IMG/VR virus record: IMGVR_UViG_3300024265_000033 | Coordinates: 32,001 to 96,000 of that record | Strand: one strand, 5' to 3' | From: a virus | Length of the DNA stretch: 64,000 nt | Shown: positions 1-64,000 of the stretch, piece after piece | Position numbering within the stretch: position 1 is the stretch's first letter | Layout of the letters: each line of letters begins with the position of its first letter | Program-made: the position numbers and the translations under genes | Notes under the pieces: model-generated | Seen by the model: the letters and a program-made list of their open reading frames with translations, nothing else | What the model was told of the DNA's origin: nothing | The model's database searches: none

Positions 1-704
1 CCGAATATCTTATCTGCCACTTCTAGGAAGGGCTCCTCATCTTTTTCTACTACAAATTCTTTCCAATTATCTTCCGTATCGTCAGTTTCCCGATTGATGT
101 ACACATAAATGATTCCATTCACTTGAGTAAATCCTTCAAGCTCTTCTATGTGGTCAAATTCCCCGTCAGCAAGATTTTGTTCGAAAAGATACACATAGGT
201 CATAGCTTGCTGAAGATGTTCGTCTTTGGGACCCGTCTCGATATAGCGGTCGTACCCTTTTTGATTTATTGACTTGTACTCGGCGAGCCACAATCCGTCC
301 TTAATGCCGTCGATTCCTTCAAGAATTAATACGTCGTCGATTTTGGCGTTCTTGATGTGGAGGTCTTTCGCGCTCACGGGAAACTCCGGATCGGGTTCTT
401 TGGTCTTCCAATGCTTTGGGATCTCGCCCTTCTTATTGCGGTAGGGCACAGAAACTCCAAGTCCTTTGAACCAAGACTTAATGAGATTGTGAAACATGTC
501 ACCTTTTTCAAAGTTTTCTATCTTTTGGGCAGTCCAACCATAGTCGGGTTTCACTCGGTTGTAACAATAATAAATCTTACGAAGACAGGAAGTGCCTAAG
601 AAGGACGGCTTCATGTTCTTATTCCAATACTTGGACTTCGGATTGTAAGCCCATTCCGATTCCAGTTTTTTGGCTATTGCGTCCTTTAGCGGTCTATTGC
701 TCAC
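1..704 (-). CDS. Cas4-like / PD-(D/E)XK exonuclease (truncated by window start; not in ORF track)
   Basis: Manual translation from GTG at 704 (AAGGA upstream): ..KPSFLGTSCLRKIYY..GDMFHNLI..AKIDD..LAEYKS..HLQQAMTY, the RecB/Cas4-family S..C.R..Y, D, ExK and QxxxY pattern; frame open to position 1. Confidence 0.75.
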   Translation of the reverse strand, partial: MSNRPLKDAIAKKLESEWAYNPKSKYWNKNMKPSFLGTSCLRKIYYCYNRVKPDYGWTAQKIENFEKGDMFHNLIKSWFKGLGVSVPYRNKKGEIPKHWKTKEPDPEFPVSAKDLHIKNAKIDDVLILEGIDGIKDGLWLAEYKSINQKGYDRYIETGPKDEHLQQAMTYVYLFEQNLADGEFDHIEELEGFTQVNGIIYVYINRETDDTEDNWKEFVVEKDEEPFLEVADKIF

Positions 705-897
705 TAGGCATCCTTTCGAGAATCTTCTGAGGCTCTATGTGATATTCATCTTTCCAGACGTTATCGTAAGCCTCTCCTCGGGTGCTAACAACTAAATCCA
801 GATTTACCAAAGCCTGACTAAATCGAATATCTGGATATTTTGTCAAATACTGTCCCAGCTTATTTAGAATTTCAAGATTAGCTTTTTGCCTAGTCAT
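694..897 (-). CDS. hypothetical phage protein
   Basis: 67 aa ORF with overlapping start/stop; common small phage motif (KYPDIRFSQAL). Confidence 0.6.
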   Translation of the reverse strand: MTRQKANLEILNKLGQYLTKYPDIRFSQALVNLDLVVSTRGEAYDNVWKDEYHIEPQKILERMPSEQ

Positions 898-1362
898 TTT
901 TTCGGTACTCCTGCAAAAGGATCTTTGAATTTTTCGTTTTGAATTACTTTTATTTTCTCCATGAGATTATCTACAAGGGTATCGATACCTTCGATATGGA
1001 GATCCGTATGGTATTTTAAGTTGAATCCCCGAATACCTCTGTCTACCAGTTTCAGGTTAGTTATGATGTCAGTCAGATCCCTAATTCTTATATTCTTGTA
1101 ACCGTCTGATTTGACACCTAAGCCCTTACCTTTTTTCTTTTTCATTTGACACTCTTCTTCTTCTTTTTCCCGGGGAGTATTTCTTTCAGAGTTCCCATAA
1201 TATTTCTTGATCTGCACAACCTACAAATTCCCCCGTTTCTCACATACGCCCAATTAACCCGAATATTCTTTATAGGTCCGCAGTTACTACATTCCACATA
1301 ATGGTCATCTGTCGTGAATTCTATCTTTTTCTTTGTTTTTTTCTTCTCTGTTTTCTTCTTTT

Positions 1363-1629
1363 TCACGGTGCGATTTCCTTATACTTGATATTGATATCCC
1401 CGTTAGTTTCATTTACAGAAGCACTCTTCAACTCGTAATCCGGCAAAGCATCGTCTATACAACTCAGGGCTGCTTCTAAGCCTTCTTCAATCTCGGGAGC
1501 AGGCTCCCCTTGCGGTCCCTTATCTCCTTTGTCCCCCACGTCTCCCTTGGGTCCGGGCGGGCCAGTTTCGATGTCTGAGCCACATCCTACGAGCATCAGT
1601 AAAATCAATAAAGTCCTAAAAAATCTCAT
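1363..1629 (-). CDS. collagen-repeat lipoprotein
   Basis: Signal peptide with lipobox LVGC followed by a G-X-Y run GPPGPKGDVGDKGDKGPQGEP. Confidence 0.75.
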   Translation of the reverse strand: MRFFRTLLILLMLVGCGSDIETGPPGPKGDVGDKGDKGPQGEPAPEIEEGLEAALSCIDDALPDYELKSASVNETNGDINIKYKEIAP

Positions 1630-2472
1630 CTATTCCCCCTTATTGTCTGAATCTTCCGGTTCTGTATTAATAGGAGAGTTGTCTATGACTACGTTTGGAT
1701 CTGCTTCGTCCGGAGTGGGAATATTTATAATTATTTCTTTTCCACTCGGATTTACCCCCACTCTCTTATATAGCTTTTTTATAAGATCGTTCAACGCTTT
1801 TTTGTCTACATTTTTCATGTGAGCTAGGCGTTCTTTTCTTAGATTTCCTCTTTTGGGAAGAGGTACGATTTTCTCCGCTAGTTTGGCATCTACTGCCATT
1901 TGTGCTGATATTTTCAAATCTCTGACTAAGACTTCATCCCATACCTTTTTTGGGATTAAGCTATTCTCCGCATAAATTCTATTGAGTCTTTCCGCCTCTT
2001 CTTTTTCATATTCTACGTCTATTAAATTATCATTATAGGAAGTCGAAGTTGGGGCATTATAGCCACTACGACCATTGTGCAGCATCACTGTGGCATTTTC
2101 ATATAAATATCTTCTATCACACACTGCCATAATCCAAGTAGCGGAAGAATTTATTCGACCTCCTCCATAAAAATGAAACGCACAGGTACTAGCTCTTATA
2201 ACGTCATATAGATATAACATGGCCTTGTAATCCCCCCCGCACGAGTTGAGATGAATTTCAATAACGTGCTTGGGATGATCTTTCTCCATACGTTTAATAG
2301 CGCGTACTGCCATCTCGACGGAAGCTTCCGTAAAATCATTATAACCGACTTCTGCATCATCTCCGATGTGGCCCCAATCAATAGGATGCCCGAAGAAGAT
2401 ACGTCGATTTTTTAGATCTATACCATAAACTAGATAGTTTTCTAGTTGAGTACGCTCTCTTGGAATGGCCAC
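1630..2472 (-). CDS. clpP: ClpP-like serine protease
   Basis: LKNRRIFF, IHLNSCGG, GRINSSAT (catalytic Ser), VMLHN (His) and VRDLKISAQMA (Asp) align with ClpP motifs. Confidence 0.88.
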   Translation of the reverse strand: MAIPRERTQLENYLVYGIDLKNRRIFFGHPIDWGHIGDDAEVGYNDFTEASVEMAVRAIKRMEKDHPKHVIEIHLNSCGGDYKAMLYLYDVIRASTCAFHFYGGGRINSSATWIMAVCDRRYLYENATVMLHNGRSGYNAPTSTSYNDNLIDVEYEKEEAERLNRIYAENSLIPKKVWDEVLVRDLKISAQMAVDAKLAEKIVPLPKRGNLRKERLAHMKNVDKKALNDLIKKLYKRVGVNPSGKEIIINIPTPDEADPNVVIDNSPINTEPEDSDNKGE

Positions 2473-2751
2473 TTAGGACTCCTTTTCAATGCCGATGACG
2501 TTCCGGGCTTCCATAACCAGAATTTCTTCGCTCCCTATTTGTATAGGCTCGATTTTGTTACCGAAGTAAACTTGATCCCCCACTTTTAGAGAAGAATCTT
2601 TTACCTGAGTCCCGATGAATCGGACTACTCCGAAATTATTGGAAACTTTCACATCTTTGATAAACATATCTCCGGAATTTTTTTCTTTGGCTTTTTTATC
2701 CCGGAATACGCCTACCTTATCCCAAAGGAATTCTATTTTACTTTTTTGCAT
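2473..2751 (-). CDS. groES: GroES/Cpn10-like co-chaperonin
   Basis: 92 aa; LWDKVGV, GVVRFIG, LKVGDQVYF and EEILVMEARNVIG match the Cpn10 pattern. Confidence 0.8.
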   Translation of the reverse strand: MQKSKIEFLWDKVGVFRDKKAKEKNSGDMFIKDVKVSNNFGVVRFIGTQVKDSSLKVGDQVYFGNKIEPIQIGSEEILVMEARNVIGIEKES

Positions 2752-3397
2752 CTGTGGCCTCCTTTTTTGTAGCCCCCTTCTTGCCTTTGCCCTTTACAGG
2801 AGCTTCAGCTTTAGGCGGGTCAATCAGAACTGAAATGCGATCCACAGTGATCTTGAAGTCGTAAGTGAAATCGACGTCCTCAAGTTCGCCCTTTTTATTC
2901 TTGGCCTTTGTCACGGTAGTGATTGGGATTGTTCTAGTCTCTCCCGGCTTAGCACCGTACAGGCCTTCTTCAAGTTCCTTTTGAAGTTGATAAGGTTCAT
3001 TACCTAGGCTACGCACCTTGAGAACTGATTCTTGACCGAATTCTTTTTCTTTGTCGGGCTTTCCGCAAACTGTTACTCGTAGCATATCGCCATTTTTCGC
3101 CGGAGCTTTGGACTCTTTATATCCCCAAGCTTTGTCTTCCTCATCAGCATAGAGATCTTTTAGATCCCCTTTGGTGAGTCCGAAACGCTTCATGGCAACG
3201 CCTTCCAGCACGGTGAGACGTGTATTCGGAATGGCAAAAAGCCCCATCAATTGTTGCTGGGTTTGCTGAGCATATTGCTGAAACAGATGATGGATATATG
3301 GCTTTAAGTTCTCAGTCTGAGTCTTAGATACCAATTGTTGGAAACTCTGAGGTTGATGAGCCCCTTTTCCTCTGCCTTTTCCTTTACTTTTTCCCAT
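2738..3397 (-). CDS. protein with trigger-factor-type FKBP (PPIase-like) domain
   Basis: AKNGDMLRVTVCGKPD..LG..LEEGLYGAKPGETRTIPIT..FKITVDRI resembles the trigger factor FKBP domain; no ribosome-binding signature seen. Confidence 0.7.
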   Translation of the reverse strand: MGKSKGKGRGKGAHQPQSFQQLVSKTQTENLKPYIHHLFQQYAQQTQQQLMGLFAIPNTRLTVLEGVAMKRFGLTKGDLKDLYADEEDKAWGYKESKAPAKNGDMLRVTVCGKPDKEKEFGQESVLKVRSLGNEPYQLQKELEEGLYGAKPGETRTIPITTVTKAKNKKGELEDVDFTYDFKITVDRISVLIDPPKAEAPVKGKGKKGATKKEATDAKK

Positions 3398-3406
3398 TTT
3401 TTTCTC

Positions 3407-3928
3407 CTATGCTAATTTAATGGTTTCCGGAATTACTGAATGTAGAAAACCTTCTTGTTCGACTAAAATTTCTGCGGGGGGGTTAACCATCTTTACCATC
3501 CCCGTAACTTGTTCGCCTTCAGCATTCTGAGCTGTGACTTTTTTGTTGCTGAATTGTTTGTATTTTGTAACAAACTCAATGAGTTGTTTATTGCGATCCA
3601 CTTTAGATTTGGGAGCTGGCTTGTGAACAGGCTCGGGAGCTTTTGAACCCGGCTGAATAGCGGCAGAAGGCATAGTTCCTTGCTTCTCTGGCGCGGGCAC
3701 TCCTACCCCGGCCTCTAGTTGAGCAACACGATTAGATACGAAATCAGAGAACTCGGAAACTATCTCCGTCTTATTAGCCTTATTTGACTTATCAACATCC
3801 AAGGCCTTAATCATAGTTAAAACCTTTTCATAAAGCTCTACTTTGGCTTCAAGCTTTTCTAGAGCTTCTCTCATTTCTTTGATTCTACTCATCGGAGTTC
3901 TCCTAAACTGTCTCTTATGGTAACTCAA
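3407..3928 (-). CDS. hypothetical protein (coiled-coil, Pro-rich linker)
   Basis: 173 aa ORF in operon context. Confidence 0.6.
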   Translation of the reverse strand: MSYHKRQFRRTPMSRIKEMREALEKLEAKVELYEKVLTMIKALDVDKSNKANKTEIVSEFSDFVSNRVAQLEAGVGVPAPEKQGTMPSAAIQPGSKAPEPVHKPAPKSKVDRNKQLIEFVTKYKQFSNKKVTAQNAEGEQVTGMVKMVNPPAEILVEQEGFLHSVIPETIKLA

Positions 3929-4153
3929 CTATTCGTCTTCGTCAAGTGTTTTATCCGGCCCATAGTAATACACTGGACTGGTTTTGTCAAGATATTCCTC
4001 TTGCGCGTCTGGGCGATGTGAGACGAGATGCCCGTGTATAAGACTCAAGATATCGCCCCATTGCAGATCGTGGGAATCCACCATTTCGTCTAGAACTTCT
4101 TCCAGATCCAATAAGATGTCCCCGAGCTTTCTAATCTTCTTTTTCTTCGACAT
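3929..4153 (-). CDS. hypothetical protein
   Basis: 74 aa ORF tightly packed in operon. Confidence 0.55.
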   Translation of the reverse strand: MSKKKKIRKLGDILLDLEEVLDEMVDSHDLQWGDILSLIHGHLVSHRPDAQEEYLDKTSPVYYYGPDKTLDEDE

Positions 4154-4820
4154 CTTTCTCTATCTCCAAGAAAATTGGTTTATTGGTCGGAAAATAACCT
4201 CCGTCGCAAATACTGGCATTTACGAATTGGGTATCCCCTACGAAGTGGGTACCGTAGGCTTCGTGAATGTGGCCAAAAGAATGAAAAAGTGGCTTAATAC
4301 GATGTAGGACCTCATCTGCTAGAGCCGCACACCCTACATTGCCGTCGCCACATCTGTCCAGAATGAATTGAGGAGGTCCGTGTGTGAGGAGTCCGTCCGT
4401 ATCCGTAGGGATCTTTAACCAGTGTTTTTTGATATCCATTCCCCGGTCGGCCATAAATGCCCAGTTGAAAAACGTAGGAGTGATGGGAGATCCCCAAAAC
4501 TTAAAGCCATCAATTTCTACGCCAGAATCGTTGAGATAAATAACATTCTTAGGGAGCATACTCTTGGCTAGGGCTTCGTCCTTTTCGAAAATGAAATCGT
4601 GATTACCGGGAACGAAAAGCACATGTTTGAAATGCGCGGAGACTTCATCCAGCCAATGGCAAAAATCTTCTGTTTCTCTGACAGAGCCTCGGAAAGAATA
4701 GTCCCCTGTGTACGCGAATACGTCCACCTTATCTTGCGGAAAAGGTAGATACCTATTTATTGTGGTATGCCTCTGATGGGTGTCTGAGGCGCACATGATA
4801 CTAAGTTTTTTCTTTGCCAT
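4131..4820 (-). CDS. calcineurin-like metallophosphoesterase (MPPED/239FB-like)
   Basis: SDTH, GD, GNHD, THGPP and FGHIHE motifs. Confidence 0.9.
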   Translation of the reverse strand: MAKKKLSIMCASDTHQRHTTINRYLPFPQDKVDVFAYTGDYSFRGSVRETEDFCHWLDEVSAHFKHVLFVPGNHDFIFEKDEALAKSMLPKNVIYLNDSGVEIDGFKFWGSPITPTFFNWAFMADRGMDIKKHWLKIPTDTDGLLTHGPPQFILDRCGDGNVGCAALADEVLHRIKPLFHSFGHIHEAYGTHFVGDTQFVNASICDGGYFPTNKPIFLEIEKDVEEKED

Positions 4821-5127
4821 ATTTTTCTTTCCACTTCTTTTTAAGCTTCCTTAAACTATCTCTGCAACTACTTGCAAAACCGGCCCAAAACCCTCCCTGT
4901 TCTGCATATCGACCTATGGCCCGTTCGTACCAAGAAATTCGATGTTTTAATCGCTCCTCTGCATTTTTTGTACGCTTGCTTATATGCCTGTGTCTGAAAC
5001 TAGGGTCCTGCTCATCAATTTGTTGCGCTATATCTGATCGGATATATTCTCGCTCCTTGGCTTTTCTGGTACCTTTATAGGACTTGCCTTGATTCCAGTT
5101 GCCTTTATCTCGCTTTTTGTAGCTCAC
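4801..5127 (-). CDS. hypothetical basic protein
   Basis: 108 aa ORF overlapping the next gene start. Confidence 0.55.
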   Translation of the reverse strand: MSYKKRDKGNWNQGKSYKGTRKAKEREYIRSDIAQQIDEQDPSFRHRHISKRTKNAEERLKHRISWYERAIGRYAEQGGFWAGFASSCRDSLRKLKKKWKEKYGKEKT

Positions 5128-5362
5128 TCAGTCACCATAATCCCCATTATGTTTCCCTTTTAGGAAAAGAAGATACTTTAAGCGCGTTTGCCGCTTCTTG
5201 TAAATCCCTTACCAAAATTTCCAATTCTATAGGAAGTTTATGCTTCGTTCTATAAAGCCTTAGCCCAAACTCGTGCTCTGCTTTTAATAAAGCCTGCACT
5301 AGAGGTTGTTTGTTTAATTCTTCCTTTGTCACCATAATGCCTCTTATGCTCCCTAAAAATAA

Positions 5363-5420
5363 GGTCCGCGACCAACTCACCACTCACAAAAGCCGCCCTC
5401 AACGGACGGGCAGGTGACGC
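5363..5420 (-). ncRNA. putative structured RNA (pseudoknot) or terminator downstream of tRNA-like element 1
   Basis: Minus strand: TCAC/GTGA and CTGCCC/GGGCGG stems; loop GTCCG is complementary to downstream CGGAC; CTTTT follows the inner stem. Confidence 0.4.
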
Positions 5421-5427
5421 AAAATTT

Positions 5428-5572
5428 TGGTCCGAGAGGCAGGGATTCTCACCCATGCACCGTCGCCCTCATGCAAGGAGTATCCATCGCGGCGATCAAC
5501 CCTAGGACCTCTTCTCGCTTATAGACAACACACCCCCGAGTGGGATGCGCGTATATATTCCGCCACTCTCGG
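5428..5572 (-). ncRNA. oversized tRNA-like RNA 1 (145 nt, Leu-type scaffold, encoded CCA, giant variable domain)
   Basis: Acceptor CCGAGAG/CTCTCGG + A + CCA; TG-GCG-GAATATATA-CGC D arm; T arm GCA(T)GGG-TGAGAAT-CCCTGC; about 70-nt hairpin between anticodon-like arm and T arm. Confidence 0.8.
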
Positions 5573-5578
5573 AATTAC

Positions 5579-5607
5579 AGTATCTCAAATTAGGGGGATT
5601 TTGTCAA
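5579..5607 (-). promoter_or_regulatory. sigma70-type promoter for tRNA-like RNA 1
   Basis: TTGACA-17 bp-GATACT with upstream TG, 6 nt before the acceptor stem. Confidence 0.75.
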
Positions 5608-5631
5608 GGATAAAGCTGCGTCCCCTGTTTT

Positions 5632-5764
5632 TGAAAGAGACAGGATTCGATACCTGCAAACGCTGGACCTCATATAATAACCAGCATACATTTGATCGAA
5701 GGAGCTGCTAATAGCAACTTTGTCCCTGATCGCCTAAGGCGCGTTTATCTTTCGCCACTCTTTC
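5632..5764 (-). ncRNA. oversized tRNA-like RNA 2 (133 nt, Leu-type scaffold, no encoded CCA)
   Basis: Acceptor GAAAGAG/CTCTTTC + A; TG-GCG-AAAGATAAA-CGC D arm; T arm GCAGG-TATCGAAT-CCTGT; central region with 2-3 hairpins and no canonical anticodon loop. Confidence 0.78.
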
Positions 5765-5772
5765 TTAATTGC

Positions 5773-5801
5773 AATATCTCAAATATGGAGAGTTTTGTCA
5801 A
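5773..5801 (-). promoter_or_regulatory. sigma70-type promoter for tRNA-like RNA 2
   Basis: TTGACA-17 bp-GATATT; shares TTGACAAAA..ATTTGAGATAYTGYAATT with the promoter of RNA 1. Confidence 0.75.
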
Positions 5802-5804
5802 GTA

Positions 5805-6692
5805 CTATTGAACTTTTTCTTGGATGTATTCAGCCCAAGCTTCTTGGCCTATGAAAGTGACTGAGCCTCCGGGAAGGAGTCTGAATCCCGGCTTGAGTTC
5901 GATGACTTGGGAGCATCGCTCATTGGGATGTGTGGACATGGCCGTAGGCTGCCAATCTGCCGCCTTCTTGCCGTAATTGGAACCGTTGGATAAAAGCTCT
6001 GACATTCTGTATAGTTTTGGGCTACCGTCAGAATCCATATAAAACCTGCGACAATATTTACACAGGGCTGCGTCATTTTTGACAATCCGGTAGACGTACA
6101 CCTCTTTCATATCTTTGGTCGGGTTGTCATCCACAATGCGATCCACAGAACCGAGGCTTATTGCATTGCTCATTTCGGTGTTGACAATGCGGTCCCAATT
6201 GCGGTTTGCGTCCCTAGAATAGTCTCTGAGCTGGGTCTTCAACCCCCTAACGCTTTTATCCTTGGATAAGTCGTCTAATTTCTGTAGCTTATCGAATTTG
6301 AACTGATTATTTGTGTCACGAATATAGCCCTCTATTTGTGACAAAACATTGGTCTTTTGCTTCTCGATGAGATGCTTCATGTTGGAATGTAAATGATCCT
6401 TCGAAGCCTCGTGAGTGGCCGCGCCCGGGAGGGTCTGAACCTTCCTTTGCTGTGCTTTCATCTCCCCTACATTAGTAGGAGCTGTGAGCTTGCCGTGCTC
6501 GTTCAAATAATTATGATGATAAATTGCTTCCAAGACTGACTCTTCGCCTTTGAGATTTATGCCCGCTTCAATGAGTTTTCTGCGCTGATAGTCCGTGATG
6601 CCCTTCTTTCCGAGGGTGCCTACCAAGAGCCCAGCGTGATGCTTTTCTATAACGGCCTTGATTTTTGCTATTGTTTTTTCGTCAAGTACCAT
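5805..6692 (-). CDS. head morphogenesis / minor capsid protein (Mu gpF / SPP1 gp7-like)
   Basis: RIVNTEMSNA, CKYC and HPNERC motifs; downstream of portal. Confidence 0.8.
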   Translation of the reverse strand: MVLDEKTIAKIKAVIEKHHAGLLVGTLGKKGITDYQRRKLIEAGINLKGEESVLEAIYHHNYLNEHGKLTAPTNVGEMKAQQRKVQTLPGAATHEASKDHLHSNMKHLIEKQKTNVLSQIEGYIRDTNNQFKFDKLQKLDDLSKDKSVRGLKTQLRDYSRDANRNWDRIVNTEMSNAISLGSVDRIVDDNPTKDMKEVYVYRIVKNDAALCKYCRRFYMDSDGSPKLYRMSELLSNGSNYGKKAADWQPTAMSTHPNERCSQVIELKPGFRLLPGGSVTFIGQEAWAEYIQEKVQ

Positions 6693-6901
6693 TACGCTTG
6701 CTCCAATAAGGCTTCGATCTCAGCCATCATGTCGGCCATGCGTTTACGGTAATCCGCTTTGAGGTCCGAAGCTAGATGCTCCATTACTGGATCTGGGAAT
6801 TGTTCGTTGTGAGTTCCGCCCGTGCGCTGAGCTTTAAGAGCCTTGAAGAGAAGATCTTCTGTTTCTTCTTGGGACTCGCCCTTCTCTAGAAAGATCTTCA
6901 T
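6692..6901 (-). CDS. hypothetical protein
   Basis: 69 aa ORF between portal and head morphogenesis gene. Confidence 0.6.
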   Translation of the reverse strand: MKIFLEKGESQEETEDLLFKALKAQRTGGTHNEQFPDPVMEHLASDLKADYRKRMADMMAEIEALLEQA

Positions 6902-6903
6902 CT

Positions 6904-8967
6904 TTACTCCTCATCGCCAATTTTGTACCATTCAACTTTGAGGGCTTTTTTGAGCTTGTTATCTTTGGGACCCAGTTCTTCTTGCACGTTAGAAACTTCC
7001 TCGTTAATGGACTCATCTTGAGCTTGCATTGAATCTTCTTGTCCCTGAACTTGGGCTTGTGTGGCTTCTTCTTCTTTATTGGCATCCTCTTGCATAGCGT
7101 CGCTCATGCCTTGAATGTCTTGGTTCTTTTGGTCTTCCTTTTTATTGGCATCGTCTTCAATAGAGCTTGTCATATCACTCAGTTCCTGATTACCTTGCAT
7201 TTCTTTTTGCATCTTCTTTCCATCCGGATGGAATTGACTGAACCACATGAAATACACTTGATCTAAAATCAACTCATCGCATCCCGGCCAAGGAGGTAAT
7301 CCGTCTTCTGCGCGAATCTCGTTAACGGATTTCTTGAACTTGATCTCTTCTTTTTGACGGTCGAGAGTTTCTTTGGAAGACTCTTCTCCTACGCCTACGA
7401 AGGTAAGCTTGTAGTCTGGGTCGATCTTATCCACAACATGCTTATTTAGGTACCGCTCCAAGAACTTCAGAAGTGGGATCAAGCCTTTGTTTTTAGAGGC
7501 TGTGAACTTCTCTGAAGTGTTATCTCCAGAAAGACTTCCGCCAGTTCCCCCTTCTTCTTTCATACCGAATCCAATTTCGAGGGGATCGATCTGATAGACA
7601 GAGCACATTAATTTGATGAGGTAATTCATCCAATTCGTGAATTCCATATCAGAATGATTCTGAGTAAGGGGAATCCATTTTACTTCATCCATACCAGAAA
7701 GGATGGGAGTTTGGAAAGAGTTCTTATTGCCCTTAATCATATGCTGCCATTGAACTCTGAGCGATTCTAGTTTCCTGCGATTCAGAGGAGCTTTGACGTG
7801 CAAGATACCTTTAGAAGAAAACCCCTGAGTGAAATAAGATTTGTTGTAATTCTCAGTGAAGATGTGACTGGTAATAATTGCAAGGAGAACCTCTAGTTCG
7901 GATACGGAATATCCGTTTGCATACAAATTCGTAGTAGGATTTCTCATACCCACAAACATCTCGTCGGGAGTGAAAGCTCGTATGATTTTTCCTCTAACTA
8001 CTTGAACGTATTTGTAATCATCATTTTCTAATTTTTCGTCATCAAGCTCTAGGGCGTCTCTTTGCTCTGACATGGCCCTGAGTTCTTTTTCCGGAAACAA
8101 AAGATCATAGCCGGGTTGTTGCAGATCCATCTCATTATATTTTCTGAGCGAAGGGGTAGAATATCGAATAGTCCCGCCATCTACCGGTACCCAGTGATGT
8201 GGACGATTGGCATTATCCGGAATCATTTCAGTTCCGATTTGATCGTAAGTAAGAGAATCGCGCACAATGGCTCTTAAATAAGCATCGAAATCCCAGCGTT
8301 GAGACTCCCATGGACGGTCTTCTTTCCTCCCACAATTTAGAATCATGTTCTCAATTTCTTTCACGCGGGCGCGTGTTTGCTTGTGGAGTTCTTTTTTGGC
8401 CATTCGAATCATCTCTTTTTCGGATAATTCGCCATCCTTGTCTTTATCTGCGTCGTCTTCTGCTTCGGGATTCTTATCTATTCCGTCTACGGCATCTCCA
8501 ACTTCGTCGTTGTCCTCAAGCATTTTTTTGCCAGATTCGTAGGGATCTTTACCCGCCGATTTAGGATCTTTGAGATCTCCGTATTTCTCCGGAAACATCG
8601 TTTTGAGCATTTCCTGTAATTTTTCGTCCTCATCTTTGAGCTTGATTTTGAAACCTTTGTCGTGTTGTAGCTCGGCAGGACAGGCGTGAGCTGCGACTTT
8701 GTTTTGATAGGTTTGAATGATAGTCGCAATAATGGTATTTTTGCGGCTCATATGCTGTAGGTTATCGTAGGAGAGTCTATTGGCTTTTTCCTGATACCCC
8801 ATCACTCCCGAAGAATATGTGATATCTCGGTAAATAGATTTACGATAAAAGGCGTTGTCTTCCTCTTGTGACATCTCAGACCGGGCTTTAGACACATATC
8901 GATCTAGAGCTACTTCCGTAGCCTGAGCGATTTTTTGAAAAATTGTAGGCTTTTCGTTCTTATCCAT
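6904..8967 (-). CDS. portal protein
   Basis: DSLTYDQ, PVDGGTIR, NGYSVSELE, YFTQG..KGIL, DMEF, YQIDPLEIGF and SVNEIRAEDGLPP are phage portal motifs; next to terminase. Confidence 0.92.
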   Translation of the reverse strand: MDKNEKPTIFQKIAQATEVALDRYVSKARSEMSQEEDNAFYRKSIYRDITYSSGVMGYQEKANRLSYDNLQHMSRKNTIIATIIQTYQNKVAAHACPAELQHDKGFKIKLKDEDEKLQEMLKTMFPEKYGDLKDPKSAGKDPYESGKKMLEDNDEVGDAVDGIDKNPEAEDDADKDKDGELSEKEMIRMAKKELHKQTRARVKEIENMILNCGRKEDRPWESQRWDFDAYLRAIVRDSLTYDQIGTEMIPDNANRPHHWVPVDGGTIRYSTPSLRKYNEMDLQQPGYDLLFPEKELRAMSEQRDALELDDEKLENDDYKYVQVVRGKIIRAFTPDEMFVGMRNPTTNLYANGYSVSELEVLLAIITSHIFTENYNKSYFTQGFSSKGILHVKAPLNRRKLESLRVQWQHMIKGNKNSFQTPILSGMDEVKWIPLTQNHSDMEFTNWMNYLIKLMCSVYQIDPLEIGFGMKEEGGTGGSLSGDNTSEKFTASKNKGLIPLLKFLERYLNKHVVDKIDPDYKLTFVGVGEESSKETLDRQKEEIKFKKSVNEIRAEDGLPPWPGCDELILDQVYFMWFSQFHPDGKKMQKEMQGNQELSDMTSSIEDDANKKEDQKNQDIQGMSDAMQEDANKEEEATQAQVQGQEDSMQAQDESINEEVSNVQEELGPKDNKLKKALKVEWYKIGDEE

Positions 8968-8981
8968 GTTCCCTCTACCTA

Positions 8982-9362
8982 TTATTTATCAGCCGTAACA
9001 ATATCTACATTTGCCGCCGAGCCCGATGCGTTGGAAAGCAACAAGGCGGTGACATCACCTCTTGAGTAATATACTGCAGTTTTGGTTCCTGCAGCTCTGG
9101 GTTTCAATGTAATAGAATCTCCGCTTCCGTTTAATTTGATTGAAATTTCTTGATCCGTGAGAATTAAAAGATATTCGGTATTTGCAGAAGGAAGTTCAAT
9201 GACTTGATCTACGGTTGAATCTGCTACTGAAATCTGACAGCGTTTTACGCCCGTGATGGAATCTTCCGAAGTTCGGTTTTTAACTTTTGTGGCATCTGCC
9301 GGATCATTGGTTGGCGAGGCGTTATCGTAGGCCAAAAAATCTATCAAAACATCCAATCTCAT
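8982..9362 (-). CDS. putative virion structural protein (beta-rich)
   Basis: Ala/Thr/Ser-rich 126 aa ORF between terminase and portal. Confidence 0.5.
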   Translation of the reverse strand: MRLDVLIDFLAYDNASPTNDPADATKVKNRTSEDSITGVKRCQISVADSTVDQVIELPSANTEYLLILTDQEISIKLNGSGDSITLKPRAAGTKTAVYYSRGDVTALLLSNASGSAANVDIVTADK

Positions 9363-9431
9363 CTTTAATCTCCCAATCTAGGTTACTCTAATTCTACCAT
9401 AATAGCAAGTTTAGGACCAAGGCAGTCGGGT

Positions 9432-11258
9432 TTAGAAGGAAAAATCCGCTCCGCCTTCATTCCCGCCTTCCGGCTCTTCGTCCTCTAATTCACTAATATG
9501 CTTCCATTCTCCTGTTTCCTTATCCTTGATCCATTCTTTTGAGTTATCTACGAACGCGGTCCCGTACATAGGCGCGAGCATTTCTGGGGTAGGGGCGTCA
9601 AAAGCTCTACCCGTGGCATCCGTCCTGATTTCCGGCCCTTCGGACCCAGCCACATCTCCCTCTGCGATTCCTAAGGCATTGAGATCGTAGGTCAAAATGA
9701 ACACTGATACGGCCAAGGCGTCAGAACAGTCATCACTTCCTCCGGGAGGGTGTCCTATGCGGACGGTGCCCGTCGCGGTCTGCTCGACCTGTAATTGCTT
9801 GATTTCGTTCGACTGGAGTTCGTAGTCAAGTAAGTCAATCCTTTGGTTGTGGATCACGTTCTTCAAGTTGAAGTAAATCTGCTTTTTGAAGGTATTCGTA
9901 AACGGCTTCTCGATCAAAGTCACACCATATTGCTCAAATATTTCCCGCAGGGGCTGGAAGGAGAATTGGTCGGCATGGACCCGGGTGATGCCATATTCCT
10001 TGCAAATATTTCGAATATATTCCGCAACTATCTTAGATTTAACAGGTTTTAATCTGGAGCCCTTCCAAGTTTTCACGACATACTGCTTCATTTTATGGCC
10101 GTCATAACCTACCAAAGTGAAGGCGAACCTATCCCCCTTAAAGGCAGCATCAATGGAGGCGCAATACACCACGTCAGAGTTACGGGGTTCCGGGACTTCG
10201 AAAGTCTTGCCTTTGATCGTACAAAGATCCACGAATTCTGGCATGATGAAATTCGAAATGGAGTCAACGAAATTGGCTCGATACTCGGCGTCAAACCCGA
10301 CCGGATCTAGAATGTATTCATCTTTGAACTCGTTTTCCATCAAGATCGTATTCCAGACCCAAGACGGAGCTTTGAGCGTCAGGTAACTTTTGGGCAGTTC
10401 GTCCTTTCGCATGAACTCATCGTAGAGAATCCCTTGCTTGATTCCCGGAGAAGAAAGCTTGATTAAAAGCCCGTGTTCCCGGAACTGGAGTAGGGCGGGT
10501 CGGGCAGCTCGAAGGATGTCTACATCCCGCTCCGCCGCGTTCTCGTCTAGGTTCCAATACGCGATCTCGTCACAAAGTAGGGCGCAAATAGCTTGTCCCC
10601 GGACGTTCTTTTTATTGGCGGTACCCACTTTGATCCGGACCAAAGAATTCACGATTTTTCCCTTTTCTATAAAAGGGATTTTGAGGTTGAAAATTGATTG
10701 GGTCTGCTTCTCCTTCTTGTCAATGAGACGGGCCAAGATAGGGGAGCTTTCCATAAAGTGTTTAATTAATTCGAGAACTTCATCTGAGAACTCTCTGGAG
10801 TGGGAGAGAATCACGACTGCCGCTTTTTTGTTCTTTTTCAGATACGGCTTCCAGTTCATTTTGATGGCACAGTAAATTGCCAGCATAGCGGAAATGGTAG
10901 TCTTTCCCCCCCGTCGTCCTACGATGAGATTGATTCTATTACGCTCGGATTGGTACTCTGGCTGATATTCTTTATCAGTCATGAACTTGAAAAGATCGAC
11001 CTCAGTCATCTGGATCTTTTCTAGGGCAAAATTTCCATCCGGATCTTTACATTCCATCCAGACGTAATGTGGAGTAATCGGGTCAAGCTCTTGTCCGAAG
11101 ACGCATTTCAGGGCCACTACCTGCGCGGGCGTGGGCTCGAAATCCATGAAAATCTTACTTTCAATAAAAAACCCTAAGGGATCTTCTTGAATTTGTTCGA
11201 GATAATCGTTAAATGCTAGGGCGAATTCCTTATCGCTCTTGAATTCAATCTTCTCCAT
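9432..11258 (-). CDS. terL: terminase large subunit
   Basis: Walker A GRRGGKTT, Walker B LLCDEIA, coupling motif LSSP, nuclease SIDAAFKGD and DDCSDALA. Confidence 0.93.
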   Translation of the reverse strand: MEKIEFKSDKEFALAFNDYLEQIQEDPLGFFIESKIFMDFEPTPAQVVALKCVFGQELDPITPHYVWMECKDPDGNFALEKIQMTEVDLFKFMTDKEYQPEYQSERNRINLIVGRRGGKTTISAMLAIYCAIKMNWKPYLKKNKKAAVVILSHSREFSDEVLELIKHFMESSPILARLIDKKEKQTQSIFNLKIPFIEKGKIVNSLVRIKVGTANKKNVRGQAICALLCDEIAYWNLDENAAERDVDILRAARPALLQFREHGLLIKLSSPGIKQGILYDEFMRKDELPKSYLTLKAPSWVWNTILMENEFKDEYILDPVGFDAEYRANFVDSISNFIMPEFVDLCTIKGKTFEVPEPRNSDVVYCASIDAAFKGDRFAFTLVGYDGHKMKQYVVKTWKGSRLKPVKSKIVAEYIRNICKEYGITRVHADQFSFQPLREIFEQYGVTLIEKPFTNTFKKQIYFNLKNVIHNQRIDLLDYELQSNEIKQLQVEQTATGTVRIGHPPGGSDDCSDALAVSVFILTYDLNALGIAEGDVAGSEGPEIRTDATGRAFDAPTPEMLAPMYGTAFVDNSKEWIKDKETGEWKHISELEDEEPEGGNEGGADFSF

Positions 11259-11553
11259 TCCTATCCTTCTTCAATTCTTTAGCCACATCTGCGTAGATCG
11301 GGTCGTTTGGTGCGGGCAATTTGTGGACGTCTGCCAGCCTTTTATGTAAATAAGTTACTTTTTCGGGCGGTTTTTTATGTTTTATTACACATTTATCGCC
11401 CCACTTGACGACTTCAACCCGGAGCCCGCATACGCATCGGGCTTTCCAAGTCACGGGACCTTTCGTTTTCATAGTGATTCTGGAATCGCATCCTATTTCC
11501 ATGCGCTGCCCTGTATGCTCGCACGAGAATCCGAATCTAAATTGTGTTCCCAT
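11245..11553 (-). CDS. hypothetical Zn-ribbon protein
   Basis: CEHTG and CVCG motifs; overlaps terL start. Confidence 0.55.
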   Translation of the reverse strand: MGTQFRFGFSCEHTGQRMEIGCDSRITMKTKGPVTWKARCVCGLRVEVVKWGDKCVIKHKKPPEKVTYLHKRLADVHKLPAPNDPIYADVAKELKKDRNGED

Positions 11554-11600
11554 ATTTAACCCCGTTTACTTCTATGGAAAAAACCGCGAAAATTTGAAAA

Positions 11601-12012
11601 TCAGACCTTTTTAGTCTTCTTTTTCTTCGTGGCTTTCTTCTTAGTCGCTTTTTTCTTCGTTACTTTTTTCTTAGTCGCTTTTTTCTTAGCCGGAGCCTTC
11701 TTCTTTTTGGCAGGTTCTCTGGTGAGAAAAGAACTCACTAAAAGTGATTTAGAGGCATCCGGATTCATACCCGCACTTAGCGGTCTATGAATACATAAAG
11801 CTCCCTCGGCCCCATACTTGATATCCGAACTGCAAGCTTCCAAAGCTGCCGCCAGTTGACGGTATTCTTTTTCCGTGGGGAATTTCCCCTTACATTTTAC
11901 GCTCAGAGAAGTCGCGGAAAAGTCTTCCACTAAAATAGTCTTGGACATCCGTTCTCTTGTTGCGTCACGCAACATTGGACTGAGTCGGCCCCATTTATTT
12001 TCCTTCTTCATT
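11601..12012 (-). CDS. protein with histone H1-like Lys/Ala/Thr tail
   Basis: C-terminal PAKKKKAPAKKKATKKKVTKKKATKKKATKKKKTKKV, encoded by approximately 15-bp degenerate repeats. Confidence 0.65.
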
Positions 12013-12480
12013 TGGAAATCCTCCTCCCACCGCATCGAAGAAAACACACGTCGGATCGTGTTTCATCTCCAGATCAATTCTCTCGGCAGCTTGTGGTGTA
12101 AAAGCTATGTAATAGAGAAAGAAAGCCTGCGGCCCTTCTTCTTCTCCTTGATAAAATAAGTCGAATTTTAGTGCAGTAGAGAGTTGCCCTACGACTTTGT
12201 AGGCCATACAAACATCATTGACTTTTTCAGCCAATTTTTTGGCTCCGCCTTCGATATCAATGGCTGGGTGTTTGATTCCTATATATCGAACCATATAGTC
12301 CGAACCCATCGTCTGCGTGACGGATCTGGCGTCGAGTTCTTTTTTCACAGATTCCCAAAGGAGATCTTTGACCGCCCAATCTATATCATCGACTCGTAGA
12401 GGTGATCCCTCTACAGATTCTTTTTTCAGTGCTTCGATACATTTTTCAGCATCGTCCAAAGCTTTACTTTCTTTTTTCAT
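11995..12480 (-). CDS. hypothetical protein
   Basis: 161 aa ORF in operon. Confidence 0.6.
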   Translation of the reverse strand: MKKESKALDDAEKCIEALKKESVEGSPLRVDDIDWAVKDLLWESVKKELDARSVTQTMGSDYMVRYIGIKHPAIDIEGGAKKLAEKVNDVCMAYKVVGQLSTALKFDLFYQGEEEGPQAFFLYYIAFTPQAAERIDLEMKHDPTCVFFDAVGGGFPNEEGK

Positions 12481-12985
12481 AATCTCTTCCTTCTACCGGC
12501 CCTGCGACCTTGATCTTTTTCGGTTTTTCTAGCAAAATTCCTAGGTGGGCATGGCAATAAAGCGTCCCATCCGGATTAAATATGAGCCTAAAGGGCTCAT
12601 CTACTATTGTAACAGCTCCTTCGACGGTATTCTTTACGGCCTTCAACTTACCATCAAATGGTAAAAAGGTCTTACCTTGGTACTTAAGTCCTCGGAATTT
12701 AACTGTATCCCCCGCATGAAAGCGGTCGTAGGTGGGAATTTCTCGGGGTCTGCCCTTCCCAATCTCGATATTCAAGGACCCGCATTGGGCATTGGTACAT
12801 TTTTCCGCCTTGGAAGCGATCCAAGTATGATGGCACCGATTACATGTGAATTTCTCTACAATGAGGGTGTTCTTTTTACTACGAAGTTTCTTTTTTTTCT
12901 TAGCCATTTTCCGGCTCCCATTCGTTAATCTTAGAAGGCTCTTGAAGCCACTGAGAATAAGTAATGCCCCGTTCATTCCAATCAT
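12464..12985 (-). CDS. Zn-ribbon-containing hypothetical protein (true start probably MAKKKK)
   Basis: CNRCHHTW..CTNAQCGS motif. Confidence 0.6.
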   Translation of the reverse strand: MIGMNGALLILSGFKSLLRLTNGSRKMAKKKKKLRSKKNTLIVEKFTCNRCHHTWIASKAEKCTNAQCGSLNIEIGKGRPREIPTYDRFHAGDTVKFRGLKYQGKTFLPFDGKLKAVKNTVEGAVTIVDEPFRLIFNPDGTLYCHAHLGILLEKPKKIKVAGPVEGRDYEKRK

Positions 12986-13153
12986 GAGGTCTGGAATAGC
13001 CGGGAGGTATCATACCTTTTTCTTCAGCTTTTTTCAAAACATTCTCAGCTATTTGAAAAGCATATTCGAGTCCTATCTTGGTTCTAGGACCGTCCCAAGA
13101 ATATTCTCCACATATTTCGTCTGCCAAAATTTCAACCATTTTACTGCGCTTCA

Positions 13154-13567
13154 TTATTCTTCTTCCATATCCATAAGTTTTTTACGATCCCTGAGTTCCT
13201 TTTCCCGGATGAGTTGCTCCTTGGGGCTCAGTTTCCGGCCCAAAGCGTCCCTAGTGAAATCGGGCTCTTCGTCTGCGCGTGGGATATTCCCACTTGGGGG
13301 TTCCCCCTCCATAAGCTTGGTATCGATAATGGCTAGGCATTCGAGTAGACTTTTGATGTCCAGACGCCATAGGGCTGCCATGGGCTGCTTTAGAATCTCC
13401 GTGACCTTGTCTTCTTGCTCGTCAATCCTGTGGTAGAGATCTCCATGCTGCTCCCTATATGCTTCCAGATAAGCAGAATTGGCATCAATCTCTCTTTGAA
13501 TAATCAAGAGCTGGCGTTCGATGGATTTCCGAAATTCTGTGAGATTTAATCTTTCAGTTTCTTTCAT
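13154..13567 (-). CDS. hypothetical helical protein
   Basis: 137 aa ORF with overlapping start/stop. Confidence 0.55.
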   Translation of the reverse strand: MKETERLNLTEFRKSIERQLLIIQREIDANSAYLEAYREQHGDLYHRIDEQEDKVTEILKQPMAALWRLDIKSLLECLAIIDTKLMEGEPPSGNIPRADEEPDFTRDALGRKLSPKEQLIREKELRDRKKLMDMEEE

Positions 13568-13799
13568 TTTTGCTCCTTGGAATTTTCGAGACGATCCGCG
13601 TAATAATGCTTGAAACCCTTAGGCCCCAGCTTAACTTCTTCAAGAATGCCCTCGTAGATTCCAATCAATCCATAAGACATAAAAATACAAATTGTGTAAG
13701 CGAATCCAATGGTGTTTACTAACATAATCAGCCCGTAAACTAGAGCTGCACAAGCCGCTAATGCCCCAACCATAATCCCTATGACTTTTAGATGATCTT

Positions 13800-14042
13800 T
13801 CATTCTCCGTCTCCTTCGACGTACCCGGCTACAACCCGATTACAAAACCCATGGGCTAGGGCTCTGTGAGATCCATTCAAGACGCGGTACTCGCCCGTAG
13901 GCAAATGCCTTACTTGGATCGGCGGAAACTCGGCACCGTCCTTTAACTCTCTAATGAATTTCAATAGTTTATTGACATCCACTTTGGACTGATACTTGAG
14001 TTCTAAAGGCTTAAAATAGATGTCACTCATCACAATGGCCAA
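13800..14042 (-). CDS. stand-alone ParB/sulfiredoxin-like N-terminal domain
   Basis: FPPIQV..YRVLNGSHRALAH. Confidence 0.75.
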   Translation of the reverse strand: MAIVMSDIYFKPLELKYQSKVDVNKLLKFIRELKDGAEFPPIQVRHLPTGEYRVLNGSHRALAHGFCNRVVAGYVEGDGE

Positions 14043-14217
14043 TCAATTTCGTCATATTTTTCTTGGAGCTTCTCGAATTCGTCTAAGAGAGTCCGGATAT
14101 CCTTCACAGCCCATCCAGCTCGCATGTGGTCTGGTTTAGGGGTAGGTGGGTCGTTACAGCCTGCGCGATCCCATTTTTCGGCCCACTCTAATCTTTCTCT
14201 AATTTGCTCTATTTTGC

Positions 14218-14490
14218 TCATTTTTTCTCCTTAATTATTTTAAGGAAATCTTCTTTTGCATTGAAAAATATAGACACAGTGTCAGCATTTGGGCATTTAG
14301 TTAAATGCGCATGGTACCGGATGCCCACTTCTTCTATAAAAGCAGAACTTACATAGCCTGAACATCCCCGAAAAAATCCTTTGACAACCTCTACGGCATC
14401 GTTATATTTGAATTTAGGTTCTGACTTGGGCTCAGGTACCGGAGTGTTACACCCAACCATTAAAAGCGCGATCAGTATTAGCTTTTTCAT
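14218..14490 (-). CDS. lipoprotein with KOW-like motif
   Basis: Lipobox MVGC; FKYNDAVEVVKGFFRGCSGYV. Confidence 0.6.
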   Translation of the reverse strand: MKKLILIALLMVGCNTPVPEPKSEPKFKYNDAVEVVKGFFRGCSGYVSSAFIEEVGIRYHAHLTKCPNADTVSIFFNAKEDFLKIIKEKK

Positions 14491-14993
14491 TTTTTCTCCA
14501 ACTTATAAATCTCAATAAAGGTATCCCGGTCCATGTCACCGAGTTCGAGCCGGGAAAGTTGATTGACCATGGCCAAAATACTAAATACCCGATCTTTCTC
14601 TACAATGCCTGTGAGCATTCTGACGGTCTGGGGGAAGGATTCTTTCCCGTCTAGGTAATCTTGAAAGAGGTCTTTAATCGTCATTTTAGCTCCTGTTCGA
14701 CAGATCCGTCCTTGTACACTATTCTGATATCTAACCCGGTCCGAACGAAAGTAATTTCAATATGATCTATTTCTTTCATTTTTGCTCCTTCACGCCTACG
14801 ACAATGCCGTACAATACGCCGTCTTCAATCATGGGTTTCATATTAGGACGGGCTTCCCACCATTTGGGATCTTTCAACTCCGCTTCGGTAACTCCGGTTT
14901 GTTCCATGAAAACTCCGATATTCATCATAATCTCGTTTGGGGCACCAAAATTCTCAATCGCTTTCAGGGCGGCTTCTTCTATCGCTGCGCTCT

Positions 14994-16145
14994 TCATTTC
15001 CAACTCCCTTTTCGATACAACACCGAGTTCTTGATAAAACTTCTCAAGCTTTCTAATTCTTGGACCCGGAACTTCATTTGCTCTATTGTATCCTTCGACA
15101 CCACTTTTGTCAATGTTTTCTTACTTGACAAATCCCTTCGGAGCTGTTCTATGCGATACTCGACGGCCTTTTGTAGCTGCCTCTTGGTTTCTAGCTGAAC
15201 CTTCATACACGCATTTTCTATCTGAACTTCCCGGGATGGAGCCACAAGTCTTGGCTTGGCGGCGGACTTCCGGGGAGGCTTGCGTAGCTCGCGGGCGGGG
15301 ACCCTACCCCGGCGCGATTTAGCCGACATTTTTTGTAAAATATCATGCCAGAACTTTTTCTTACGGGACTCCTTTGTGGATACTACTTGAAGGCGGGGGG
15401 GCTTATTCTTTTTCTTGGTCGCTACGCTCTTCATCGGAACTACCTTGCAATTCTCACATCTTTCGGGCGGTACGATACGCGACATGCCATATGCGCCCGA
15501 ACAAGCCTCGCATAGCCATGGGAGGTCGTTGGCGGATATGCTTGTTTTTTGCGTCCTATTTGCGTCCTGTTTACGTCCTATTTGCGTTAGGTTTGCGTCA
15601 GGTTCTTGGGATTTACATTTAAGGTCCTTATTTGTATATTTAAGCTCCTTAAATATATATTTAAGCCTCTTAAATATCGGTGTTGGACTCTTTAGGTCAT
15701 GATTCTCTGCAGTTGGGACTCCCATTTTTATGCCGCCCGGGGCTTCTAAACCCTTGCCAGAGGGCGGTCCTAGTTGGTTCTGGGTAGGTTTTTGGGGGCT
15801 ATTTTTGGAAAATAATTTCTTGGTGCAAATATCGCAGTTATTTGAATCTAGTATGCTCTCTTGTCCAACTTTTCGGTGGGTCCATGTATGTTCCGGGCAG
15901 TGTCGGGGAAGTGGCGACCTCGGTGCCTCAGCTATTTGGCCATTTCGCGTATAACCTGTCTGGGTCCCGGCATAAGGGACCTCCGCCATGGAACCGTCTT
16001 GGGACTCCGGTTTTACCGGTTTTGCATGCCGGGGGCTTCGTGCTCCCCTCTTGCGTGGCATACCCAGCAACTTGACAGCTATCTCTCCTCCTATCACAGC
16101 TACACATATACAATATAGTGTATATATTATGGCGATCTCAATCAT
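14994..16145 (-). CDS. hypothetical low-complexity basic protein containing an internal repeat array
   Basis: 383 aa ORF with N-terminal hydrophobic segment and CxxC pairs; spans the repeat cluster at 15548-15677. Confidence 0.45.
   Translation of the reverse strand: MIEIAIIYTLYCICVAVIGGEIAVKLLGMPRKRGARSPRHAKPVKPESQDGSMAEVPYAGTQTGYTRNGQIAEAPRSPLPRHCPEHTWTHRKVGQESILDSNNCDICTKKLFSKNSPQKPTQNQLGPPSGKGLEAPGGIKMGVPTAENHDLKSPTPIFKRLKYIFKELKYTNKDLKCKSQEPDANLTQIGRKQDANRTQKTSISANDLPWLCEACSGAYGMSRIVPPERCENCKVVPMKSVATKKKNKPPRLQVVSTKESRKKKFWHDILQKMSAKSRRGRVPARELRKPPRKSAAKPRLVAPSREVQIENACMKVQLETKRQLQKAVEYRIEQLRRDLSSKKTLTKVVSKDTIEQMKFRVQELESLRSFIKNSVLYRKGSWK
15548..15602. repeat. five tandem 11-bp iteron-like repeats
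   Basis: tttgcgtccta tttgcgtcctg tttacgtccta tttgcgttagg tttgcgtcagg. Confidence 0.85.
15615..15677. repeat. three tandem 21-bp AT-rich palindromes
   Basis: ACATTTAAGgtcCTTATTTGT / ATATTTAAGctcCTTAAATAT / ATATTTAAGcctCTTAAATAT. Confidence 0.85.
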
Positions 16146-16388
16146 GTCTCTATACCCCTCTCTATGGGCCTACTCATGCATACCCTATATACGCCCTTCT
16201 CATATGTACACGTTTTTCCCTGTACATACACCCCCTCTTTTTGGGACCTTTGCATATGCCTTTTTGAGGGGCCTTTATCCACATCTGGAGTGGGGTATAT
16301 AGGAAAGTTCTTAATGGCCTTGTATGCAGTACAGCCTCCTCCTATGAGGTAGCCTAGGTACATCCCTATAGCGGCCATATACAGGATT

Positions 16389-16829
16389 CTAAGCGAAGTC
16401 ATATCGCACCTCACAGTGATTTTCCCATAGGAAGGCTGCTATATCGGCGACGTCATAATTGCCCAAATCCCACAGATCCTTTCTATGGCCTGTACGCGTT
16501 GTGAGGATCTTCGCCCCTGAAAAGCTCGTACTGAATTCTAGGCCTATTAGGAAAGGCGTTAATCGACCCGTTTTGTGGACCGGAGCTGTGAAGGCCTTGC
16601 CATGGGTTAGAAAATCCTTTACATGCTGTTCTAAGGCCTGTGTGGAGCGTTCTAGGCCCACGCCTGAGAGTTCCCTGAGTTCCCCCTTCACAACGGCTTT
16701 CCTACGCTTTTGTCGCGCATAATCGAGCTTATTGTAACAAGGCTTGCAATGGGCTTTGATCCTACCAGAGCCGTTCTGATAGTAATCCTCAATAGGTTTG
16801 ATCTGACGGCATGTGATGCAACGCTTCAT
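16389..16829 (-). CDS. Zn-finger protein (CxxC..CxxC type seen N-terminal to HNH/EndoVII nucleases)
   Basis: KRCITCRQIKPIEDYY..HCKPCY; TGcTATACT directly upstream of ATG. Confidence 0.6.
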   Translation of the reverse strand: MKRCITCRQIKPIEDYYQNGSGRIKAHCKPCYNKLDYARQKRRKAVVKGELRELSGVGLERSTQALEQHVKDFLTHGKAFTAPVHKTGRLTPFLIGLEFSTSFSGAKILTTRTGHRKDLWDLGNYDVADIAAFLWENHCEVRYDFA

Positions 16830-17213
16830 CTATTCAGTATAGCAAATATTCCTTCCATCTCTGCAGCGCGGCAGTGTGCATGGCAGAGTAGGGCTCTCGT
16901 TGCGTGCAGCGAGCCCCCATTTTCCGGTCACTGCATAGTAAAAGTATAGGCGGGCATAGAGATTGTGTAGTGATATCGCATAGATACAACAATACCATCA
17001 CATAAGCGTCACATAAAGAGCGTTTTTCGATTGTTCGAGGTGTATAGTGGCCCTACACTGCCGTAGATTGGTTATGCATCTGAATAGGCTTATATGACAA
17101 TTGAAACGTATAACACCTAACATATGATGTATTAAGTGCGTATTTGGGGGTTAACTACTCATATTCTGTGTGTTGTGGGGAATTGCCACACTTGCCCGTA
17201 ATGTTCACTATTC

Positions 17214-17277
17214 TATACGTTACGCTGGGTTTATGTCCATTATACGTTACGCTGGGTTTATGTCCATTATACTTTAC
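17214..17277. repeat. 27-bp tandem direct repeat (2 full copies plus a partial)
   Basis: tatacgttacgctgggtttatgtccat x2 then tatactttac, in a 450-bp non-coding gap. Confidence 0.9.
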
Positions 17278-18019
17278 ATTATGACTGGCTTGGGTTCTGG
17301 CCTTTTTTGGATTTGTTGCCATTTTCGTATTTGTGGAAGGAAACTATGATTTTCCCGTCGATGACCTGCTCCTTGATATATCCATCCTTGAGATATCGAA
17401 TTAGCCATGTTTCTGGCATGGGATCTAGGCCGTAGACATTCTCAACCGTGACGATTGATTTCTTCATTTCAACACTTTCCCCTCGCCCCTACAATGAGGA
17501 CAAGTTTCGCCTTTCTCTACATTTTCGAAGCTTTCAATCCACGCTGATATCTGGAGGCTGTGAGAATTGATCCCTTTCCCTTGACAAGGCCTGCACTGTC
17601 TCATGGCCGCTTGCTTTATGGTTTTGAGTCGTTTCTTTTTGGCGTCGAAGAATCGTATTTCCAGCGAGCCATTACCATCCTTGATCGGGATTATTCGGTG
17701 ATACTTGACCTTTTTGATATCTATTAGGTCCGCGAAGGCTGAGATGTCTATGTAGGTTTCTCCGGTCTTGGGATCTGTTTGGACGCTGATAGTTTTGCCC
17801 ATTAGAACCAACACTTCTTTAGGTGATATTTGATTATTGAGCTGATCTTGAAATATCGATTCGAAAAGGCCACAAATCCATCTTTCTCTCCCGAGCTTTG
17901 CCAGCATTCGTCGATCATTGAAAATGCTCTACCGATGGAGTCGTCTTTATCAGTAAATCGTATTTTGTGGACTGAGCCCGTGGTGAGTTCCAAGGTCACT
18001 TTGTATTTCTTTGGTTTGC

Positions 18020-18313
18020 TCATATATCGTCCCTTCGTGCTTCTTCACAATGGTCACACATTGCCCAATAGTTCTTTTCGCCGTCAATATCGGCTGCGTA
18101 GGGATCGAGTCTGACAGATACGTCTGGTTTTTCTCTTCCACAGCATCCACACTTCGTTTTCTTAGCCTCATTCCAAGCTGCTTTCATCACTGTCAAAGTC
18201 TCGGTAGAATATCTGTTCTCAAAGCCTGTGATCCAAGTCTTGAAATCGGAGTCAATATTCGGTGCTATCTCTGTGATCCAATTTCGAGTCCATTCTAGGT
18301 CTACTTTATTCAT
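18020..18313 (-). CDS. hypothetical Zn-binding phage protein
   Basis: CGCCG..DPYAADI..MCDHC motif. Confidence 0.6.
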   Translation of the reverse strand: MNKVDLEWTRNWITEIAPNIDSDFKTWITGFENRYSTETLTVMKAAWNEAKKTKCGCCGREKPDVSVRLDPYAADIDGEKNYWAMCDHCEEARRDDI

Positions 18314-18336
18314 GACTGATTCCCTGCTAAAAGCAT

Positions 18337-18369
18337 CGGGAGACTTCTCTCAATGAGAAAAGCCTCCCG
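18337..18369 (-). terminator. long hairpin, probable terminator after ParB-like gene
   Basis: CGGGAGGCTTTTCTC-ATT-GAGAGAAGTCTCCCG on the minus strand. Confidence 0.55.
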
Positions 18370-18387
18370 GTTGGTTGGACGTTATGA

Positions 18388-19347
18388 CTAGTTTTTACGC
18401 TTGAGCGCAGCGACTAACGTAGTTGCGTTAATCTTTTGAGCCTCTTGATTTCCAGTAGTAATATTAGTCACATAATGACTGATATTTGATGCGTTAAAGA
18501 TTACATTTTCCGCAACTCTGGCCAAAATCCTTGGGGTCACGAACTTTGGATTGTTACTCAAATAATCGGCCAAGAAGAATCCAAAAAATGTACCAGATCT
18601 TAGTACTTTCAGACTATCGTCAGGCAATTTCTTTTTTCCAGACTCTTTCATCGGTGCGAGCTTGTGAGCCAAGGCTTCTAATTCAGAAAACTTGACTAAA
18701 GCTACTCCGAGTTTCATTTTATTGCTATTTGACAAAGAGATCAAAGAGCCGGGACCTTGAATATCAGCATATCCTGACTCTGTTCGAGCCTTGAAAACTT
18801 GCTGATAATCAACAACTCCGCCATTTTCTAAAATGGTTACTATCGCATAAGCCATCTGTGTAACGAAACCGGCCTTGATATTTTCCCATTCATATTTTCT
18901 AGGTAATGAAGAAAACCCAATAATTTCCTTGATGAGTGATGCTATCGCATAATCTTCATTAGTCCATTTATTTCCTTTGGTATGTCCCTTCGCGGTACCA
19001 ATGTCTGCGTAAGCTTGCATTCCTTCACTCTTTTTGGGAAAATACTGCAAACACACCTTTTGCGCATAATCGAAAGTCGAAAGAGTGCCTTCGTTATGTT
19101 TCAACATAATTGCCCCAACTCTATGATGTCCATCCATTTGAATGTATGAGTTGCCAGAGCCATTAGAAGTCAAAGCAATAGTCCCTAAAGAACTCGGCCT
19201 AAAATCATCCGCGATACCGCGAACTCTTTTCCGGCTTATTCCTTGGAACCCTCTGTTATTTAGATAAGGGTTGAGTTTCCCAGATTCTACCAATGAAACA
19301 ACATCTTCGATTGGGACGATGTTAAATCCCTGTTTTAGTTCGTTCAT
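18388..19347 (-). CDS. ParB/Srx-superfamily (DGQHR/DndB-like) domain protein
   Basis: FQG..RVRGIADDF..LGTIAL..YIQMDGHHRVGAI. Confidence 0.7.
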   Translation of the reverse strand: MNELKQGFNIVPIEDVVSLVESGKLNPYLNNRGFQGISRKRVRGIADDFRPSSLGTIALTSNGSGNSYIQMDGHHRVGAIMLKHNEGTLSTFDYAQKVCLQYFPKKSEGMQAYADIGTAKGHTKGNKWTNEDYAIASLIKEIIGFSSLPRKYEWENIKAGFVTQMAYAIVTILENGGVVDYQQVFKARTESGYADIQGPGSLISLSNSNKMKLGVALVKFSELEALAHKLAPMKESGKKKLPDDSLKVLRSGTFFGFFLADYLSNNPKFVTPRILARVAENVIFNASNISHYVTNITTGNQEAQKINATTLVAALKRKN

Positions 19348-19359
19348 GTTTTCTCCTAC

Positions 19360-19444
19360 GAGGAGCCTTTTCCTTTTGACTTTATTGTCTGGAAGGGCTT
19401 CCTCTATTTAATTGAATATTACAACACTCTCTAAAAGAAGTCAA
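19360..19444 (-). promoter_or_regulatory. sigma70 promoter plus structured 5' UTR of ParB-like gene
   Basis: TTGACT-17-TAATAT; hairpin GAGG-AGCC-TTCC-GAC..GTC-GGAA-GGCT-CCTC ending just before SD AGGAG. Confidence 0.6.
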
Positions 19445-20202
19445 GTATTTTCTATCCTTTTTTTGGCTATTTCGAAAAAACCAGAATCCAGCTCCACGAT
19501 CACAGCTTTTCTACCTAAGTTCAAGGCGGCCACTCCTGTAGTACCAGAGCCGCCAAATGGGTCGAATATGACATCCCCGGGTTTGGTAGTCAGGTTTATT
19601 ACTTGCTCTGCCAGCTTTACGGGCTTTTGTGTAGGATGTCCGCACTTCTCTGCCTTTTTAAGGGAGAATACCCAATCCACTATCTCTGATATACGCTTTC
19701 TGTCAGCGAGTTCTTCTTTACCGGGCTTCCCTCGCATTACTTTAACAGGGTTGAATTCGGCTTTGCCTTTGGAAAAATAACTGATAGGTTCCCACTCGCG
19801 CTTCATAGTGGTTTTCAAACCCCCTCCGATGGCAAATCTCTTGTTCCAAGCCACAGTGCCTTTGTATTCGAACCCGCATTTTTGGATGAGATCTCCATAT
19901 TTGATTAAAAAGGGCATGTTGTGATGAAGGAACAAAAATGACCCGTCTTTCATGACGCGATGACACTCTTTCCAAAAAGACTCCCACTCAGTGCCTCCTT
20001 GATCGCCATCTATTGCTTTCTCGAATCTTGATTCACTCTCTCCGGTTTTATTCCACGTTTTGTCGCCCGGGATGTTAGACAAATAGTTCATCTCATAAGG
20101 TGGATCGGTGTAGATCAAATCTACGCTAGAGTCTTCCATAATTTTCATATGGTTTTCACTCAAATCGTTGAATAGCTTTATTCCCTTTTTTTCGAAATTC
20201 AT
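19441..20202 (-). CDS. DNA N6-adenine/N4-cytosine methyltransferase (beta class)
   Basis: SVDLIYTDPPY, HPTQKP and DPFGGSGTT motifs. Confidence 0.92.
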   Translation of the reverse strand: MNFEKKGIKLFNDLSENHMKIMEDSSVDLIYTDPPYEMNYLSNIPGDKTWNKTGESESRFEKAIDGDQGGTEWESFWKECHRVMKDGSFLFLHHNMPFLIKYGDLIQKCGFEYKGTVAWNKRFAIGGGLKTTMKREWEPISYFSKGKAEFNPVKVMRGKPGKEELADRKRISEIVDWVFSLKKAEKCGHPTQKPVKLAEQVINLTTKPGDVIFDPFGGSGTTGVAALNLGRKAVIVELDSGFFEIAKKRIENT

Positions 20203-20217
20203 TTCAATCCCTTTGGC

Positions 20218-20658
20218 TTATGCTAATTCTACTTCCTGCATTTTGACTTCTACTTCCCTTATTTCGACCTCAATCAACATCTCGTTTTTCTTTTTGACCT
20301 TCCGAGGCTTGAGGGTCTTCATGGTTATTTCTTTAATCAAATCAGTGTTGACTGCCCTTTTTTCGTCTATTCTAAATATTTTGCGATCTGAATTAAGACC
20401 TAACCACTCTTCAACATAGCCCATGCCATTTATAGTGTGATATTTACTTTTGCAATCGCCTACCATATTAGTGCCGTAGTTCCCATAATCGCGTACCGTC
20501 CCCTCGAATTTCGTGACGATAGGCTTCTTCCCGTTTTTGAACTTTATAGTTACTTCCGCATCCGCCACTTCAAATTCTTGCTCTATGTCCTTAAATATGT
20601 GGTGTTCGACTTTTCTAGTTTTAGGCTTCTCTTTCTTGCCAAATATCCAAAAGCTCAT
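20218..20658 (-). CDS. hypothetical protein
   Basis: 146 aa ORF in operon. Confidence 0.55.
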   Translation of the reverse strand: MSFWIFGKKEKPKTRKVEHHIFKDIEQEFEVADAEVTIKFKNGKKPIVTKFEGTVRDYGNYGTNMVGDCKSKYHTINGMGYVEEWLGLNSDRKIFRIDEKRAVNTDLIKEITMKTLKPRKVKKKNEMLIEVEIREVEVKMQEVELA

Positions 20659-20836
20659 TTCAATTCCTCATCTATAAATTCATGCGCTTTGAGTTCAGTA
20701 TCGAAATAGAGAGTCTCTTCTCTGCCTGCGCCTCCCGGCAAACCCATCCAACGCTTTTTGAGCGTGAACCAAATGAATAGATTCTGATATTCAATGATGA
20801 ACCGGGCATCTTTTGTCCTTGTCACTCTGTATTTAC

Positions 20837-21358
20837 TCATTTCAACCTCGTGATTATTTCCTTGGCCTTATTGAAATCAAGGCCGACTTTGCCATCCGTT
20901 TGAACCAAATGTTTCATCAAGTGGGCCATATCGCCATCGTCATCCACTATCACAAAATCGCTGATCTGTTCATTGACTTTGCCATGCTGTTTATGTTCTG
21001 TGAGCCACGATTGAATCTCAAGGCCGCGCACGTCACCTCTTTGAACGGGAGTCTTATCAATAATGGCTTGCGGTATGACTTCCGACCATTTGAATAAATC
21101 TTTTAGAGTATCGACTGTCTCTCCCTTACGCCAAGTGCTTGAAATAACTATTTTGAGATCTGGCACCTCTTCCATAATCATTTCTAAATTACTTGTGGCT
21201 ATCGGACAAAACTCTTGAGCTAGATATCCTTTGAGTGAGCCTTTCCATGCCACAAATAACTCATTCTCCCATTTGTCTTGATCGCGGCGGCGATGCCAAA
21301 ACGTCATTGATTGATGTGAGTTGAGTACGCCGTCGATGTCTAAAAATAATACTTTCAT
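20837..21358 (-). CDS. HAD-superfamily phosphatase (Swiss-army-knife RNA-repair HAD type)
   Basis: KVLFLDIDGVLN, IVISSTWR, RGLEI and FVIVDD motifs. Confidence 0.88.
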   Translation of the reverse strand: MKVLFLDIDGVLNSHQSMTFWHRRRDQDKWENELFVAWKGSLKGYLAQEFCPIATSNLEMIMEEVPDLKIVISSTWRKGETVDTLKDLFKWSEVIPQAIIDKTPVQRGDVRGLEIQSWLTEHKQHGKVNEQISDFVIVDDDGDMAHLMKHLVQTDGKVGLDFNKAKEIITRLK

Positions 21359-21414
21359 TTCAGCTCCTAACTAAATACTCTCATGTCCTGTCCGTTTTGT
21401 CAAGCTCTACTCCC

Positions 21415-21493
21415 TTACTCAATCTTGAGTAAAAAGCTTCATAATTACTCAAAGTTGAGTAACTTCTTGTAAAGCGTTGTAAAAAGTTGTAAA
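21415..21493. promoter_or_regulatory. paired 18-bp palindromic operators plus three TTGTAAA 10-bp-phased repeats
   Basis: TTACTCAAtcTTGAGTAA (21415-32) and TTACTCAAagTTGAGTAA (21445-62); upstream of a minus-strand TTGACA at 21398-21403. Confidence 0.7.
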
Positions 21494-21509
21494 ACCAATA
21501 ATTGGCAAA

Positions 21510-21833
21510 TTACTTAGATTTTTGCCGTTTATTGGTTTTTTCTAGCTCCTTCTTACGAGCCGTGGCGTAGGCTCTAGCTATCCTTTGGCACTCTTCAAAC
21601 TTATCGTGTTTGCCCTCAACCACAACCTCAGTCTTCCCATCGTGTCCGTGCAGTTCCTTTACAGTAGTGACCTTATCGAATACCGTGACGGTGGGATGCT
21701 TTGAGAGCCACGTCATAGCGCACATGCCGGAGTCGTATATAGTGCCTTCTGCTACAACGCCTGTGCCTGAATTGTTGTGGACATCTTCATGTCGCAGTAG
21801 ATAAAATGACTTCATATGACCTCCCCGGAACAT
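21510..21833 (-). CDS. conserved phage hypothetical protein
   Basis: FYLLRHEDV..SGTGVVAEG..W..HGHDG motif typical of a widespread phage family. Confidence 0.7.
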   Translation of the reverse strand: MFRGGHMKSFYLLRHEDVHNNSGTGVVAEGTIYDSGMCAMTWLSKHPTVTVFDKVTTVKELHGHDGKTEVVVEGKHDKFEECQRIARAYATARKKELEKTNKRQKSK

Positions 21834-21843
21834 AATCAGATTG

Positions 21844-22419
21844 TTATCGTGTCATCAAATTAGAAAACGCACGTCTAATAGTGCGCCAAAATCCAGTGGT
21901 TTCGCCACTGTTAAATTTTTCTAGCTTGTTGGCTAGTTCTTCTTGCTTTCGGAAGTGAAACGTCACATTCTTTTCAAGGGTTCTGATGTACTCACTGACT
22001 TCTTGGACTTTTTCATCAGGCCTCTTATAAAATACCTTGCCTGCTAATACAGTCATTGTGCCGGGTTTCAAATCTCTTGTAGCCTTCACAAACTGCACCT
22101 TATCCACTCCATTGTCTCGGCACCATGCGTCAAAGAGCCTGTGATGCTGAGTCTCAAATACATCGTTGATCTCGTCCATTGCGGAGTTGGCAACATCCAA
22201 CACTGCTTTTTGTTTATCGGATAACCCGGCTCGGAATTTTGCATTGTGAGCTGCGGCGTGGGCGTGGGGATTCATATTGCCTGCTACAGGCGTAATCTCA
22301 AACTCTCCCGGGGGCTTGATGCTCAGCTCTACCATTTCCTCTGCAGTAGTTTTCTTCGCGGCCTTGCCCTTAGCCTTTTTCTTAATAGTTTTGCTTTTCT
22401 TAGTTACTCGTACAGGCAT
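21844..22419 (-). CDS. hypothetical protein
   Basis: 191 aa ORF with SD GGAG. Confidence 0.6.
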   Translation of the reverse strand: MPVRVTKKSKTIKKKAKGKAAKKTTAEEMVELSIKPPGEFEITPVAGNMNPHAHAAAHNAKFRAGLSDKQKAVLDVANSAMDEINDVFETQHHRLFDAWCRDNGVDKVQFVKATRDLKPGTMTVLAGKVFYKRPDEKVQEVSEYIRTLEKNVTFHFRKQEELANKLEKFNSGETTGFWRTIRRAFSNLMTR

Positions 22420-22696
22420 AATTCTCTCCTATGCTACTTCTACTTCAAGTTCTTCGATCATTCTAAGATCTTCAGCGTCAAGCTCTTCATATCTATCGTT
22501 GATACGACGAAGCTCATCAAGCGTGAATTGTCTATCACACGCATCTTGCATATAAAGATCCACATCTTTATCGTCATGAAATATTGATTTTTCGCAGTCC
22601 GGACATCGAACATTATAAATGCTGTCATCCAGTACCAAACTATCTTCTTCTTCTATCATTATCTTGTGTGCCATCTTACTTACCTCCATTGGGATC

Positions 22697-22725
22697 AGTA
22701 TCTCAAACCCGGTGCAAATAGTCAA
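22697..22725 (-). promoter_or_regulatory. sigma70-type promoter
   Basis: TTGACT-17-GATACT with the same TTTGAGATACT extended -10 as the tRNA-like RNA promoters. Confidence 0.65.
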
Positions 22726-23834
22726 GTTAAAATGTTGCCTGTAGGCCTAATTTGTTTCTTAATATATTCATGCACTTGACTCATATTCCTATCGAGCCTT
22801 ACAAAAGCGGCTGCAGGATGCTTTAATTTGAGAGTCTTATTTTTGATGCCCAGTCCTATCTCTCGTTTTATGTGAGACTCCTCAGATACCTCTAAATCGA
22901 GTACCAAACGATAATCCGCATCTATTTCACACCACAATGCAATGTGGCGGCTCTCAAGCGTCGCGGCCATGTCATCGAACTGTTTGCGAAATTCTTCCGG
23001 GATCTCTTGTAATGTGTCTTGACTGACTTTGCCTCTTTCCATAGTCTCCCACAGAGCCAAGGGAGAGGCTCCTGAAAGGATGCGAGCTATTCTAAGATAG
23101 GCTTTACTCTTGATCTTTACGCGCTCCCCATTATTAAAGAGCACGACAAAGCCCTCTTCATCAGCCCCCATAGTTTGTTGTTTGGCTATCATCTCTTCAA
23201 TTGAGATATCGAGCTTCTTTACCAACTCAAGACCTGTGAGTTCTGCAGCCAGCATCAATTGTGGCCAAGCATATTCTATCCCAGTCGAGGTGTCGTACAT
23301 TGCGAGCAGGACAAGCTTTCGCTCCGTTCCATAATCTAAAATGATTCTATTCTCTGGATAAATGATCTCAACCAAGTATGTGGCTTCCTTGACAAATTTA
23401 TCAGTATTATATAAAGCCAGCATGCCATGAGCCTCTAGGGCTTGATCTGATGAGAAACTACCTCTGGTATTGACGCGCCACATGTCATTGTGATAATAGA
23501 CAATGCCTAAAGAGCCGTCCGCTTTGTCGCACACTCGATATTGCGACTTATCTTTTTTGATAAGGTTCCGCCACTTGGATGCTGCGAGTTCTTCCCAATT
23601 GAAGAACTTAGGGAATGCCTTAGCTACAACTCGGCCTGTGTTTTTGTCGTACACCGTGCCCCTTGCGTTCTTCGTGTACTTATTCCATTTCTTTTCATAA
23701 GTGCAATGGTCTGTATAATTGTATAGCACTAGGTCGCCGTCTTCTACCTTTCGCAAAAAGCCATCGGCTGCCAATTCATCAAGCCTTTTAATATGATCCA
23801 TTGATAACCCCCAAATGAATTCGTGCAAGGACAT
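22722..23834 (-). CDS. rnl1: RNA ligase 1 (T4 Rnl1 family)
   Basis: ARG..AFPKFFN, motif I KADGS, TRGSF, EII.PENRI and EGFVV..RVKIKS motifs. Confidence 0.92.
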   Translation of the reverse strand: MSLHEFIWGLSMDHIKRLDELAADGFLRKVEDGDLVLYNYTDHCTYEKKWNKYTKNARGTVYDKNTGRVVAKAFPKFFNWEELAASKWRNLIKKDKSQYRVCDKADGSLGIVYYHNDMWRVNTRGSFSSDQALEAHGMLALYNTDKFVKEATYLVEIIYPENRIILDYGTERKLVLLAMYDTSTGIEYAWPQLMLAAELTGLELVKKLDISIEEMIAKQQTMGADEEGFVVLFNNGERVKIKSKAYLRIARILSGASPLALWETMERGKVSQDTLQEIPEEFRKQFDDMAATLESRHIALWCEIDADYRLVLDLEVSEESHIKREIGLGIKNKTLKLKHPAAAFVRLDRNMSQVHEYIKKQIRPTGNILT

Positions 23835-24792
23835 CGTCCAATTTGTGTCGATTGAGCTTGGCGGGCAAACTACTGGAGAGCCGTGCCCGTTCTAAATCTA
23901 TCAAATTACTCTCTATGAGAACTGCTACCTCTTTGTAATCAATCAATCCTTGTTTGATATCGGTGACTAATTTCCTATCGGATTCTTTGAGAGGTAGCGT
24001 GATGTGATTAGTCTCCAAAAGCTCTACTCCCTGAATACTGACTCTTACTGCGTGACTCAAAGCTTTCCAATCAATGCCATTGTTGTTTTTGGCCTCTCTC
24101 GCTCTGTGTCCATAATTCTTGTAGATCTTCTTTAGAATCTCCAACACATAAATGAAGTTGCAGTGGTAGTCGAACTTTTTACCTAGGATATCCATGGCAG
24201 GGGTCAAAGGACCTCCCATCCCTTTGGTAGTATCCAGTTGTATAAAATGGATGTGATCGAAATCCTTTAATGCTTCTTGGATCTCATACCAAGCGTGTTT
24301 GAGTTTGGCTCCTTGAAAATCAAATCCTTTTTGAACTTCTTTGAGAACCGTAATACATTTGGATAGTTCTCCCATCCGAGAGCCTTTGATGCCGTATTTG
24401 TTTGCTTGCTGTCGGGCGTACCCAACCATAGCACTCACTTGACTGCTTAGAAAGAAACCTCTATCCCCACGCAGCTCTTTCCAAAGACGGCTCTGCTCTA
24501 GTATGAATTCCTCGGGAGTGAAGAGTAGCTCAAGTGCTGCAGTGTCTCCTTTCTCAAGCATCTTTAAGAACTTCTTGAAGCTGTAGAATTCCACATCAAC
24601 GTCGTCCTTTGAATTCTTGAGATTGTCATCCCCTGTGGAAGATCGTCGCGTGTCCTTGTAATTGCCTATTAGAATTTCTCTAGCCTCGGGTAGATATACG
24701 CCCTTGAAATCCTTATCGGACGTCGGAGTGTTGGTACCAAACAAATGTGAGCCTGCTACTGCTTTGACTAATATTTTCATGATAACTCCCAT
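23788..24792 (-). CDS. pol-beta-superfamily nucleotidyltransferase (RlaP/NrdC.11-like)
   Basis: GSHLFGTNTPTSDKDFKGVY, ALELLF and DWKALSHAVR motifs. Confidence 0.85.
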   Translation of the reverse strand: MGVIMKILVKAVAGSHLFGTNTPTSDKDFKGVYLPEAREILIGNYKDTRRSSTGDDNLKNSKDDVDVEFYSFKKFLKMLEKGDTAALELLFTPEEFILEQSRLWKELRGDRGFFLSSQVSAMVGYARQQANKYGIKGSRMGELSKCITVLKEVQKGFDFQGAKLKHAWYEIQEALKDFDHIHFIQLDTTKGMGGPLTPAMDILGKKFDYHCNFIYVLEILKKIYKNYGHRAREAKNNNGIDWKALSHAVRVSIQGVELLETNHITLPLKESDRKLVTDIKQGLIDYKEVAVLIESNLIDLERARLSSSLPAKLNRHKLDDVLARIHLGVINGSY

Positions 24793-25784
24793 ACGATTTC
24801 GTCGAACTCGTCGTACAGTGGTGGATAAAAGCTTTTAATCATAAACTCGAATACGTCCGGGGTAAGCACCTTACCAGTCCTCTCGGCGTTACGCTGATGG
24901 ATGACTGACATTGGAGGCAACAATACTACTGCCTTCTTGTGCCAACTCTTATCTAATTGACTGAGTATTCGCCTACGACTCTTCTTACTCATGTGAGTCA
25001 TGTCAGCTACAAAGTTCTTATGGGCCTTAACCAATTCTGTTTTTCTTATTTGCTCTAACCTAGTCACAGCCTTTTGATCCACACTTGCCCACTTTTGAGT
25101 GTATGTGTCGCCTGTGCCCAGCTCTTCTACAAATGAATCGCGTGATAGTACCGCGTGGTCTGGAAGGTTTTGCTTTATGTATGTAGATTTGCCGCTACAA
25201 GGCAGGCCAATCATGACTACGGCTTCTCTAACCTTAGACACATCGAATATTCTATTGGGAGGGGCTGGAAATATAGGCACTACTTCTTCGTGCGAAAAGA
25301 ATCGGCCCTCTCTGTCTGCGGTGGATAATGCTATCAGTTTGTCATACAACTCAGGATTCGCTACCATTCGCTCAGATAACTGTTTAGGAGTGAGTTTGAA
25401 GGGCTCCGTGTGCATAGCAATCATTTGAAATATAAGTCTACTCTCGTAAGGAGGTACATCAAGATCCTTCAAGATATCTAGAGCCATGAATGCAGACACC
25501 GCTTCGTGACTGAAAAACCTTACTCGCTTCGTCTTCTCAACCGCCTCTCTACACAGAGGCTTTCCAATATCATGCAGCAAGGCTGCTAGCTGCACACACT
25601 CGTCGTATTGTTCGGCCATTTTACATACCATCATTGTATGAGTCCACACATCGCCCTCTAAATGATAGGGATTGAGACTGAAGTCGCCCTCGGGATAATC
25701 GAAATGATGATCGCTCTCTTGCATGTGGGACACATTCTCTGGGTAGTTCTCTTGGAACCATACTACAAGCTTATTCATTGTCAT
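24777..25784 (-). CDS. HD phosphohydrolase fused to P-loop polynucleotide kinase
   Basis: HLEGDVWTHT..LLHDIGK..ADREGR (HD domain as in CCA/PNK enzymes) plus GLPCSGKST..SRD..DMT. Confidence 0.88.
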   Translation of the reverse strand: MTMNKLVVWFQENYPENVSHMQESDHHFDYPEGDFSLNPYHLEGDVWTHTMMVCKMAEQYDECVQLAALLHDIGKPLCREAVEKTKRVRFFSHEAVSAFMALDILKDLDVPPYESRLIFQMIAMHTEPFKLTPKQLSERMVANPELYDKLIALSTADREGRFFSHEEVVPIFPAPPNRIFDVSKVREAVVMIGLPCSGKSTYIKQNLPDHAVLSRDSFVEELGTGDTYTQKWASVDQKAVTRLEQIRKTELVKAHKNFVADMTHMSKKSRRRILSQLDKSWHKKAVVLLPPMSVIHQRNAERTGKVLTPDVFEFMIKSFYPPLYDEFDEIVWELS

Positions 25785-26914
25785 CAGGAACTCCGCATAT
25801 TGCCCAATAAGAATGGGTAGTTCTCTTGCTGATCCATTTCAAGCAAGGGTTTTCTGGCGCATATCGTGTGCCGCATACATATTTACATCTCTTCAGAATT
25901 CTGAGATCCTTCTCAGTTCCCCAAAGCTCTGAAGAGACGTTATTAATTACTGTTTGTGGGCAGGTTATACCCAGTACAAGGTATAAACTGGCTATGAAAG
26001 GTGATGTCAAGAATATTCCTCCTCCGAAATTAGAGATTTGCCGCTCTCGGCACACCTATCGAAATATTTCACATATTTGTGTATTTTGTCCGCTTGGTCT
26101 TGGGCCTTAGTCAAAATCTCTTTAATCTCAGGATCGTCGGTTTTTCTGGCCGCTGAGTTGAGTTTTGCCATCAATATAGCTAAGCGATTGTTAAGATTGT
26201 GTCCTAAATGTGACGCTATCTTTTCTGTTACCTTAGTGTTTTCTTCATTCCATTTGTAAGCGTTATCTTTTTTCATGATAACCTCCCTTTCTTTCCTAAA
26301 GAATACCAATAGACTCGGGTATTGTCAAGCCTTTTTGGATGGAATAATCTTTAGTATTGCTGATTAAAATAAGAAATCCCTGAGGCAAATCCGTGCCCGG
26401 GGCAGCGTTGCCTCTAAAATCAAAATAAGTCCATCTGGCGGCTGCTTCTGCGTCCTCAACTGATTTGTGGGTGCTCAGGTATGCAGATTTATAAAATAAT
26501 TTTATGGTCATGTGTCCTCCTAATCCCATGGGTCTTTTAAGCTTTCACACCATTCAGAGTGTCCATCGGAACCCTTCATGAATGTGTGCTTCAAGCCACA
26601 ATCACAGTCCCGCTTAGTGCCCTCTCTAGGCCCTATGTACTCTAATTGATCCTCTGTTACATTTTGGTGATGCCCCTTCCATTCCCACTCTGGGATGGGA
26701 GTGTATAAAATGTCCCAGTGGTCCTTCTCCCAGTTGGCTGCCTGTGCTTGCCAAGGGATTCCCCGATACATCACTATACTGCCGAACTCTTCGTGAGGTC
26801 TGGAGTTCTCGTCAACCGAAGGCATCCACTCTTCTTCCTTAAACTCTCGGTCGCCGCTCTTGAAGTTCCGGTGTACGTTATTTGAAATATTCAAATTTAT
26901 ATCAATATAGTCCA

Positions 26915-27493
26915 TCACTTATTCCAAATCAGAGCAAGATCGTATCCATCATTGAATTCGATTATCTGCTCGGGTTTACAAATCTTACGCCATTCGTCTG
27001 GAGTCATTAGACGTTCATCTCCAAAACTAGGCTCTTCATATTTTGCTGAGGGTACATAATGAAGCAAGGTCTTCGTGTGGGTTCTTTGAAGCGCAATAAT
27101 ATTGCGTATTGCTTCGTCTGGAAAATGCTCCAGTACCCCATGAGAGTGTATTAGACCTATATCATAGACATCGCTAGGAAAGGGCTGTGAAATATCATGC
27201 TCGTGTATATTAAAATCAGGACCCGCCTCATTCATATTCCTATAAGCCAGATCTAACATATCATGCTCTACATCGAGTAGCAGATAAAAGTTATCCCCCC
27301 CGAACCGCTCTGCCAAGATACGACTGACATTGGCCGCCCCGCATCCAAACTCCGCTATTGTGGAGCCCTTCATCTGAGCCGCGTAGTCTGCGATCAGTGT
27401 GAGAAATGGGTTGTACTTAGTGGCTACATGAGTCCTATATCGATCATTCATGCGGTCAACATAGTGCTCAAACCAAGTCTTTGTCATAGACAT
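26915..27493 (-). CDS. class I SAM-dependent methyltransferase
   Basis: IAEFGCGAA, LLDV and SHGVLEHF motifs. Confidence 0.85.
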   Translation of the reverse strand: MSMTKTWFEHYVDRMNDRYRTHVATKYNPFLTLIADYAAQMKGSTIAEFGCGAANVSRILAERFGGDNFYLLLDVEHDMLDLAYRNMNEAGPDFNIHEHDISQPFPSDVYDIGLIHSHGVLEHFPDEAIRNIIALQRTHTKTLLHYVPSAKYEEPSFGDERLMTPDEWRKICKPEQIIEFNDGYDLALIWNK

Positions 27494-27752
27494 CAGTGTT
27501 TTCCCTTTTCTTTTGATCTTCATAGCCCGCTGCAACTCTTCTGTAATACTCGAAAGCCACACAAATCAGAGTGCCCATCACAATACAAATAGTGAGGTAC
27601 TTCTTACCGCGCATCATAGTGAAACGATCTAGCACGCTACTAATGAAGTAGTTGAGGTCCCCGGGATCGGCTCCGCCTTTCGCTAATGCAAGCTCTGCGT
27701 CCCGAATGGGTTTCTCAAATGGTTTTCTTCTTTCCTGTTTAGTGTACGGCAT
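27468..27752 (-). CDS. conserved phage hypothetical protein
   Basis: MPY..PGDLNYFIS..FEYYRRVAAGYED.K..EN.DVY motif. Confidence 0.7.
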   Translation of the reverse strand: MPYTKQERRKPFEKPIRDAELALAKGGADPGDLNYFISSVLDRFTMMRGKKYLTICIVMGTLICVAFEYYRRVAAGYEDQKKRENTDVYDKDLV

Positions 27753-27894
27753 ATCTATCTCCCTTTGCCAAAACAGCATTGATCTATGGATGTCTGCAGC
27801 CTGTCGTTTATTCCGGCATACCTTACAATCATATATTGCTGCAATGCCATGAATATCACTGCAGCAACTGCGATGGTTACTATTGATTCCTTGC

Positions 27895-28203
27895 TCATGC
27901 TGCTTTTTTCTCCTCACGTCCAGAGTCTATAATGGCGTAGGAAATCATAGAGTCCTGAAACTCGGGGTCTTTGCATACCCGTAGGAATGCGGCACCGCAT
28001 AGGACTTCTTTTGTGACGTCCTTTCGAGCTTCTACATCATAGATTTCCAGATCCAAAATGTCTACCATGAGTTCCGAGATGTCAGATAGACTTAGTTCTT
28101 TTTTGCTCAGGGTATCGTAATACCTGCCTTGCCCATGTCGTTCTATTATGTGCTCATCCATTTGCTTACGCATATATCTACCTCCTGTGTTAGATATAAT
28201 CAA
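27895..28203 (-). CDS. PhaR-like (PHB accumulation regulator N-terminal DNA-binding domain) protein
   Basis: II.R...RYYDT..K.LSLSDI.EL....D..I.D....DVT.EVL matches the PhaR N-terminal pattern. Confidence 0.6.
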   Translation of the reverse strand: MIISNTGGRYMRKQMDEHIIERHGQGRYYDTLSKKELSLSDISELMVDILDLEIYDVEARKDVTKEVLCGAAFLRVCKDPEFQDSMISYAIIDSGREEKKAA

Positions 28204-28510
28204 TTCTGGACTCTAGCGTACTCCTTGGGATCTCTATCGTCCAAAACAGTTAGTTCGTACTTACTGTTCAAAGTCTGAAAAAGAAACTTCCTGTCCTTTT
28301 CTACATAGCTGCACTCTTGAATCTCTGAAGTTGAAATCCGGCGGAAGGGTAAGCCCGGTGTCAAAGACTTTCCAAAAATAATGAAACCATAGCCCACTTC
28401 GGGAATGTGCGTACACTTGCCCTCCATCTCCTTAGTTCTGACATTATTGTGGCTAGATTCAATTTGCTCTAACTTCACATGTAGCATATCCTCTCCCTTC
28501 ATAAAATTCT

Positions 28511-29143
28511 TCATAAATACCTCCCCACTAATTTCTTATAAGTCTGACAAGTAAGTCGTTTCGTTGACCGCTTGGTGCCACAGTTATACCGGGTCCACCA
28601 ATCAGGGTCTTTCCCAAAATCTTTTCTGAAGTCTCCCAGTATCAGGGCTCCTGAATTTACAGAGTATGTCAAATCGGTCATGATTCGTTTATAGTCCATT
28701 TCATATCTTCTAGACGTTATGTAGTTGACCTGTGAGATCCCGGCGTCTGCAACAATACAAGAAGGTTTTGCACTCAACGCTGCAAAATGTCTGCCTGTTT
28801 GATTTTTTGGTATAGGTCCCCGCATAGAAAATACAGCCTCGGCTATCTTCTTGTAGGGAAGACCGCACTGAATGTTTTTGGCTTTGAGATTGTAATTGGA
28901 CTCTTGCCTTAGCATAGCAGTATAAAGGCGTGCTGGGATTTTGTACTTCCGAGCTGCTAGGTGTATCACATTGGATAAACGCATAGCGTATCGCCTGTTT
29001 ATTTTAGGGCTATTCTTTATAATCTGACAATAGATAGGATGCTTTACACACCTATTTGTCTTCGGGGGTTCCGCTGCCAGAGTCTGTAACACTGTCAGTA
29101 GGAACACTGTCAACATTATCATCGGTATCTTTAACTTCTTCAT
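28511..29143 (-). CDS. secreted lytic transglycosylase (SLT domain)
   Basis: Signal peptide; AMLRQESNYN, DAGISQVN and RYN motifs. Confidence 0.82.
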   Translation of the reverse strand: MKKLKIPMIMLTVFLLTVLQTLAAEPPKTNRCVKHPIYCQIIKNSPKINRRYAMRLSNVIHLAARKYKIPARLYTAMLRQESNYNLKAKNIQCGLPYKKIAEAVFSMRGPIPKNQTGRHFAALSAKPSCIVADAGISQVNYITSRRYEMDYKRIMTDLTYSVNSGALILGDFRKDFGKDPDWWTRYNCGTKRSTKRLTCQTYKKLVGRYL

Positions 29144-29534
29144 CTTTTTTACCGTCCTTTTTTTTGGCTGGAGATCTATTTATGATCTCCTCTGCCTTCT
29201 TCAGAGCCATATTGAATATCTCTTCCGAATATATTACTCTCACTCTAAAGGAGGGTAATACTTCTTGGAGCATATTCATTATGCCCTCGGCGATTGTTCT
29301 CTGCCTCCTGAGCAATCGTCCTAGCCACTTCAGCTTCAAATAGATTAACATTACCTTGTAGTTTGTGTCAATTAAAATATTCACGTCATTGATATATTTC
29401 GATGAGCTGTAAATATTTAGAACTAATGCATTTTTCAACTGAGGTGTGTCAAGCATCTCCATTTCAAGGAGCCATGCAGTGCCTTCCTGCAGCATTTCTT
29501 CTCTAGTTGATAGTTCTGAATTACCGTCTTTCAT
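29052..29534 (-). CDS. hypothetical protein
   Basis: 160 aa ORF with its own TTGACA-17-TATTCT promoter at about 29541-29569. Confidence 0.6.
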   Translation of the reverse strand: MKDGNSELSTREEMLQEGTAWLLEMEMLDTPQLKNALVLNIYSSSKYINDVNILIDTNYKVMLIYLKLKWLGRLLRRQRTIAEGIMNMLQEVLPSFRVRVIYSEEIFNMALKKAEEIINRSPAKKKDGKKDEEVKDTDDNVDSVPTDSVTDSGSGTPEDK

Positions 29535-29554
29535 GGTTGTAGAATACCTCCTTT

Positions 29555-30154
29555 TTAGTCAAATGTCAAGTGGAAGTGAATAATGGCATGGCCTAATCCT
29601 ATGGCATCGCAGACATCCGAGTCAGATTTATTCTTATCCACATCAAATGCGGTGTGGTAGGCCTTGTTGACGTACCGACATGCCAAATGTTTCTTAGTGA
29701 TTATAGGGAGCTGCCTAGCCCCTTTAGGGAGCTTCTTATTCCAAGCCCTGCGGGTCTTATTGAGCCTCTTATCGTCCTCTGAGAGTCTCAGGTTGAGGTC
29801 TGTACGCCATCCTACAGGCCCGTCAGAGTCCTTGTAGATGACTGTGTCTATCTTGTCCTCAATGCGGTCTAAGAGGATGAAATGAAGGCCGTCTAGAGTC
29901 TTCTGTGAGATCCTGTTCTTGCCTAAGTTGACCTCTTCTATAATGATCCGCTCGGGCTTGTGTGTGTCAATTAAGTCGCGGCACTGTCTCGCCATATCTC
30001 TGAGACGGTATAGTTTCTTCCTGAGCTTTCCCAATTTGGTCTGCCCTTTGGTATTTGGTTTGATAACTCCATAATTCATGAGAGGTTTTTCTCTGGCAGG
30101 ATCAAACAGAGCCCAGCCTGTACTTGTGGAGCTGAGATCGAATACCAAAAGCAT
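29555..30154 (-). CDS. RuvC-like Holliday junction resolvase
   Basis: LVFDLSSTSTGWA, IIIEE and DVCDAIGLG motifs. Confidence 0.85.
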   Translation of the reverse strand: MLLVFDLSSTSTGWALFDPAREKPLMNYGVIKPNTKGQTKLGKLRKKLYRLRDMARQCRDLIDTHKPERIIIEEVNLGKNRISQKTLDGLHFILLDRIEDKIDTVIYKDSDGPVGWRTDLNLRLSEDDKRLNKTRRAWNKKLPKGARQLPIITKKHLACRYVNKAYHTAFDVDKNKSDSDVCDAIGLGHAIIHFHLTFD

Positions 30155-30948
30155 CAGTCGTAGCCTCGCTCTTCTTTGACAGTCCAATCCTCTTCGTAAG
30201 TTGCATCCTTCCAATCATCAAATATCCAAGTGTCGTACACGTCTACGTTCCGTTGTCGGTAGACTGTCATTTCCGGATATTGAATAGCACTCAAAAACCC
30301 ATGACCTTGGCCCCTACAAAAAGCTCCTGTATCTACATTAGCGTAAAAGCTTCTGATTCTAGGTGTCAGAGGTTGAGGGGTGTGTCCGTGAATATTATAG
30401 ATGTCTGGATTGTCCTTCAACTTACTAGGTCTGCCCCAAACAATGTGTTCTTCAAAATGATTTGCTTGATTTTTTCTCCGCTCTTCGTCCCAACGCCATA
30501 CATTGCCTATGAACGAGTGAGAAATGACAAGCTTCCTGCCAAGCGTATTCGTGCAGTCTGGGTATTCGATAAACAAGGGAAGTGTTTCGAACCAATCCAT
30601 ATGATCTTTCATGTCAACTTCTACTTTGTCCCTATTATCGTCATAAGTCTTTCTGGTATCAGGACCATAGGACATGAAATAACTGTGAACTGTCGCATCT
30701 CCTCCGTTTCCGCCCCATATGCTACTGTAGCGAGGGAAAGGACCTTCGTCCATCATCATGATTTCGTGATTTCCTTTGACACAATCGTAGCCTCCGGCTT
30801 TAACGAAATCTACCACTTGTTTGGACTTTGGACCTCTGTCAATAAGATCTCCCACAAATGATACTGGTACGTCTTTCGGGAACTGCTTCATGAGTTCCAT
30901 CAAGGTATCAAAACATCCGTGAACATCCCCAATTACAATACGGCTCAT
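30154..30948 (-). CDS. PPP-family Ser/Thr protein phosphatase / metallophosphoesterase
   Basis: GDVHG, GDLIDRG, GNHE, HGHTP and VDTGA motifs. Confidence 0.92.
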   Translation of the reverse strand: MSRIVIGDVHGCFDTLMELMKQFPKDVPVSFVGDLIDRGPKSKQVVDFVKAGGYDCVKGNHEIMMMDEGPFPRYSSIWGGNGGDATVHSYFMSYGPDTRKTYDDNRDKVEVDMKDHMDWFETLPLFIEYPDCTNTLGRKLVISHSFIGNVWRWDEERRKNQANHFEEHIVWGRPSKLKDNPDIYNIHGHTPQPLTPRIRSFYANVDTGAFCRGQGHGFLSAIQYPEMTVYRQRNVDVYDTWIFDDWKDATYEEDWTVKEERGYD

Positions 30949-31523
30949 GAGTTCTCCTTGATTATCTTCAAGATAGTGGTATGCGGGATGGGTTTCAAAT
31001 CCCACGCATCAACTCCTACATGAATCATGCGGCCTTTTCTCTTCTTTCTAGCATGAGTATGGCCGTGTAACAACCATTCCCCTTGATCCATGATTCTCTT
31101 GTGCATATACCGAGTGTCCCAATATCCTCCAAGGAATTTGTGCTTTAGCCACATACGAAACGTGGGCTGATAGGGAAAATGGCTTAGGAATATCTTGTAA
31201 CGATCCTCCCCGTCATTGAGGTAAATGAAAATATTCTCATGCACTTCGTCAAATCCTGCCTCAAGCATCCATTTGGCGTGTTTGTCGTGGTTTCCCTTGA
31301 TTAAAATCTTACGTCCGTTCAGACGCTTTAGGGTCTGAGTTGTGAGTTCTTTCCCCGCAAATGCGAAGTCCCCTATTACATAAATTGTGTCTCTTTTTTT
31401 AACCCTATCATTCCAATTCTTAATCATGATCTCGTTCATTTCTGATACACTCTTGGCCCTCTTCGGACAAAAGTGTAAGATCTTTTTGTGATGAAAGTGG
31501 TTATCGCTTGTAAACCATATCAA
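30945..31523 (-). CDS. calcineurin-like phosphoesterase
   Basis: TSDNHF, IGD, GNHD, SHFP, HGHTH and HVGVD motifs. Confidence 0.9.
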   Translation of the reverse strand: MIWFTSDNHFHHKKILHFCPKRAKSVSEMNEIMIKNWNDRVKKRDTIYVIGDFAFAGKELTTQTLKRLNGRKILIKGNHDKHAKWMLEAGFDEVHENIFIYLNDGEDRYKIFLSHFPYQPTFRMWLKHKFLGGYWDTRYMHKRIMDQGEWLLHGHTHARKKRKGRMIHVGVDAWDLKPIPHTTILKIIKENS

Positions 31524-31534
31524 AATATACTCCT

Positions 31535-31891
31535 TTATAAATCATCTATCTTCTTACGTTTGTTGCCTTTCGCGTCAATCCATTTATTGCGCAAGGCTTC
31601 TTTCTTATCATTAGTCTGTATTAAATCTTCCATTTCCACATCCCTAGCGTGGTTTCGTGATCGTGCTTTCAATACGGCATTCTGGCCCTTCTCTACCGAC
31701 CTACCCTTCTCTTTGGCTGTGGGATCTCTAGGCTCCAGAAACTTGGTATCCGGAGCTACCAAAATCTTTTTCATTACTGTTAGGGGATGTGGCATACCCT
31801 CTTCGTCTTGATTGTGATTACACTTAGGCTCCTTCTTAAAAGAGTCCCTCTCGTATCCACATAATTCACATCTATATCTTTGTAACGGCAT
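31535..31891 (-). CDS. FmdB-like Zn-ribbon protein
   Basis: MP...YRCELCG N-terminus. Confidence 0.6.
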   Translation of the reverse strand: MPLQRYRCELCGYERDSFKKEPKCNHNQDEEGMPHPLTVMKKILVAPDTKFLEPRDPTAKEKGRSVEKGQNAVLKARSRNHARDVEMEDLIQTNDKKEALRNKWIDAKGNKRKKIDDL

Positions 31892-33795
31892 TAAGCGGCC
31901 TCCTTGGATACCCCGTCGATTAACTCAACTTTGAAAGTATTGTCAACAATCGATTTGAATATCGAGTTGTGCTCAATCAATATTGTACACCCTTGGAGTG
32001 TTTCAATCAAGCGTAAAGCCTTTTCCATGCTAGATTCACTGAGATCTTTGAAATACTCGTCAAAAATCCTCAGGTTCATGGGGCTATCCCCTCTTGCTGA
32101 AACTATTTCGGATAGTGCTAGATCAACCGCGAGTTGTATTCTTCTAAATTGGCCGCCCGAGTATAGCCCAAGAGGACGCTTGTGCCCGTCAATTGTGACT
32201 TCGACCTTGATTTTAGAAACTTCTCCGGAACCTGATAGGTTTGAGAAATCAATTTTAATAGGTAGTTCAAATAGTTCTGATAAGAATCTGTTTGATTTAC
32301 GGGTAAGTTCGGAAAGTAGTCCTTGGAATACATATTGCTTTACCTCCTTGAACCCATCTTTCAGGGCCAATAGTCTGTTACCGTGGTCTGTTAGAACCTT
32401 TAGGTTTTCTCTGAGCGTCTTGGTTTCTTTCTGAGTCTTGGTTAGAGCGGTCTTGATTTCCTTGAGCTTCTTGTCAAAATGCGCTCCATCCCGAGCCTCT
32501 TCTTTTTCAATCATAGTGAAGATGCGGTCTTGCTCATCATTTTTACTAATCAGTTCTTTCTCCACTAGAGAGATCTTTTTGAGCTGAGTCTCAACCTCCG
32601 AGAGTGCGTACTCTTCTCGCTTTAACATAGTCTTGATAGAAGAGATTCCTTCTTGTAGCTCACTCGTGGTAGGTATTTCCATGCCCTCCAACTCTTTTAG
32701 TAGGCCCTCTCGCTCTTGTGCGAATTCCTGCTTTTCATGTTGCTGTTCTTCTATAGCCACTTTGAAGTGGGATTTATCAATCTTTTCGAGTACGGTGCCA
32801 CATGTCGGGCAGGCTTTGTCCTTGGGATTCTTGAGGTCTTTTATCTTATTGACGGCCTTGAGCATCTGGCCTTCGAGCTTTTGTACTTGAAACTCCAGCC
32901 GCTTTACACTGAGCTTCTTAGACTCTAAGCCTCTGAGTTCTTCTTTGAATCTGGCTTTTTCTTCTATAAGTTCTCTTATGCCCTTATTTATGCGGTCACG
33001 CTCTACCAGACATTCCTCTTCTGTGAACTCGGCGTGAGTCTTGAGGAGTTGTTTTACCTGATTCCCTATGGTATCCGAAGAATCCCGGAGTTCCGCTATC
33101 TTTTCCTGCTTTTCCCGGTTAAAGACAGATTTGAGTTGCTCTATATTGCTCAATTCCGACTCATATCGCTCTTCTACGGATCTCTGACGCTCCAAGTCTT
33201 TCTTTATAGCCATGAGATCTAAGTCATTCTCTTTAATCTCAGCCAGTGTTTTCTTTCTGGCTCTGTCAAATATCATGAGGTCTTGGATCTCGGAGAGGAT
33301 CTTACCCTTTTGATCCTCTGTGGCTGTTACAAATTTGTTAGGGTAGTTTTGGGCAAAGTACACGGACTGACAAAAGGTTTCAAAGCTCATGCCGATGTAC
33401 TCTTCAATCATCTTTTGAGTCTCTTTGGCATCCTTACCCTTTTCAGTGGTAGATCCCTTCCGCCATGTGAAATGCATCCCTAGTTCATTTGGCTTACGAG
33501 TCCTGAATATGTACGTCTCGTCATCTTTACTGTCCTCGTTGAAATATACCTCAACTGAACAAGATTTTTGCCCCTCTCGAATCACATCGTCTACATTGGC
33601 GTCTTTGGGAATCTTGCCGAACAGGCCCCAACATAGCGCATTTAGAATAGCTGATTTGCCCGATCCTTCGGGGGTATTGTCGTCATAATTAAAACCGTCA
33701 ACTAGCGTAGTGCCTTCTGGAAAGTTAAATTCTAGATACTCCCAACTCAGAAAGTTCTTAACTATAATCTTACTGGGCGTCTTATCGGATGTCAT
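31891..33795 (-). CDS. SbcC/Rad50/gp46-like ATPase
   Basis: NFLS, GSGKS, Zn-hook CPTC, signature YSGGQ and Walker B IFDE, with long coiled coil. Confidence 0.93.
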   Translation of the reverse strand: MTSDKTPSKIIVKNFLSWEYLEFNFPEGTTLVDGFNYDDNTPEGSGKSAILNALCWGLFGKIPKDANVDDVIREGQKSCSVEVYFNEDSKDDETYIFRTRKPNELGMHFTWRKGSTTEKGKDAKETQKMIEEYIGMSFETFCQSVYFAQNYPNKFVTATEDQKGKILSEIQDLMIFDRARKKTLAEIKENDLDLMAIKKDLERQRSVEERYESELSNIEQLKSVFNREKQEKIAELRDSSDTIGNQVKQLLKTHAEFTEEECLVERDRINKGIRELIEEKARFKEELRGLESKKLSVKRLEFQVQKLEGQMLKAVNKIKDLKNPKDKACPTCGTVLEKIDKSHFKVAIEEQQHEKQEFAQEREGLLKELEGMEIPTTSELQEGISSIKTMLKREEYALSEVETQLKKISLVEKELISKNDEQDRIFTMIEKEEARDGAHFDKKLKEIKTALTKTQKETKTLRENLKVLTDHGNRLLALKDGFKEVKQYVFQGLLSELTRKSNRFLSELFELPIKIDFSNLSGSGEVSKIKVEVTIDGHKRPLGLYSGGQFRRIQLAVDLALSEIVSARGDSPMNLRIFDEYFKDLSESSMEKALRLIETLQGCTILIEHNSIFKSIVDNTFKVELIDGVSKEAA

Positions 33796-34727
33796 ACAAC
33801 GTCATCCATTATCCTAAGTCCCAACTTTAGAGTCTCTTTATCTAGATTTTTGACATCCTTAGCCCATGTACTAAACTTCTCGTGGTTAGAGGCAGTCTCT
33901 GAGATGGCAGCACTTCCGTACTCTTCCTCATCAGGACGTTCTATAAATTTTACTCCCGGGAATTTGGACTTATCCACACTTGCAATCGCTTCCGGCGTGC
34001 CTGTGAGGATTACCCGGTAATGATTATTAGATCTGGGTGCGAAGCCTTTAGTGGCTTCTACTTCTACTGTGACGTGTCTGGGAAATGGTGTGGGAATGGT
34101 TGTGAGTTTTTGGGTTTTAGTATCGTAAGTGCCTATATATTTGTCCTGATCCGTCTCTCCAAAGCTATGTGAAAAGGGAGTGCCTAAGTATGTCAGATTT
34201 TTGTAATGTTGAAACATATGAAAGTGACCGGAAATAATAGGGATGCTGTCTGGTAGATCTGATTGATCGATCCCGTTTTCTTCCACAAAGCCATTGCCGA
34301 AATCAAAGTCGTTGACGCCCTGATGAATAAATACGGCTGAACAAGTTTTCTCTAGGATCTTCAGCTCTTCTCGGAACTGTTTAAGATCGCTCAAGAAAGG
34401 CATGAATCCTAGGCCATCTTCGCTTTCCCAAGCCTCGTCAACAACCTGTACGTTTTTAAGCTCCTGTAAAGGTCTGAGTGCGTGATCGTTACACTCAAGG
34501 TTGTGCCAATCGTGGTTCCCTACCAATACAATATGCTCTAATTCAGAGTCTTTGAAGTAGTCAAACCAAAGATTGAAACACTTTGATCTGACTACTTCTT
34601 TTGTGTCTAACATATCTCCGAGCCAAATGACAGGATTTGCTAGATCCTCGACCATAGCCATAAGGGTTATGATCTGATCGATATTGCTCGGTTTTGCATG
34701 GGGGTCGCCTACTACCGTATAATTCAT
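33792..34727 (-). CDS. SbcD/Mre11/gp47-like nuclease
   Basis: GDPH, LGD, GNHD, SGHFH and YLGTP motifs; adjacent to SbcC. Confidence 0.9.
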   Translation of the reverse strand: MNYTVVGDPHAKPSNIDQIITLMAMVEDLANPVIWLGDMLDTKEVVRSKCFNLWFDYFKDSELEHIVLVGNHDWHNLECNDHALRPLQELKNVQVVDEAWESEDGLGFMPFLSDLKQFREELKILEKTCSAVFIHQGVNDFDFGNGFVEENGIDQSDLPDSIPIISGHFHMFQHYKNLTYLGTPFSHSFGETDQDKYIGTYDTKTQKLTTIPTPFPRHVTVEVEATKGFAPRSNNHYRVILTGTPEAIASVDKSKFPGVKFIERPDEEEYGSAAISETASNHEKFSTWAKDVKNLDKETLKLGLRIMDDVV

Positions 34728-35587
34728 TCCTTAAATTCCATTCCCTTGGCCGTAATGTCAATCACTGTCGTTTTTGCCAGCCCGGTGGAATCTTCTACTA
34801 AATGGTTCTTATATAAAGTCCATTGAACTCTAGCTCCGATCCGTTTCTTCTTACCGCCTACTGTAGTTTCTATCCAAGCTTTACGAGAAGTCTGATAGGT
34901 TAGACTTGAGAAGAAATCTACTGCATTTCCGCCAGCATTTGATTTGCCGGGAGAGCCTAAGTTGTTGTAAGTTTGATTGATGACCAAGATGTGAACTTTG
35001 TCCTTCAATAATTTAGGGACAATCCTACGAAAGCCTCGCTTATTGATCTTAGCTGCGAGTCCTAACTGGAGGGTATCGTCCACTTCAGATTCTACCTCTT
35101 TGATGGACGGAGTGTTGCCCAGCGAGTCAAAGATAACGAGGATTTTACCATCCGGGTCCGCATCTTTAATGGCGTTCCACCAATGGTCTATGCCATCATA
35201 AGCTTCTTCTAAATATTCTGGCTGAACCCGAGCCACATCGTCAGGATTCACTCCCCAAGATTCAAGTCGTGCTCGCGTGGTCTTCTTCTCTGTGTCTACT
35301 AGAATAACGTAGACGCCCTGTTCTAAGGCGCATCTCATAGCTTCGATTGTGGCTGAGGTCTTTCCCGAGTCTGTGTTGCCCGCGATCATGTGGACATACC
35401 CGAAGGGTAGGCCCTTAGTGCTCGCCATCTTTTGCCACCATTCCGGCATGATTACGAAATCGGAGTCTTCTGTAGGCGTAGTGAGTTCCGCGCCAGTTGA
35501 GATAGTTTTAGCCTTTTCCGCATCCTTAAAGGTCTTGCGGATCTTATCTGCCAAAGCTCCCATGCTGATTTTTTTCTTCTCGCTCAT
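34724..35587 (-). CDS. RecA/UvsX-like recombinase
   Basis: GLPFG..AGNTDSGKT, VDTE, IFDSL, INQ and AGGNA motifs. Confidence 0.9.
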   Translation of the reverse strand: MSEKKKISMGALADKIRKTFKDAEKAKTISTGAELTTPTEDSDFVIMPEWWQKMASTKGLPFGYVHMIAGNTDSGKTSATIEAMRCALEQGVYVILVDTEKKTTRARLESWGVNPDDVARVQPEYLEEAYDGIDHWWNAIKDADPDGKILVIFDSLGNTPSIKEVESEVDDTLQLGLAAKINKRGFRRIVPKLLKDKVHILVINQTYNNLGSPGKSNAGGNAVDFFSSLTYQTSRKAWIETTVGGKKKRIGARVQWTLYKNHLVEDSTGLAKTTVIDITAKGMEFKE

Positions 35588-35791
35588 TCTTCTACCTCAA
35601 TATCTAAATCGCTTAATATGTCATCCACAATCTTATTTGCACTTTTCTTATATATTCTATGAATTTCCAAGCTATTAAAGCCTTTAGTGCAGTCAAAACC
35701 AAAATCCTTCAGGAGAGTTTCAAATCCTACCTCTGCTCTGGCGTACAATCCATTGTAATCACTTATGCTGATTTTTTTCTTCTCGCTCATT
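35562..35791. repeat. 27-bp direct repeat flanking a small gene (duplicated recA start)
   Basis: atgctgatttttttcttctcgctcatt at 35562-35588 and 35765-35791. Confidence 0.88.
35584..35790 (-). CDS. hypothetical protein sharing N-terminal MSEKKKIS with RecA-like gene
   Basis: 68 aa ORF with SD GAGG. Confidence 0.6.
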   Translation of the reverse strand: MSEKKKISISDYNGLYARAEVGFETLLKDFGFDCTKGFNSLEIHRIYKKSANKIVDDILSDLDIEVEE

Positions 35792-35964
35792 TAGCCTCTC
35801 CTATTTCAGTAACTCTTGTGCTTCTCTAAATAATAAAAGAAGCTTAAACTAAGTATTCCAAAAATAATACCAGTAAATGTGAAGCCGCTGGCAAATGCTA
35901 CCATAGTTAAGGGTATAGTGCCGCAAATCAGTCCGCCACTTAGGGGGTATAGCCAATCCTTCAC

Positions 35965-36369
35965 TTAATCTCCTTTTGAAATCTGCCTATAAAATATATG
36001 AGCGTTCTCGAAGATCTTCAGATTGGCTTTGAGGAAATCAATGCGAGCACCTGACAGCTCTAGAGCTTCCCTAGCTTCTCTATAATCTTTCATAGCTTTC
36101 GCGTTCATTTTCTTTTCTGTAACTGTCTTACCCGGAGCTTCGTTAACACAATCCGCTTCCACTACGTCAATCAGAGTCTGAAACCCGATCTTTTGCTCAT
36201 CAAGGGAGAGCTTGACTGTCAATATGTTATGGCTAAGAGCTAGGAATTTAGGTGCGAGTTCTTCTGCTTCATGAATCTTCACATTCTTTGAAGGAAGCAT
36301 CTCGATATGTTCGCTGATTAGTTTTTGAATGTCTTGGAAATCCATTTTCATCCTCCCGGGTAATAACAA
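35965..36369 (-). CDS. UvsY-like recombination mediator (putative)
   Basis: All-helical, KTVTEKK..A...Y pattern; near recA/uvsX. Confidence 0.55.
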   Translation of the reverse strand: MLLPGRMKMDFQDIQKLISEHIEMLPSKNVKIHEAEELAPKFLALSHNILTVKLSLDEQKIGFQTLIDVVEADCVNEAPGKTVTEKKMNAKAMKDYREAREALELSGARIDFLKANLKIFENAHIFYRQISKGD

Positions 36370-36398
36370 TAGTACCTCCTTTGCCGCGTAAAGTCAAT

Positions 36399-37373
36399 CT
36401 AAAAACTCAAGTTGACATTAAAGAAGTAATTTACTCCACTTTTAGTCCAACCCATTCCCGGCCCAATATAAGTATTGGTTAGGATCGAGGGGAAAGGTCT
36501 ATATGAAAAAGGCATAAGGTGTAGTCCGGGTTCCGCGAAATCCGTATCTACATCAAATCCTAGATGTACAAACTTCCAAGTCAAATCATTTCTTGATTTA
36601 CCGTATCCGCTTGTACTAAAATTTATGGCGGGCCTCATGAAGGCTCCACTTATATTGGCTCCGACATTGAACCCGCCATTAATATGAGGTGCCCAAAGTA
36701 GGAACCGCTCACGCACATCCGGTCGTGTCGGATCTATGTAAGCTACCCCGTCTACAATAGGCAACGGATATGGTACATCTTTCCACTTTTTCAAGTCGGG
36801 TCGCCTCTTCTTAGCCAGTCCGTTTTCCTTGGCTATAAAATAGGCTTTAGAATATACCTTTACCCTTCCCGTTTTCTCATCAATAGTCTGTAGATTTTTG
36901 ACGTGAATCTCAAATTCATAGTTTCTCTTATATGTTCGGCCATCGTGCTTGATAAGGATGTATCCAATGGGAGGGCTGTCTTCTCCCGCAATCCGTAGCT
37001 CGTTGAGTACATAATTTCGGGTACCTCTTTTTGTTTGGAAATAGTAGTCCGGTCCATCTTGCTTTTGGACATGTTTTCCAATGAGATACGTTGCGTCGGA
37101 TAATAGCTTGATGCGCTCATCTTTGGATCTAGACACTTCAGCCCAATCCCGCTTAGCTCGCTTGTGTAAATCTTTTTGTCCTTGATAATCTGATTCAAGC
37201 TTTGCAGTATATTTGGTGAGTTGCTCATATTTTTCCTTCGTCCCTATTAAATCTGCGTACTTACGCTTTTCTGTGGCATCTCTGTATGCTGAATATGCGA
37301 AAAAGCCTATACCAAGGACTGTGGCCATGACGAGAAGTTGTCCTATGTATTTTTCGAATATCTTTTTTATCAT
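36399..37373 (-). CDS. membrane-anchored protein (N-terminal TMD, coiled coil, C-terminal beta strands)
   Basis: LLVMATVLGIGFFAY TMD; ends YFFNVNLSF. Confidence 0.6.
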   Translation of the reverse strand: MIKKIFEKYIGQLLVMATVLGIGFFAYSAYRDATEKRKYADLIGTKEKYEQLTKYTAKLESDYQGQKDLHKRAKRDWAEVSRSKDERIKLLSDATYLIGKHVQKQDGPDYYFQTKRGTRNYVLNELRIAGEDSPPIGYILIKHDGRTYKRNYEFEIHVKNLQTIDEKTGRVKVYSKAYFIAKENGLAKKRRPDLKKWKDVPYPLPIVDGVAYIDPTRPDVRERFLLWAPHINGGFNVGANISGAFMRPAINFSTSGYGKSRNDLTWKFVHLGFDVDTDFAEPGLHLMPFSYRPFPSILTNTYIGPGMGWTKSGVNYFFNVNLSF

Positions 37374-37612
37374 TTTTTGAACGCCTCAATCAATCTCTTG
37401 CCTTGATACCCGAGTACAGCCACAGTTAATGCCGTGAGGTCCTCAAACGTCGTGACTGGAGTCATGGCGATCTTGACTAGAATAAGCATCATGGCAATAT
37501 TGGTCAACGATACCAGATTGTTAGAATCATTGATACGCAAATACTGCATGACCTTCTTTGCGCCTTTGAAAATACCCTTTGCTTGTGCGTTGATTTTATT
37601 CGTTAGGCTCAT
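37370..37612 (-). CDS. holin-like small membrane protein
   Basis: 80 aa, two hydrophobic helices, basic termini. Confidence 0.45.
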   Translation of the reverse strand: MSLTNKINAQAKGIFKGAKKVMQYLRINDSNNLVSLTNIAMMLILVKIAMTPVTTFEDLTALTVAVLGYQGKRLIEAFKK

Positions 37613-38613
37613 TAAAACTCCCCGTCAACTATATTCAGGAAGTTCTCTCGCACCATTAGGGCTGCGCTTTGTCCTACATATTTAGTCACTTTCTTCCGGT
37701 CTGTTTTCTCCAGCGTGTCGAAAAACTCCTGCTCTTCTTTCAAGAAGTCCTCGATGATGTCCTTGGAAAACAGTCCCATAATCTTACCGAAATCCTTTTG
37801 TGTGACCTCTCCTATCTTGGAGAGGACGTTGCGGAGCCTGTTTTTAGTGATAAAAAGATTGGCTTTCATGAGAGCGATTGTGGCTGCCTCGCTGAGAGGC
37901 TCTGGAGGAGCTTTAGTCTTACGCGTTCCGCCGTCACCTGTCTTCTCTTTGAACTTGGCGTTTTTGTTCTTCAAAATCAGACGCTCCTGAGAAAATAGGA
38001 AGAGCGGCACAATAGGACGAATCACTACACCCTCACACATATTGCCTTCAATTTCCGGTAGGCCCAACTTAGCTGGGATTGTAGTCTGAAACTCATTAGA
38101 ATACGCTAGACACTCTTCCAGAGAGCCTGTGAGTAATGTTTCGCTGTAAGGAATACCCGCTTCTTCGCATAAAGCATTTACATGCTCCACGGAGAGATAC
38201 TTCCCATCCACTTTGATATCAAAGGCTACGAACTCTTGGCCGGGAGCATAGAAAACTCCCGATTGTACTTTTGATTGATCCACATTAGGTACATCCTTGT
38301 GTGGATAGATCCCTCCGTAGAGTTCGCCGAATACTGCGACTTCATCTGCGCCCGTGACTGCCAAGATATTCAGTACGCTCTGTCCGTATTTCTTTATGAT
38401 AGTGTCATAACAAAAGAACTTCTCGTCATCTTTTATAAAACCGGTGCGTTTTGCTGCCCGGATACCTTCTACACTGGCCCATAGGCTGAAATTGGAGCCG
38501 TGGATCTTTTCTTGTACGACGAAGGTTTGCTTGGCATGACCCTCCTCTGTAATTCGGTTGACGAATTTGTCCCGGTACGAATTTTCAATGCTACTGTATT
38601 TTTTGAATTCCAT
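37612..38613 (-). CDS. rnl2: RNA ligase 2 (T4 Rnl2 family)
   Basis: FKKYSSIEN, EKIHGSNF, FGELYG, AFDI, EGVVIRP, LKNKNAKFKE and NRLRNVLSKIG motifs. Confidence 0.95.
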   Translation of the reverse strand: MEFKKYSSIENSYRDKFVNRITEEGHAKQTFVVQEKIHGSNFSLWASVEGIRAAKRTGFIKDDEKFFCYDTIIKKYGQSVLNILAVTGADEVAVFGELYGGIYPHKDVPNVDQSKVQSGVFYAPGQEFVAFDIKVDGKYLSVEHVNALCEEAGIPYSETLLTGSLEECLAYSNEFQTTIPAKLGLPEIEGNMCEGVVIRPIVPLFLFSQERLILKNKNAKFKEKTGDGGTRKTKAPPEPLSEAATIALMKANLFITKNRLRNVLSKIGEVTQKDFGKIMGLFSKDIIEDFLKEEQEFFDTLEKTDRKKVTKYVGQSAALMVRENFLNIVDGEF

Positions 38614-38792
38614 TATTTAGCTCTTTCTTCTGCGCAAGTTTTGTTACATTCTTCCAAGGTGTCACAAATAGCTAGAACATCAACTCCGTAGCTACATACA
38701 AATTTAGGTTCATATTTACTGCAAAAAGCTCCCTCTTTTACTGTATAACTGCAGCCAGTTAAAAAAAGAAGTAATATCAATGCTTTCTTCAC
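38613..38792 (-). CDS. small Cys-rich lipoprotein (below ORF-track cutoff)
   Basis: Manual translation from GTG: MKKALILLLFLTGCSYTVKEGAFCSK..CAEERAK; lipobox LTGC. Confidence 0.6.
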   Translation of the reverse strand: MKKALILLLFLTGCSYTVKEGAFCSKYEPKFVCSYGVDVLAICDTLEECNKTCAEERAK

Positions 38793-39451
38793 GCTGTTTT
38801 TCTTTTAGCTAACACGTCTTCGAACGCTGCGAGCACTCTAGCTTCAAGCTCTGCCATCGTGCCGTTGTTGTCAATCCGCTGGCACTTCTCGCCAATCTCA
38901 AGCACATACTTTTCAGAAGCATGTGGGTTATCGCCTAGCTGGGCTTCAGCTCCGTAGTTGTGAACGAAGAACGGAAAGAATTCGGCTTCTGTGTTCTCAG
39001 CAAAGAAGTTGTACTCATTCCAAAAGCGCATGTCAGTCACCACAAAGATACCATCTTCTGGCAAATCAAGGGTAGCTCCGAGGCAATGAACTTGCTCTTC
39101 CACATTCCTAAGGACTTCCGTGCCGACATATTGAGCCGCTTCCCTTGGGGTGTGTAACACTTTACCGATGTGCGGTCGGATATGGGCATCAAAATTAGGC
39201 TTGAGGCCAAAAGATTCAATAAGTTCAACGGTGTTGATGGAATCTAAATTGATAAGGTTTTCAAGTTCCTTTTCCTTCACGGCAGGATCGTCCAGAGAAG
39301 CCCGGGGGATTCCCAAGACCTTGGAACAAGTATCTTTGAGTCGGGCAGCCAGAGTGACTTCCACTACCGAAGGGAATGCCTTCTTGATAATCTCAAATGA
39401 TGTTGTTTTACCTGATCCTTTTACTCCAGTTAGTCCGATGAATGTCCTCAT
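38789..39451 (-). CDS. deoxynucleoside monophosphate kinase
   Basis: IGLTGVKGSGKTT, TPRE..QYVGTE, VTDMRF.NE, HASE and IDNNGT motifs. Confidence 0.92.
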   Translation of the reverse strand: MRTFIGLTGVKGSGKTTSFEIIKKAFPSVVEVTLAARLKDTCSKVLGIPRASLDDPAVKEKELENLINLDSINTVELIESFGLKPNFDAHIRPHIGKVLHTPREAAQYVGTEVLRNVEEQVHCLGATLDLPEDGIFVVTDMRFWNEYNFFAENTEAEFFPFFVHNYGAEAQLGDNPHASEKYVLEIGEKCQRIDNNGTMAELEARVLAAFEDVLAKRKTA

Positions 39452-39683
39452 TTAATTTCTCCTTTATCTACTAATTTAACGCCTTTAATTATAGTCGTAA
39501 CTTTTACGGGTACCATTTTGAATAATGCCCCCTCTTCCTTTTCGTCAGAAACAATCGCCCTTTTATCGTTCATCAAATAGAAAGTAACTTCGTCAGTTTC
39601 GTCATTGTATTCGCACACATAAGGAATATAATTTCCAGTGGCATCTACTAGTCTTTTGTTATCCGCGTTTTGGGGGTTATAAA

Positions 39684-42377
39684 TCATTTCGAATCCTTTA
39701 AGTTGTCACAAATAATAGGGTCGGCAATCATTGGAATGTCAATTCTTTTAGCAAAATCATTGTCTTCCATACCTACTTTCAACAAGCCTGCTCCAAATTC
39801 CGACTGATCTTCTCGGACATAAGCCGTGATCTCGTCATGAATTTGCAAACAAACATACCCATCAATTTTATTCTGCACGAAAAATCTCGTGGTGTCAAGC
39901 ATTCCTTTATTGGTAATATGCCCACCCAGACCTTGAATGGGTACGTTCTTGGCATTGTTGAGTTCATTCTTGTACAAACTTCTCAAGTATGCCCAGCCGC
40001 CCTTTTCTTCAATTTGGTTCAAGAACATGTCAAATTTCTTTGCGAAATCCTTTAGGCCCTCTTCGTCCAGCTCTATTAGAAGGGGAGCGGAGGGGCTCAT
40101 GCATTCGAGATCTTTTTTCTTGGCATCTAGAAAGGTTTCCATAGCAATTCCGCGCTCATCTAGAAGACCTTGAATGAAAGGAGCCCATCTATAATGTCGG
40201 CGACGACCTATAATATTTTCGACGTAGCCTTTCGTGACACAGTCTAGTTCTTGCCTTTCCATATATTTTCGCAAATCCGGATAAGCGTTCAAATAATTTT
40301 CACGCCATGCCCATCCACGTTCGACGTCAAGAACTTCTTTTTCTTTCTTGGTCTTTCTGTCGATATACTTTTTCTTAAATCCCATGAGGTTAGCCACTTG
40401 AGGTCCCCGCGCTCCGTAGGGAATACCTAAAACGACGGGCTTCACACTTTGTCTAAGTTCGGGGTTTATCTTCTTCAAAAAATTAGGGGCGTTGGGGTCC
40501 GGAGAATACTTGCCTTCCGTGTCCTCAACGTCGCAATAAACCTTAGAATACATATCAAGGTTCTTGTGGTAGATATCCTTCAATCCTTTGTCCCCACTGA
40601 CAAATGCGAAACACCTTGGTTCGAGTGAAGAGTAATCGGCGTTGACAATCTTGTAGCCTTCTGGAGCCACAAATCCTTGCTTGACGACCGAATAACAAAT
40701 GATGTTCTTTTTCACATGCTTACAGTCTCCGCAGATCATAGTCACTAAGATGTTGCCCTGATAGCTGAGGGATACCTTCTTGGAATCGCACTTGGAGCAG
40801 GACCCTAGTTCCTCAACCTTAGGTAGGGTCTGTAGGTTGAATCCTCCTCGACATGAGAACCGTCCTGAGGTAGTTCCGGCCTGATCCATGTTCATGTGTA
40901 GCCAGCCGTTGTTGTGTAGCGTGACGGCCAAGTTAATGTACTTTGAGAGCAAGTCTCTGAGCTTCCTAAACAGCATTACTTCTTCAATGAAGTCGTACTT
41001 CCCTAAGAAAAATTCTTCTAATACCTCAGCCTTCATGGAAGGAATAGGATTCTCTGGAGTGGCTGAGTCTGTTTGAGGTAGGCTCTTCTTCTCTACTCCC
41101 AGCTTATCGCACATCAGCCAGCGCATATGGGCATCTGAGTATGCATTAAACCTGTAGCGACGTCCCTCTACTGCAGCATAGAGTTCATCCTTGATCTTCT
41201 TCAGCCGCTTAGAAGAGTATTTGATCTCTCCTTCGCCTAGGATATAGTCCCATAGCCAGTGTGGCTGCTCTTTCTGAGCTACCTTGACGGCAGGCTTTGA
41301 GATCGAATTAGTAGTCACCTCTTCGGGCTTACCTTTGTATTTTGTAATCGTAGGGTATTCTAGGCCTTCTAGTTCGATTATCTTGGAGATCAGCCGCTTC
41401 TTAGAGATTGCCTCTTCCATTGATTTACCGACGCTGAAGTCGTCTAGCTTATCCCCCAGCCTTTTGATAACCGAGTCTTCAAACTTATCTGCCCGAGCTT
41501 TGACTTCTTTCTGGAGTTTTTCGAAATAATCTACATCGATCTTAACCCCCCCGAACTGCATAGGTATTACTACTTCTCTGCAAAGGGGCATGATTTCGTC
41601 TTCAAAGAAAAGCTGGAAGTGTTTCTCATCGTATTCAGATTCGAGCTTTTGCATACCTACTTCAAACAATCCGTAAGTAAGGGCCGTATCTTTACAAGCG
41701 TACTTAGAAACGATACTAGGCTCGCCTCTCCAGACGTGGCCTTTCTTCCCTCCATTGTTAATAACGGATTCGATCATTTCGAGTTGCTCTTCATTGGCTG
41801 CACGGGTCATGTCGATACCGAGTTCTTTTTGCCACAATACTGCCGTGTCCTTTAGGCCTGTTTTCGTGGACTCGTCGATGAAGTGCTTGAGCAGTCGGGT
41901 ATCGCAGAACAAATGATTCCCTAGATAGATGCCCATATTGTAGGCGACCATATTACAGTCAAATGGCGCATTGTGCATCAAGAGCCCATTGTGGCTAGTC
42001 AACCATCGGGCCATATATTTCTTGATGAAGTCCGGGGCTTGATATTGCTGTGGAGTAACTTTCTCGTGGTATTCTTTGCCAGTCCAAGCATCTACGAACC
42101 AACCATCTGTAATGATCTGACGCTTTACCTTATCGATTGATCTTTCTTTTTCAGAAGCGGGATCTGGATGCCATTCTAAGAGTGGAATATACCAACCATT
42201 TTTGGCACTCGTGGAGATAGAAAATCCAATAATTACGTTCCTGAAAAAATGCAGGCCGTTTGTCTCTGTATCAAATGCCATCAAATCAAACTTGGGCTTC
42301 AAATCTTTATCGAGTAGCTCTTTGTCTAGGGCTTCTAATTTGGCTTTGGTATCTACATGTACAAATTCAGTCTTCAT
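39684..42377 (-). CDS. polA: family A DNA polymerase with 3'-5' exonuclease
   Basis: FDTET, HNAPFD, YACKD, GTTSGRFS, ADYSSLEPR, R...K....GIPYG, NVPIQG and QIHDE motifs. Confidence 0.96.
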   Translation of the reverse strand: MKTEFVHVDTKAKLEALDKELLDKDLKPKFDLMAFDTETNGLHFFRNVIIGFSISTSAKNGWYIPLLEWHPDPASEKERSIDKVKRQIITDGWFVDAWTGKEYHEKVTPQQYQAPDFIKKYMARWLTSHNGLLMHNAPFDCNMVAYNMGIYLGNHLFCDTRLLKHFIDESTKTGLKDTAVLWQKELGIDMTRAANEEQLEMIESVINNGGKKGHVWRGEPSIVSKYACKDTALTYGLFEVGMQKLESEYDEKHFQLFFEDEIMPLCREVVIPMQFGGVKIDVDYFEKLQKEVKARADKFEDSVIKRLGDKLDDFSVGKSMEEAISKKRLISKIIELEGLEYPTITKYKGKPEEVTTNSISKPAVKVAQKEQPHWLWDYILGEGEIKYSSKRLKKIKDELYAAVEGRRYRFNAYSDAHMRWLMCDKLGVEKKSLPQTDSATPENPIPSMKAEVLEEFFLGKYDFIEEVMLFRKLRDLLSKYINLAVTLHNNGWLHMNMDQAGTTSGRFSCRGGFNLQTLPKVEELGSCSKCDSKKVSLSYQGNILVTMICGDCKHVKKNIICYSVVKQGFVAPEGYKIVNADYSSLEPRCFAFVSGDKGLKDIYHKNLDMYSKVYCDVEDTEGKYSPDPNAPNFLKKINPELRQSVKPVVLGIPYGARGPQVANLMGFKKKYIDRKTKKEKEVLDVERGWAWRENYLNAYPDLRKYMERQELDCVTKGYVENIIGRRRHYRWAPFIQGLLDERGIAMETFLDAKKKDLECMSPSAPLLIELDEEGLKDFAKKFDMFLNQIEEKGGWAYLRSLYKNELNNAKNVPIQGLGGHITNKGMLDTTRFFVQNKIDGYVCLQIHDEITAYVREDQSEFGAGLLKVGMEDNDFAKRIDIPMIADPIICDNLKDSK

Positions 42378-44385
42378 GTTTTCCGCCTTTAATTATTTGC
42401 ATTTTAGGCCTGAGTCTTTTCATAGGGGCTTTGCCATACTTCTTGACCTGTTTCTTATCTTCTACTTCTCTTAGTGCAATAGCTTTGGAATTCAGCTCAT
42501 CGAATTGAGCCATGTCCGCATCTGTCATATCGACGAAGTCTTCTTTATCTGGCAAAAATTTGAGTAGGACTCTCTGTAGTTCTGTAATCTTATCCTTACT
42601 GGCTGTACTGTGACGGATTTTGGCATACTGAAAAGCGGTTACAAAGAAATTGTGGGCTTTACACTGATCTCTCAAACGGTTCAAGGGTCGCCACACTCCA
42701 ATGATGTAATCTGAATACCATTCGAACTTCGACGATCCGAACGCTGCGTTCTTACCGATAGGGATATCGCCTTCTCCGTCTTTTGCCTTGGTAGTTTGAG
42801 ATTGGACGATCAAAAAACAATCGAGTTTCTGGCTAAGTTTCTTCAGCACCTGACAGATTCCGTCTTTGGTCAAAATAACTCGTTTTTCGTTGACATATTT
42901 GGATACATAATTTGACTTGGCTGCATCAAAACTGGGTTTAACGGTTAGATTGAAATCCCCTTCCACGGCATCTAAGTGATCGATGCACACAACTCCGGGC
43001 TTTTTGCCGAGTTCTTTGCAAGTATCTCGTACTATTTGATAGATATTTTGTATGTTGGGGCCAATGTCGTTATCCTCATCCATGAAGTCTTCTGGGGAAA
43101 TCACGAAAAGACGCTCATAATACTCAGTATTACCCCCTACGAGAGTCTCCCAGCGTTCCATTATCTCTGCGTCATTCATCTCTAGGTTAAAGTAGAAAAA
43201 TATATCATCGCTGTCTGGATTGTTTCGTATGAATTCCTGAAAGATCTTTAATGTGATTGAGGTCTTACCTACCCCCGTTCCTGCGATCAATCCCAAGACT
43301 TGTTTTTTCCGCCATTTTTTATGCAGGGCATTTGTGTCCATGAAGTAGGGACCGTTTACCAAGTCTCCTACCTTGCTTGTTATACCCATCCTCTTCTTTT
43401 GCGCGGCACTCTTGACAGCCTTGCTGCCCTTCACTGAGGCCCATGCTTTAGTTATTGTTCCTATGGCGTAATCGTACCGGGCCTGTCCATTTTTAGTGAG
43501 AGCTTTTTGAGTCTGCATCATGACCTGAATAGCGTCAGACCTATCATAGTCGTAGTAGAATAAAAGATTGGCCAGAGCCAAGTCGGCAGACGATCTGTCC
43601 CCGTGTGTGGAAACAGGATCATAAAAAATACTATTGAGCTTCTGCCGCTTTTCTAAGTCTCTAATAAAGCGGTCGGGAAGTTGATTGGGATCGAACAATG
43701 CTCCTAAGTCCGGGGCCTGATAACGACCTTCAATTTTATCTATATGTGTTTGAATATACTCTTCGTCTTTTTCCGTCAGTCGGGGTAGCAGATCCGCCAA
43801 CTCAACTGCGGTGTACTCTCTATCTGAAGGTTCGAACCCTTTTGCGTATGCAGCCAACTTAAAATTATCAGCCTGCTTTGTGTTGAAGTATCCGGGCATT
43901 CTCATCACTTGCCACACAGTCTTCACTGAGTCGTCGGTATCGAAGTGCTTAATTAAAAGTAGTTGGAGGGCTAAGAAAGTTTCTGAGTCATCTTCTAGGT
44001 CGGATATTTTCCAATAAGCATGTACTCCATTACCGGAATCAACTGCGTAGGTGGGTTTTAATTTGAATTTGTTTAATTTTTCTAGGAATTCGTCTTTGGT
44101 GTCATAGACTTCATCTTTCAAATCCATGTCCACATATACAAATGCAAAGTGATCGACGTCTCTACCTGCAGTCCAGTATCCTACGGCTTTGGCTTCCGTG
44201 GGACTATTGGGCATAAAGTAGATGTTATACCCTAGATCGTTCTTTTCCTTTAAGAACTTGGGGGGAAAATCCGTGTCATCACCTTCATATGTATCCGGCC
44301 CTTTTATCTCCCTTACGAAGCGGGGATTGGGCTTTTTGTGAATCTTCGATTTACCCCAATCTGGTTTGATTAGCCTAAAACGCAT
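42367..44385 (-). CDS. primase-helicase fusion (RepB/AEP primase + RecA-fold helicase)
   Basis: VDMD, DSGNGVHAYW and MRMPG (primase); AGTGVGKT, NLEM, IDHL and QSQ (helicase). Confidence 0.88.
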   Translation of the reverse strand: MRFRLIKPDWGKSKIHKKPNPRFVREIKGPDTYEGDDTDFPPKFLKEKNDLGYNIYFMPNSPTEAKAVGYWTAGRDVDHFAFVYVDMDLKDEVYDTKDEFLEKLNKFKLKPTYAVDSGNGVHAYWKISDLEDDSETFLALQLLLIKHFDTDDSVKTVWQVMRMPGYFNTKQADNFKLAAYAKGFEPSDREYTAVELADLLPRLTEKDEEYIQTHIDKIEGRYQAPDLGALFDPNQLPDRFIRDLEKRQKLNSIFYDPVSTHGDRSSADLALANLLFYYDYDRSDAIQVMMQTQKALTKNGQARYDYAIGTITKAWASVKGSKAVKSAAQKKRMGITSKVGDLVNGPYFMDTNALHKKWRKKQVLGLIAGTGVGKTSITLKIFQEFIRNNPDSDDIFFYFNLEMNDAEIMERWETLVGGNTEYYERLFVISPEDFMDEDNDIGPNIQNIYQIVRDTCKELGKKPGVVCIDHLDAVEGDFNLTVKPSFDAAKSNYVSKYVNEKRVILTKDGICQVLKKLSQKLDCFLIVQSQTTKAKDGEGDIPIGKNAAFGSSKFEWYSDYIIGVWRPLNRLRDQCKAHNFFVTAFQYAKIRHSTASKDKITELQRVLLKFLPDKEDFVDMTDADMAQFDELNSKAIALREVEDKKQVKKYGKAPMKRLRPKMQIIKGGKHED

Positions 44386-44401
44386 TCGTTCCTACCTTTA
44401 G

Positions 44402-44503
44402 TAAAAAATGGGCAGTTTTTACATGGAGATGCCCAGCTCCCCTAAGGGACAAAGAGACAACTTTCGCTAAGACGGTGGGGGAGGCTGCGAAAACTCCTCG
44501 TCC
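44402..44503 (-). ncRNA. putative double-pseudoknot cis-regulatory RNA upstream of primase-helicase
   Basis: GGAG/CTCC with TTTCGC/GCGAAA; then GGAG-CTGGGCA-T-CTCC-ATGTAAAAAC-TGCCCA-TTTTTT. Confidence 0.5.
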
Positions 44504-44508
44504 GATAA

Positions 44509-44817
44509 CTATTCTTCAGTCTCTTGTTCTTCTGCAGCATCTGGATTTGACAGATTTACAGAAATATTGTACTGTAGGTTCTTTGGCAGGTCTTTCTTAG
44601 CACCCGGAGCCTTCTTAGGCTCAAAGCAACTCAAGAAGTTGACCTTAAAATATTTCTCAGACTCTTTGTCTAGGAAATACAGTTCTCCGTGATAATCGTC
44701 CGCCGAAATATAGATTCTTTCTTCGTCCTTCTTATCCGTCCAGATTGCTCCGACTTTACGCCAAGTTGCATCTGACTTTCCTTTACTACTTTTCTTACCT
44801 TTTTTTGGTAATCCCAT
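44509..44817 (-). CDS. putative ssDNA-binding-like protein
   Basis: WRKVGAIW beta motif and acidic C-terminus; in replication module. Confidence 0.45.
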   Translation of the reverse strand: MGLPKKGKKSSKGKSDATWRKVGAIWTDKKDEERIYISADDYHGELYFLDKESEKYFKVNFLSCFEPKKAPGAKKDLPKNLQYNISVNLSNPDAAEEQETEE

Positions 44818-44845
44818 GGTATTTTCCTCCTATCATAGGTACTTG

Positions 44846-45379
44846 TTATCTCTTCAAACTGGCAGTAGAATTTCCGCTACCAACTGAATTTGTCATCCCG
44901 TGTTTAGCCCTTAGTGCCGCAATTTTATCCGACACCGAAGACTCTTTTTTAGTTTCGACTGGAGCTTCCTCTTTTGCTTCTACTTCAACTGCAGGCTCTT
45001 CCGCCGCAGCTTCGCTAGGTTGAGCATCTGATTCATCCTCTTCCTGCGCTTTAGCACGATTCTTCTTCAGTCTCGCTAAACCTCTTAATCCTTTAGATTT
45101 CTTTTTGGCAGGCTCTGCCTTTGCTTCTACGGCCTCTGTCTCTTCTTTTTCTTCTACAGCTACCGTGGCTTCGCCATCAGCTTCCGACATGGCTACGAGT
45201 TCTGCTTTCTTGGCCTCTAAATTAGCTTCAACAAAAGCTTTCACTCGGGCAAGAGTATCTTCTGGCTTCTCTCCTTCTTGAACAGAAGAAGAAAACGAAA
45301 TGTGACAGTCTGCGCTGCCGTAGTTTGGAAGTCCGACCTTAATAGTCAAACCATATGAAATTTTATCTTGTGTTTCCAT
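44846..45379 (-). CDS. hypothetical protein (acidic, Ala/Glu/Lys-rich)
   Basis: 177 aa ORF with SD GGAGG. Confidence 0.65.
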   Translation of the reverse strand: METQDKISYGLTIKVGLPNYGSADCHISFSSSVQEGEKPEDTLARVKAFVEANLEAKKAELVAMSEADGEATVAVEEKEETEAVEAKAEPAKKKSKGLRGLARLKKNRAKAQEEDESDAQPSEAAAEEPAVEVEAKEEAPVETKKESSVSDKIAALRAKHGMTNSVGSGNSTASLKR

Positions 45380-45396
45380 TTAAGCCTCCCATATTC

Positions 45397-45428
45397 TACA
45401 GTTTACTGTAAACTGTACGATTAGTCAA
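45397..45428 (-). promoter_or_regulatory. promoter with overlapping perfect 21-bp palindrome
   Basis: TTGACT-17-TAAACT; TACAGTTTAC-A-GTAAACTGTA covers the -10. Confidence 0.65.
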
Positions 45429-45431
45429 TAC

Positions 45432-47075
45432 TTATTTCTTTTTCCTGCGCCACATACCTTTAATTGAATTCAAAAGCTGTCTAGAGCCGTTCGGGTATTG
45501 AACGATATTTGATTGCATCCAAGAAGATCCGCCTTTATTGAATCCTTGATCTAAAGGACCGTTTGTTCCCGTTTGCCATGCGTCTCTTAAAATTCCCGGA
45601 GTATGTGAATGTCCGATGTTACAGGCATGGTATTGCGCTTCATGATTCGCCAAGGAACCTCTTGATCCGCTTGGGCCTAAATGACCGTGCGCTCCACATT
45701 CAATTCTGGATAGTCTGTAGGATTCGTCTTCTTTCAGCCATTTTGTTTTCCTTATGGCTGAGGGACTCATGTATTTTTCTATACCGAATTGACAAGGCAT
45801 CTTTCCTTCTATGGCAGCCTTAGTCAGTTCGCTGGCTGTTTTAAGATTATCTCGATCTTTGATCCAATCTCCGGACTCTAGCCAACGGAGTATGAAATCA
45901 TCGTGGTTTGAGTAGGGAATAATACATCCGTGTGTTGCCCATGCTTGAACTTCTGAAATTTCGTCGGCAGTGATCTGCAACTCCGCATCCAGTTTTACGA
46001 GTCCTTCTTGGGCTAGAATTGCCTGAGTGATTCTTTTCTTCCTATCATGGTGTGAGATTGATTTACCGTTGAAGACGTCATGAAGAAAGATATATTTAGG
46101 CTTCAGAAGGGCCGCTTGTTCTTTCGTGGCTTGCTTGGCTATAGGATCGGTTTCTCCTGCGTGCCAATCTCCGGCGATTATCGCCTCAGCGTCCATGCGA
46201 AAAACCTTGCCACTAGGTTTATAATAGTCGCCGAGATCCACGAAATTTCCTGATTTTGGCTCCGCTTGGATTTGTCTGAAGTGGTAGTGGTCATTAGCGT
46301 CTATCTCCACAATTATTGCGCCCATCTTGTGATCGTAATCTGCTAGGTACGCGGTTCTTTGCGACATATATCTGTCGGTATCGTAAGTAGGAACTGTAAT
46401 AGCTCCCGTTCCCATAGAAACGTGAGGAAGTTTATGCTTTTGGTTGGCAATAGGGCGCATTCTCTGTTTCGGAGATCCGAAAATGAATGAACAGTCTCTA
46501 CCAATTCTACCCAATCCTGTGGTAGGGTCAATTTGTTTCGCGCTCATCATAATGCCGCTGATATAAATATTTGAATTCAAAGCTAAATCACCGAAAACTA
46601 AACTGTCGTTGGGGATCTTACTATCTAGTTCGAATCCTACATTGTTTCCATTTACTGCTTTAGATGCAGGATCTTTGACGGGAATGACTAAGAGCTTGGC
46701 GTTATTCTTTTCACAGTAACTATTGAGACTCTTTAGGAATTTTTCATGTACGGGGGCTCCACCTACAGCACATGTGACCACAAACCTATTATATTTGGCT
46801 GCAGATTCCTCAATTTTGGCAAAGTTTTTCTTATTGAATAGCGTTTCGTCAATGATATTCTCGAAAACCTTTGGGTACGCTTCCCGAGCAGCTTCTTTCA
46901 TGTCTCGAACAGTCTCGAAAAGGTGACGCACAGTATTACGAGTAACGCCTAATTTCTGTAGATCTGCTTCTGTGGGATTTCTCTTGTTTTTACGCACAAA
47001 AGTAGCATAAAGCTTTAAGATCTTTGCTTGTTTCTGTTCTCTTGTAAGTATTTTTTTCTTTTGTTTTTTAGCCAT
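45432..47075 (-). CDS. conserved phage protein with C-terminal calcineurin-like phosphoesterase domain
   Basis: GDWH, HD, SNHD, HGH and GHSH motifs; HTH-like N-terminus. Confidence 0.75.
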   Translation of the reverse strand: MAKKQKKKILTREQKQAKILKLYATFVRKNKRNPTEADLQKLGVTRNTVRHLFETVRDMKEAAREAYPKVFENIIDETLFNKKNFAKIEESAAKYNRFVVTCAVGGAPVHEKFLKSLNSYCEKNNAKLLVIPVKDPASKAVNGNNVGFELDSKIPNDSLVFGDLALNSNIYISGIMMSAKQIDPTTGLGRIGRDCSFIFGSPKQRMRPIANQKHKLPHVSMGTGAITVPTYDTDRYMSQRTAYLADYDHKMGAIIVEIDANDHYHFRQIQAEPKSGNFVDLGDYYKPSGKVFRMDAEAIIAGDWHAGETDPIAKQATKEQAALLKPKYIFLHDVFNGKSISHHDRKKRITQAILAQEGLVKLDAELQITADEISEVQAWATHGCIIPYSNHDDFILRWLESGDWIKDRDNLKTASELTKAAIEGKMPCQFGIEKYMSPSAIRKTKWLKEDESYRLSRIECGAHGHLGPSGSRGSLANHEAQYHACNIGHSHTPGILRDAWQTGTNGPLDQGFNKGGSSWMQSNIVQYPNGSRQLLNSIKGMWRRKKK

Positions 47076-47534
47076 CTATGCCCCTGACGATCCGAAGCCG
47101 TCCGAGCCTCTTATAGTTTTAGAAAGTTCTTCTACTTCCTCTAATTCTACCATAGGATAGGGCATTATGAGTAATTGAAGGGTTCGGTCCCCTTTTGCAT
47201 ATAGCTTGAGTTCTCTATCTCTTCGGGCTTCAAACAGACTAAGTCCTACGGCGGAAAAATCAAATACAGCTTTAATTTCTCCCCGGTATCCGGAGTCTAC
47301 TACTCCAACACAATTAGTCAATCGAAGATCCGTTTTATAAATAGAAGACCTTGGGAATAGGAAACCTACATGACCTTCTGGAATTTCTATAGCAAGACCT
47401 GTTCCGTAAATAAGTTGCCCCTTCTTTTCATCTAGGAATTTAGAGACTACTGTCAAGTCTAGCCCTGCATCTCCGGGCTTTGCATATTTTGGTACGACCG
47501 CATTAGGGTCGAGCTTCTTGATACGAACTTTCAT
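47076..47534 (-). CDS. dut: trimeric dUTPase
   Basis: GDAGLDL, PRSS, GVVDSGYRGEI and RGSDGFGSSG motifs. Confidence 0.96.
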   Translation of the reverse strand: MKVRIKKLDPNAVVPKYAKPGDAGLDLTVVSKFLDEKKGQLIYGTGLAIEIPEGHVGFLFPRSSIYKTDLRLTNCVGVVDSGYRGEIKAVFDFSAVGLSLFEARRDRELKLYAKGDRTLQLLIMPYPMVELEEVEELSKTIRGSDGFGSSGA

Positions 47535-47538
47535 CTGA

Positions 47539-48129
47539 TTATCCTTTTCGCTTTACTATGTTGACCTCAAGTTGAGATAACACAAACCCCGCCATGTTGA
47601 AGATAATATCAGTCTGATTGGGATTAGCAGGCCTATTTCCTTTAAGGGCCTTGTTGAATACTCCGTTCATGTACCAAGCTTTATTGTACTCGTCTAGGAG
47701 TGGTACATTTTCCATAATAACTTTGCGCGCAAAACTCAGCTCGGTATTGAAATAAATTTTTGAAATTTCTCCGCCCAAAGAACTGATATTATTGCGGTGC
47801 TTTTTGGTGAGTTGTTTGGTGCGAATGAAGTGCGCTACGATGCTCTCGATTTCAGACTGTCCTACATAATCCAAAAGATTGCGATGCTTCATCACCCATT
47901 CTAAGTGTTTTTCCAACTCATTCTTCAAACGGGGTTGTACTGTATTGAGTTCTGCTTCCTCTCGAAGAATAAATAGATCGGGCATAATGGGATGGCACAG
48001 AAGAACTTTGTCGTCTGTCATTCCTGCGACTATATAGGTATTTGAGAAGGTGCTGAATTCGTCTAGCTGCACCGTCACAATTTCGCCTTTTTCTATCAAG
48101 GTTGATTCCTCCATCTTATCAGTACCCAT
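47539..48129 (-). CDS. hypothetical protein
   Basis: 196 aa ORF with upstream TTGACA promoter. Confidence 0.6.
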   Translation of the reverse strand: MGTDKMEESTLIEKGEIVTVQLDEFSTFSNTYIVAGMTDDKVLLCHPIMPDLFILREEAELNTVQPRLKNELEKHLEWVMKHRNLLDYVGQSEIESIVAHFIRTKQLTKKHRNNISSLGGEISKIYFNTELSFARKVIMENVPLLDEYNKAWYMNGVFNKALKGNRPANPNQTDIIFNMAGFVLSQLEVNIVKRKG

Positions 48130-48161
48130 TATTACCTACTTTCAGTCTAATGTCAAGCTAT

Positions 48162-49805
48162 TTACGAGCCACATGATCCGGATCTAGTAAGGTCGCACAA
48201 ATCTATAGTCTCTTCAAATACTTGGCCTTCATGCTTCATTGCTGTGGAGAACTTCACAGGAGTCAGAGGTTGACCTCCTCGGGAGCCATCAGGATATGCT
48301 GTGATGCCTCTCAGTTGTGGCAAATACTTCATCAGAATTTTGCCATATTTTTGAACTGTTTTGTCATTGTTCATTTCCGTGCCCCATGCTGGAAGATTGA
48401 TTGTAGAGGATATCGCGTGATCCACATATTGCTGAACCCATGCCTGAAAAGAGACTCTGCGCTCCAGATCAATGCTATAGGCGTCCTCGATGTCATCTGG
48501 GTTGATTCCCTCGTTCACGAGCTTCCTAGTAATGGGATCAATAACATACTGATGCTTCCATGTTTTGTGCTTGAGATATCTACGTTTATAGGCCGCACAG
48601 AAAATAGGTTCGATCCCTGTCGTGGTTTCTGCCAAGATACCAATACTTCCTGTAGGAGCAATTGCCCGGGTCTTTACCGGCACACTGAGATCCCATTTTT
48701 CTGCATACTCTTCTGCACGTTCTCCACTCTTTGCATACACTTTCAAATACTCTTCCAGCTCAGCGTCGGGACCGTACTTCTTACCTCGTAAGAGAAGCCA
48801 TTCGTGAATCCCCATTAGTCCTAATCCAAGCCTTCTGTTTTTTGTACGAATTTGGTCCACTTTAGTATAAGGTACGTCACTGTAAACTGTGCCAGCAAGT
48901 AAAAAAGCAGTTGCCAACTCAACGCACCGTGCCATGTCATCGATATCGTGAATCCGAGCCAAATTAAGGCTGCCAAGATTGCAAATATCCGAGTCATCGC
49001 AAGAAGAAACTTCAGTACAAGCGTTTCGAAGGGTTTCATTTCTATTCACTCCCGTATCGACGCTGAATCCGGGCTCTCCCGTTTCTAGCATTTGTTTAAG
49101 AGTCTCGCTGTATACAGCTCTGGCGTGGCCGTGAAGCTTATGCTTATCGTCATTATACGCCTCAAAAAACTCATCGTCAAGTAAAATCGACACGTTAGTC
49201 ATATCCATTGGGGCCGGAAAATTGAAATCCTTCTCTTTGAGCTTTTTGACCTCTGGCATCCAATCTTTGATATGTATGAATTTTAGAGCGTCTGGATGCT
49301 TCCAGTTTAATCCCGCCCAGATAGCAGCTCTACGGCTTCCGCCCTGCATAATCCCCCGACCTGCTTCATTTTCCATCTGCATAAGAGCGAGGGGTCCTGT
49401 CGCATAGCCTCCTGTTTTTCTGATCTTTTTTCCCTCAGCACGAATGTCTGAATAATCAATGCCTATTCCGGCTCCGGTCATAAGAGCCATGGCGGATTTA
49501 TGTAGTAGGTCTGCCCAACCTTCTCTAGAATCCTCGGCTCTCAGTAATAGACAATTTTGTACTTGATGAAAAGGTCGGCCTGCAGAGTACAGATATCTAC
49601 CTGCAGGTATGAATTTCCGTTCTAAAATCATTTGATAAATTGCTTTTGCTAGGGGATCTGTCATCTTTATCCCAACCGCTCGCATCACATGCTTCGTTAC
49701 TCTCCAAGCTACGTTCTTCCACTCTGTTTCGCCCTTTTCCTTCCATAGATATTTCTGATCTAATACTGTACCGGCGAAGGTGCCCATCACGTTGCTTTGT
49801 CTCAT
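48162..49805 (-). CDS. nrdJ: class II (B12-dependent) ribonucleotide reductase
   Basis: PAGR, NC, GGSRRAA, NACTE, CNLGSLNL, RRLGLG, IAPTG and AISSTINLP motifs; C-terminal Cys pair; no small subunit nearby. Confidence 0.9.
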   Translation of the reverse strand: MRQSNVMGTFAGTVLDQKYLWKEKGETEWKNVAWRVTKHVMRAVGIKMTDPLAKAIYQMILERKFIPAGRYLYSAGRPFHQVQNCLLLRAEDSREGWADLLHKSAMALMTGAGIGIDYSDIRAEGKKIRKTGGYATGPLALMQMENEAGRGIMQGGSRRAAIWAGLNWKHPDALKFIHIKDWMPEVKKLKEKDFNFPAPMDMTNVSILLDDEFFEAYNDDKHKLHGHARAVYSETLKQMLETGEPGFSVDTGVNRNETLRNACTEVSSCDDSDICNLGSLNLARIHDIDDMARCVELATAFLLAGTVYSDVPYTKVDQIRTKNRRLGLGLMGIHEWLLLRGKKYGPDAELEEYLKVYAKSGERAEEYAEKWDLSVPVKTRAIAPTGSIGILAETTTGIEPIFCAAYKRRYLKHKTWKHQYVIDPITRKLVNEGINPDDIEDAYSIDLERRVSFQAWVQQYVDHAISSTINLPAWGTEMNNDKTVQKYGKILMKYLPQLRGITAYPDGSRGGQPLTPVKFSTAMKHEGQVFEETIDLCDLTRSGSCGS

Positions 49806-49891
49806 AGAGTCTCCTACATTTTTTGGATTTGTTAGCGGATTTCATTCTTCTTATTATACAACTTTTTTCAGAATTTGGAAACAAGGGATTT

Positions 49892-50212
49892 CTATTTTGT
49901 AATTCTTTTTCTGTACCGACAAGACTGGCAAACGTCGAGAAAAAATTTAGGAAAATCTAATCTTTTTAGAGGACCTTCGCAGTCTTTTTCCGGACAACTT
50001 GGTTCGTTTGAAATAGGAGGGTGTGCCAACTCAACTTCATTTATGAGAGCCTCGTAATCTTCTTCCACATTGCGTTGTTTATTTCGTTCTTTTCTGACAG
50101 CTTTGAGAGCTTTCGTCAATCGACGAATTGTGGCCCTTTGTTCCTGAATGATGTCCTGCTCTGTGTACTCTTGGGTGTCCTGTCTAGTGGATTTACCCCT
50201 ATACTTCGACAT
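49892..50212 (-). CDS. hypothetical coiled-coil + Zn-ribbon protein
   Basis: CPEKDC..CQSC motif. Confidence 0.6.
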   Translation of the reverse strand: MSKYRGKSTRQDTQEYTEQDIIQEQRATIRRLTKALKAVRKERNKQRNVEEDYEALINEVELAHPPISNEPSCPEKDCEGPLKRLDFPKFFLDVCQSCRYRKRITK

Positions 50213-50266
50213 GGTATCCGCCTTCTTAATATTAATTATATCAGATTCGAGGGGTGCGGGAAAAAC

Positions 50267-51913
50267 CTATTTATCTCGCGTATATACAATACCCCCGCCA
50301 CAGGTACTCAGGAGAGCCGCTATGGATGTGGCATTCTTGAGGGCGGTTTTAGTAACTTTGACCGGATCGAGGATTCCAGCATCGTAGGCGTTAACCATCT
50401 CTTTGTTTCGCGCATCATAAGTAAATCCTTTTTTGTTTTTAGCACACAATTTTGAGAGGATCTCCCGAGGCTCTTGACCAATATTCTCAAGGATTTGATC
50501 GAAAGGTGCTAGGAGTGCATTAGCTAAAATCTTTTGCCCTACTGTAGCACTCGCTTGGCCCCCCGCTAAAAGCTCTCTTGCGGCCCTGCAAAGCGTTATA
50601 CCGCCTCCGGGTATAACTCCGTCCGAAATAGCCGCTCTGGCAGCGTTCAGGGCATCCTCAATACGTTGATACCGTTCTTTGACTTCCATGTCAGTCTCTC
50701 CTCCAACCCCGATTTTGGCAATTCCTTGCCCAAGAGCTGCTATTCTATCCCTGAGATTCCCGGCATCATAAGGACTTTCAGCATTTTCTTGCTGAGCCTT
50801 TAACTGTTTAATTCTATCAAGAACTTCTTCTTCACTTCCGTCGCCATCGTAGAAGGTAGTCGTATATTTGGATACTACTACGCGCTCGACATATCCTATG
50901 TCATCAATCTCCACGCTTTGAAGATTGCGGCTTCCATTTCCTAGGCGTTGGCCATCGAGCATCACGGCCATATCATCCATCATAGCCGTTCTCACTGAGG
51001 ACATATGCGGAGACTTCGCGGCACAAACGGTCATACCGCCTTGTGCTCTTTGGATCAAAAGGAATTGAATAGCTTCTGGAGAAAATTCATCAGCTACAAA
51101 CAATACTGGAGGCATGGTAGGCTTCTTACCTTCTTCTACAGCCTTTGCTTTGGAATGATCTGCAATACACTGTAGTGGGGGAATCAAATCTGAATGGCTT
51201 CTAATGGCTCCATTATATAAAACAACGTAACAATTTTCAGCTTCAAATCGATCCTTGGATTCATTGTTGAAAAATCTATCTTGGGCTTCTGCGCCTCGAT
51301 TGATTTGAAATCCGTCTACAATTTTGATCTCGGTTTCTGCCGAAGAACCCTCATCTACTGTGATGACTCCTTCAGAACCTACTTCATCCATGGCCTGTCT
51401 GATAATTTTACCAATTTCGGCATCCCCATTAGCGGAGATTGTGGCTACTTCTTCGATTTTTTGAAGATCGTCCTTTATAGGACTCGTATAAGAATCTAAA
51501 ATTTCCATAGTTTGTCGGGAAGCGGCTTCAACGCTTTCTCGAACTAGTTGAGGATTCAAATCGCCTTCTTTAATAGCCGCAAAACTTTCTTTCAAAATGG
51601 CGGCTCCTAATACGATGGCAGTAGTGGTACCGTCTCCGGCAGTTTTGTCAGTCCCTTTACAGATGGCCTTGACGGCCTGAATAATGATATCAGTTTCTGG
51701 CTTAGAGTCGGAACATTCTTCCGCGACTGTTACTCCATCTTTCGTCTGGAGCGGCATCAGAGGAGATCCGTCTAAAGCCTGCCCGGTTCGCTCAAGAACT
51801 ATGGTAAGGCCGCCCGGGCCTAGAGTTCTTTTTACAATACTGGCGATCTTTTCAATGCCTTCTTGCACATGTTGAATCATCTCTTCTTTATGAACAATCT
51901 TTTTATCACGCAT
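50267..51913 (-). CDS. groEL: GroEL/Cpn60 chaperonin (548 aa from ATG at 51913)
   Basis: TLGPGG, TKDGVTVA, AGDGTTTA, ISANGD, GVITVDE, EDALNA, GVIPGGG and GILDPVKVT motifs; SD AGGAGG before 51913. Confidence 0.95.
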   Translation of the reverse strand: MRDKKIVHKEEMIQHVQEGIEKIASIVKRTLGPGGLTIVLERTGQALDGSPLMPLQTKDGVTVAEECSDSKPETDIIIQAVKAICKGTDKTAGDGTTTAIVLGAAILKESFAAIKEGDLNPQLVRESVEAASRQTMEILDSYTSPIKDDLQKIEEVATISANGDAEIGKIIRQAMDEVGSEGVITVDEGSSAETEIKIVDGFQINRGAEAQDRFFNNESKDRFEAENCYVVLYNGAIRSHSDLIPPLQCIADHSKAKAVEEGKKPTMPPVLFVADEFSPEAIQFLLIQRAQGGMTVCAAKSPHMSSVRTAMMDDMAVMLDGQRLGNGSRNLQSVEIDDIGYVERVVVSKYTTTFYDGDGSEEEVLDRIKQLKAQQENAESPYDAGNLRDRIAALGQGIAKIGVGGETDMEVKERYQRIEDALNAARAAISDGVIPGGGITLCRAARELLAGGQASATVGQKILANALLAPFDQILENIGQEPREILSKLCAKNKKGFTYDARNKEMVNAYDAGILDPVKVTKTALKNATSIAALLSTCGGGIVYTRDK

Positions 51914-51947
51914 TAAAATTCCTCCTGAGAATAAATCTTCTCTTTCT

Positions 51948-51976
51948 ATCCTACGACAGATGAGTGTGGGAGTCAA
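51948..51976 (-). promoter_or_regulatory. sigma70-type promoter of groEL
   Basis: TTGACT-17-TAGGAT. Confidence 0.65.
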
Positions 51977-52281
51977 GGTCTTTTATAAAAAGAGCCACAC
52001 TAATTCGGATATGTGGCATCAGAAATGGAAAGTCGAAAGATTTTTCGTCGTTTTTTCTTGACTTTCGATCAAAAATATGATAGTTTTGGAGAAAAATCTG
52101 AATTACTATAAAATATCTGTTTCTCTTTTCGTAATGCTATGTAATATCGTAATGCTATATTCTTTTTACTTAGATACAACATGTTCGAATGAATGTCGAG
52201 TGAAACGAGACGAAATGAGAATATGTTTACTATAGTAATTCTATACGCCAAATCCGATCTTTTCAGTACAGTAAACCTTTC

Positions 52282-52310
52282 TTGACAATTCCAATTGACA
52301 ATGTTAGAGT
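52282..52310 (+). promoter_or_regulatory. sigma70-type promoter for tRNA-like RNA 3 and plus-strand operon
   Basis: TTGACA-17-TAGAGT. Confidence 0.7.
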
Positions 52311-52316
52311 GTATGC

Positions 52317-52400
52317 AGTGCGGTAGCTTAATGCTCGGTTGTCGAAGTAAAGCCCTCGATTGTATGGAGGAGTATGTAGGTGAAATTCCTATCCGCACTT
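52317..52400 (+). tRNA. aberrant tRNA / tRNA-like RNA 3 (possible TGT anticodon; expanded D loop)
   Basis: Acceptor AGTGCGG/CCGCACT; TA-GCTT..AAGC D stem with about 20-nt loop; CCTCG-ATTGTAT-GGAGG; variable AGTAT; T arm GTAGG-TGAAATT-CCTAT; no CCA. Confidence 0.65.
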
Positions 52401-52417
52401 TCCTATAAGGAGGAATT

Positions 52418-52666
52418 ATGTTCGGAGGACAATTAATAGAGCTTTTCAAAGGCATGTTGATTTCAGGAAGCCTAAATACATGCAGCCCTCATGACGAGTG
52501 GGCAACTATAAAACTATATTTCGAAGGTAATACTGAAATTGCTATCGACTCTTCTGTAGATAAAGAAGGGAAAGTTCATGTTAGAGTGCGAAAAATGACG
52601 CGCAGAGGTCAGTGTAGTTCTTGGTTAAATATTGATACCTCGCCCTTGGATGTACCAGAGGAGTAA
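52418..52666 (+). CDS. hypothetical protein
   Basis: 82 aa ORF with strong SD AAGGAGG. Confidence 0.65.
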   Translation: MFGGQLIELFKGMLISGSLNTCSPHDEWATIKLYFEGNTEIAIDSSVDKEGKVHVRVRKMTRRGQCSSWLNIDTSPLDVPEE

Positions 52667-54224
52667 GAGTTTGAGCATAGCGAAACTAGCTAGGGCCAGA
52701 AAGGCTAAGCACCAAAAGAAAGAAAGCTTCGAGAAAGCTGCAAGTACGCCTACGGCTGACGGGCCTACTATTTTCCTCAAGAACTCCTTTTGCACAGTAG
52801 CCAGTTTTCCCAAAGAGATAGAAAAATATATTGACGAGTTGCTCACTTACGAGAATAAGGAGATCGAGTCTGAGATTCAATCCTGTTTCAACATGATGAA
52901 GTACGCCAAATCCCGGGGCAAAAATCGGATGCTCTATGCTTTCAAAGCAAAACTAGAAGAGTTGAAGTCCAAAAGAATAGTGAAATGGTTTCAGGACCAC
53001 ACCTTTCCTACCGGACATTTGCCCATGGTCAAAGAACTACTACGAGAAATCGGCTTCAATGATTATGTGCTAGAAGATCAAAGGGGCGTACCCTCCAACT
53101 ACGCTATGTTCCGCTGGAAAAACAAACCCTTTACCCCCAGATACTATCAGCAAGAGATGATTAACAAAGGAAAAATAGCTGGGCGCGGCGTGTTCGAATC
53201 TGCGGTCGGTACCGGCAAGACACTAGTCATGACCTATCTTATAAAAGAGCTGGAAGTGAAGAGCCTGATTATTGTACCCAGCCTTCCCCTTTTAAGACAA
53301 AACCGTAAAATCCTAAACTTGGCTTTCGGTAAGGATAAGATAGCCACAATTACTACGGACTTCGTCAAGAAGAACAAAAAGAAACTGCCCCCTATTCGTA
53401 TTACAACCATCCAGACTCTGGCTTCTTTGCAAAAGAATGGGTTGATCGACAAGGTGCTAGGTGATATCGACGCTCTGTATATTGATGAGATCCATCACTC
53501 CGGAGCTGAAACCTATACCAAGCTATTGCCGGAGTTCGACGACATCTATTATCGCTTTGGATTCACAGGAACCTTCCTAAGGAACGATTCCAAGACGCTT
53601 GATATGTGGGGCTTCCTTTCCAATAGGCTTTATTACTACCCGCCCTACAAAGCTCTTGAGGACGGATTTTTGACGCCAGTTGAGCTTTTAGTCAAGGATC
53701 TTCCCGGCAAGCACCACAAAAACTACCAGAAAGAATACGACGGCAATTATTGTGGCTATCATGTCCTCCAAAATGAAATACTTGATATCATTGACCGAGT
53801 TGGAGAAAATGACCAAATTCTCATATTAGTTGACCGGAAAGACAAGTCTGGAAAGATATTACACGAGCTTTTGAATCAGAATAAACTTGACAATGTTTAC
53901 ATTTCGGGCGATGATAAGGGTCAAGTGATTGAAGACGCTATTACGGACTTCAATGAAGAAACGGTCCATAGGTTAATTGGATCGAAAGTTATCGGAGAAG
54001 GAGTAGATATTTGTTCAACGGTACACTTAATTTTGGCCAATGGCGGAAAATCACCAATCCAATTGGTGCAGGCAATCGGAAGATGCGTTCGCCTGTTTCC
54101 GGGCAAACTGAAATCATATGTTTACGATTTCAATTTCAAAGGAACTAATTATATGCATAAGCATTGCGCTCAGCGAATTGATATTTTTAGAAACCATTTC
54201 GCAGGAGAAGTAACATGGCTATAG
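52632..54224 (+). CDS. superfamily 2 helicase (UvsW/XPB-like)
   Basis: RYYQ, AVGTGKT, IDEIHH, FTGT, GEGVD and QAIGRCVR motifs. Confidence 0.93.
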   Translation: MIPRPWMYQRSKSLSIAKLARARKAKHQKKESFEKAASTPTADGPTIFLKNSFCTVASFPKEIEKYIDELLTYENKEIESEIQSCFNMMKYAKSRGKNRMLYAFKAKLEELKSKRIVKWFQDHTFPTGHLPMVKELLREIGFNDYVLEDQRGVPSNYAMFRWKNKPFTPRYYQQEMINKGKIAGRGVFESAVGTGKTLVMTYLIKELEVKSLIIVPSLPLLRQNRKILNLAFGKDKIATITTDFVKKNKKKLPPIRITTIQTLASLQKNGLIDKVLGDIDALYIDEIHHSGAETYTKLLPEFDDIYYRFGFTGTFLRNDSKTLDMWGFLSNRLYYYPPYKALEDGFLTPVELLVKDLPGKHHKNYQKEYDGNYCGYHVLQNEILDIIDRVGENDQILILVDRKDKSGKILHELLNQNKLDNVYISGDDKGQVIEDAITDFNEETVHRLIGSKVIGEGVDICSTVHLILANGGKSPIQLVQAIGRCVRLFPGKLKSYVYDFNFKGTNYMHKHCAQRIDIFRNHFAGEVTWL

Positions 54225-54625
54225 AAGGAACGGCTACAGGCCCTCTTTATTTCAATTTTCAAGCTATCTTGGCAGTAGATGTTGATAGCACTCTAGTGTC
54301 TTTTAACAAAAAGCCCGGATCTGTCGAAATGGAGCTTGAGAGAAACGGCCAAATACTGAAAGTTTATTCCAATCCTGCAGTAGTCCGGGCGATGCGCCAG
54401 TTCTATTTCAGAGGACATGGTGTAATTGTCCACAGTGCAGGCAAGCCACAATGGGCTAAATACGTTGTAGAAAAGTTAGGTATTTGCGATTGCGTTCACG
54501 CGATCATGGGTAAATTTGATTGGGCCATCGACGACCAACCTGCTAACGAGTGGGGTCCTAAAGTATTCTATATGCATCCTAACGGAGATGTAGAACCCCC
54601 TAGTAAGGAGACGGCGCATGGCTGA
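54215..54625 (+). CDS. HAD-like hydrolase
   Basis: AVDVDSTLV, HSAG and AIDD motifs. Confidence 0.75.
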   Translation: MAIEGTATGPLYFNFQAILAVDVDSTLVSFNKKPGSVEMELERNGQILKVYSNPAVVRAMRQFYFRGHGVIVHSAGKPQWAKYVVEKLGICDCVHAIMGKFDWAIDDQPANEWGPKVFYMHPNGDVEPPSKETAHG

Positions 54626-55229
54626 AGAAACTAAAAAAGAGGAGATACTCGAACTGGTAGAGTTCGAAACCAAGTATGAGACTACTCTAGATCAACTATT
54701 CCCGTTCAAAGCTCTAGTGGAATCTATGGAATATAAAAATCATAAATATGTCCAAGGCCCGGATGTGTTCTTCACGAAAGGTAATGAAACTAATATCTTC
54801 GCCAGATACCGGAAAGCCGAACACGATAAGTCTGGGAGAGCTGAGTTTACAGTCAAGGAAAAACTTCAGAAAAATAGCTCAGTTATTCGAACGGAGACTA
54901 ATTGGCGGGTAGACAAAACCCCCTATCCCGAAATTGCTAAGGGTGCGGATATGATGGGCTTTGAGTACAATACTAGAATTTGGAAGGCGTGTCATATTTA
55001 TGACCTTGACGACGCGACTTTAGTGTTCTATACTGTGAAAGACGAAACTAACAAACTGATGCATTTCATGGAGATTGAAGTGAGAGAAGATCTTAAAATT
55101 ACAGAAGACCAAGGCTGGGAAATCATTCGTAAATACGAAGCCGTTTTGGCCCCTCTAGGCGTATCAGCTCAAAAGAGAAAAAGAAAATCTCTCTTTGAGA
55201 TGTACAGGAAGGTAAAATCCAATGGCTAA
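54618..55229 (+). CDS. CYTH domain protein (triphosphate tunnel metalloenzyme)
   Basis: EFETKY (ExExK), DVFF, ARYR, TVK, RTETN and FMEIEV motifs. Confidence 0.85.
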   Translation: MAEETKKEEILELVEFETKYETTLDQLFPFKALVESMEYKNHKYVQGPDVFFTKGNETNIFARYRKAEHDKSGRAEFTVKEKLQKNSSVIRTETNWRVDKTPYPEIAKGADMMGFEYNTRIWKACHIYDLDDATLVFYTVKDETNKLMHFMEIEVREDLKITEDQGWEIIRKYEAVLAPLGVSAQKRKRKSLFEMYRKVKSNG

Positions 55230-55418
55230 GATACTGTTCATCCTATTGTTCCTTGTTGCATTAATTGCGCTCATGCCTATGCTGACAGCTTGGGCTTGGT
55301 CCAATTCTGTAACCCCTGTATTCGGAATCAGAGAAATTACTTGGGTTGAAGCTTTCTTTTTCAATATGCTAGGCGCGTGCCTGTTCAAAAATACTAATGT
55401 GAACTGGAAAAAAGACTG

Positions 55419-55832
55419 ATGGATCTTAAAAGAGAAAACTTTCCAATAGATTTCTCCTTCAAAGCGGAGGACATTCTCAGCAAATCTGCGGACGTCTCCC
55501 CTATTCAAAAGTTCCAAGATGGGATTCTAAAGGGTCTGAAAGAAACCAAGGCTGATCCCAAAGAGTTGATCCCTTTCATGAAAAATTCAGATATTCAAAA
55601 GCTTACTGACGCCACATCCAAGTGGCTTGTTGACGTCAAAGGCGTGGATGAAGAAACTGATGAGTACGCAGCCACAATGGGTTCTCTGATTCAGTATTTG
55701 CCCTACTCTTTCGAAGATGTTTTGGATGAGGTGCCCGATTGGGTAGAAGACGACAAAGTATATCTGTTAAAAACTGGCGGTAATTCGAGCTGTGCTCCAA
55801 AGGGCTGCGGCGGATGTAGTAAGGGGTGTTAA
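55419..55832 (+). CDS. hypothetical protein with Cys-rich tail
   Basis: C-terminal CAPKGCGGCSKGC. Confidence 0.6.
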   Translation: MDLKRENFPIDFSFKAEDILSKSADVSPIQKFQDGILKGLKETKADPKELIPFMKNSDIQKLTDATSKWLVDVKGVDEETDEYAATMGSLIQYLPYSFEDVLDEVPDWVEDDKVYLLKTGGNSSCAPKGCGGCSKGC

Positions 55833-56162
55833 ATGACCGTAGATGATGCAAGAAATAGTTTTTTCGAATTCGAAACAAAGTACGCAATTGTTACTTCGGC
55901 CAAACAAGCTCTAGAACTAATAAGTCTTTTATCTAAAGTAGGACATCCCCGAGCAGTTCTCTCCGTGAAGGAAGAGGAACTGGAGAGTATTGCAGAAGAA
56001 CTCGAAGCTCAAGGTTTTGAAACTTTTGAGATAGATGTCGAGGATCTTGCTGAGACAGAGGGCGTGATGCTGGATTACTCAAAAGGAGTAGCCCCTTTGG
56101 CAGTTGAATGGGTAGATTCACAAGAGGAGATGGGCGGCAATGAAGACAACCTCCTCAATTAA
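55833..56162 (+). CDS. hypothetical acidic protein
   Basis: 109 aa ORF in operon. Confidence 0.6.
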   Translation: MTVDDARNSFFEFETKYAIVTSAKQALELISLLSKVGHPRAVLSVKEEELESIAEELEAQGFETFEIDVEDLAETEGVMLDYSKGVAPLAVEWVDSQEEMGGNEDNLLN

Positions 56163-56808
56163 AGCAGACTATATCGACCATATGGGCACCGATATGAGTG
56201 TGGTCAACGCCGCTAGGGTTTCTTTCGGAGAATCCGTCCATGTTGTTTCCGAGAAAGATGAGAAGCTCTTAAATTATCTAGCCAAACACGAACACATGAG
56301 TCCTTTTGAGCATTGTCAGCTTACGGTATTGGTAGAGTGTCCTTTGTTTATTAGATCCCAGATTCACAGACATCGCACTTTTGCCTACAACGAGATCTCT
56401 CGCAGGTACACGGATTCGGGTATAGAGTTTTTTAGTCCTGATACATTCCGATGCCAATCTTTGAATAACAAACAAGGTAGTTACGGAGCCCTGCCAGACG
56501 AGACTAACGAATACCTACAAGCTGAGGGAGAGCATATCATGCAAGAATGTTTGATATTCTATAACAAATTGTTGGAGACGGGTGTAGGCAAGGAACAGGC
56601 TCGCGGATATCTGCCACAGAACCTCATGACCAAATTCTACATGACCGGAAACCTGCGCAACTGGATTCATTTTCTTCGATTGAGACTCGATAACCACGCT
56701 CAGAAAGAATCGCAAGTTGTGGCTCAGCAAATCAAAAATATCATTTCAGAACGATTTCCCGCTTCTTCGGAAGCTTTATTTAAGTACGCCATTAAGGAGG
56801 CAAAATGA
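56140..56808 (+). CDS. thyX: flavin-dependent thymidylate synthase
   Basis: VVNAARVS, HMSPFEH, QIHRHRTFAYNEISRRY, EQAR and HAQKE motifs. Confidence 0.97.
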   Translation: MKTTSSIKADYIDHMGTDMSVVNAARVSFGESVHVVSEKDEKLLNYLAKHEHMSPFEHCQLTVLVECPLFIRSQIHRHRTFAYNEISRRYTDSGIEFFSPDTFRCQSLNNKQGSYGALPDETNEYLQAEGEHIMQECLIFYNKLLETGVGKEQARGYLPQNLMTKFYMTGNLRNWIHFLRLRLDNHAQKESQVVAQQIKNIISERFPASSEALFKYAIKEAK

Positions 56809-57947
56809 ACACTCAAACAATACTAAAGTCTTTTCCAACTCTATATAAGAAGGATTCCAAAGGCAAGGTGCAAACTTGGGACGTTGCTGTGACTCAAAAT
56901 GGGGTAGAGGGCTTCTACATCAAAACAGCCCACGGCAAACTTGGCGGCAAGATTCAAGAAACTTTCGATCTCATTACTACAGGAAAAAACGTAGGTAAGG
57001 CTAACGAGACTTCTCCTCAGCGTCAGGCTGAATTGGAAGCAGAAGCTAAGTGGCTGAAGCAACAAGAGCGCAAAGGCTATGTCGGTAATATCGACCTAGT
57101 AAATACAGATACCCGTCCGGGAGCGGAACCTATGCTTGCGCATCGGTATGACAAATTCCCAGAAAAGATTGCATACCCCGCTTACATTCAACCTAAGCTT
57201 GATGGCCATAGATGTATTGCCATCATTGAAAATGGTACAACAAAGTTATTCAGTCGTCAGCGCAAACCTATCACCGGATTGCCACACATTACGGAAGCCC
57301 TTACTGTACAATTTGGGTCCGCAATAGGCAGAACTGTGATAGACGGTGAGTTGTACAATCATGACTACAAAGACAAATTCGAAGAACTCACGGGTTTTAT
57401 TCGCTCTCAGGAACCCAAAGAGGGTTACGAAGCGGTTCAGTATCATATTTACGACACGGTCGTCACAGCCCCTCAATTAGACCGTACTATGATTTTAGCC
57501 AAGAGTCTCATCGATTACACGGGCACAACCCTCCAATTGGTAGATACTCAACTGGTAGAAGATGAAGCGGAAGCTTTGGGAGCGTTTCGGACGCATCGAA
57601 ATTCGGGCTACGAGGGATCTATTCTACGAAACCTTACAGGAACCTATGTAGGCAAACGCTCATACGATCTTCAGAAGGTCAAAGAATTCGATGATGCTGA
57701 ATTCACTATTACTGGAGTCGAAGAAGGTAGGGGCAAAATGGCAGGCCATGCTATTTTCGTACTTATCGATCCTAAAACCAGTGTCCAGTTCAAAGCCAAG
57801 ATGAAGGGCACTATGGAGACTTTGGCGGAATACTTCAAAAACCCTACCCTAGTGGTAGGCAAAATTATCACAGTACAGTTTCAGGGCCGAACCAAAGACG
57901 GCATCCCTAGATTCCCTGTGGCTGTGAGGTTTCGGGAAGACGCATGA
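56805..57947 (+). CDS. ATP-dependent DNA ligase
   Basis: PMLA, QPKLDGHR, IDGELY, YEGSILR, KVKEFDDAE and PRFP motifs. Confidence 0.95.
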   Translation: MNTQTILKSFPTLYKKDSKGKVQTWDVAVTQNGVEGFYIKTAHGKLGGKIQETFDLITTGKNVGKANETSPQRQAELEAEAKWLKQQERKGYVGNIDLVNTDTRPGAEPMLAHRYDKFPEKIAYPAYIQPKLDGHRCIAIIENGTTKLFSRQRKPITGLPHITEALTVQFGSAIGRTVIDGELYNHDYKDKFEELTGFIRSQEPKEGYEAVQYHIYDTVVTAPQLDRTMILAKSLIDYTGTTLQLVDTQLVEDEAEALGAFRTHRNSGYEGSILRNLTGTYVGKRSYDLQKVKEFDDAEFTITGVEEGRGKMAGHAIFVLIDPKTSVQFKAKMKGTMETLAEYFKNPTLVVGKIITVQFQGRTKDGIPRFPVAVRFREDA

Positions 57948-58423
57948 AGCTCTTCAAATGGCCCTACTACGAATTCGACCATAAGGCCGTTGCGGAGCAT
58001 TTTGCCAGCGAGTTCGAACTCAGCTTTGTGAATGAATTTTGCGTAGGGAAAGACTACTACCCAGTAGCAGTCTACCGGATCAAAAATCCAGCTCCTCTAG
58101 TCAAGGAATATCTGTTACTTCAGACCGACCCTAATACCAAACACGAAACTGGAGCTGTGCGCGGGATGACGGGAGAGGAGATCGAACCCTATCGATTTCA
58201 GCACGGTCTACACTGCCTTAGGTGCGGAGACGTCATTTATTCAGTCATGCGGCATGACATGCACGCTTGTGGCTGCGGTGAGATCTGCGTAGACGGAGGT
58301 AGGGATTATCTGAGAGTTGTAGGCTCCAAATCCGCCTACGAAATGGTTGTGATAGACCTCCTCACAGACGACGTAAAGCTCTATGTACCTGAAACTACTG
58401 AAGAAGAAAATTCAAATAAATAG
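57944..58423 (+). CDS. conserved phage Zn-binding hypothetical protein
   Basis: CLRCGDVIYS..RHD...CGCG...VDGGRDYLR. Confidence 0.75.
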   Translation: MKLFKWPYYEFDHKAVAEHFASEFELSFVNEFCVGKDYYPVAVYRIKNPAPLVKEYLLLQTDPNTKHETGAVRGMTGEEIEPYRFQHGLHCLRCGDVIYSVMRHDMHACGCGEICVDGGRDYLRVVGSKSAYEMVVIDLLTDDVKLYVPETTEEENSNK

Positions 58424-58476
58424 TTGACTTTTCTCCTCCACCTTGCTATTCTGTATTTAGAAAGACGGAGGACATT

Positions 58477-59208
58477 ATGAAGAACTTGATTATATTTATT
58501 TCATCATTAATGCTTTTTGGATGCGCAAGTACCCCAAATACCAAATGGAATGACAAGAATATGCGTGTCATGATTGACCCTGATTCTGTCGATCAAAAGC
58601 AATACAATAAGGTTTTGGCCGCTGTGATGCGTCTGAACAAATTTACAGTAGTTGCCCGGGGACGCGGCTTCAAAGCCGTCCAGAGGGAGCAGGAACGCCT
58701 CCACGGCGAAGATACAGAGCATCGCTACAGTGACCGCGAGAAATGGGCTCACTGGGGAGAACTCTATGGCGTAGGAGCAATCATAGTGCCTACTGTGAAC
58801 TGTCGAGCCACACAACATGCCATTGGAGTCCACAATTACAATTCTTGTGAGCAGTTTCTACGGATCGTAGACGCTAATACCGGACAGATTCTAGTCATGG
58901 TTGAGGGCGAAAATGAAGCCGACCGAATGAGTATGGCCCCTGATTGGAATGAAGTGGCCTACAATCTCCACGAGCTTTATCACGAGTATGACAAAGAACT
59001 TCATTATTCAGAGAAGTTGATCGCGTATCAAGAAGCGTCAGCCCGAAGCGCGGCCCAATACCGACAAGCTAGGAAATCCCGAGCTGCGGCTAAACGAGCT
59101 GGCGACCGAGATATTCGCAGAGAACGTCTACAAGAACTCCTAGAAGACGAGCGCATAGCTGAAGAGTTCCGGGGTAACAAAAACCGAGCCCCTGCGGTAG
59201 TCAAATAA
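58477..59208 (+). CDS. CsgG/TolB-N/LpoB-like lipoprotein
   Basis: Lipobox LFGC; FTVVARG..AVQREQ..GELYGVGAII..LRIVDANTGQIL; own TTGACT-17-TATTCT promoter. Confidence 0.7.
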   Translation: MKNLIIFISSLMLFGCASTPNTKWNDKNMRVMIDPDSVDQKQYNKVLAAVMRLNKFTVVARGRGFKAVQREQERLHGEDTEHRYSDREKWAHWGELYGVGAIIVPTVNCRATQHAIGVHNYNSCEQFLRIVDANTGQILVMVEGENEADRMSMAPDWNEVAYNLHELYHEYDKELHYSEKLIAYQEASARSAAQYRQARKSRAAAKRAGDRDIRRERLQELLEDERIAEEFRGNKNRAPAVVK

Positions 59209-59217
59209 GGAGCGGTC

Positions 59218-59532
59218 ATGAAATTATCAAAAACTAACAGAGGCTTTAACAAAATAAAATTCGAAGATCGTTATAAAGAGGAGTGTTCCATTCAAGATAG
59301 CTCTTTAGCTACAGAGGCAGCTATTTGGTTCGGAGTAGACAACCCCTCTTTGATGATGATGGCAAGTCACGGGCAAGAAAATGGAACTGGCTGGATTAAA
59401 ATACCCCTTCATGAGAATGTGACTATTATGCCAACTCGAATGCATCTAACTCAAAGCCAAGTAAAAGAATTGCTGCCAATACTGCAACGATTTGCGGAAA
59501 CAGGAACCATAGGAGACGTAGATGAAGACTAA
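59218..59532 (+). CDS. conserved phage hypothetical protein
   Basis: TNRGF..F.DRY...CSIQDSSLATE.AIWFG..RMHLT motif. Confidence 0.75.
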   Translation: MKLSKTNRGFNKIKFEDRYKEECSIQDSSLATEAAIWFGVDNPSLMMMASHGQENGTGWIKIPLHENVTIMPTRMHLTQSQVKELLPILQRFAETGTIGDVDED

Positions 59533-59728
59533 AATTGAACAATGGGAAAATGAGTGTCTGAAGAAGAAACGCTACGACTCTTACTCTTTAGCTGAGAAAG
59601 TAGCCGAGAGAAGAACCGAGGAATGCGGAACACAGCTCTATACCTACCGATGCGAAAGTTGCGGAGAATGGCATCTTACCAGACAGACTCAGAGCTATAA
59701 ACGATTCAAGTTTTTGAAGGTTGTGTAA
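59522..59728 (+). CDS. small Zn-ribbon protein
   Basis: C..KKRY..YRCESCGEWHLT. Confidence 0.7.
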   Translation: MKTKIEQWENECLKKKRYDSYSLAEKVAERRTEECGTQLYTYRCESCGEWHLTRQTQSYKRFKFLKVV

Positions 59729-59819
59729 CGACAATATAGATTAGAGGGTACTGTTATTGATCGAGCGAATCGTCGTATAATAGCAGCTAAGTTTGGTTCC
59801 CGCGTGAGCCTAGCCTGTA

Positions 59820-60365
59820 TTATTTAGGCCAATACTGCACATGGAAGTGTAGTGCGCCTTTTCCTACCTTATGAATCTTGGCAGTCCAGCGATAATAATT
59901 CGGTTTATTATAGGTCTTATTGAACCACTTCACGAGGGCTTTTTGTTCCGCTTCCGTATAAAGCCACACTCTCAAGTCGAAGGCGTGCCAGAATTGATGC
60001 GGTGATTTGAATTTCTTGACTTTATATTTGACAGAATTCCTATAGAGATAGTCTTGTTCCTCGGGAGTGCGGTCAATCATAGTTACGACCACTTTTTTAT
60101 CGTAGTCTTTCTTGACCTTTTCGGTAAAGGCTATTAGGATTTTGTAGAGCGATGGGTTCTTTTTTTCGAGGTCTTTGATTTCTTCTTCGATGCGCTTCGT
60201 TTTGCCTTTTGGGAAGATTTCTTCTTTGCCTTCTTTTTTTGGCTCTTCTTTTTCGACGATTTCGAGCTTTTTCTCGCCTTTTTGCGCTTCTCTTTTTTCG
60301 CCAGACCTAACAGGCTTAGCAAAGATTGCCATAATCGTCGCAATAATTTTTTCAAGGATCTCCAC
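59820..60365 (-). CDS. M15-family Zn peptidase (probable endolysin)
   Basis: RTPEEQ, SPH..AFD and HFH motifs. Confidence 0.8.
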   Translation of the reverse strand: MEILEKIIATIMAIFAKPVRSGEKREAQKGEKKLEIVEKEEPKKEGKEEIFPKGKTKRIEEEIKDLEKKNPSLYKILIAFTEKVKKDYDKKVVVTMIDRTPEEQDYLYRNSVKYKVKKFKSPHQFWHAFDLRVWLYTEAEQKALVKWFNKTYNKPNYYRWTAKIHKVGKGALHFHVQYWPK

Positions 60366-60377
60366 ATCATACTCCTC

Positions 60378-60842
60378 CTACTCGTAAGTACCATTTAGGG
60401 TTAGCCCAGAGAAAGCGTCCATAGCTTCTAGGTCATCCGCGTCAGTTTCAGCGTCTACGGCTATCTGTGCATCATCAGTCATGTCTCGGAGAGCGTCTTT
60501 GTCGGACTCAATGTCAGTTGTGGCATTGCCTTTTGAAGACTCTTCGATCCAAGAATCATCTGATTGCTTAAGCCACGAATCTCTTTTTTCCCTAATTTCC
60601 GTCATTTTGGCTTCTCTGGCCGCAGTCATATCGACTTCTAAATCCCCGGAACCGTTATCTTGGAGTTGTTTTCTCCATCTTTTAGAGGGTTCGGGATTGA
60701 GATCCGTAATCTCATTTAATAACGTGTAAGACTCTCCCATGTCTACTGCAAGACGATCAAGCGCAGATTGAGCAGTCCCGCTTCTCGGTTGTACGATTGT
60801 GATAGAACCATCTGAATCTCTTTTAGCTGCCCATTTTCCCAT
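60378..60842 (-). CDS. tail fibre assembly/chaperone-like protein
   Basis: IREKRDSWLKQSD..ALRDMT; follows tail fibre gene. Confidence 0.7.
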   Translation of the reverse strand: MGKWAAKRDSDGSITIVQPRSGTAQSALDRLAVDMGESYTLLNEITDLNPEPSKRWRKQLQDNGSGDLEVDMTAAREAKMTEIREKRDSWLKQSDDSWIEESSKGNATTDIESDKDALRDMTDDAQIAVDAETDADDLEAMDAFSGLTLNGTYE

Positions 60843-63133
60843 TATTCGGCTCCCTCTTCATCCGCAAGTTCCCCAAAAACCAGTAAAGATAAATAAGTTT
60901 GGTCATTATCTACACCATTGGCTTGTATGTTAACTCTGACTGCATGTAAAAAGGAGGTTTTATTAATTGTAGTGGTATTGCCGTCCTTAACTTCTACAAC
61001 ACCGTATGAAAAATCACCTCCGCCTCCTGCAGCAAATCCTGTTCGTGAGATAGAGAATGCTGGCGAACCTTTGAATGGTTTTTCAAAATAGAAAATATGA
61101 TCTCCGGTTGACACATCAAAAACTGCCGCAATATTAAGACTTGAATGAATAGTATTTGTGGATGCATCAAAGACACACCAAGCTTTTGCCCTACTAAGAT
61201 CAATCCCGCCCGATTCGGTTTTTTTGTTGAGTTGAAGTCCCGGTCCCATTGAAAGAGATCCGCGTTGTATGTCAGGAAAATGCACAGGAGTGATAATATC
61301 CAAGGCATCTAAGTTAAAGTTATTCGCATTATTATTAGTGATAATAATTTCATGGAGTCCTAAAGACAATCCATTGATAATCAAGCCGCCCGTTGCTACA
61401 ACTGCATCACTTTGACTGTCCCATACTCCGGTAGACGCTGTAAAACTAGTTCCGACAGGACCGTAAAAACTTGACTCAGAACTGGCAGCTTGTGCGACAA
61501 AATTAGTATCGTTATAAGCTAAACCATCTATAGTCATTGTTACGTCTGGAGATCTTGAAGAATTCATAGTAGATCTAAGTTCAATTCCGGTACCAAAGAA
61601 AAGATAGCGAGCGGTGTCACCACTGTCTGTTAATGTTATTCTGATTCCGGCAGCGGCACTGCCGGGATCGAAACCTCTGCTCATCGCAGATCCCGCATAA
61701 ATAACTTCTCTAGAAGGGGCTTTTCTGAGAATACCCCCAGATATAGTGTCTTGGCCAGTCGTATTGTTAGCCGCAAAATCGCTCATTAGATGGTATTCTT
61801 GAAGTTGAGCTGAATTCTCAGGAATATTAGGTTTTTTAGGACCGTAAATGATGAAATGGGAGATACCGAGTGCTTGAGTGGTAGCAGCGTCTCTGCGCAT
61901 TTTAACCGTATGGGTTCCATAAGGAAGGCCTGATACTATTTTTGTAACAGTGTCATCTTGTACCGTATTGCCTGTTATTGTTCCTATGCTTGCGCCATCT
62001 ACAAATACGGTAGTAGTGTCTATTGTTGCTGGAAAAGACGAGTCTCCTCGTACTATGTCCAAACCCGTGCCAATAAAATTTAGGATTACAAATCCATTAG
62101 CCAAATCTACAAATATAGATTCTTTTCCACTAACTTGTCTTACATCGATTCCCATCAAAGAAGTAGTGTCGTCATCCAAATTAAAAGCTCTATCAGCATT
62201 AGCCGTTGTTATAGTGGCGAAATCATCCCCTCTATTTCTTCCAAAAACTCTAAAACCCGGTCTGCTAGTCTCTTCCTCATTTGAATGATCTGCCGCCGCT
62301 AGATTCAATTGGGTAATGTCAGTTTGCTGGAGAGCTTTTCCAATGGTTCCTTCAGGAGTAATATAAATGGCTGCCCGTCCACCTTTGCCATTGAGAATAG
62401 GTGCGCCGTCAAATCCTGAATCAAACGCTATAGCTTCTAAAGCTGGGTGTACGAATTTACGACCCCCATCAAACATTTCTCCCTGAGGAATTTGGATTTG
62501 TGTGTCTTCGTTTAAGATCTCAAAACCATAAACAGTTATGCCGTCTGCATCATCAATTCTAATTTTTGCAGAATGGAGGCCTAAAGCCAAACCAGAAGCG
62601 ACTGATACAATTTGGTTGGTATTAAAATTTCTTCCCTGTATAATACTAGATGCGCCGGAGATGAATATATTACTTCCGAAACCGCCCCCGTCAATGGACG
62701 CTTTAGCATCCCTATCGCTAGTAGTAAGGAGGGTAACGAGGTTTAATCCTGTTCCAAAAAATACAATTTCTACAAAAGCATCTATGCCTGCGTTTGGTCT
62801 TGAGCCATTAGTATCTGAAATATTTGCCCAAGTAGAAGCTCCGCCGTCCACAAAGCGAACTCTGGCGTCTTTATTATCGCCCTCATAAACCTGTTCTCCG
62901 TTCGGGCCTCTTTCATCTGTAACGGGAGTAGCAGAATTAAAGCGAATTCTTTCAATTCCTAAAAGGGGCTTCAGAGAAAGAGCAGGATCGGGCAATTGTC
63001 TGGGAGAGTCGTTTTTAGTGACCTCGGTATTCGGCGCATCGATCAACGGGGGATCGATAAAAGTGAATTCTTGACCTTTTTTGCCAAGAATTTCGCCTAT
63101 ATCTGCTATTTTGGTTTTCGTCTGATTAGCCAT
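60842..63133 (-). CDS. tail fibre / receptor-binding protein with three repeated beta-sandwich modules
   Basis: Repeats of F.GTG..L..IDG..GL..G.H; C-terminal AKAWCVFD fibre tip domain. Confidence 0.78.
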   Translation of the reverse strand: MANQTKTKIADIGEILGKKGQEFTFIDPPLIDAPNTEVTKNDSPRQLPDPALSLKPLLGIERIRFNSATPVTDERGPNGEQVYEGDNKDARVRFVDGGASTWANISDTNGSRPNAGIDAFVEIVFFGTGLNLVTLLTTSDRDAKASIDGGGFGSNIFISGASSIIQGRNFNTNQIVSVASGLALGLHSAKIRIDDADGITVYGFEILNEDTQIQIPQGEMFDGGRKFVHPALEAIAFDSGFDGAPILNGKGGRAAIYITPEGTIGKALQQTDITQLNLAAADHSNEEETSRPGFRVFGRNRGDDFATITTANADRAFNLDDDTTSLMGIDVRQVSGKESIFVDLANGFVILNFIGTGLDIVRGDSSFPATIDTTTVFVDGASIGTITGNTVQDDTVTKIVSGLPYGTHTVKMRRDAATTQALGISHFIIYGPKKPNIPENSAQLQEYHLMSDFAANNTTGQDTISGGILRKAPSREVIYAGSAMSRGFDPGSAAAGIRITLTDSGDTARYLFFGTGIELRSTMNSSRSPDVTMTIDGLAYNDTNFVAQAASSESSFYGPVGTSFTASTGVWDSQSDAVVATGGLIINGLSLGLHEIIITNNNANNFNLDALDIITPVHFPDIQRGSLSMGPGLQLNKKTESGGIDLSRAKAWCVFDASTNTIHSSLNIAAVFDVSTGDHIFYFEKPFKGSPAFSISRTGFAAGGGGDFSYGVVEVKDGNTTTINKTSFLHAVRVNIQANGVDNDQTYLSLLVFGELADEEGAE

Positions 63134-63147
63134 ATCTAATTATACCT

Positions 63148-63999
63148 CTAATCCCCTATCCTATTAACTGTGAGCCTGCCCAAAGACATAGTTGTGGTTA
63201 CGGAGTTGACTGCTTTCCCGTATAAACTAATCGAATATTCTCCCGGAGCCAAAGTAATGTCTTCGTGCATGGAAAACGCCCTTTCCTGCCCTCCTGCGGA
63301 AGCAGTATCCGTTCTCACAAGAGTACCGAATTCTTTCCCGTTTTTGTAAAAAATGAAGTGTTGAGTAGCACCATTCGATCCTCCGTTTTGCCCGGAGAAA
63401 TGAATATGATATCTGCCCTTTTTAGTCACCTTTACAGTAGTACCGATTGCGGTAGGTTGAAACAAATTCGAAGTAGTAGTGAAGCCCGCGACTTGCGTTA
63501 CTTCGTTATACCCAAAATCCACATCGTCTGGGAATCTTCTGAAATCTTCTAGGCCTTGCGATCCTATTTGGAGAGTGTCTTGAATTATGACTGAACCGTT
63601 TTCTTTCGGAGCGTGTATCGGAGTGTGGATGTGAAATCCAGTTACATTAATGGCTCCCGCTCCTCCCGCTCTATCTAAAGATATCGTATGTAAACCCAAG
63701 CTTAAACCTGTAAATTCTAGTCTAGCGGGTAGACCGGACCCTACGGCAATTGTGTAATTTCCTCCACCATTATTGGTCAAGTTTCCCCTATTAACTCCGG
63801 AAGCGTTAAGGACTCCGTCTATACGAACGTCCAAACCTGCAGAACCCCCGCCCGCAGTATTGGTTTGCATCGTAAAACCAGTTCCCCAAAATGTGTATTC
63901 CCACGGTTGATTATCGTTAAGAGAGCAAGTGGTAGATCCTCCGCCCCAAAGACTCGTATTTACCCCACTAACTGTCCAGTTAGCCCCTATATATGTAAA
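63148..63999 (-). CDS. tail fibre-like protein (5' truncated by window end)
   Basis: Frame is open from 63999; contains the same FWGTGF..IDG..GLSLGLH module. Confidence 0.72.
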   Translation of the reverse strand, partial: FTYIGANWTVSGVNTSLWGGGSTTCSLNDNQPWEYTFWGTGFTMQTNTAGGGSAGLDVRIDGVLNASGVNRGNLTNNGGGNYTIAVGSGLPARLEFTGLSLGLHTISLDRAGGAGAINVTGFHIHTPIHAPKENGSVIIQDTLQIGSQGLEDFRRFPDDVDFGYNEVTQVAGFTTTSNLFQPTAIGTTVKVTKKGRYHIHFSGQNGGSNGATQHFIFYKNGKEFGTLVRTDTASAGGQERAFSMHEDITLAPGEYSISLYGKAVNSVTTTMSLGRLTVNRIGD

Positions 64000-64000
64000 T

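What the first reader, a model, noticed from the sequence alone, without database searches (positions are those of the whole stretch)
1630..3397. Phage proteostasis module: trigger-factor-like FKBP, GroES and ClpP in one operon, plus GroEL
Three abutting genes encode a trigger-factor-type FKBP domain, GroES and a ClpP with an apparently intact Ser-His-Asp triad; a full GroEL lies at 50267-51913. Established: bacteria have a tig-clpP-clpX operon, and characterised phage GroELs (phiEL, OBP, AR9) work without a co-chaperonin. A phage carrying GroEL, GroES, a TF-like domain and ClpP together is unusual. Inference: a self-contained fold-or-degrade system, or a way to hijack host ClpX/ClpA and the ribosome exit site.
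Basis: partly seen in the sequence, partly recalled or inferred. Interest (0 to 1): 0.7.

Follow-up and report, generated by a model that had tools for sequence, protein, structure and literature searches.

The report
Phage FKBP, GroES, ClpP gene block
An uncultured 121-kb phage keeps, inside its head-gene region, three tightly joined genes for a trigger-factor-like folding helper, a GroES lid protein and a ClpP protease, and it has its own GroEL elsewhere; each part is known from phages, but this conserved block is not described.

Summary
Observation confirmed. On the minus strand, 2738-3397 encodes a 219-aa protein with a long N-terminal helix and a C-terminal FKBP fold. Trigger-factor PPIase domains are its nearest solved relatives. 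2473-2751 encodes a Cpn10/GroES homologue with a short roof and a Phe-bearing mobile loop. 1630-2472 encodes a ClpP-family peptidase with Ser109-His132-Asp185. GroEL lies at 50267-51976.

The three genes are translationally coupled. They keep the same order in 9 distinct phage loci that share only 23-44% identity. A separate prohead protease sits beside the scaffold and capsid genes, so this ClpP is not simply the head protease. GroEL occurs in all 4 relatives that are at least 57% complete, always 23-48 kb from the only GroES-like gene. No AAA+ unfoldase is encoded.

The ClpP slot holds two different ClpP clades. The window's clade sits near a phage AAA gene in other phages.

The protein is not a trigger factor, because it lacks the N and C domains. 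Viral GroES plus GroEL is already known (PMC5649160).

Most likely this is a late-gene folding and clearing set for head assembly. The boldest reading is that GroES caps ClpP, as in chloroplasts. This scan has noted the same block before in other genomes.

The parts
3407..3928 (-). First gene of the block. It encodes a protein with an N-terminal coiled coil and a small C-terminal beta-barrel-like end. The ORF is 173 aa. The likely true start is the ATG at 3892, giving 161 aa.
   Evidence: ORF. No Pfam match reaches its cut-off. A homologous gene precedes the FKBP-like gene in L005, L006, L007, L010, L012 (cut off), L015, L049 and L051. The Atlas holds the protein from residue 13 on, and its structure look-alikes are weak, with TM below 0.5 on the query side.
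2738..3397 (-). A 219-aa protein. It has a basic N-terminal tail, a long helix (residues 19-72), a short helix (76-90), an FKBP-fold domain (95-194, nt 2816-3115) and a Lys-rich C-terminal tail.
   Evidence: The family has 159 representatives. 36 of 141 members match FKBP_C. The AF2 model has pLDDT 90.5. Foldseek and VIA-align rank FKBP and trigger factor first. The family profile's best PDB hit is trigger factor at E 1.1e-4.
2473..2751 (-). A 92-aa Cpn10/GroES homologue. The mobile loop is at about residues 18-36 (nt 2644-2700), with the tripeptide Met29-Phe30-Ile31. The roof hairpin is shortened.
   Evidence: Pfam and PHROG matches. The family profile hits solved GroES at 9.3e-7. The model has low confidence at residues 21-26 and 30-36. 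Foldseek ranks GroES first. Phe30 is invariant in 10 of 10 relatives.
1630..2472 (-). A 280-aa ClpP-family serine peptidase with Ser109, His132 and Asp185. It has a 16-residue insertion near the N-terminus and a C-terminal extension of about 75 residues.
   Evidence: PF00574 at 2e-15. Alignments to solved ClpP chains. Invariant triad. It falls in a long-ClpP clade with 100/98 support.
1363..1629 (-). An abutting 88-aa gene. It has a signal peptide and lipobox-like N-terminus followed by Gly-X-Y collagen-like triplets. A counterpart was seen only in the close relative L010.
   Evidence: ORF. Collagen Pfam match below cut-off, 20.7 against 27.2 bits. A 79-aa counterpart in L010. The lipobox reading is from the sequence and is not tested.
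50267..51976 (-). GroEL (Cpn60). The probable start is the ATG at 51913. There is no Gly-Gly-Met tail. It lies 47.5 kb from the GroES-like gene.
   Evidence: PF00118 at 6.2e-50 and phrog_5725 at 7.5e-114. Best solved relatives are bacterial group I chaperonins at E 1e-97.
6904..8967 (-). Portal protein. It marks the upstream end of the head module that holds the block.
   Evidence: PF04860 at 6e-16, and phrog_11117 and phrog_12 'portal protein'.

Best explanation
The region is a conserved, co-translated block of late genes inside the head-morphogenesis module. It belongs to a lineage of uncultured phages of about 100-120 kb whose capsid protein is distantly SPO1-like.

The order is: coiled-coil protein, FKBP-fold protein with a trigger-factor-like PPIase domain on a long helical stalk, GroES homologue, ClpP-family peptidase. 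The usual prohead protease, scaffold and major capsid genes follow a few kb downstream. A GroEL gene lies far away.

Most likely mechanism (inferred):
1. The GroES homologue is the lid for the phage's own GroEL, and perhaps for host GroEL. It helps fold the capsid protein or other late proteins, as T4 gp31 does.
2. The FKBP-fold protein holds or isomerises unfolded late proteins.
3. The ClpP-family peptidase clears misfolded or surplus assembly proteins. It would act alone on peptides or with a host unfoldase, since the phage has none.

Shown: gene identities, folds, the catalytic triad, coupling, conserved order, co-occurrence with GroEL, and absence of an AAA+ gene. Inferred: partners, substrates and timing.
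For: Identities.

Head-module setting. Terminase and portal lie upstream. Downstream lie the prohead protease (phrog_1028, 6.1e-37) and the major head protein (phrog_752, 2.6e-58).

Coupling. There is a 14-nt overlap, an abutting TAA-GTG junction, and Shine-Dalgarno sites at each start. No terminator-like site lies on the minus strand between 3990 and 1363.

Conserved order. Of 16 locus rows with an FKBP-like hit, 15 have the GroES-like and ClpP genes directly after it. The 16th row (L015) ends inside the FKBP gene. These rows reduce to 9 distinct loci (ORF maps). Identities to the window are low: FKBP 31-38%, GroES 24-44%, ClpP 23-27% for the short type.

GroEL. It is present in G000, G002, G004 and G005, which are 100, 87, 57 and 100% complete. 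Each of these records has exactly one GroES-like gene, and PF00166 finds no other in the window's genome. In the alignment to a solved chaperonin, the helix-H/I hydrophobic positions are hydrophobic. The residue roles there are recalled, not tested.

Precedent. Viral GroES and GroES-GroEL genes, including forms with a deleted roof hairpin, are described in PMC5649160 (passages).
Against: No experiment exists, and no cultured phage carries the block. tblastn with two FKBP-like proteins found nothing in 50,697 phage records.

GroES and GroEL are never adjacent here, being 23-48 kb apart. The viral pairs described in PMC5649160 are operons.

The window protein itself misses FKBP_C. Several pocket positions that are aromatic in trigger factor are aliphatic or absent in the family alignment (which residues line the pocket is recalled). 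PPIase activity is therefore doubtful.

The four relatives without a GroEL match are only 6-19% complete, so they say nothing either way.

Promoter-like sites are no more frequent than in shuffled sequence, 17 against 16.6.
Confidence: 0.5

Rival explanations
1. The GroES-like heptamer caps the neighbouring ClpP heptamer. Its mobile loops, each carrying an invariant Phe, would dock into the hydrophobic clefts that AAA+ partners normally use. This would gate or silence the peptidase. The FKBP-fold protein would act as a substrate-holding adaptor. GroES would then switch between GroEL (folding) and ClpP (degradation).
For: The GroES stop and the ClpP start abut, and this gene pair is kept in all 9 distinct loci.

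Both families form seven-fold rings (established knowledge).

Foldseek of the GroES model also hits 7ekq_R and 7ekq_P, the co-chaperonin chains bound to Chlamydomonas ClpP. The preprint 10.1101/2021.07.26.453741 (abstract and passages) shows Cpn11/20/23 capping ClpP through its mobile loops and slowing proteolysis.

Phe30 is invariant in 10 of 10 loops. It aligns with the middle of E. coli GroES Ile-Val-Leu.

The genome has no AAA+ partner.

The ClpP slot was filled by two separate ClpP clades while GroES stayed in place.
Against: In the same preprint, E. coli GroES had no effect on the chloroplast ClpP, so the interaction is not general.

Adjacency may simply reflect a shared late operon.

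GroEL co-occurs in every sufficiently complete relative, which the ordinary co-chaperonin role already explains.

No complex prediction could be run. The ClpP clefts were not examined.
Confidence: 0.15
2. The ClpP-family protein is a second capsid-maturation protease. It would trim portal-associated or internal head proteins. The FKBP-fold and GroES-like proteins would be head-assembly factors or scaffolds rather than general chaperones.
For: The block lies between the portal and capsid genes in every relative.

The ClpP also matches PHROGs named 'head maturation protease': phrog_2976 at 2.3e-10 and phrog_94 at 8.8e-10.

Many mycobacteriophage hits to the ClpP are annotated capsid maturation protease.

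The long helix and basic tails of the FKBP-fold protein would suit a scaffold or an internal protein.
Against: A distinct prohead protease lies directly before the scaffold and capsid genes.

The window's ClpP belongs to a clade that elsewhere sits outside head modules, near an AAA gene, in 9 of 11 loci.

Short-clade relatives in L039 and L048 lie upstream of the terminase gene with no FKBP or GroES gene.

The best PHROG hit is 'ATP-dependent protease' (phrog_1827, 1.3e-11).
Confidence: 0.2
3. Host take-over. The phage ClpP would dock host ClpX, ClpA or ClpC, alone or mixed into host ClpP rings. The trigger-factor-like protein would act as an adaptor that feeds chosen host or phage proteins to it. 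This would mirror the bacterial tig-clpP-clpX link.
For: There is no phage AAA+ gene.

The window's ClpP clade pairs with AAA genes in other phages, which suggests it can work with a partner.

Against: The phage protein lacks the trigger-factor N and C domains. The sites on trigger factor that bind ClpX were not checked here.

The Pfam match starts at profile position 30 of 182, so the N-terminal axial-loop region of ClpP is not recognisably kept.

The host is unknown.
Confidence: 0.15

Closest known systems
T4 gp31 / viral GroES and GroES-GroEL genes of the virioplankton (PMC5649160)
   Same: A phage-encoded Cpn10-fold lid with a mobile loop. Forms with a shortened or deleted roof hairpin are known. 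The presumed client is the capsid protein. Some viruses encode both subunits.
   Different: Here GroES is never next to GroEL, being 23-48 kb away. It is welded to an FKBP-fold gene and a ClpP gene in the head module. The loop tripeptide has an invariant Phe.
Bacterial tig-clpP-clpX operon and trigger factor as a ClpXP adaptor (PMC7804408)
   Same: A trigger-factor-type FKBP domain is encoded just upstream of a ClpP gene.
   Different: There is no Trigger_N or Trigger_C domain and no clpX. A GroES gene lies between the two. The N-terminal part is a single long helix.
Chloroplast ClpP core capped by the co-chaperonin Cpn11/20/23 (PDB 7ekq; bioRxiv 10.1101/2021.07.26.453741)
   Same: A Cpn10-fold heptamer and a ClpP ring occur in one system. 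The GroES model matches the co-chaperonin chains of that entry.
   Different: Here only gene adjacency is known, and no physical contact has been shown. The phage proteins are single-domain homo-oligomer candidates, not Cpn20-type tandem proteins.
ClpP-family phage head-maturation proteases (phrog_94, phrog_2976, phrog_133)
   Same: A ClpP fold with a Ser-His(-Asp) active site, encoded in a head module.
   Different: It is not fused to, or adjacent to, the scaffold or capsid gene. A separate phrog_1028 protease holds that place. Its closest relatives sit beside AAA genes outside head modules.
Co-chaperonin-independent phage chaperonins (Pseudomonas phage EL gp146; PMC7185714, search listing only)
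   Same: A phage-encoded group I chaperonin.
   Different: This lineage also keeps a GroES homologue. Its GroEL is closest to ordinary bacterial GroELs, at E 1e-97 to 1e-87.

Membership tests
Cpn10 / GroES (PF00166) | Sequence match over the family's gathering score across the whole domain | tested here: met
   22.4 bits against a cut-off of 21.1, over profile positions 2-92 of 93. A profile of 7 relatives hits solved GroES at E 9.3e-7, positions 1-86 against 1-97.
Cpn10 / GroES (PF00166) | Small beta-barrel fold | tested here: met
   GroES chains fill the top of the Foldseek ranking at E 6.5e-5 and TM 0.69-0.73. T4 gp31 is also listed. The model's pLDDT is only 75.8, from a 7-row alignment.
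Cpn10 / GroES (PF00166) | Flexible mobile loop with a hydrophobic tripeptide that binds GroEL | tested here: met
   pLDDT is below 50 at residues 21-26 and 30-36. Met-Phe-Ile aligns with GroES Ile-Val-Leu. Phe is invariant in 10 of 10. The Gly that usually precedes the tripeptide is Asp here.
Cpn10 / GroES (PF00166) | Roof beta-hairpin | tested here: not met
   The alignment to E. coli GroES has gaps of about 7 plus 1 residues at the roof. Viral GroES with roof deletions are reported (PMC5649160, figure legend), so this is a known variant.
Cpn10 / GroES (PF00166) | Heptamer that binds GroEL and supports folding | not testable with these tools
ClpP (MEROPS S14, PF00574) | Sequence match over the gathering score | tested here: met
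   57.6 bits against 20.2, E 2e-15. 38 solved ClpP sequences match at E up to 0.01.
ClpP (MEROPS S14, PF00574) | Ser-His-Asp catalytic triad | tested here: met
   Ser109, His132 and Asp185 align with the Ser of the AASM motif, the His of MIHQ and the Asp of RD in solved ClpPs. That these motifs are the catalytic ones is recalled. All three are invariant in 6 of 6.
ClpP (MEROPS S14, PF00574) | N-terminal axial loops and surface clefts for an AAA+ partner | tested here: inconclusive
   The Pfam match starts at profile position 30. The clefts were not examined. Clade relatives lie near AAA genes in 9 of 11 loci.
ClpP (MEROPS S14, PF00574) | A cognate Clp ATPase encoded with it | tested here: not met
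   PF07724 and PF00004 give no match at E up to 0.1 in the 121-kb genome, while the controls ring in 14 of 14 genomes. The AAA profile built from relatives gives no hit in G000.
Trigger factor | N-terminal ribosome-binding domain (PF05697 Trigger_N) | tested here: not met
   No Pfam match at E up to 1. Residues 19-90 are modelled as one long and one short helix.
Trigger factor | Central FKBP-type PPIase domain | tested here: met
   Trigger-factor chains are the best profile hits in the PDB, at 1.1e-4 and 1.3e-4, with E. coli TF PPIase at 1.1e-3. They are the first or joint-first fold hits. Atlas leads to FKBP-like_TF score below 0.9 and are leads only.
Trigger factor | C-terminal chaperone domain (PF05698 Trigger_C) | tested here: not met
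   The protein ends about 25 residues after the FKBP fold in a Lys-rich tail of low confidence.
FKBP-type PPIase (PF00254) | Sequence match to FKBP_C | tested here: inconclusive
   The window protein gives no match. 36 of 141 family members match, with a best E of 4.1e-7.
FKBP-type PPIase (PF00254) | Aromatic and hydrophobic active-site pocket | tested here: inconclusive
   In the profile alignment to the E. coli TF PPIase domain, one Phe column is kept, others are Val or Leu, and one loop is missing. Which residues line the pocket is recalled.
ClpP-type phage head-maturation protease | Placed directly before, or fused to, the scaffold or major capsid gene, as the only head protease | tested here: not met
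   A phrog_1028 protease (6.1e-37) holds that place, followed by a 129-aa gene, a 289-aa gene and the capsid gene. L049 has the same layout.
GroEL (PF00118) | Full-length group I chaperonin | tested here: met
   PF00118 at 6.2e-50 over profile positions 1-479 of 490. Solved GroELs match at 1e-97 to 1e-87 over residues 38-559.

The most novel reading that the evidence does not exclude
The phage GroES homologue has two partners. It lids the phage GroEL. It also caps the ClpP encoded immediately after it, through its Phe-bearing mobile loops. This would give a seven-fold matched switch between folding and degradation of head proteins, with the trigger-factor-like FKBP protein as the substrate holder. 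It would be the first such co-chaperonin-ClpP complex outside chloroplasts, and the first in a virus.
Probability: 0.15. Interest if true: 0.8.

Novelty: new variant of a known kind. Interest (0 to 1): 0.55.

Why it matters
Phage-encoded GroES, GroEL and ClpP-like genes are each known. A trigger-factor-like FKBP protein family in phages appears to carry no functional annotation. It has 159 representatives at 50% identity. Only 5 of 141 match a PHROG, and that PHROG has unknown function. Its fixed, co-translated union with GroES and ClpP inside a head module was not found in print.

The block points to a lineage of large phages that carry a private folding-and-clearing kit for capsid assembly. 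It also gives a clean genetic lead for testing whether co-chaperonins regulate ClpP outside chloroplasts. The replacement of one ClpP clade by another at the same slot argues that selection keeps 'a ClpP next to GroES' rather than a particular protease.

Tried and rejected
DNA-level relatives. Megablast of 1000-9000 against 50,697 phage records found nothing.

tblastn of FKBP-like proteins against the same records. The window's protein and the L012 protein both found nothing. No deposited phage in that collection shows the family at this sensitivity.

The single GroES-like sequence against the PDB gave only E 0.26-0.44 to GroES. It took the 7-row profile to reach 9.3e-7. Word-based homologue searches found only 4 FKBP-like and 2 GroES-like proteins.

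PF00166 searched over the whole genome found nothing at E up to 1, not even the 22-bit gene itself. That search therefore only shows that no strong canonical GroES is present.

PHROGs gave no function for the FKBP family. 5 of 141 members hit phrog_26774, which has unknown function. BFVD gave only uncharacterised phage proteins.

I considered a GreA-like reading of the coiled coil plus FKBP-like domain. GreA and GreB score Z 6.0 and 5.6, against 9.6 for FKBP and trigger factor, and only on the C-terminal domain. I rejected this reading.

The promoter and terminator scan was no richer than shuffled sequence.

Atlas searches gave scores below 0.9 for the FKBP protein and no usable hit for the 173-aa protein. 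They are leads only.

RNA evidence: no RNA holder was listed.

Literature. The search for bacteriophage + trigger factor + FKBP + phage genome + peptidyl-prolyl returned 16 papers. None of the 15 listed is about a phage-encoded FKBP, judged by title and abstract start. The search for phage ClpP and prohead protease returned 1 paper, which was unrelated. These two searches are the basis for 'not found in print'. Supplements are closed, so the supplementary mobile-loop alignments of PMC5649160 were not seen. They might show Phe-bearing loops.

Not done: multimer prediction, inspection of the ClpP clefts, and host assignment.

Tree. Of 57 ClpP-profile hits plus the second ClpP, I dropped identical sequences and those of 150 aa or fewer, leaving 38 rows. 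The root is a midpoint root for drawing only. Several long branches were flagged, but none lies in the two clades I cite.

Contig link. P0003, P0154 and P0163 each list a 3,286-base contig. Their identities to the window are FKBP 88%, GroES 70% and ClpP 52%.
Full report
SETTING. The window is bases 32001-96000 of a single 121,065-base virus record. It has 43% G+C, and CheckV rates it 100% complete. Megablast finds no DNA-level relative among 50,697 deposited phage records. The major head protein lies outside the window, at L001:13121-14539. It is 30-33% identical to those of SPO1-like Bacillus phages, and 631 records match. The phage is therefore an uncultured, distant relative of that capsid type.

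On the minus strand the genes run in this order: terminase-like (9432-11258), portal (6904-8967), two small genes, a 295-aa gene, an inserted stretch, and then the block.
- 3407-3928 encodes a coiled-coil protein.
- 2738-3397 encodes the 219-aa protein.
- 2473-2751 encodes the 92-aa protein.
- 1630-2472 encodes the 280-aa protein.
The 219-aa gene overlaps the next by 14 nt. The 92-aa gene's TAA stop is followed at once by the GTG start of the 280-aa gene. Each start has an AGGAG-type ribosome-binding site. GroEL is at 50267-51976, with PF00118 at 6.2e-50. The ATG at 51913 is the likelier start, and the protein has no Gly-Gly-Met tail.

ClpP. The 280-aa protein matches PF00574 at E 2e-15. Ser109, His132 and Asp185 align with the Ser, His and Asp of solved ClpPs. 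That those motifs are catalytic is my recall. All three are invariant in 6 of 6 cassette ClpPs. Its best PHROG is 'ATP-dependent protease' at 1.3e-11, closely followed by several 'head maturation protease' families.

GroES. The Pfam score is marginal, at 22.4 against 21.1 bits. However, a profile of seven homologues from relatives hits solved GroES end to end at 9.3e-7. The model's best fold matches are GroES chains, followed by M. tuberculosis Cpn10 and T4 gp31. The mobile loop is present and is modelled as disordered. The roof hairpin is shortened, a variant already reported for viral GroES (PMC5649160). The loop tripeptide is Met-Phe-Ile, and the Phe is invariant in 10 of 10 relatives.

FKBP-FOLD PROTEIN. 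It has no Pfam or PHROG hit of its own. An exhaustive search found 159 representatives at E up to 1e-3, nearly all 170-250 aa long. Of 141 aligned members, 36 match FKBP_C. The AlphaFold model (pLDDT 90.5) has a 54-residue helix, a short helix and an FKBP fold at residues 95-194. Foldseek ranks T. maritima trigger factor first at 3.4e-5. VIA-align gives Z 9.6 for both FKBP13 and trigger factor. The family profile's best PDB hits are trigger factors at 1.1e-4. The protein has no Trigger_N or Trigger_C domain, so it is a trigger-factor-like PPIase domain on a helical stalk and not a trigger factor. Pocket positions are only partly kept (residue roles recalled), so catalysis is uncertain.

NOT SIMPLY THE PROHEAD PROTEASE. 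About 5 kb downstream lies a phrog_1028 'head maturation protease' (6.1e-37). A 129-aa gene, a 289-aa gene and the capsid gene follow it. Between the block and that protease lie two more genes:
- a second ClpP-family gene (PF00574 at 6e-10), whose homologues in L010 and L012 begin with a hydrophobic, signal-like N-terminus;
- a subtilase (PF00082 at 5.2e-21).

CONSERVED LINKAGE. I built profiles of the three proteins and searched them over all fetched loci. Of 16 locus rows with an FKBP-like hit, 15 have the GroES-like and ClpP genes directly after it, in the same order. The 16th row ends inside the FKBP gene. After removing duplicates these rows reduce to 9 distinct loci: the window, L005, L006, L007, L010, L012, L042, L049 and L051. 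Where the loci reach far enough, they show the same frame of terminase, portal, a gene of about 300 aa, the coiled-coil gene, the block, and a conserved 254-285-aa gene. In L049 a prohead protease, scaffold and capsid gene follow as well. By contrast, 30 of the 36 locus rows fetched with the ClpP alignment have a ClpP-family gene but no FKBP or GroES gene.

GroEL CO-OCCURRENCE. PF00118 matches in G000, G002, G004 and G005, which are 100, 87, 57 and 100% complete. It does not match in G001, G003, G006 and G007, which are only 6-19% complete. Each of the four larger records has exactly one GroES-like gene, 23-48 kb from GroEL.

TWO ClpP CLADES IN ONE SLOT. In a 38-row maximum-likelihood tree, the window's ClpP and L010's ClpP sit inside a clade of long ClpPs with 100/98 support. 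The other cassettes carry a short 190-aa clade with 100/100 support. Homologue searches show the long clade is large: 146 proteins at E up to 1e-5, with the 120 listed mostly 260-297 aa and some on contigs of 100-210 kb. In 9 of 11 long-clade loci (L017-L027), a 330-345-aa PF00004 AAA gene lies within 7 kb, and in L021 it lies directly upstream. The other two loci are cut off on one side. The window's genome has no such gene, and no PF07724 or PF00004 match. One ClpP type therefore replaced the other at this slot while the GroES and FKBP genes stayed. The direction of the replacement is unknown, because the tree is unrooted.

MECHANISM. My best reading, at about 0.5, is a late-expressed folding-and-clearing set for head assembly. 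GroES would lid the phage GroEL, following the T4 gp31 paradigm and the viral GroES-GroEL pairs of PMC5649160. The FKBP-fold protein would act as a holdase or foldase. ClpP would clear peptides or surplus proteins.

There are three rivals, and they are not mutually exclusive.
(a) GroES caps ClpP. The chloroplast co-chaperonin does this through its mobile loops and slows proteolysis (10.1101/2021.07.26.453741), and my GroES model matches those chains. The abutting genes, the seven-fold match, the invariant loop Phe and the missing AAA+ partner all fit this reading. Against it, E. coli GroES did not act on the chloroplast ClpP, and nothing here shows physical contact.
(b) ClpP is a second maturation protease, with the other two proteins as assembly factors.
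(c) The phage captures host Clp ATPases, with the FKBP protein as adaptor. Trigger factor is a ClpXP adaptor in E. coli (PMC7804408, abstract).

KNOWN OR NEW. Viral GroES, GroEL and ClpP-like genes are all known. I found no paper on a phage trigger-factor-like FKBP family or on this block. This scan has noted the same block in at least six other genomes. Earlier follow-ups reached the same general verdict (e1-6049562, e1-6049571). Those notes are not independent evidence.
- the ClpP clade replacement;
- the AAA link of the long clade;
- the single-copy GroES count;
- the invariant loop Phe;
- the chloroplast precedent.

VERDICT. I class it as a new variant of a known kind, with interest 0.55.

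Noticed in passing
L021:5923-6912 (+), L017:10359-11393 (-), L027:9070-10071 (-), and six further loci: Phage AAA (PF00004) proteins of 330-345 aa lie next to or near the long-clade ClpP genes. All three aligned copies end in a Met-Gly-(Ile/Met)-(Gly/Ser)-(Phe/Trp) motif close to the C-terminus. This recalls the IGF-type loops that dock Clp ATPases on ClpP. They may form a phage-encoded AAA-ClpP protease pair.
   Followed up: partly
L001:18605-19624 (-) and L001:17889-18608 (-), i.e. 376-2111 bases before the window start: There is a second ClpP-family gene of 339 aa, followed by a 239-aa subtilase (PF00082 at 5.2e-21). Homologues of the second ClpP in L010, L012 and L039 start with a hydrophobic signal-like or membrane segment, and they form their own clade with 100/96 support.
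   Followed up: partly
window 3-704 (-), continuing before the window; homologues at L005:6608-7465, L007:9388-10212, L012:1901-2665, L049:7709-8494: A conserved 254-285-aa gene follows the ClpP gene in most relatives. It has a Cys-bearing N-terminal motif. The partial window copy has no Pfam hit.
   Followed up: no
window 1363-1629 (-): An 88-aa gene abuts the ClpP stop. It has a lipoprotein-like signal and Gly-X-Y collagen-like triplets. It was seen only here and in L010.
   Followed up: no
L007:6805-7506 (+), also L013:246-947: One relative carries an extra 233-aa ClpP-family gene (PF00574 at 1.1e-28) directly after its portal gene and upstream of the block. It sits on a very long branch in the tree.
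   Followed up: no
window 4131-4820 (-) and 5428-5801: A metallophosphoesterase gene (PF00149 at 5.1e-12) and the two tRNA-like RNA genes noted by another reader lie between the ~300-aa head gene and the block. Relatives such as L006 and L049 lack this insertion.
   Followed up: no
L049:8501-9316 and L049:10393-11091; L005:3976-4407: Relatives have extra genes inserted within the head module. By their sequence motifs these look like homing endonucleases, but this was not tested. The block's gene order survives such insertions.
   Followed up: no
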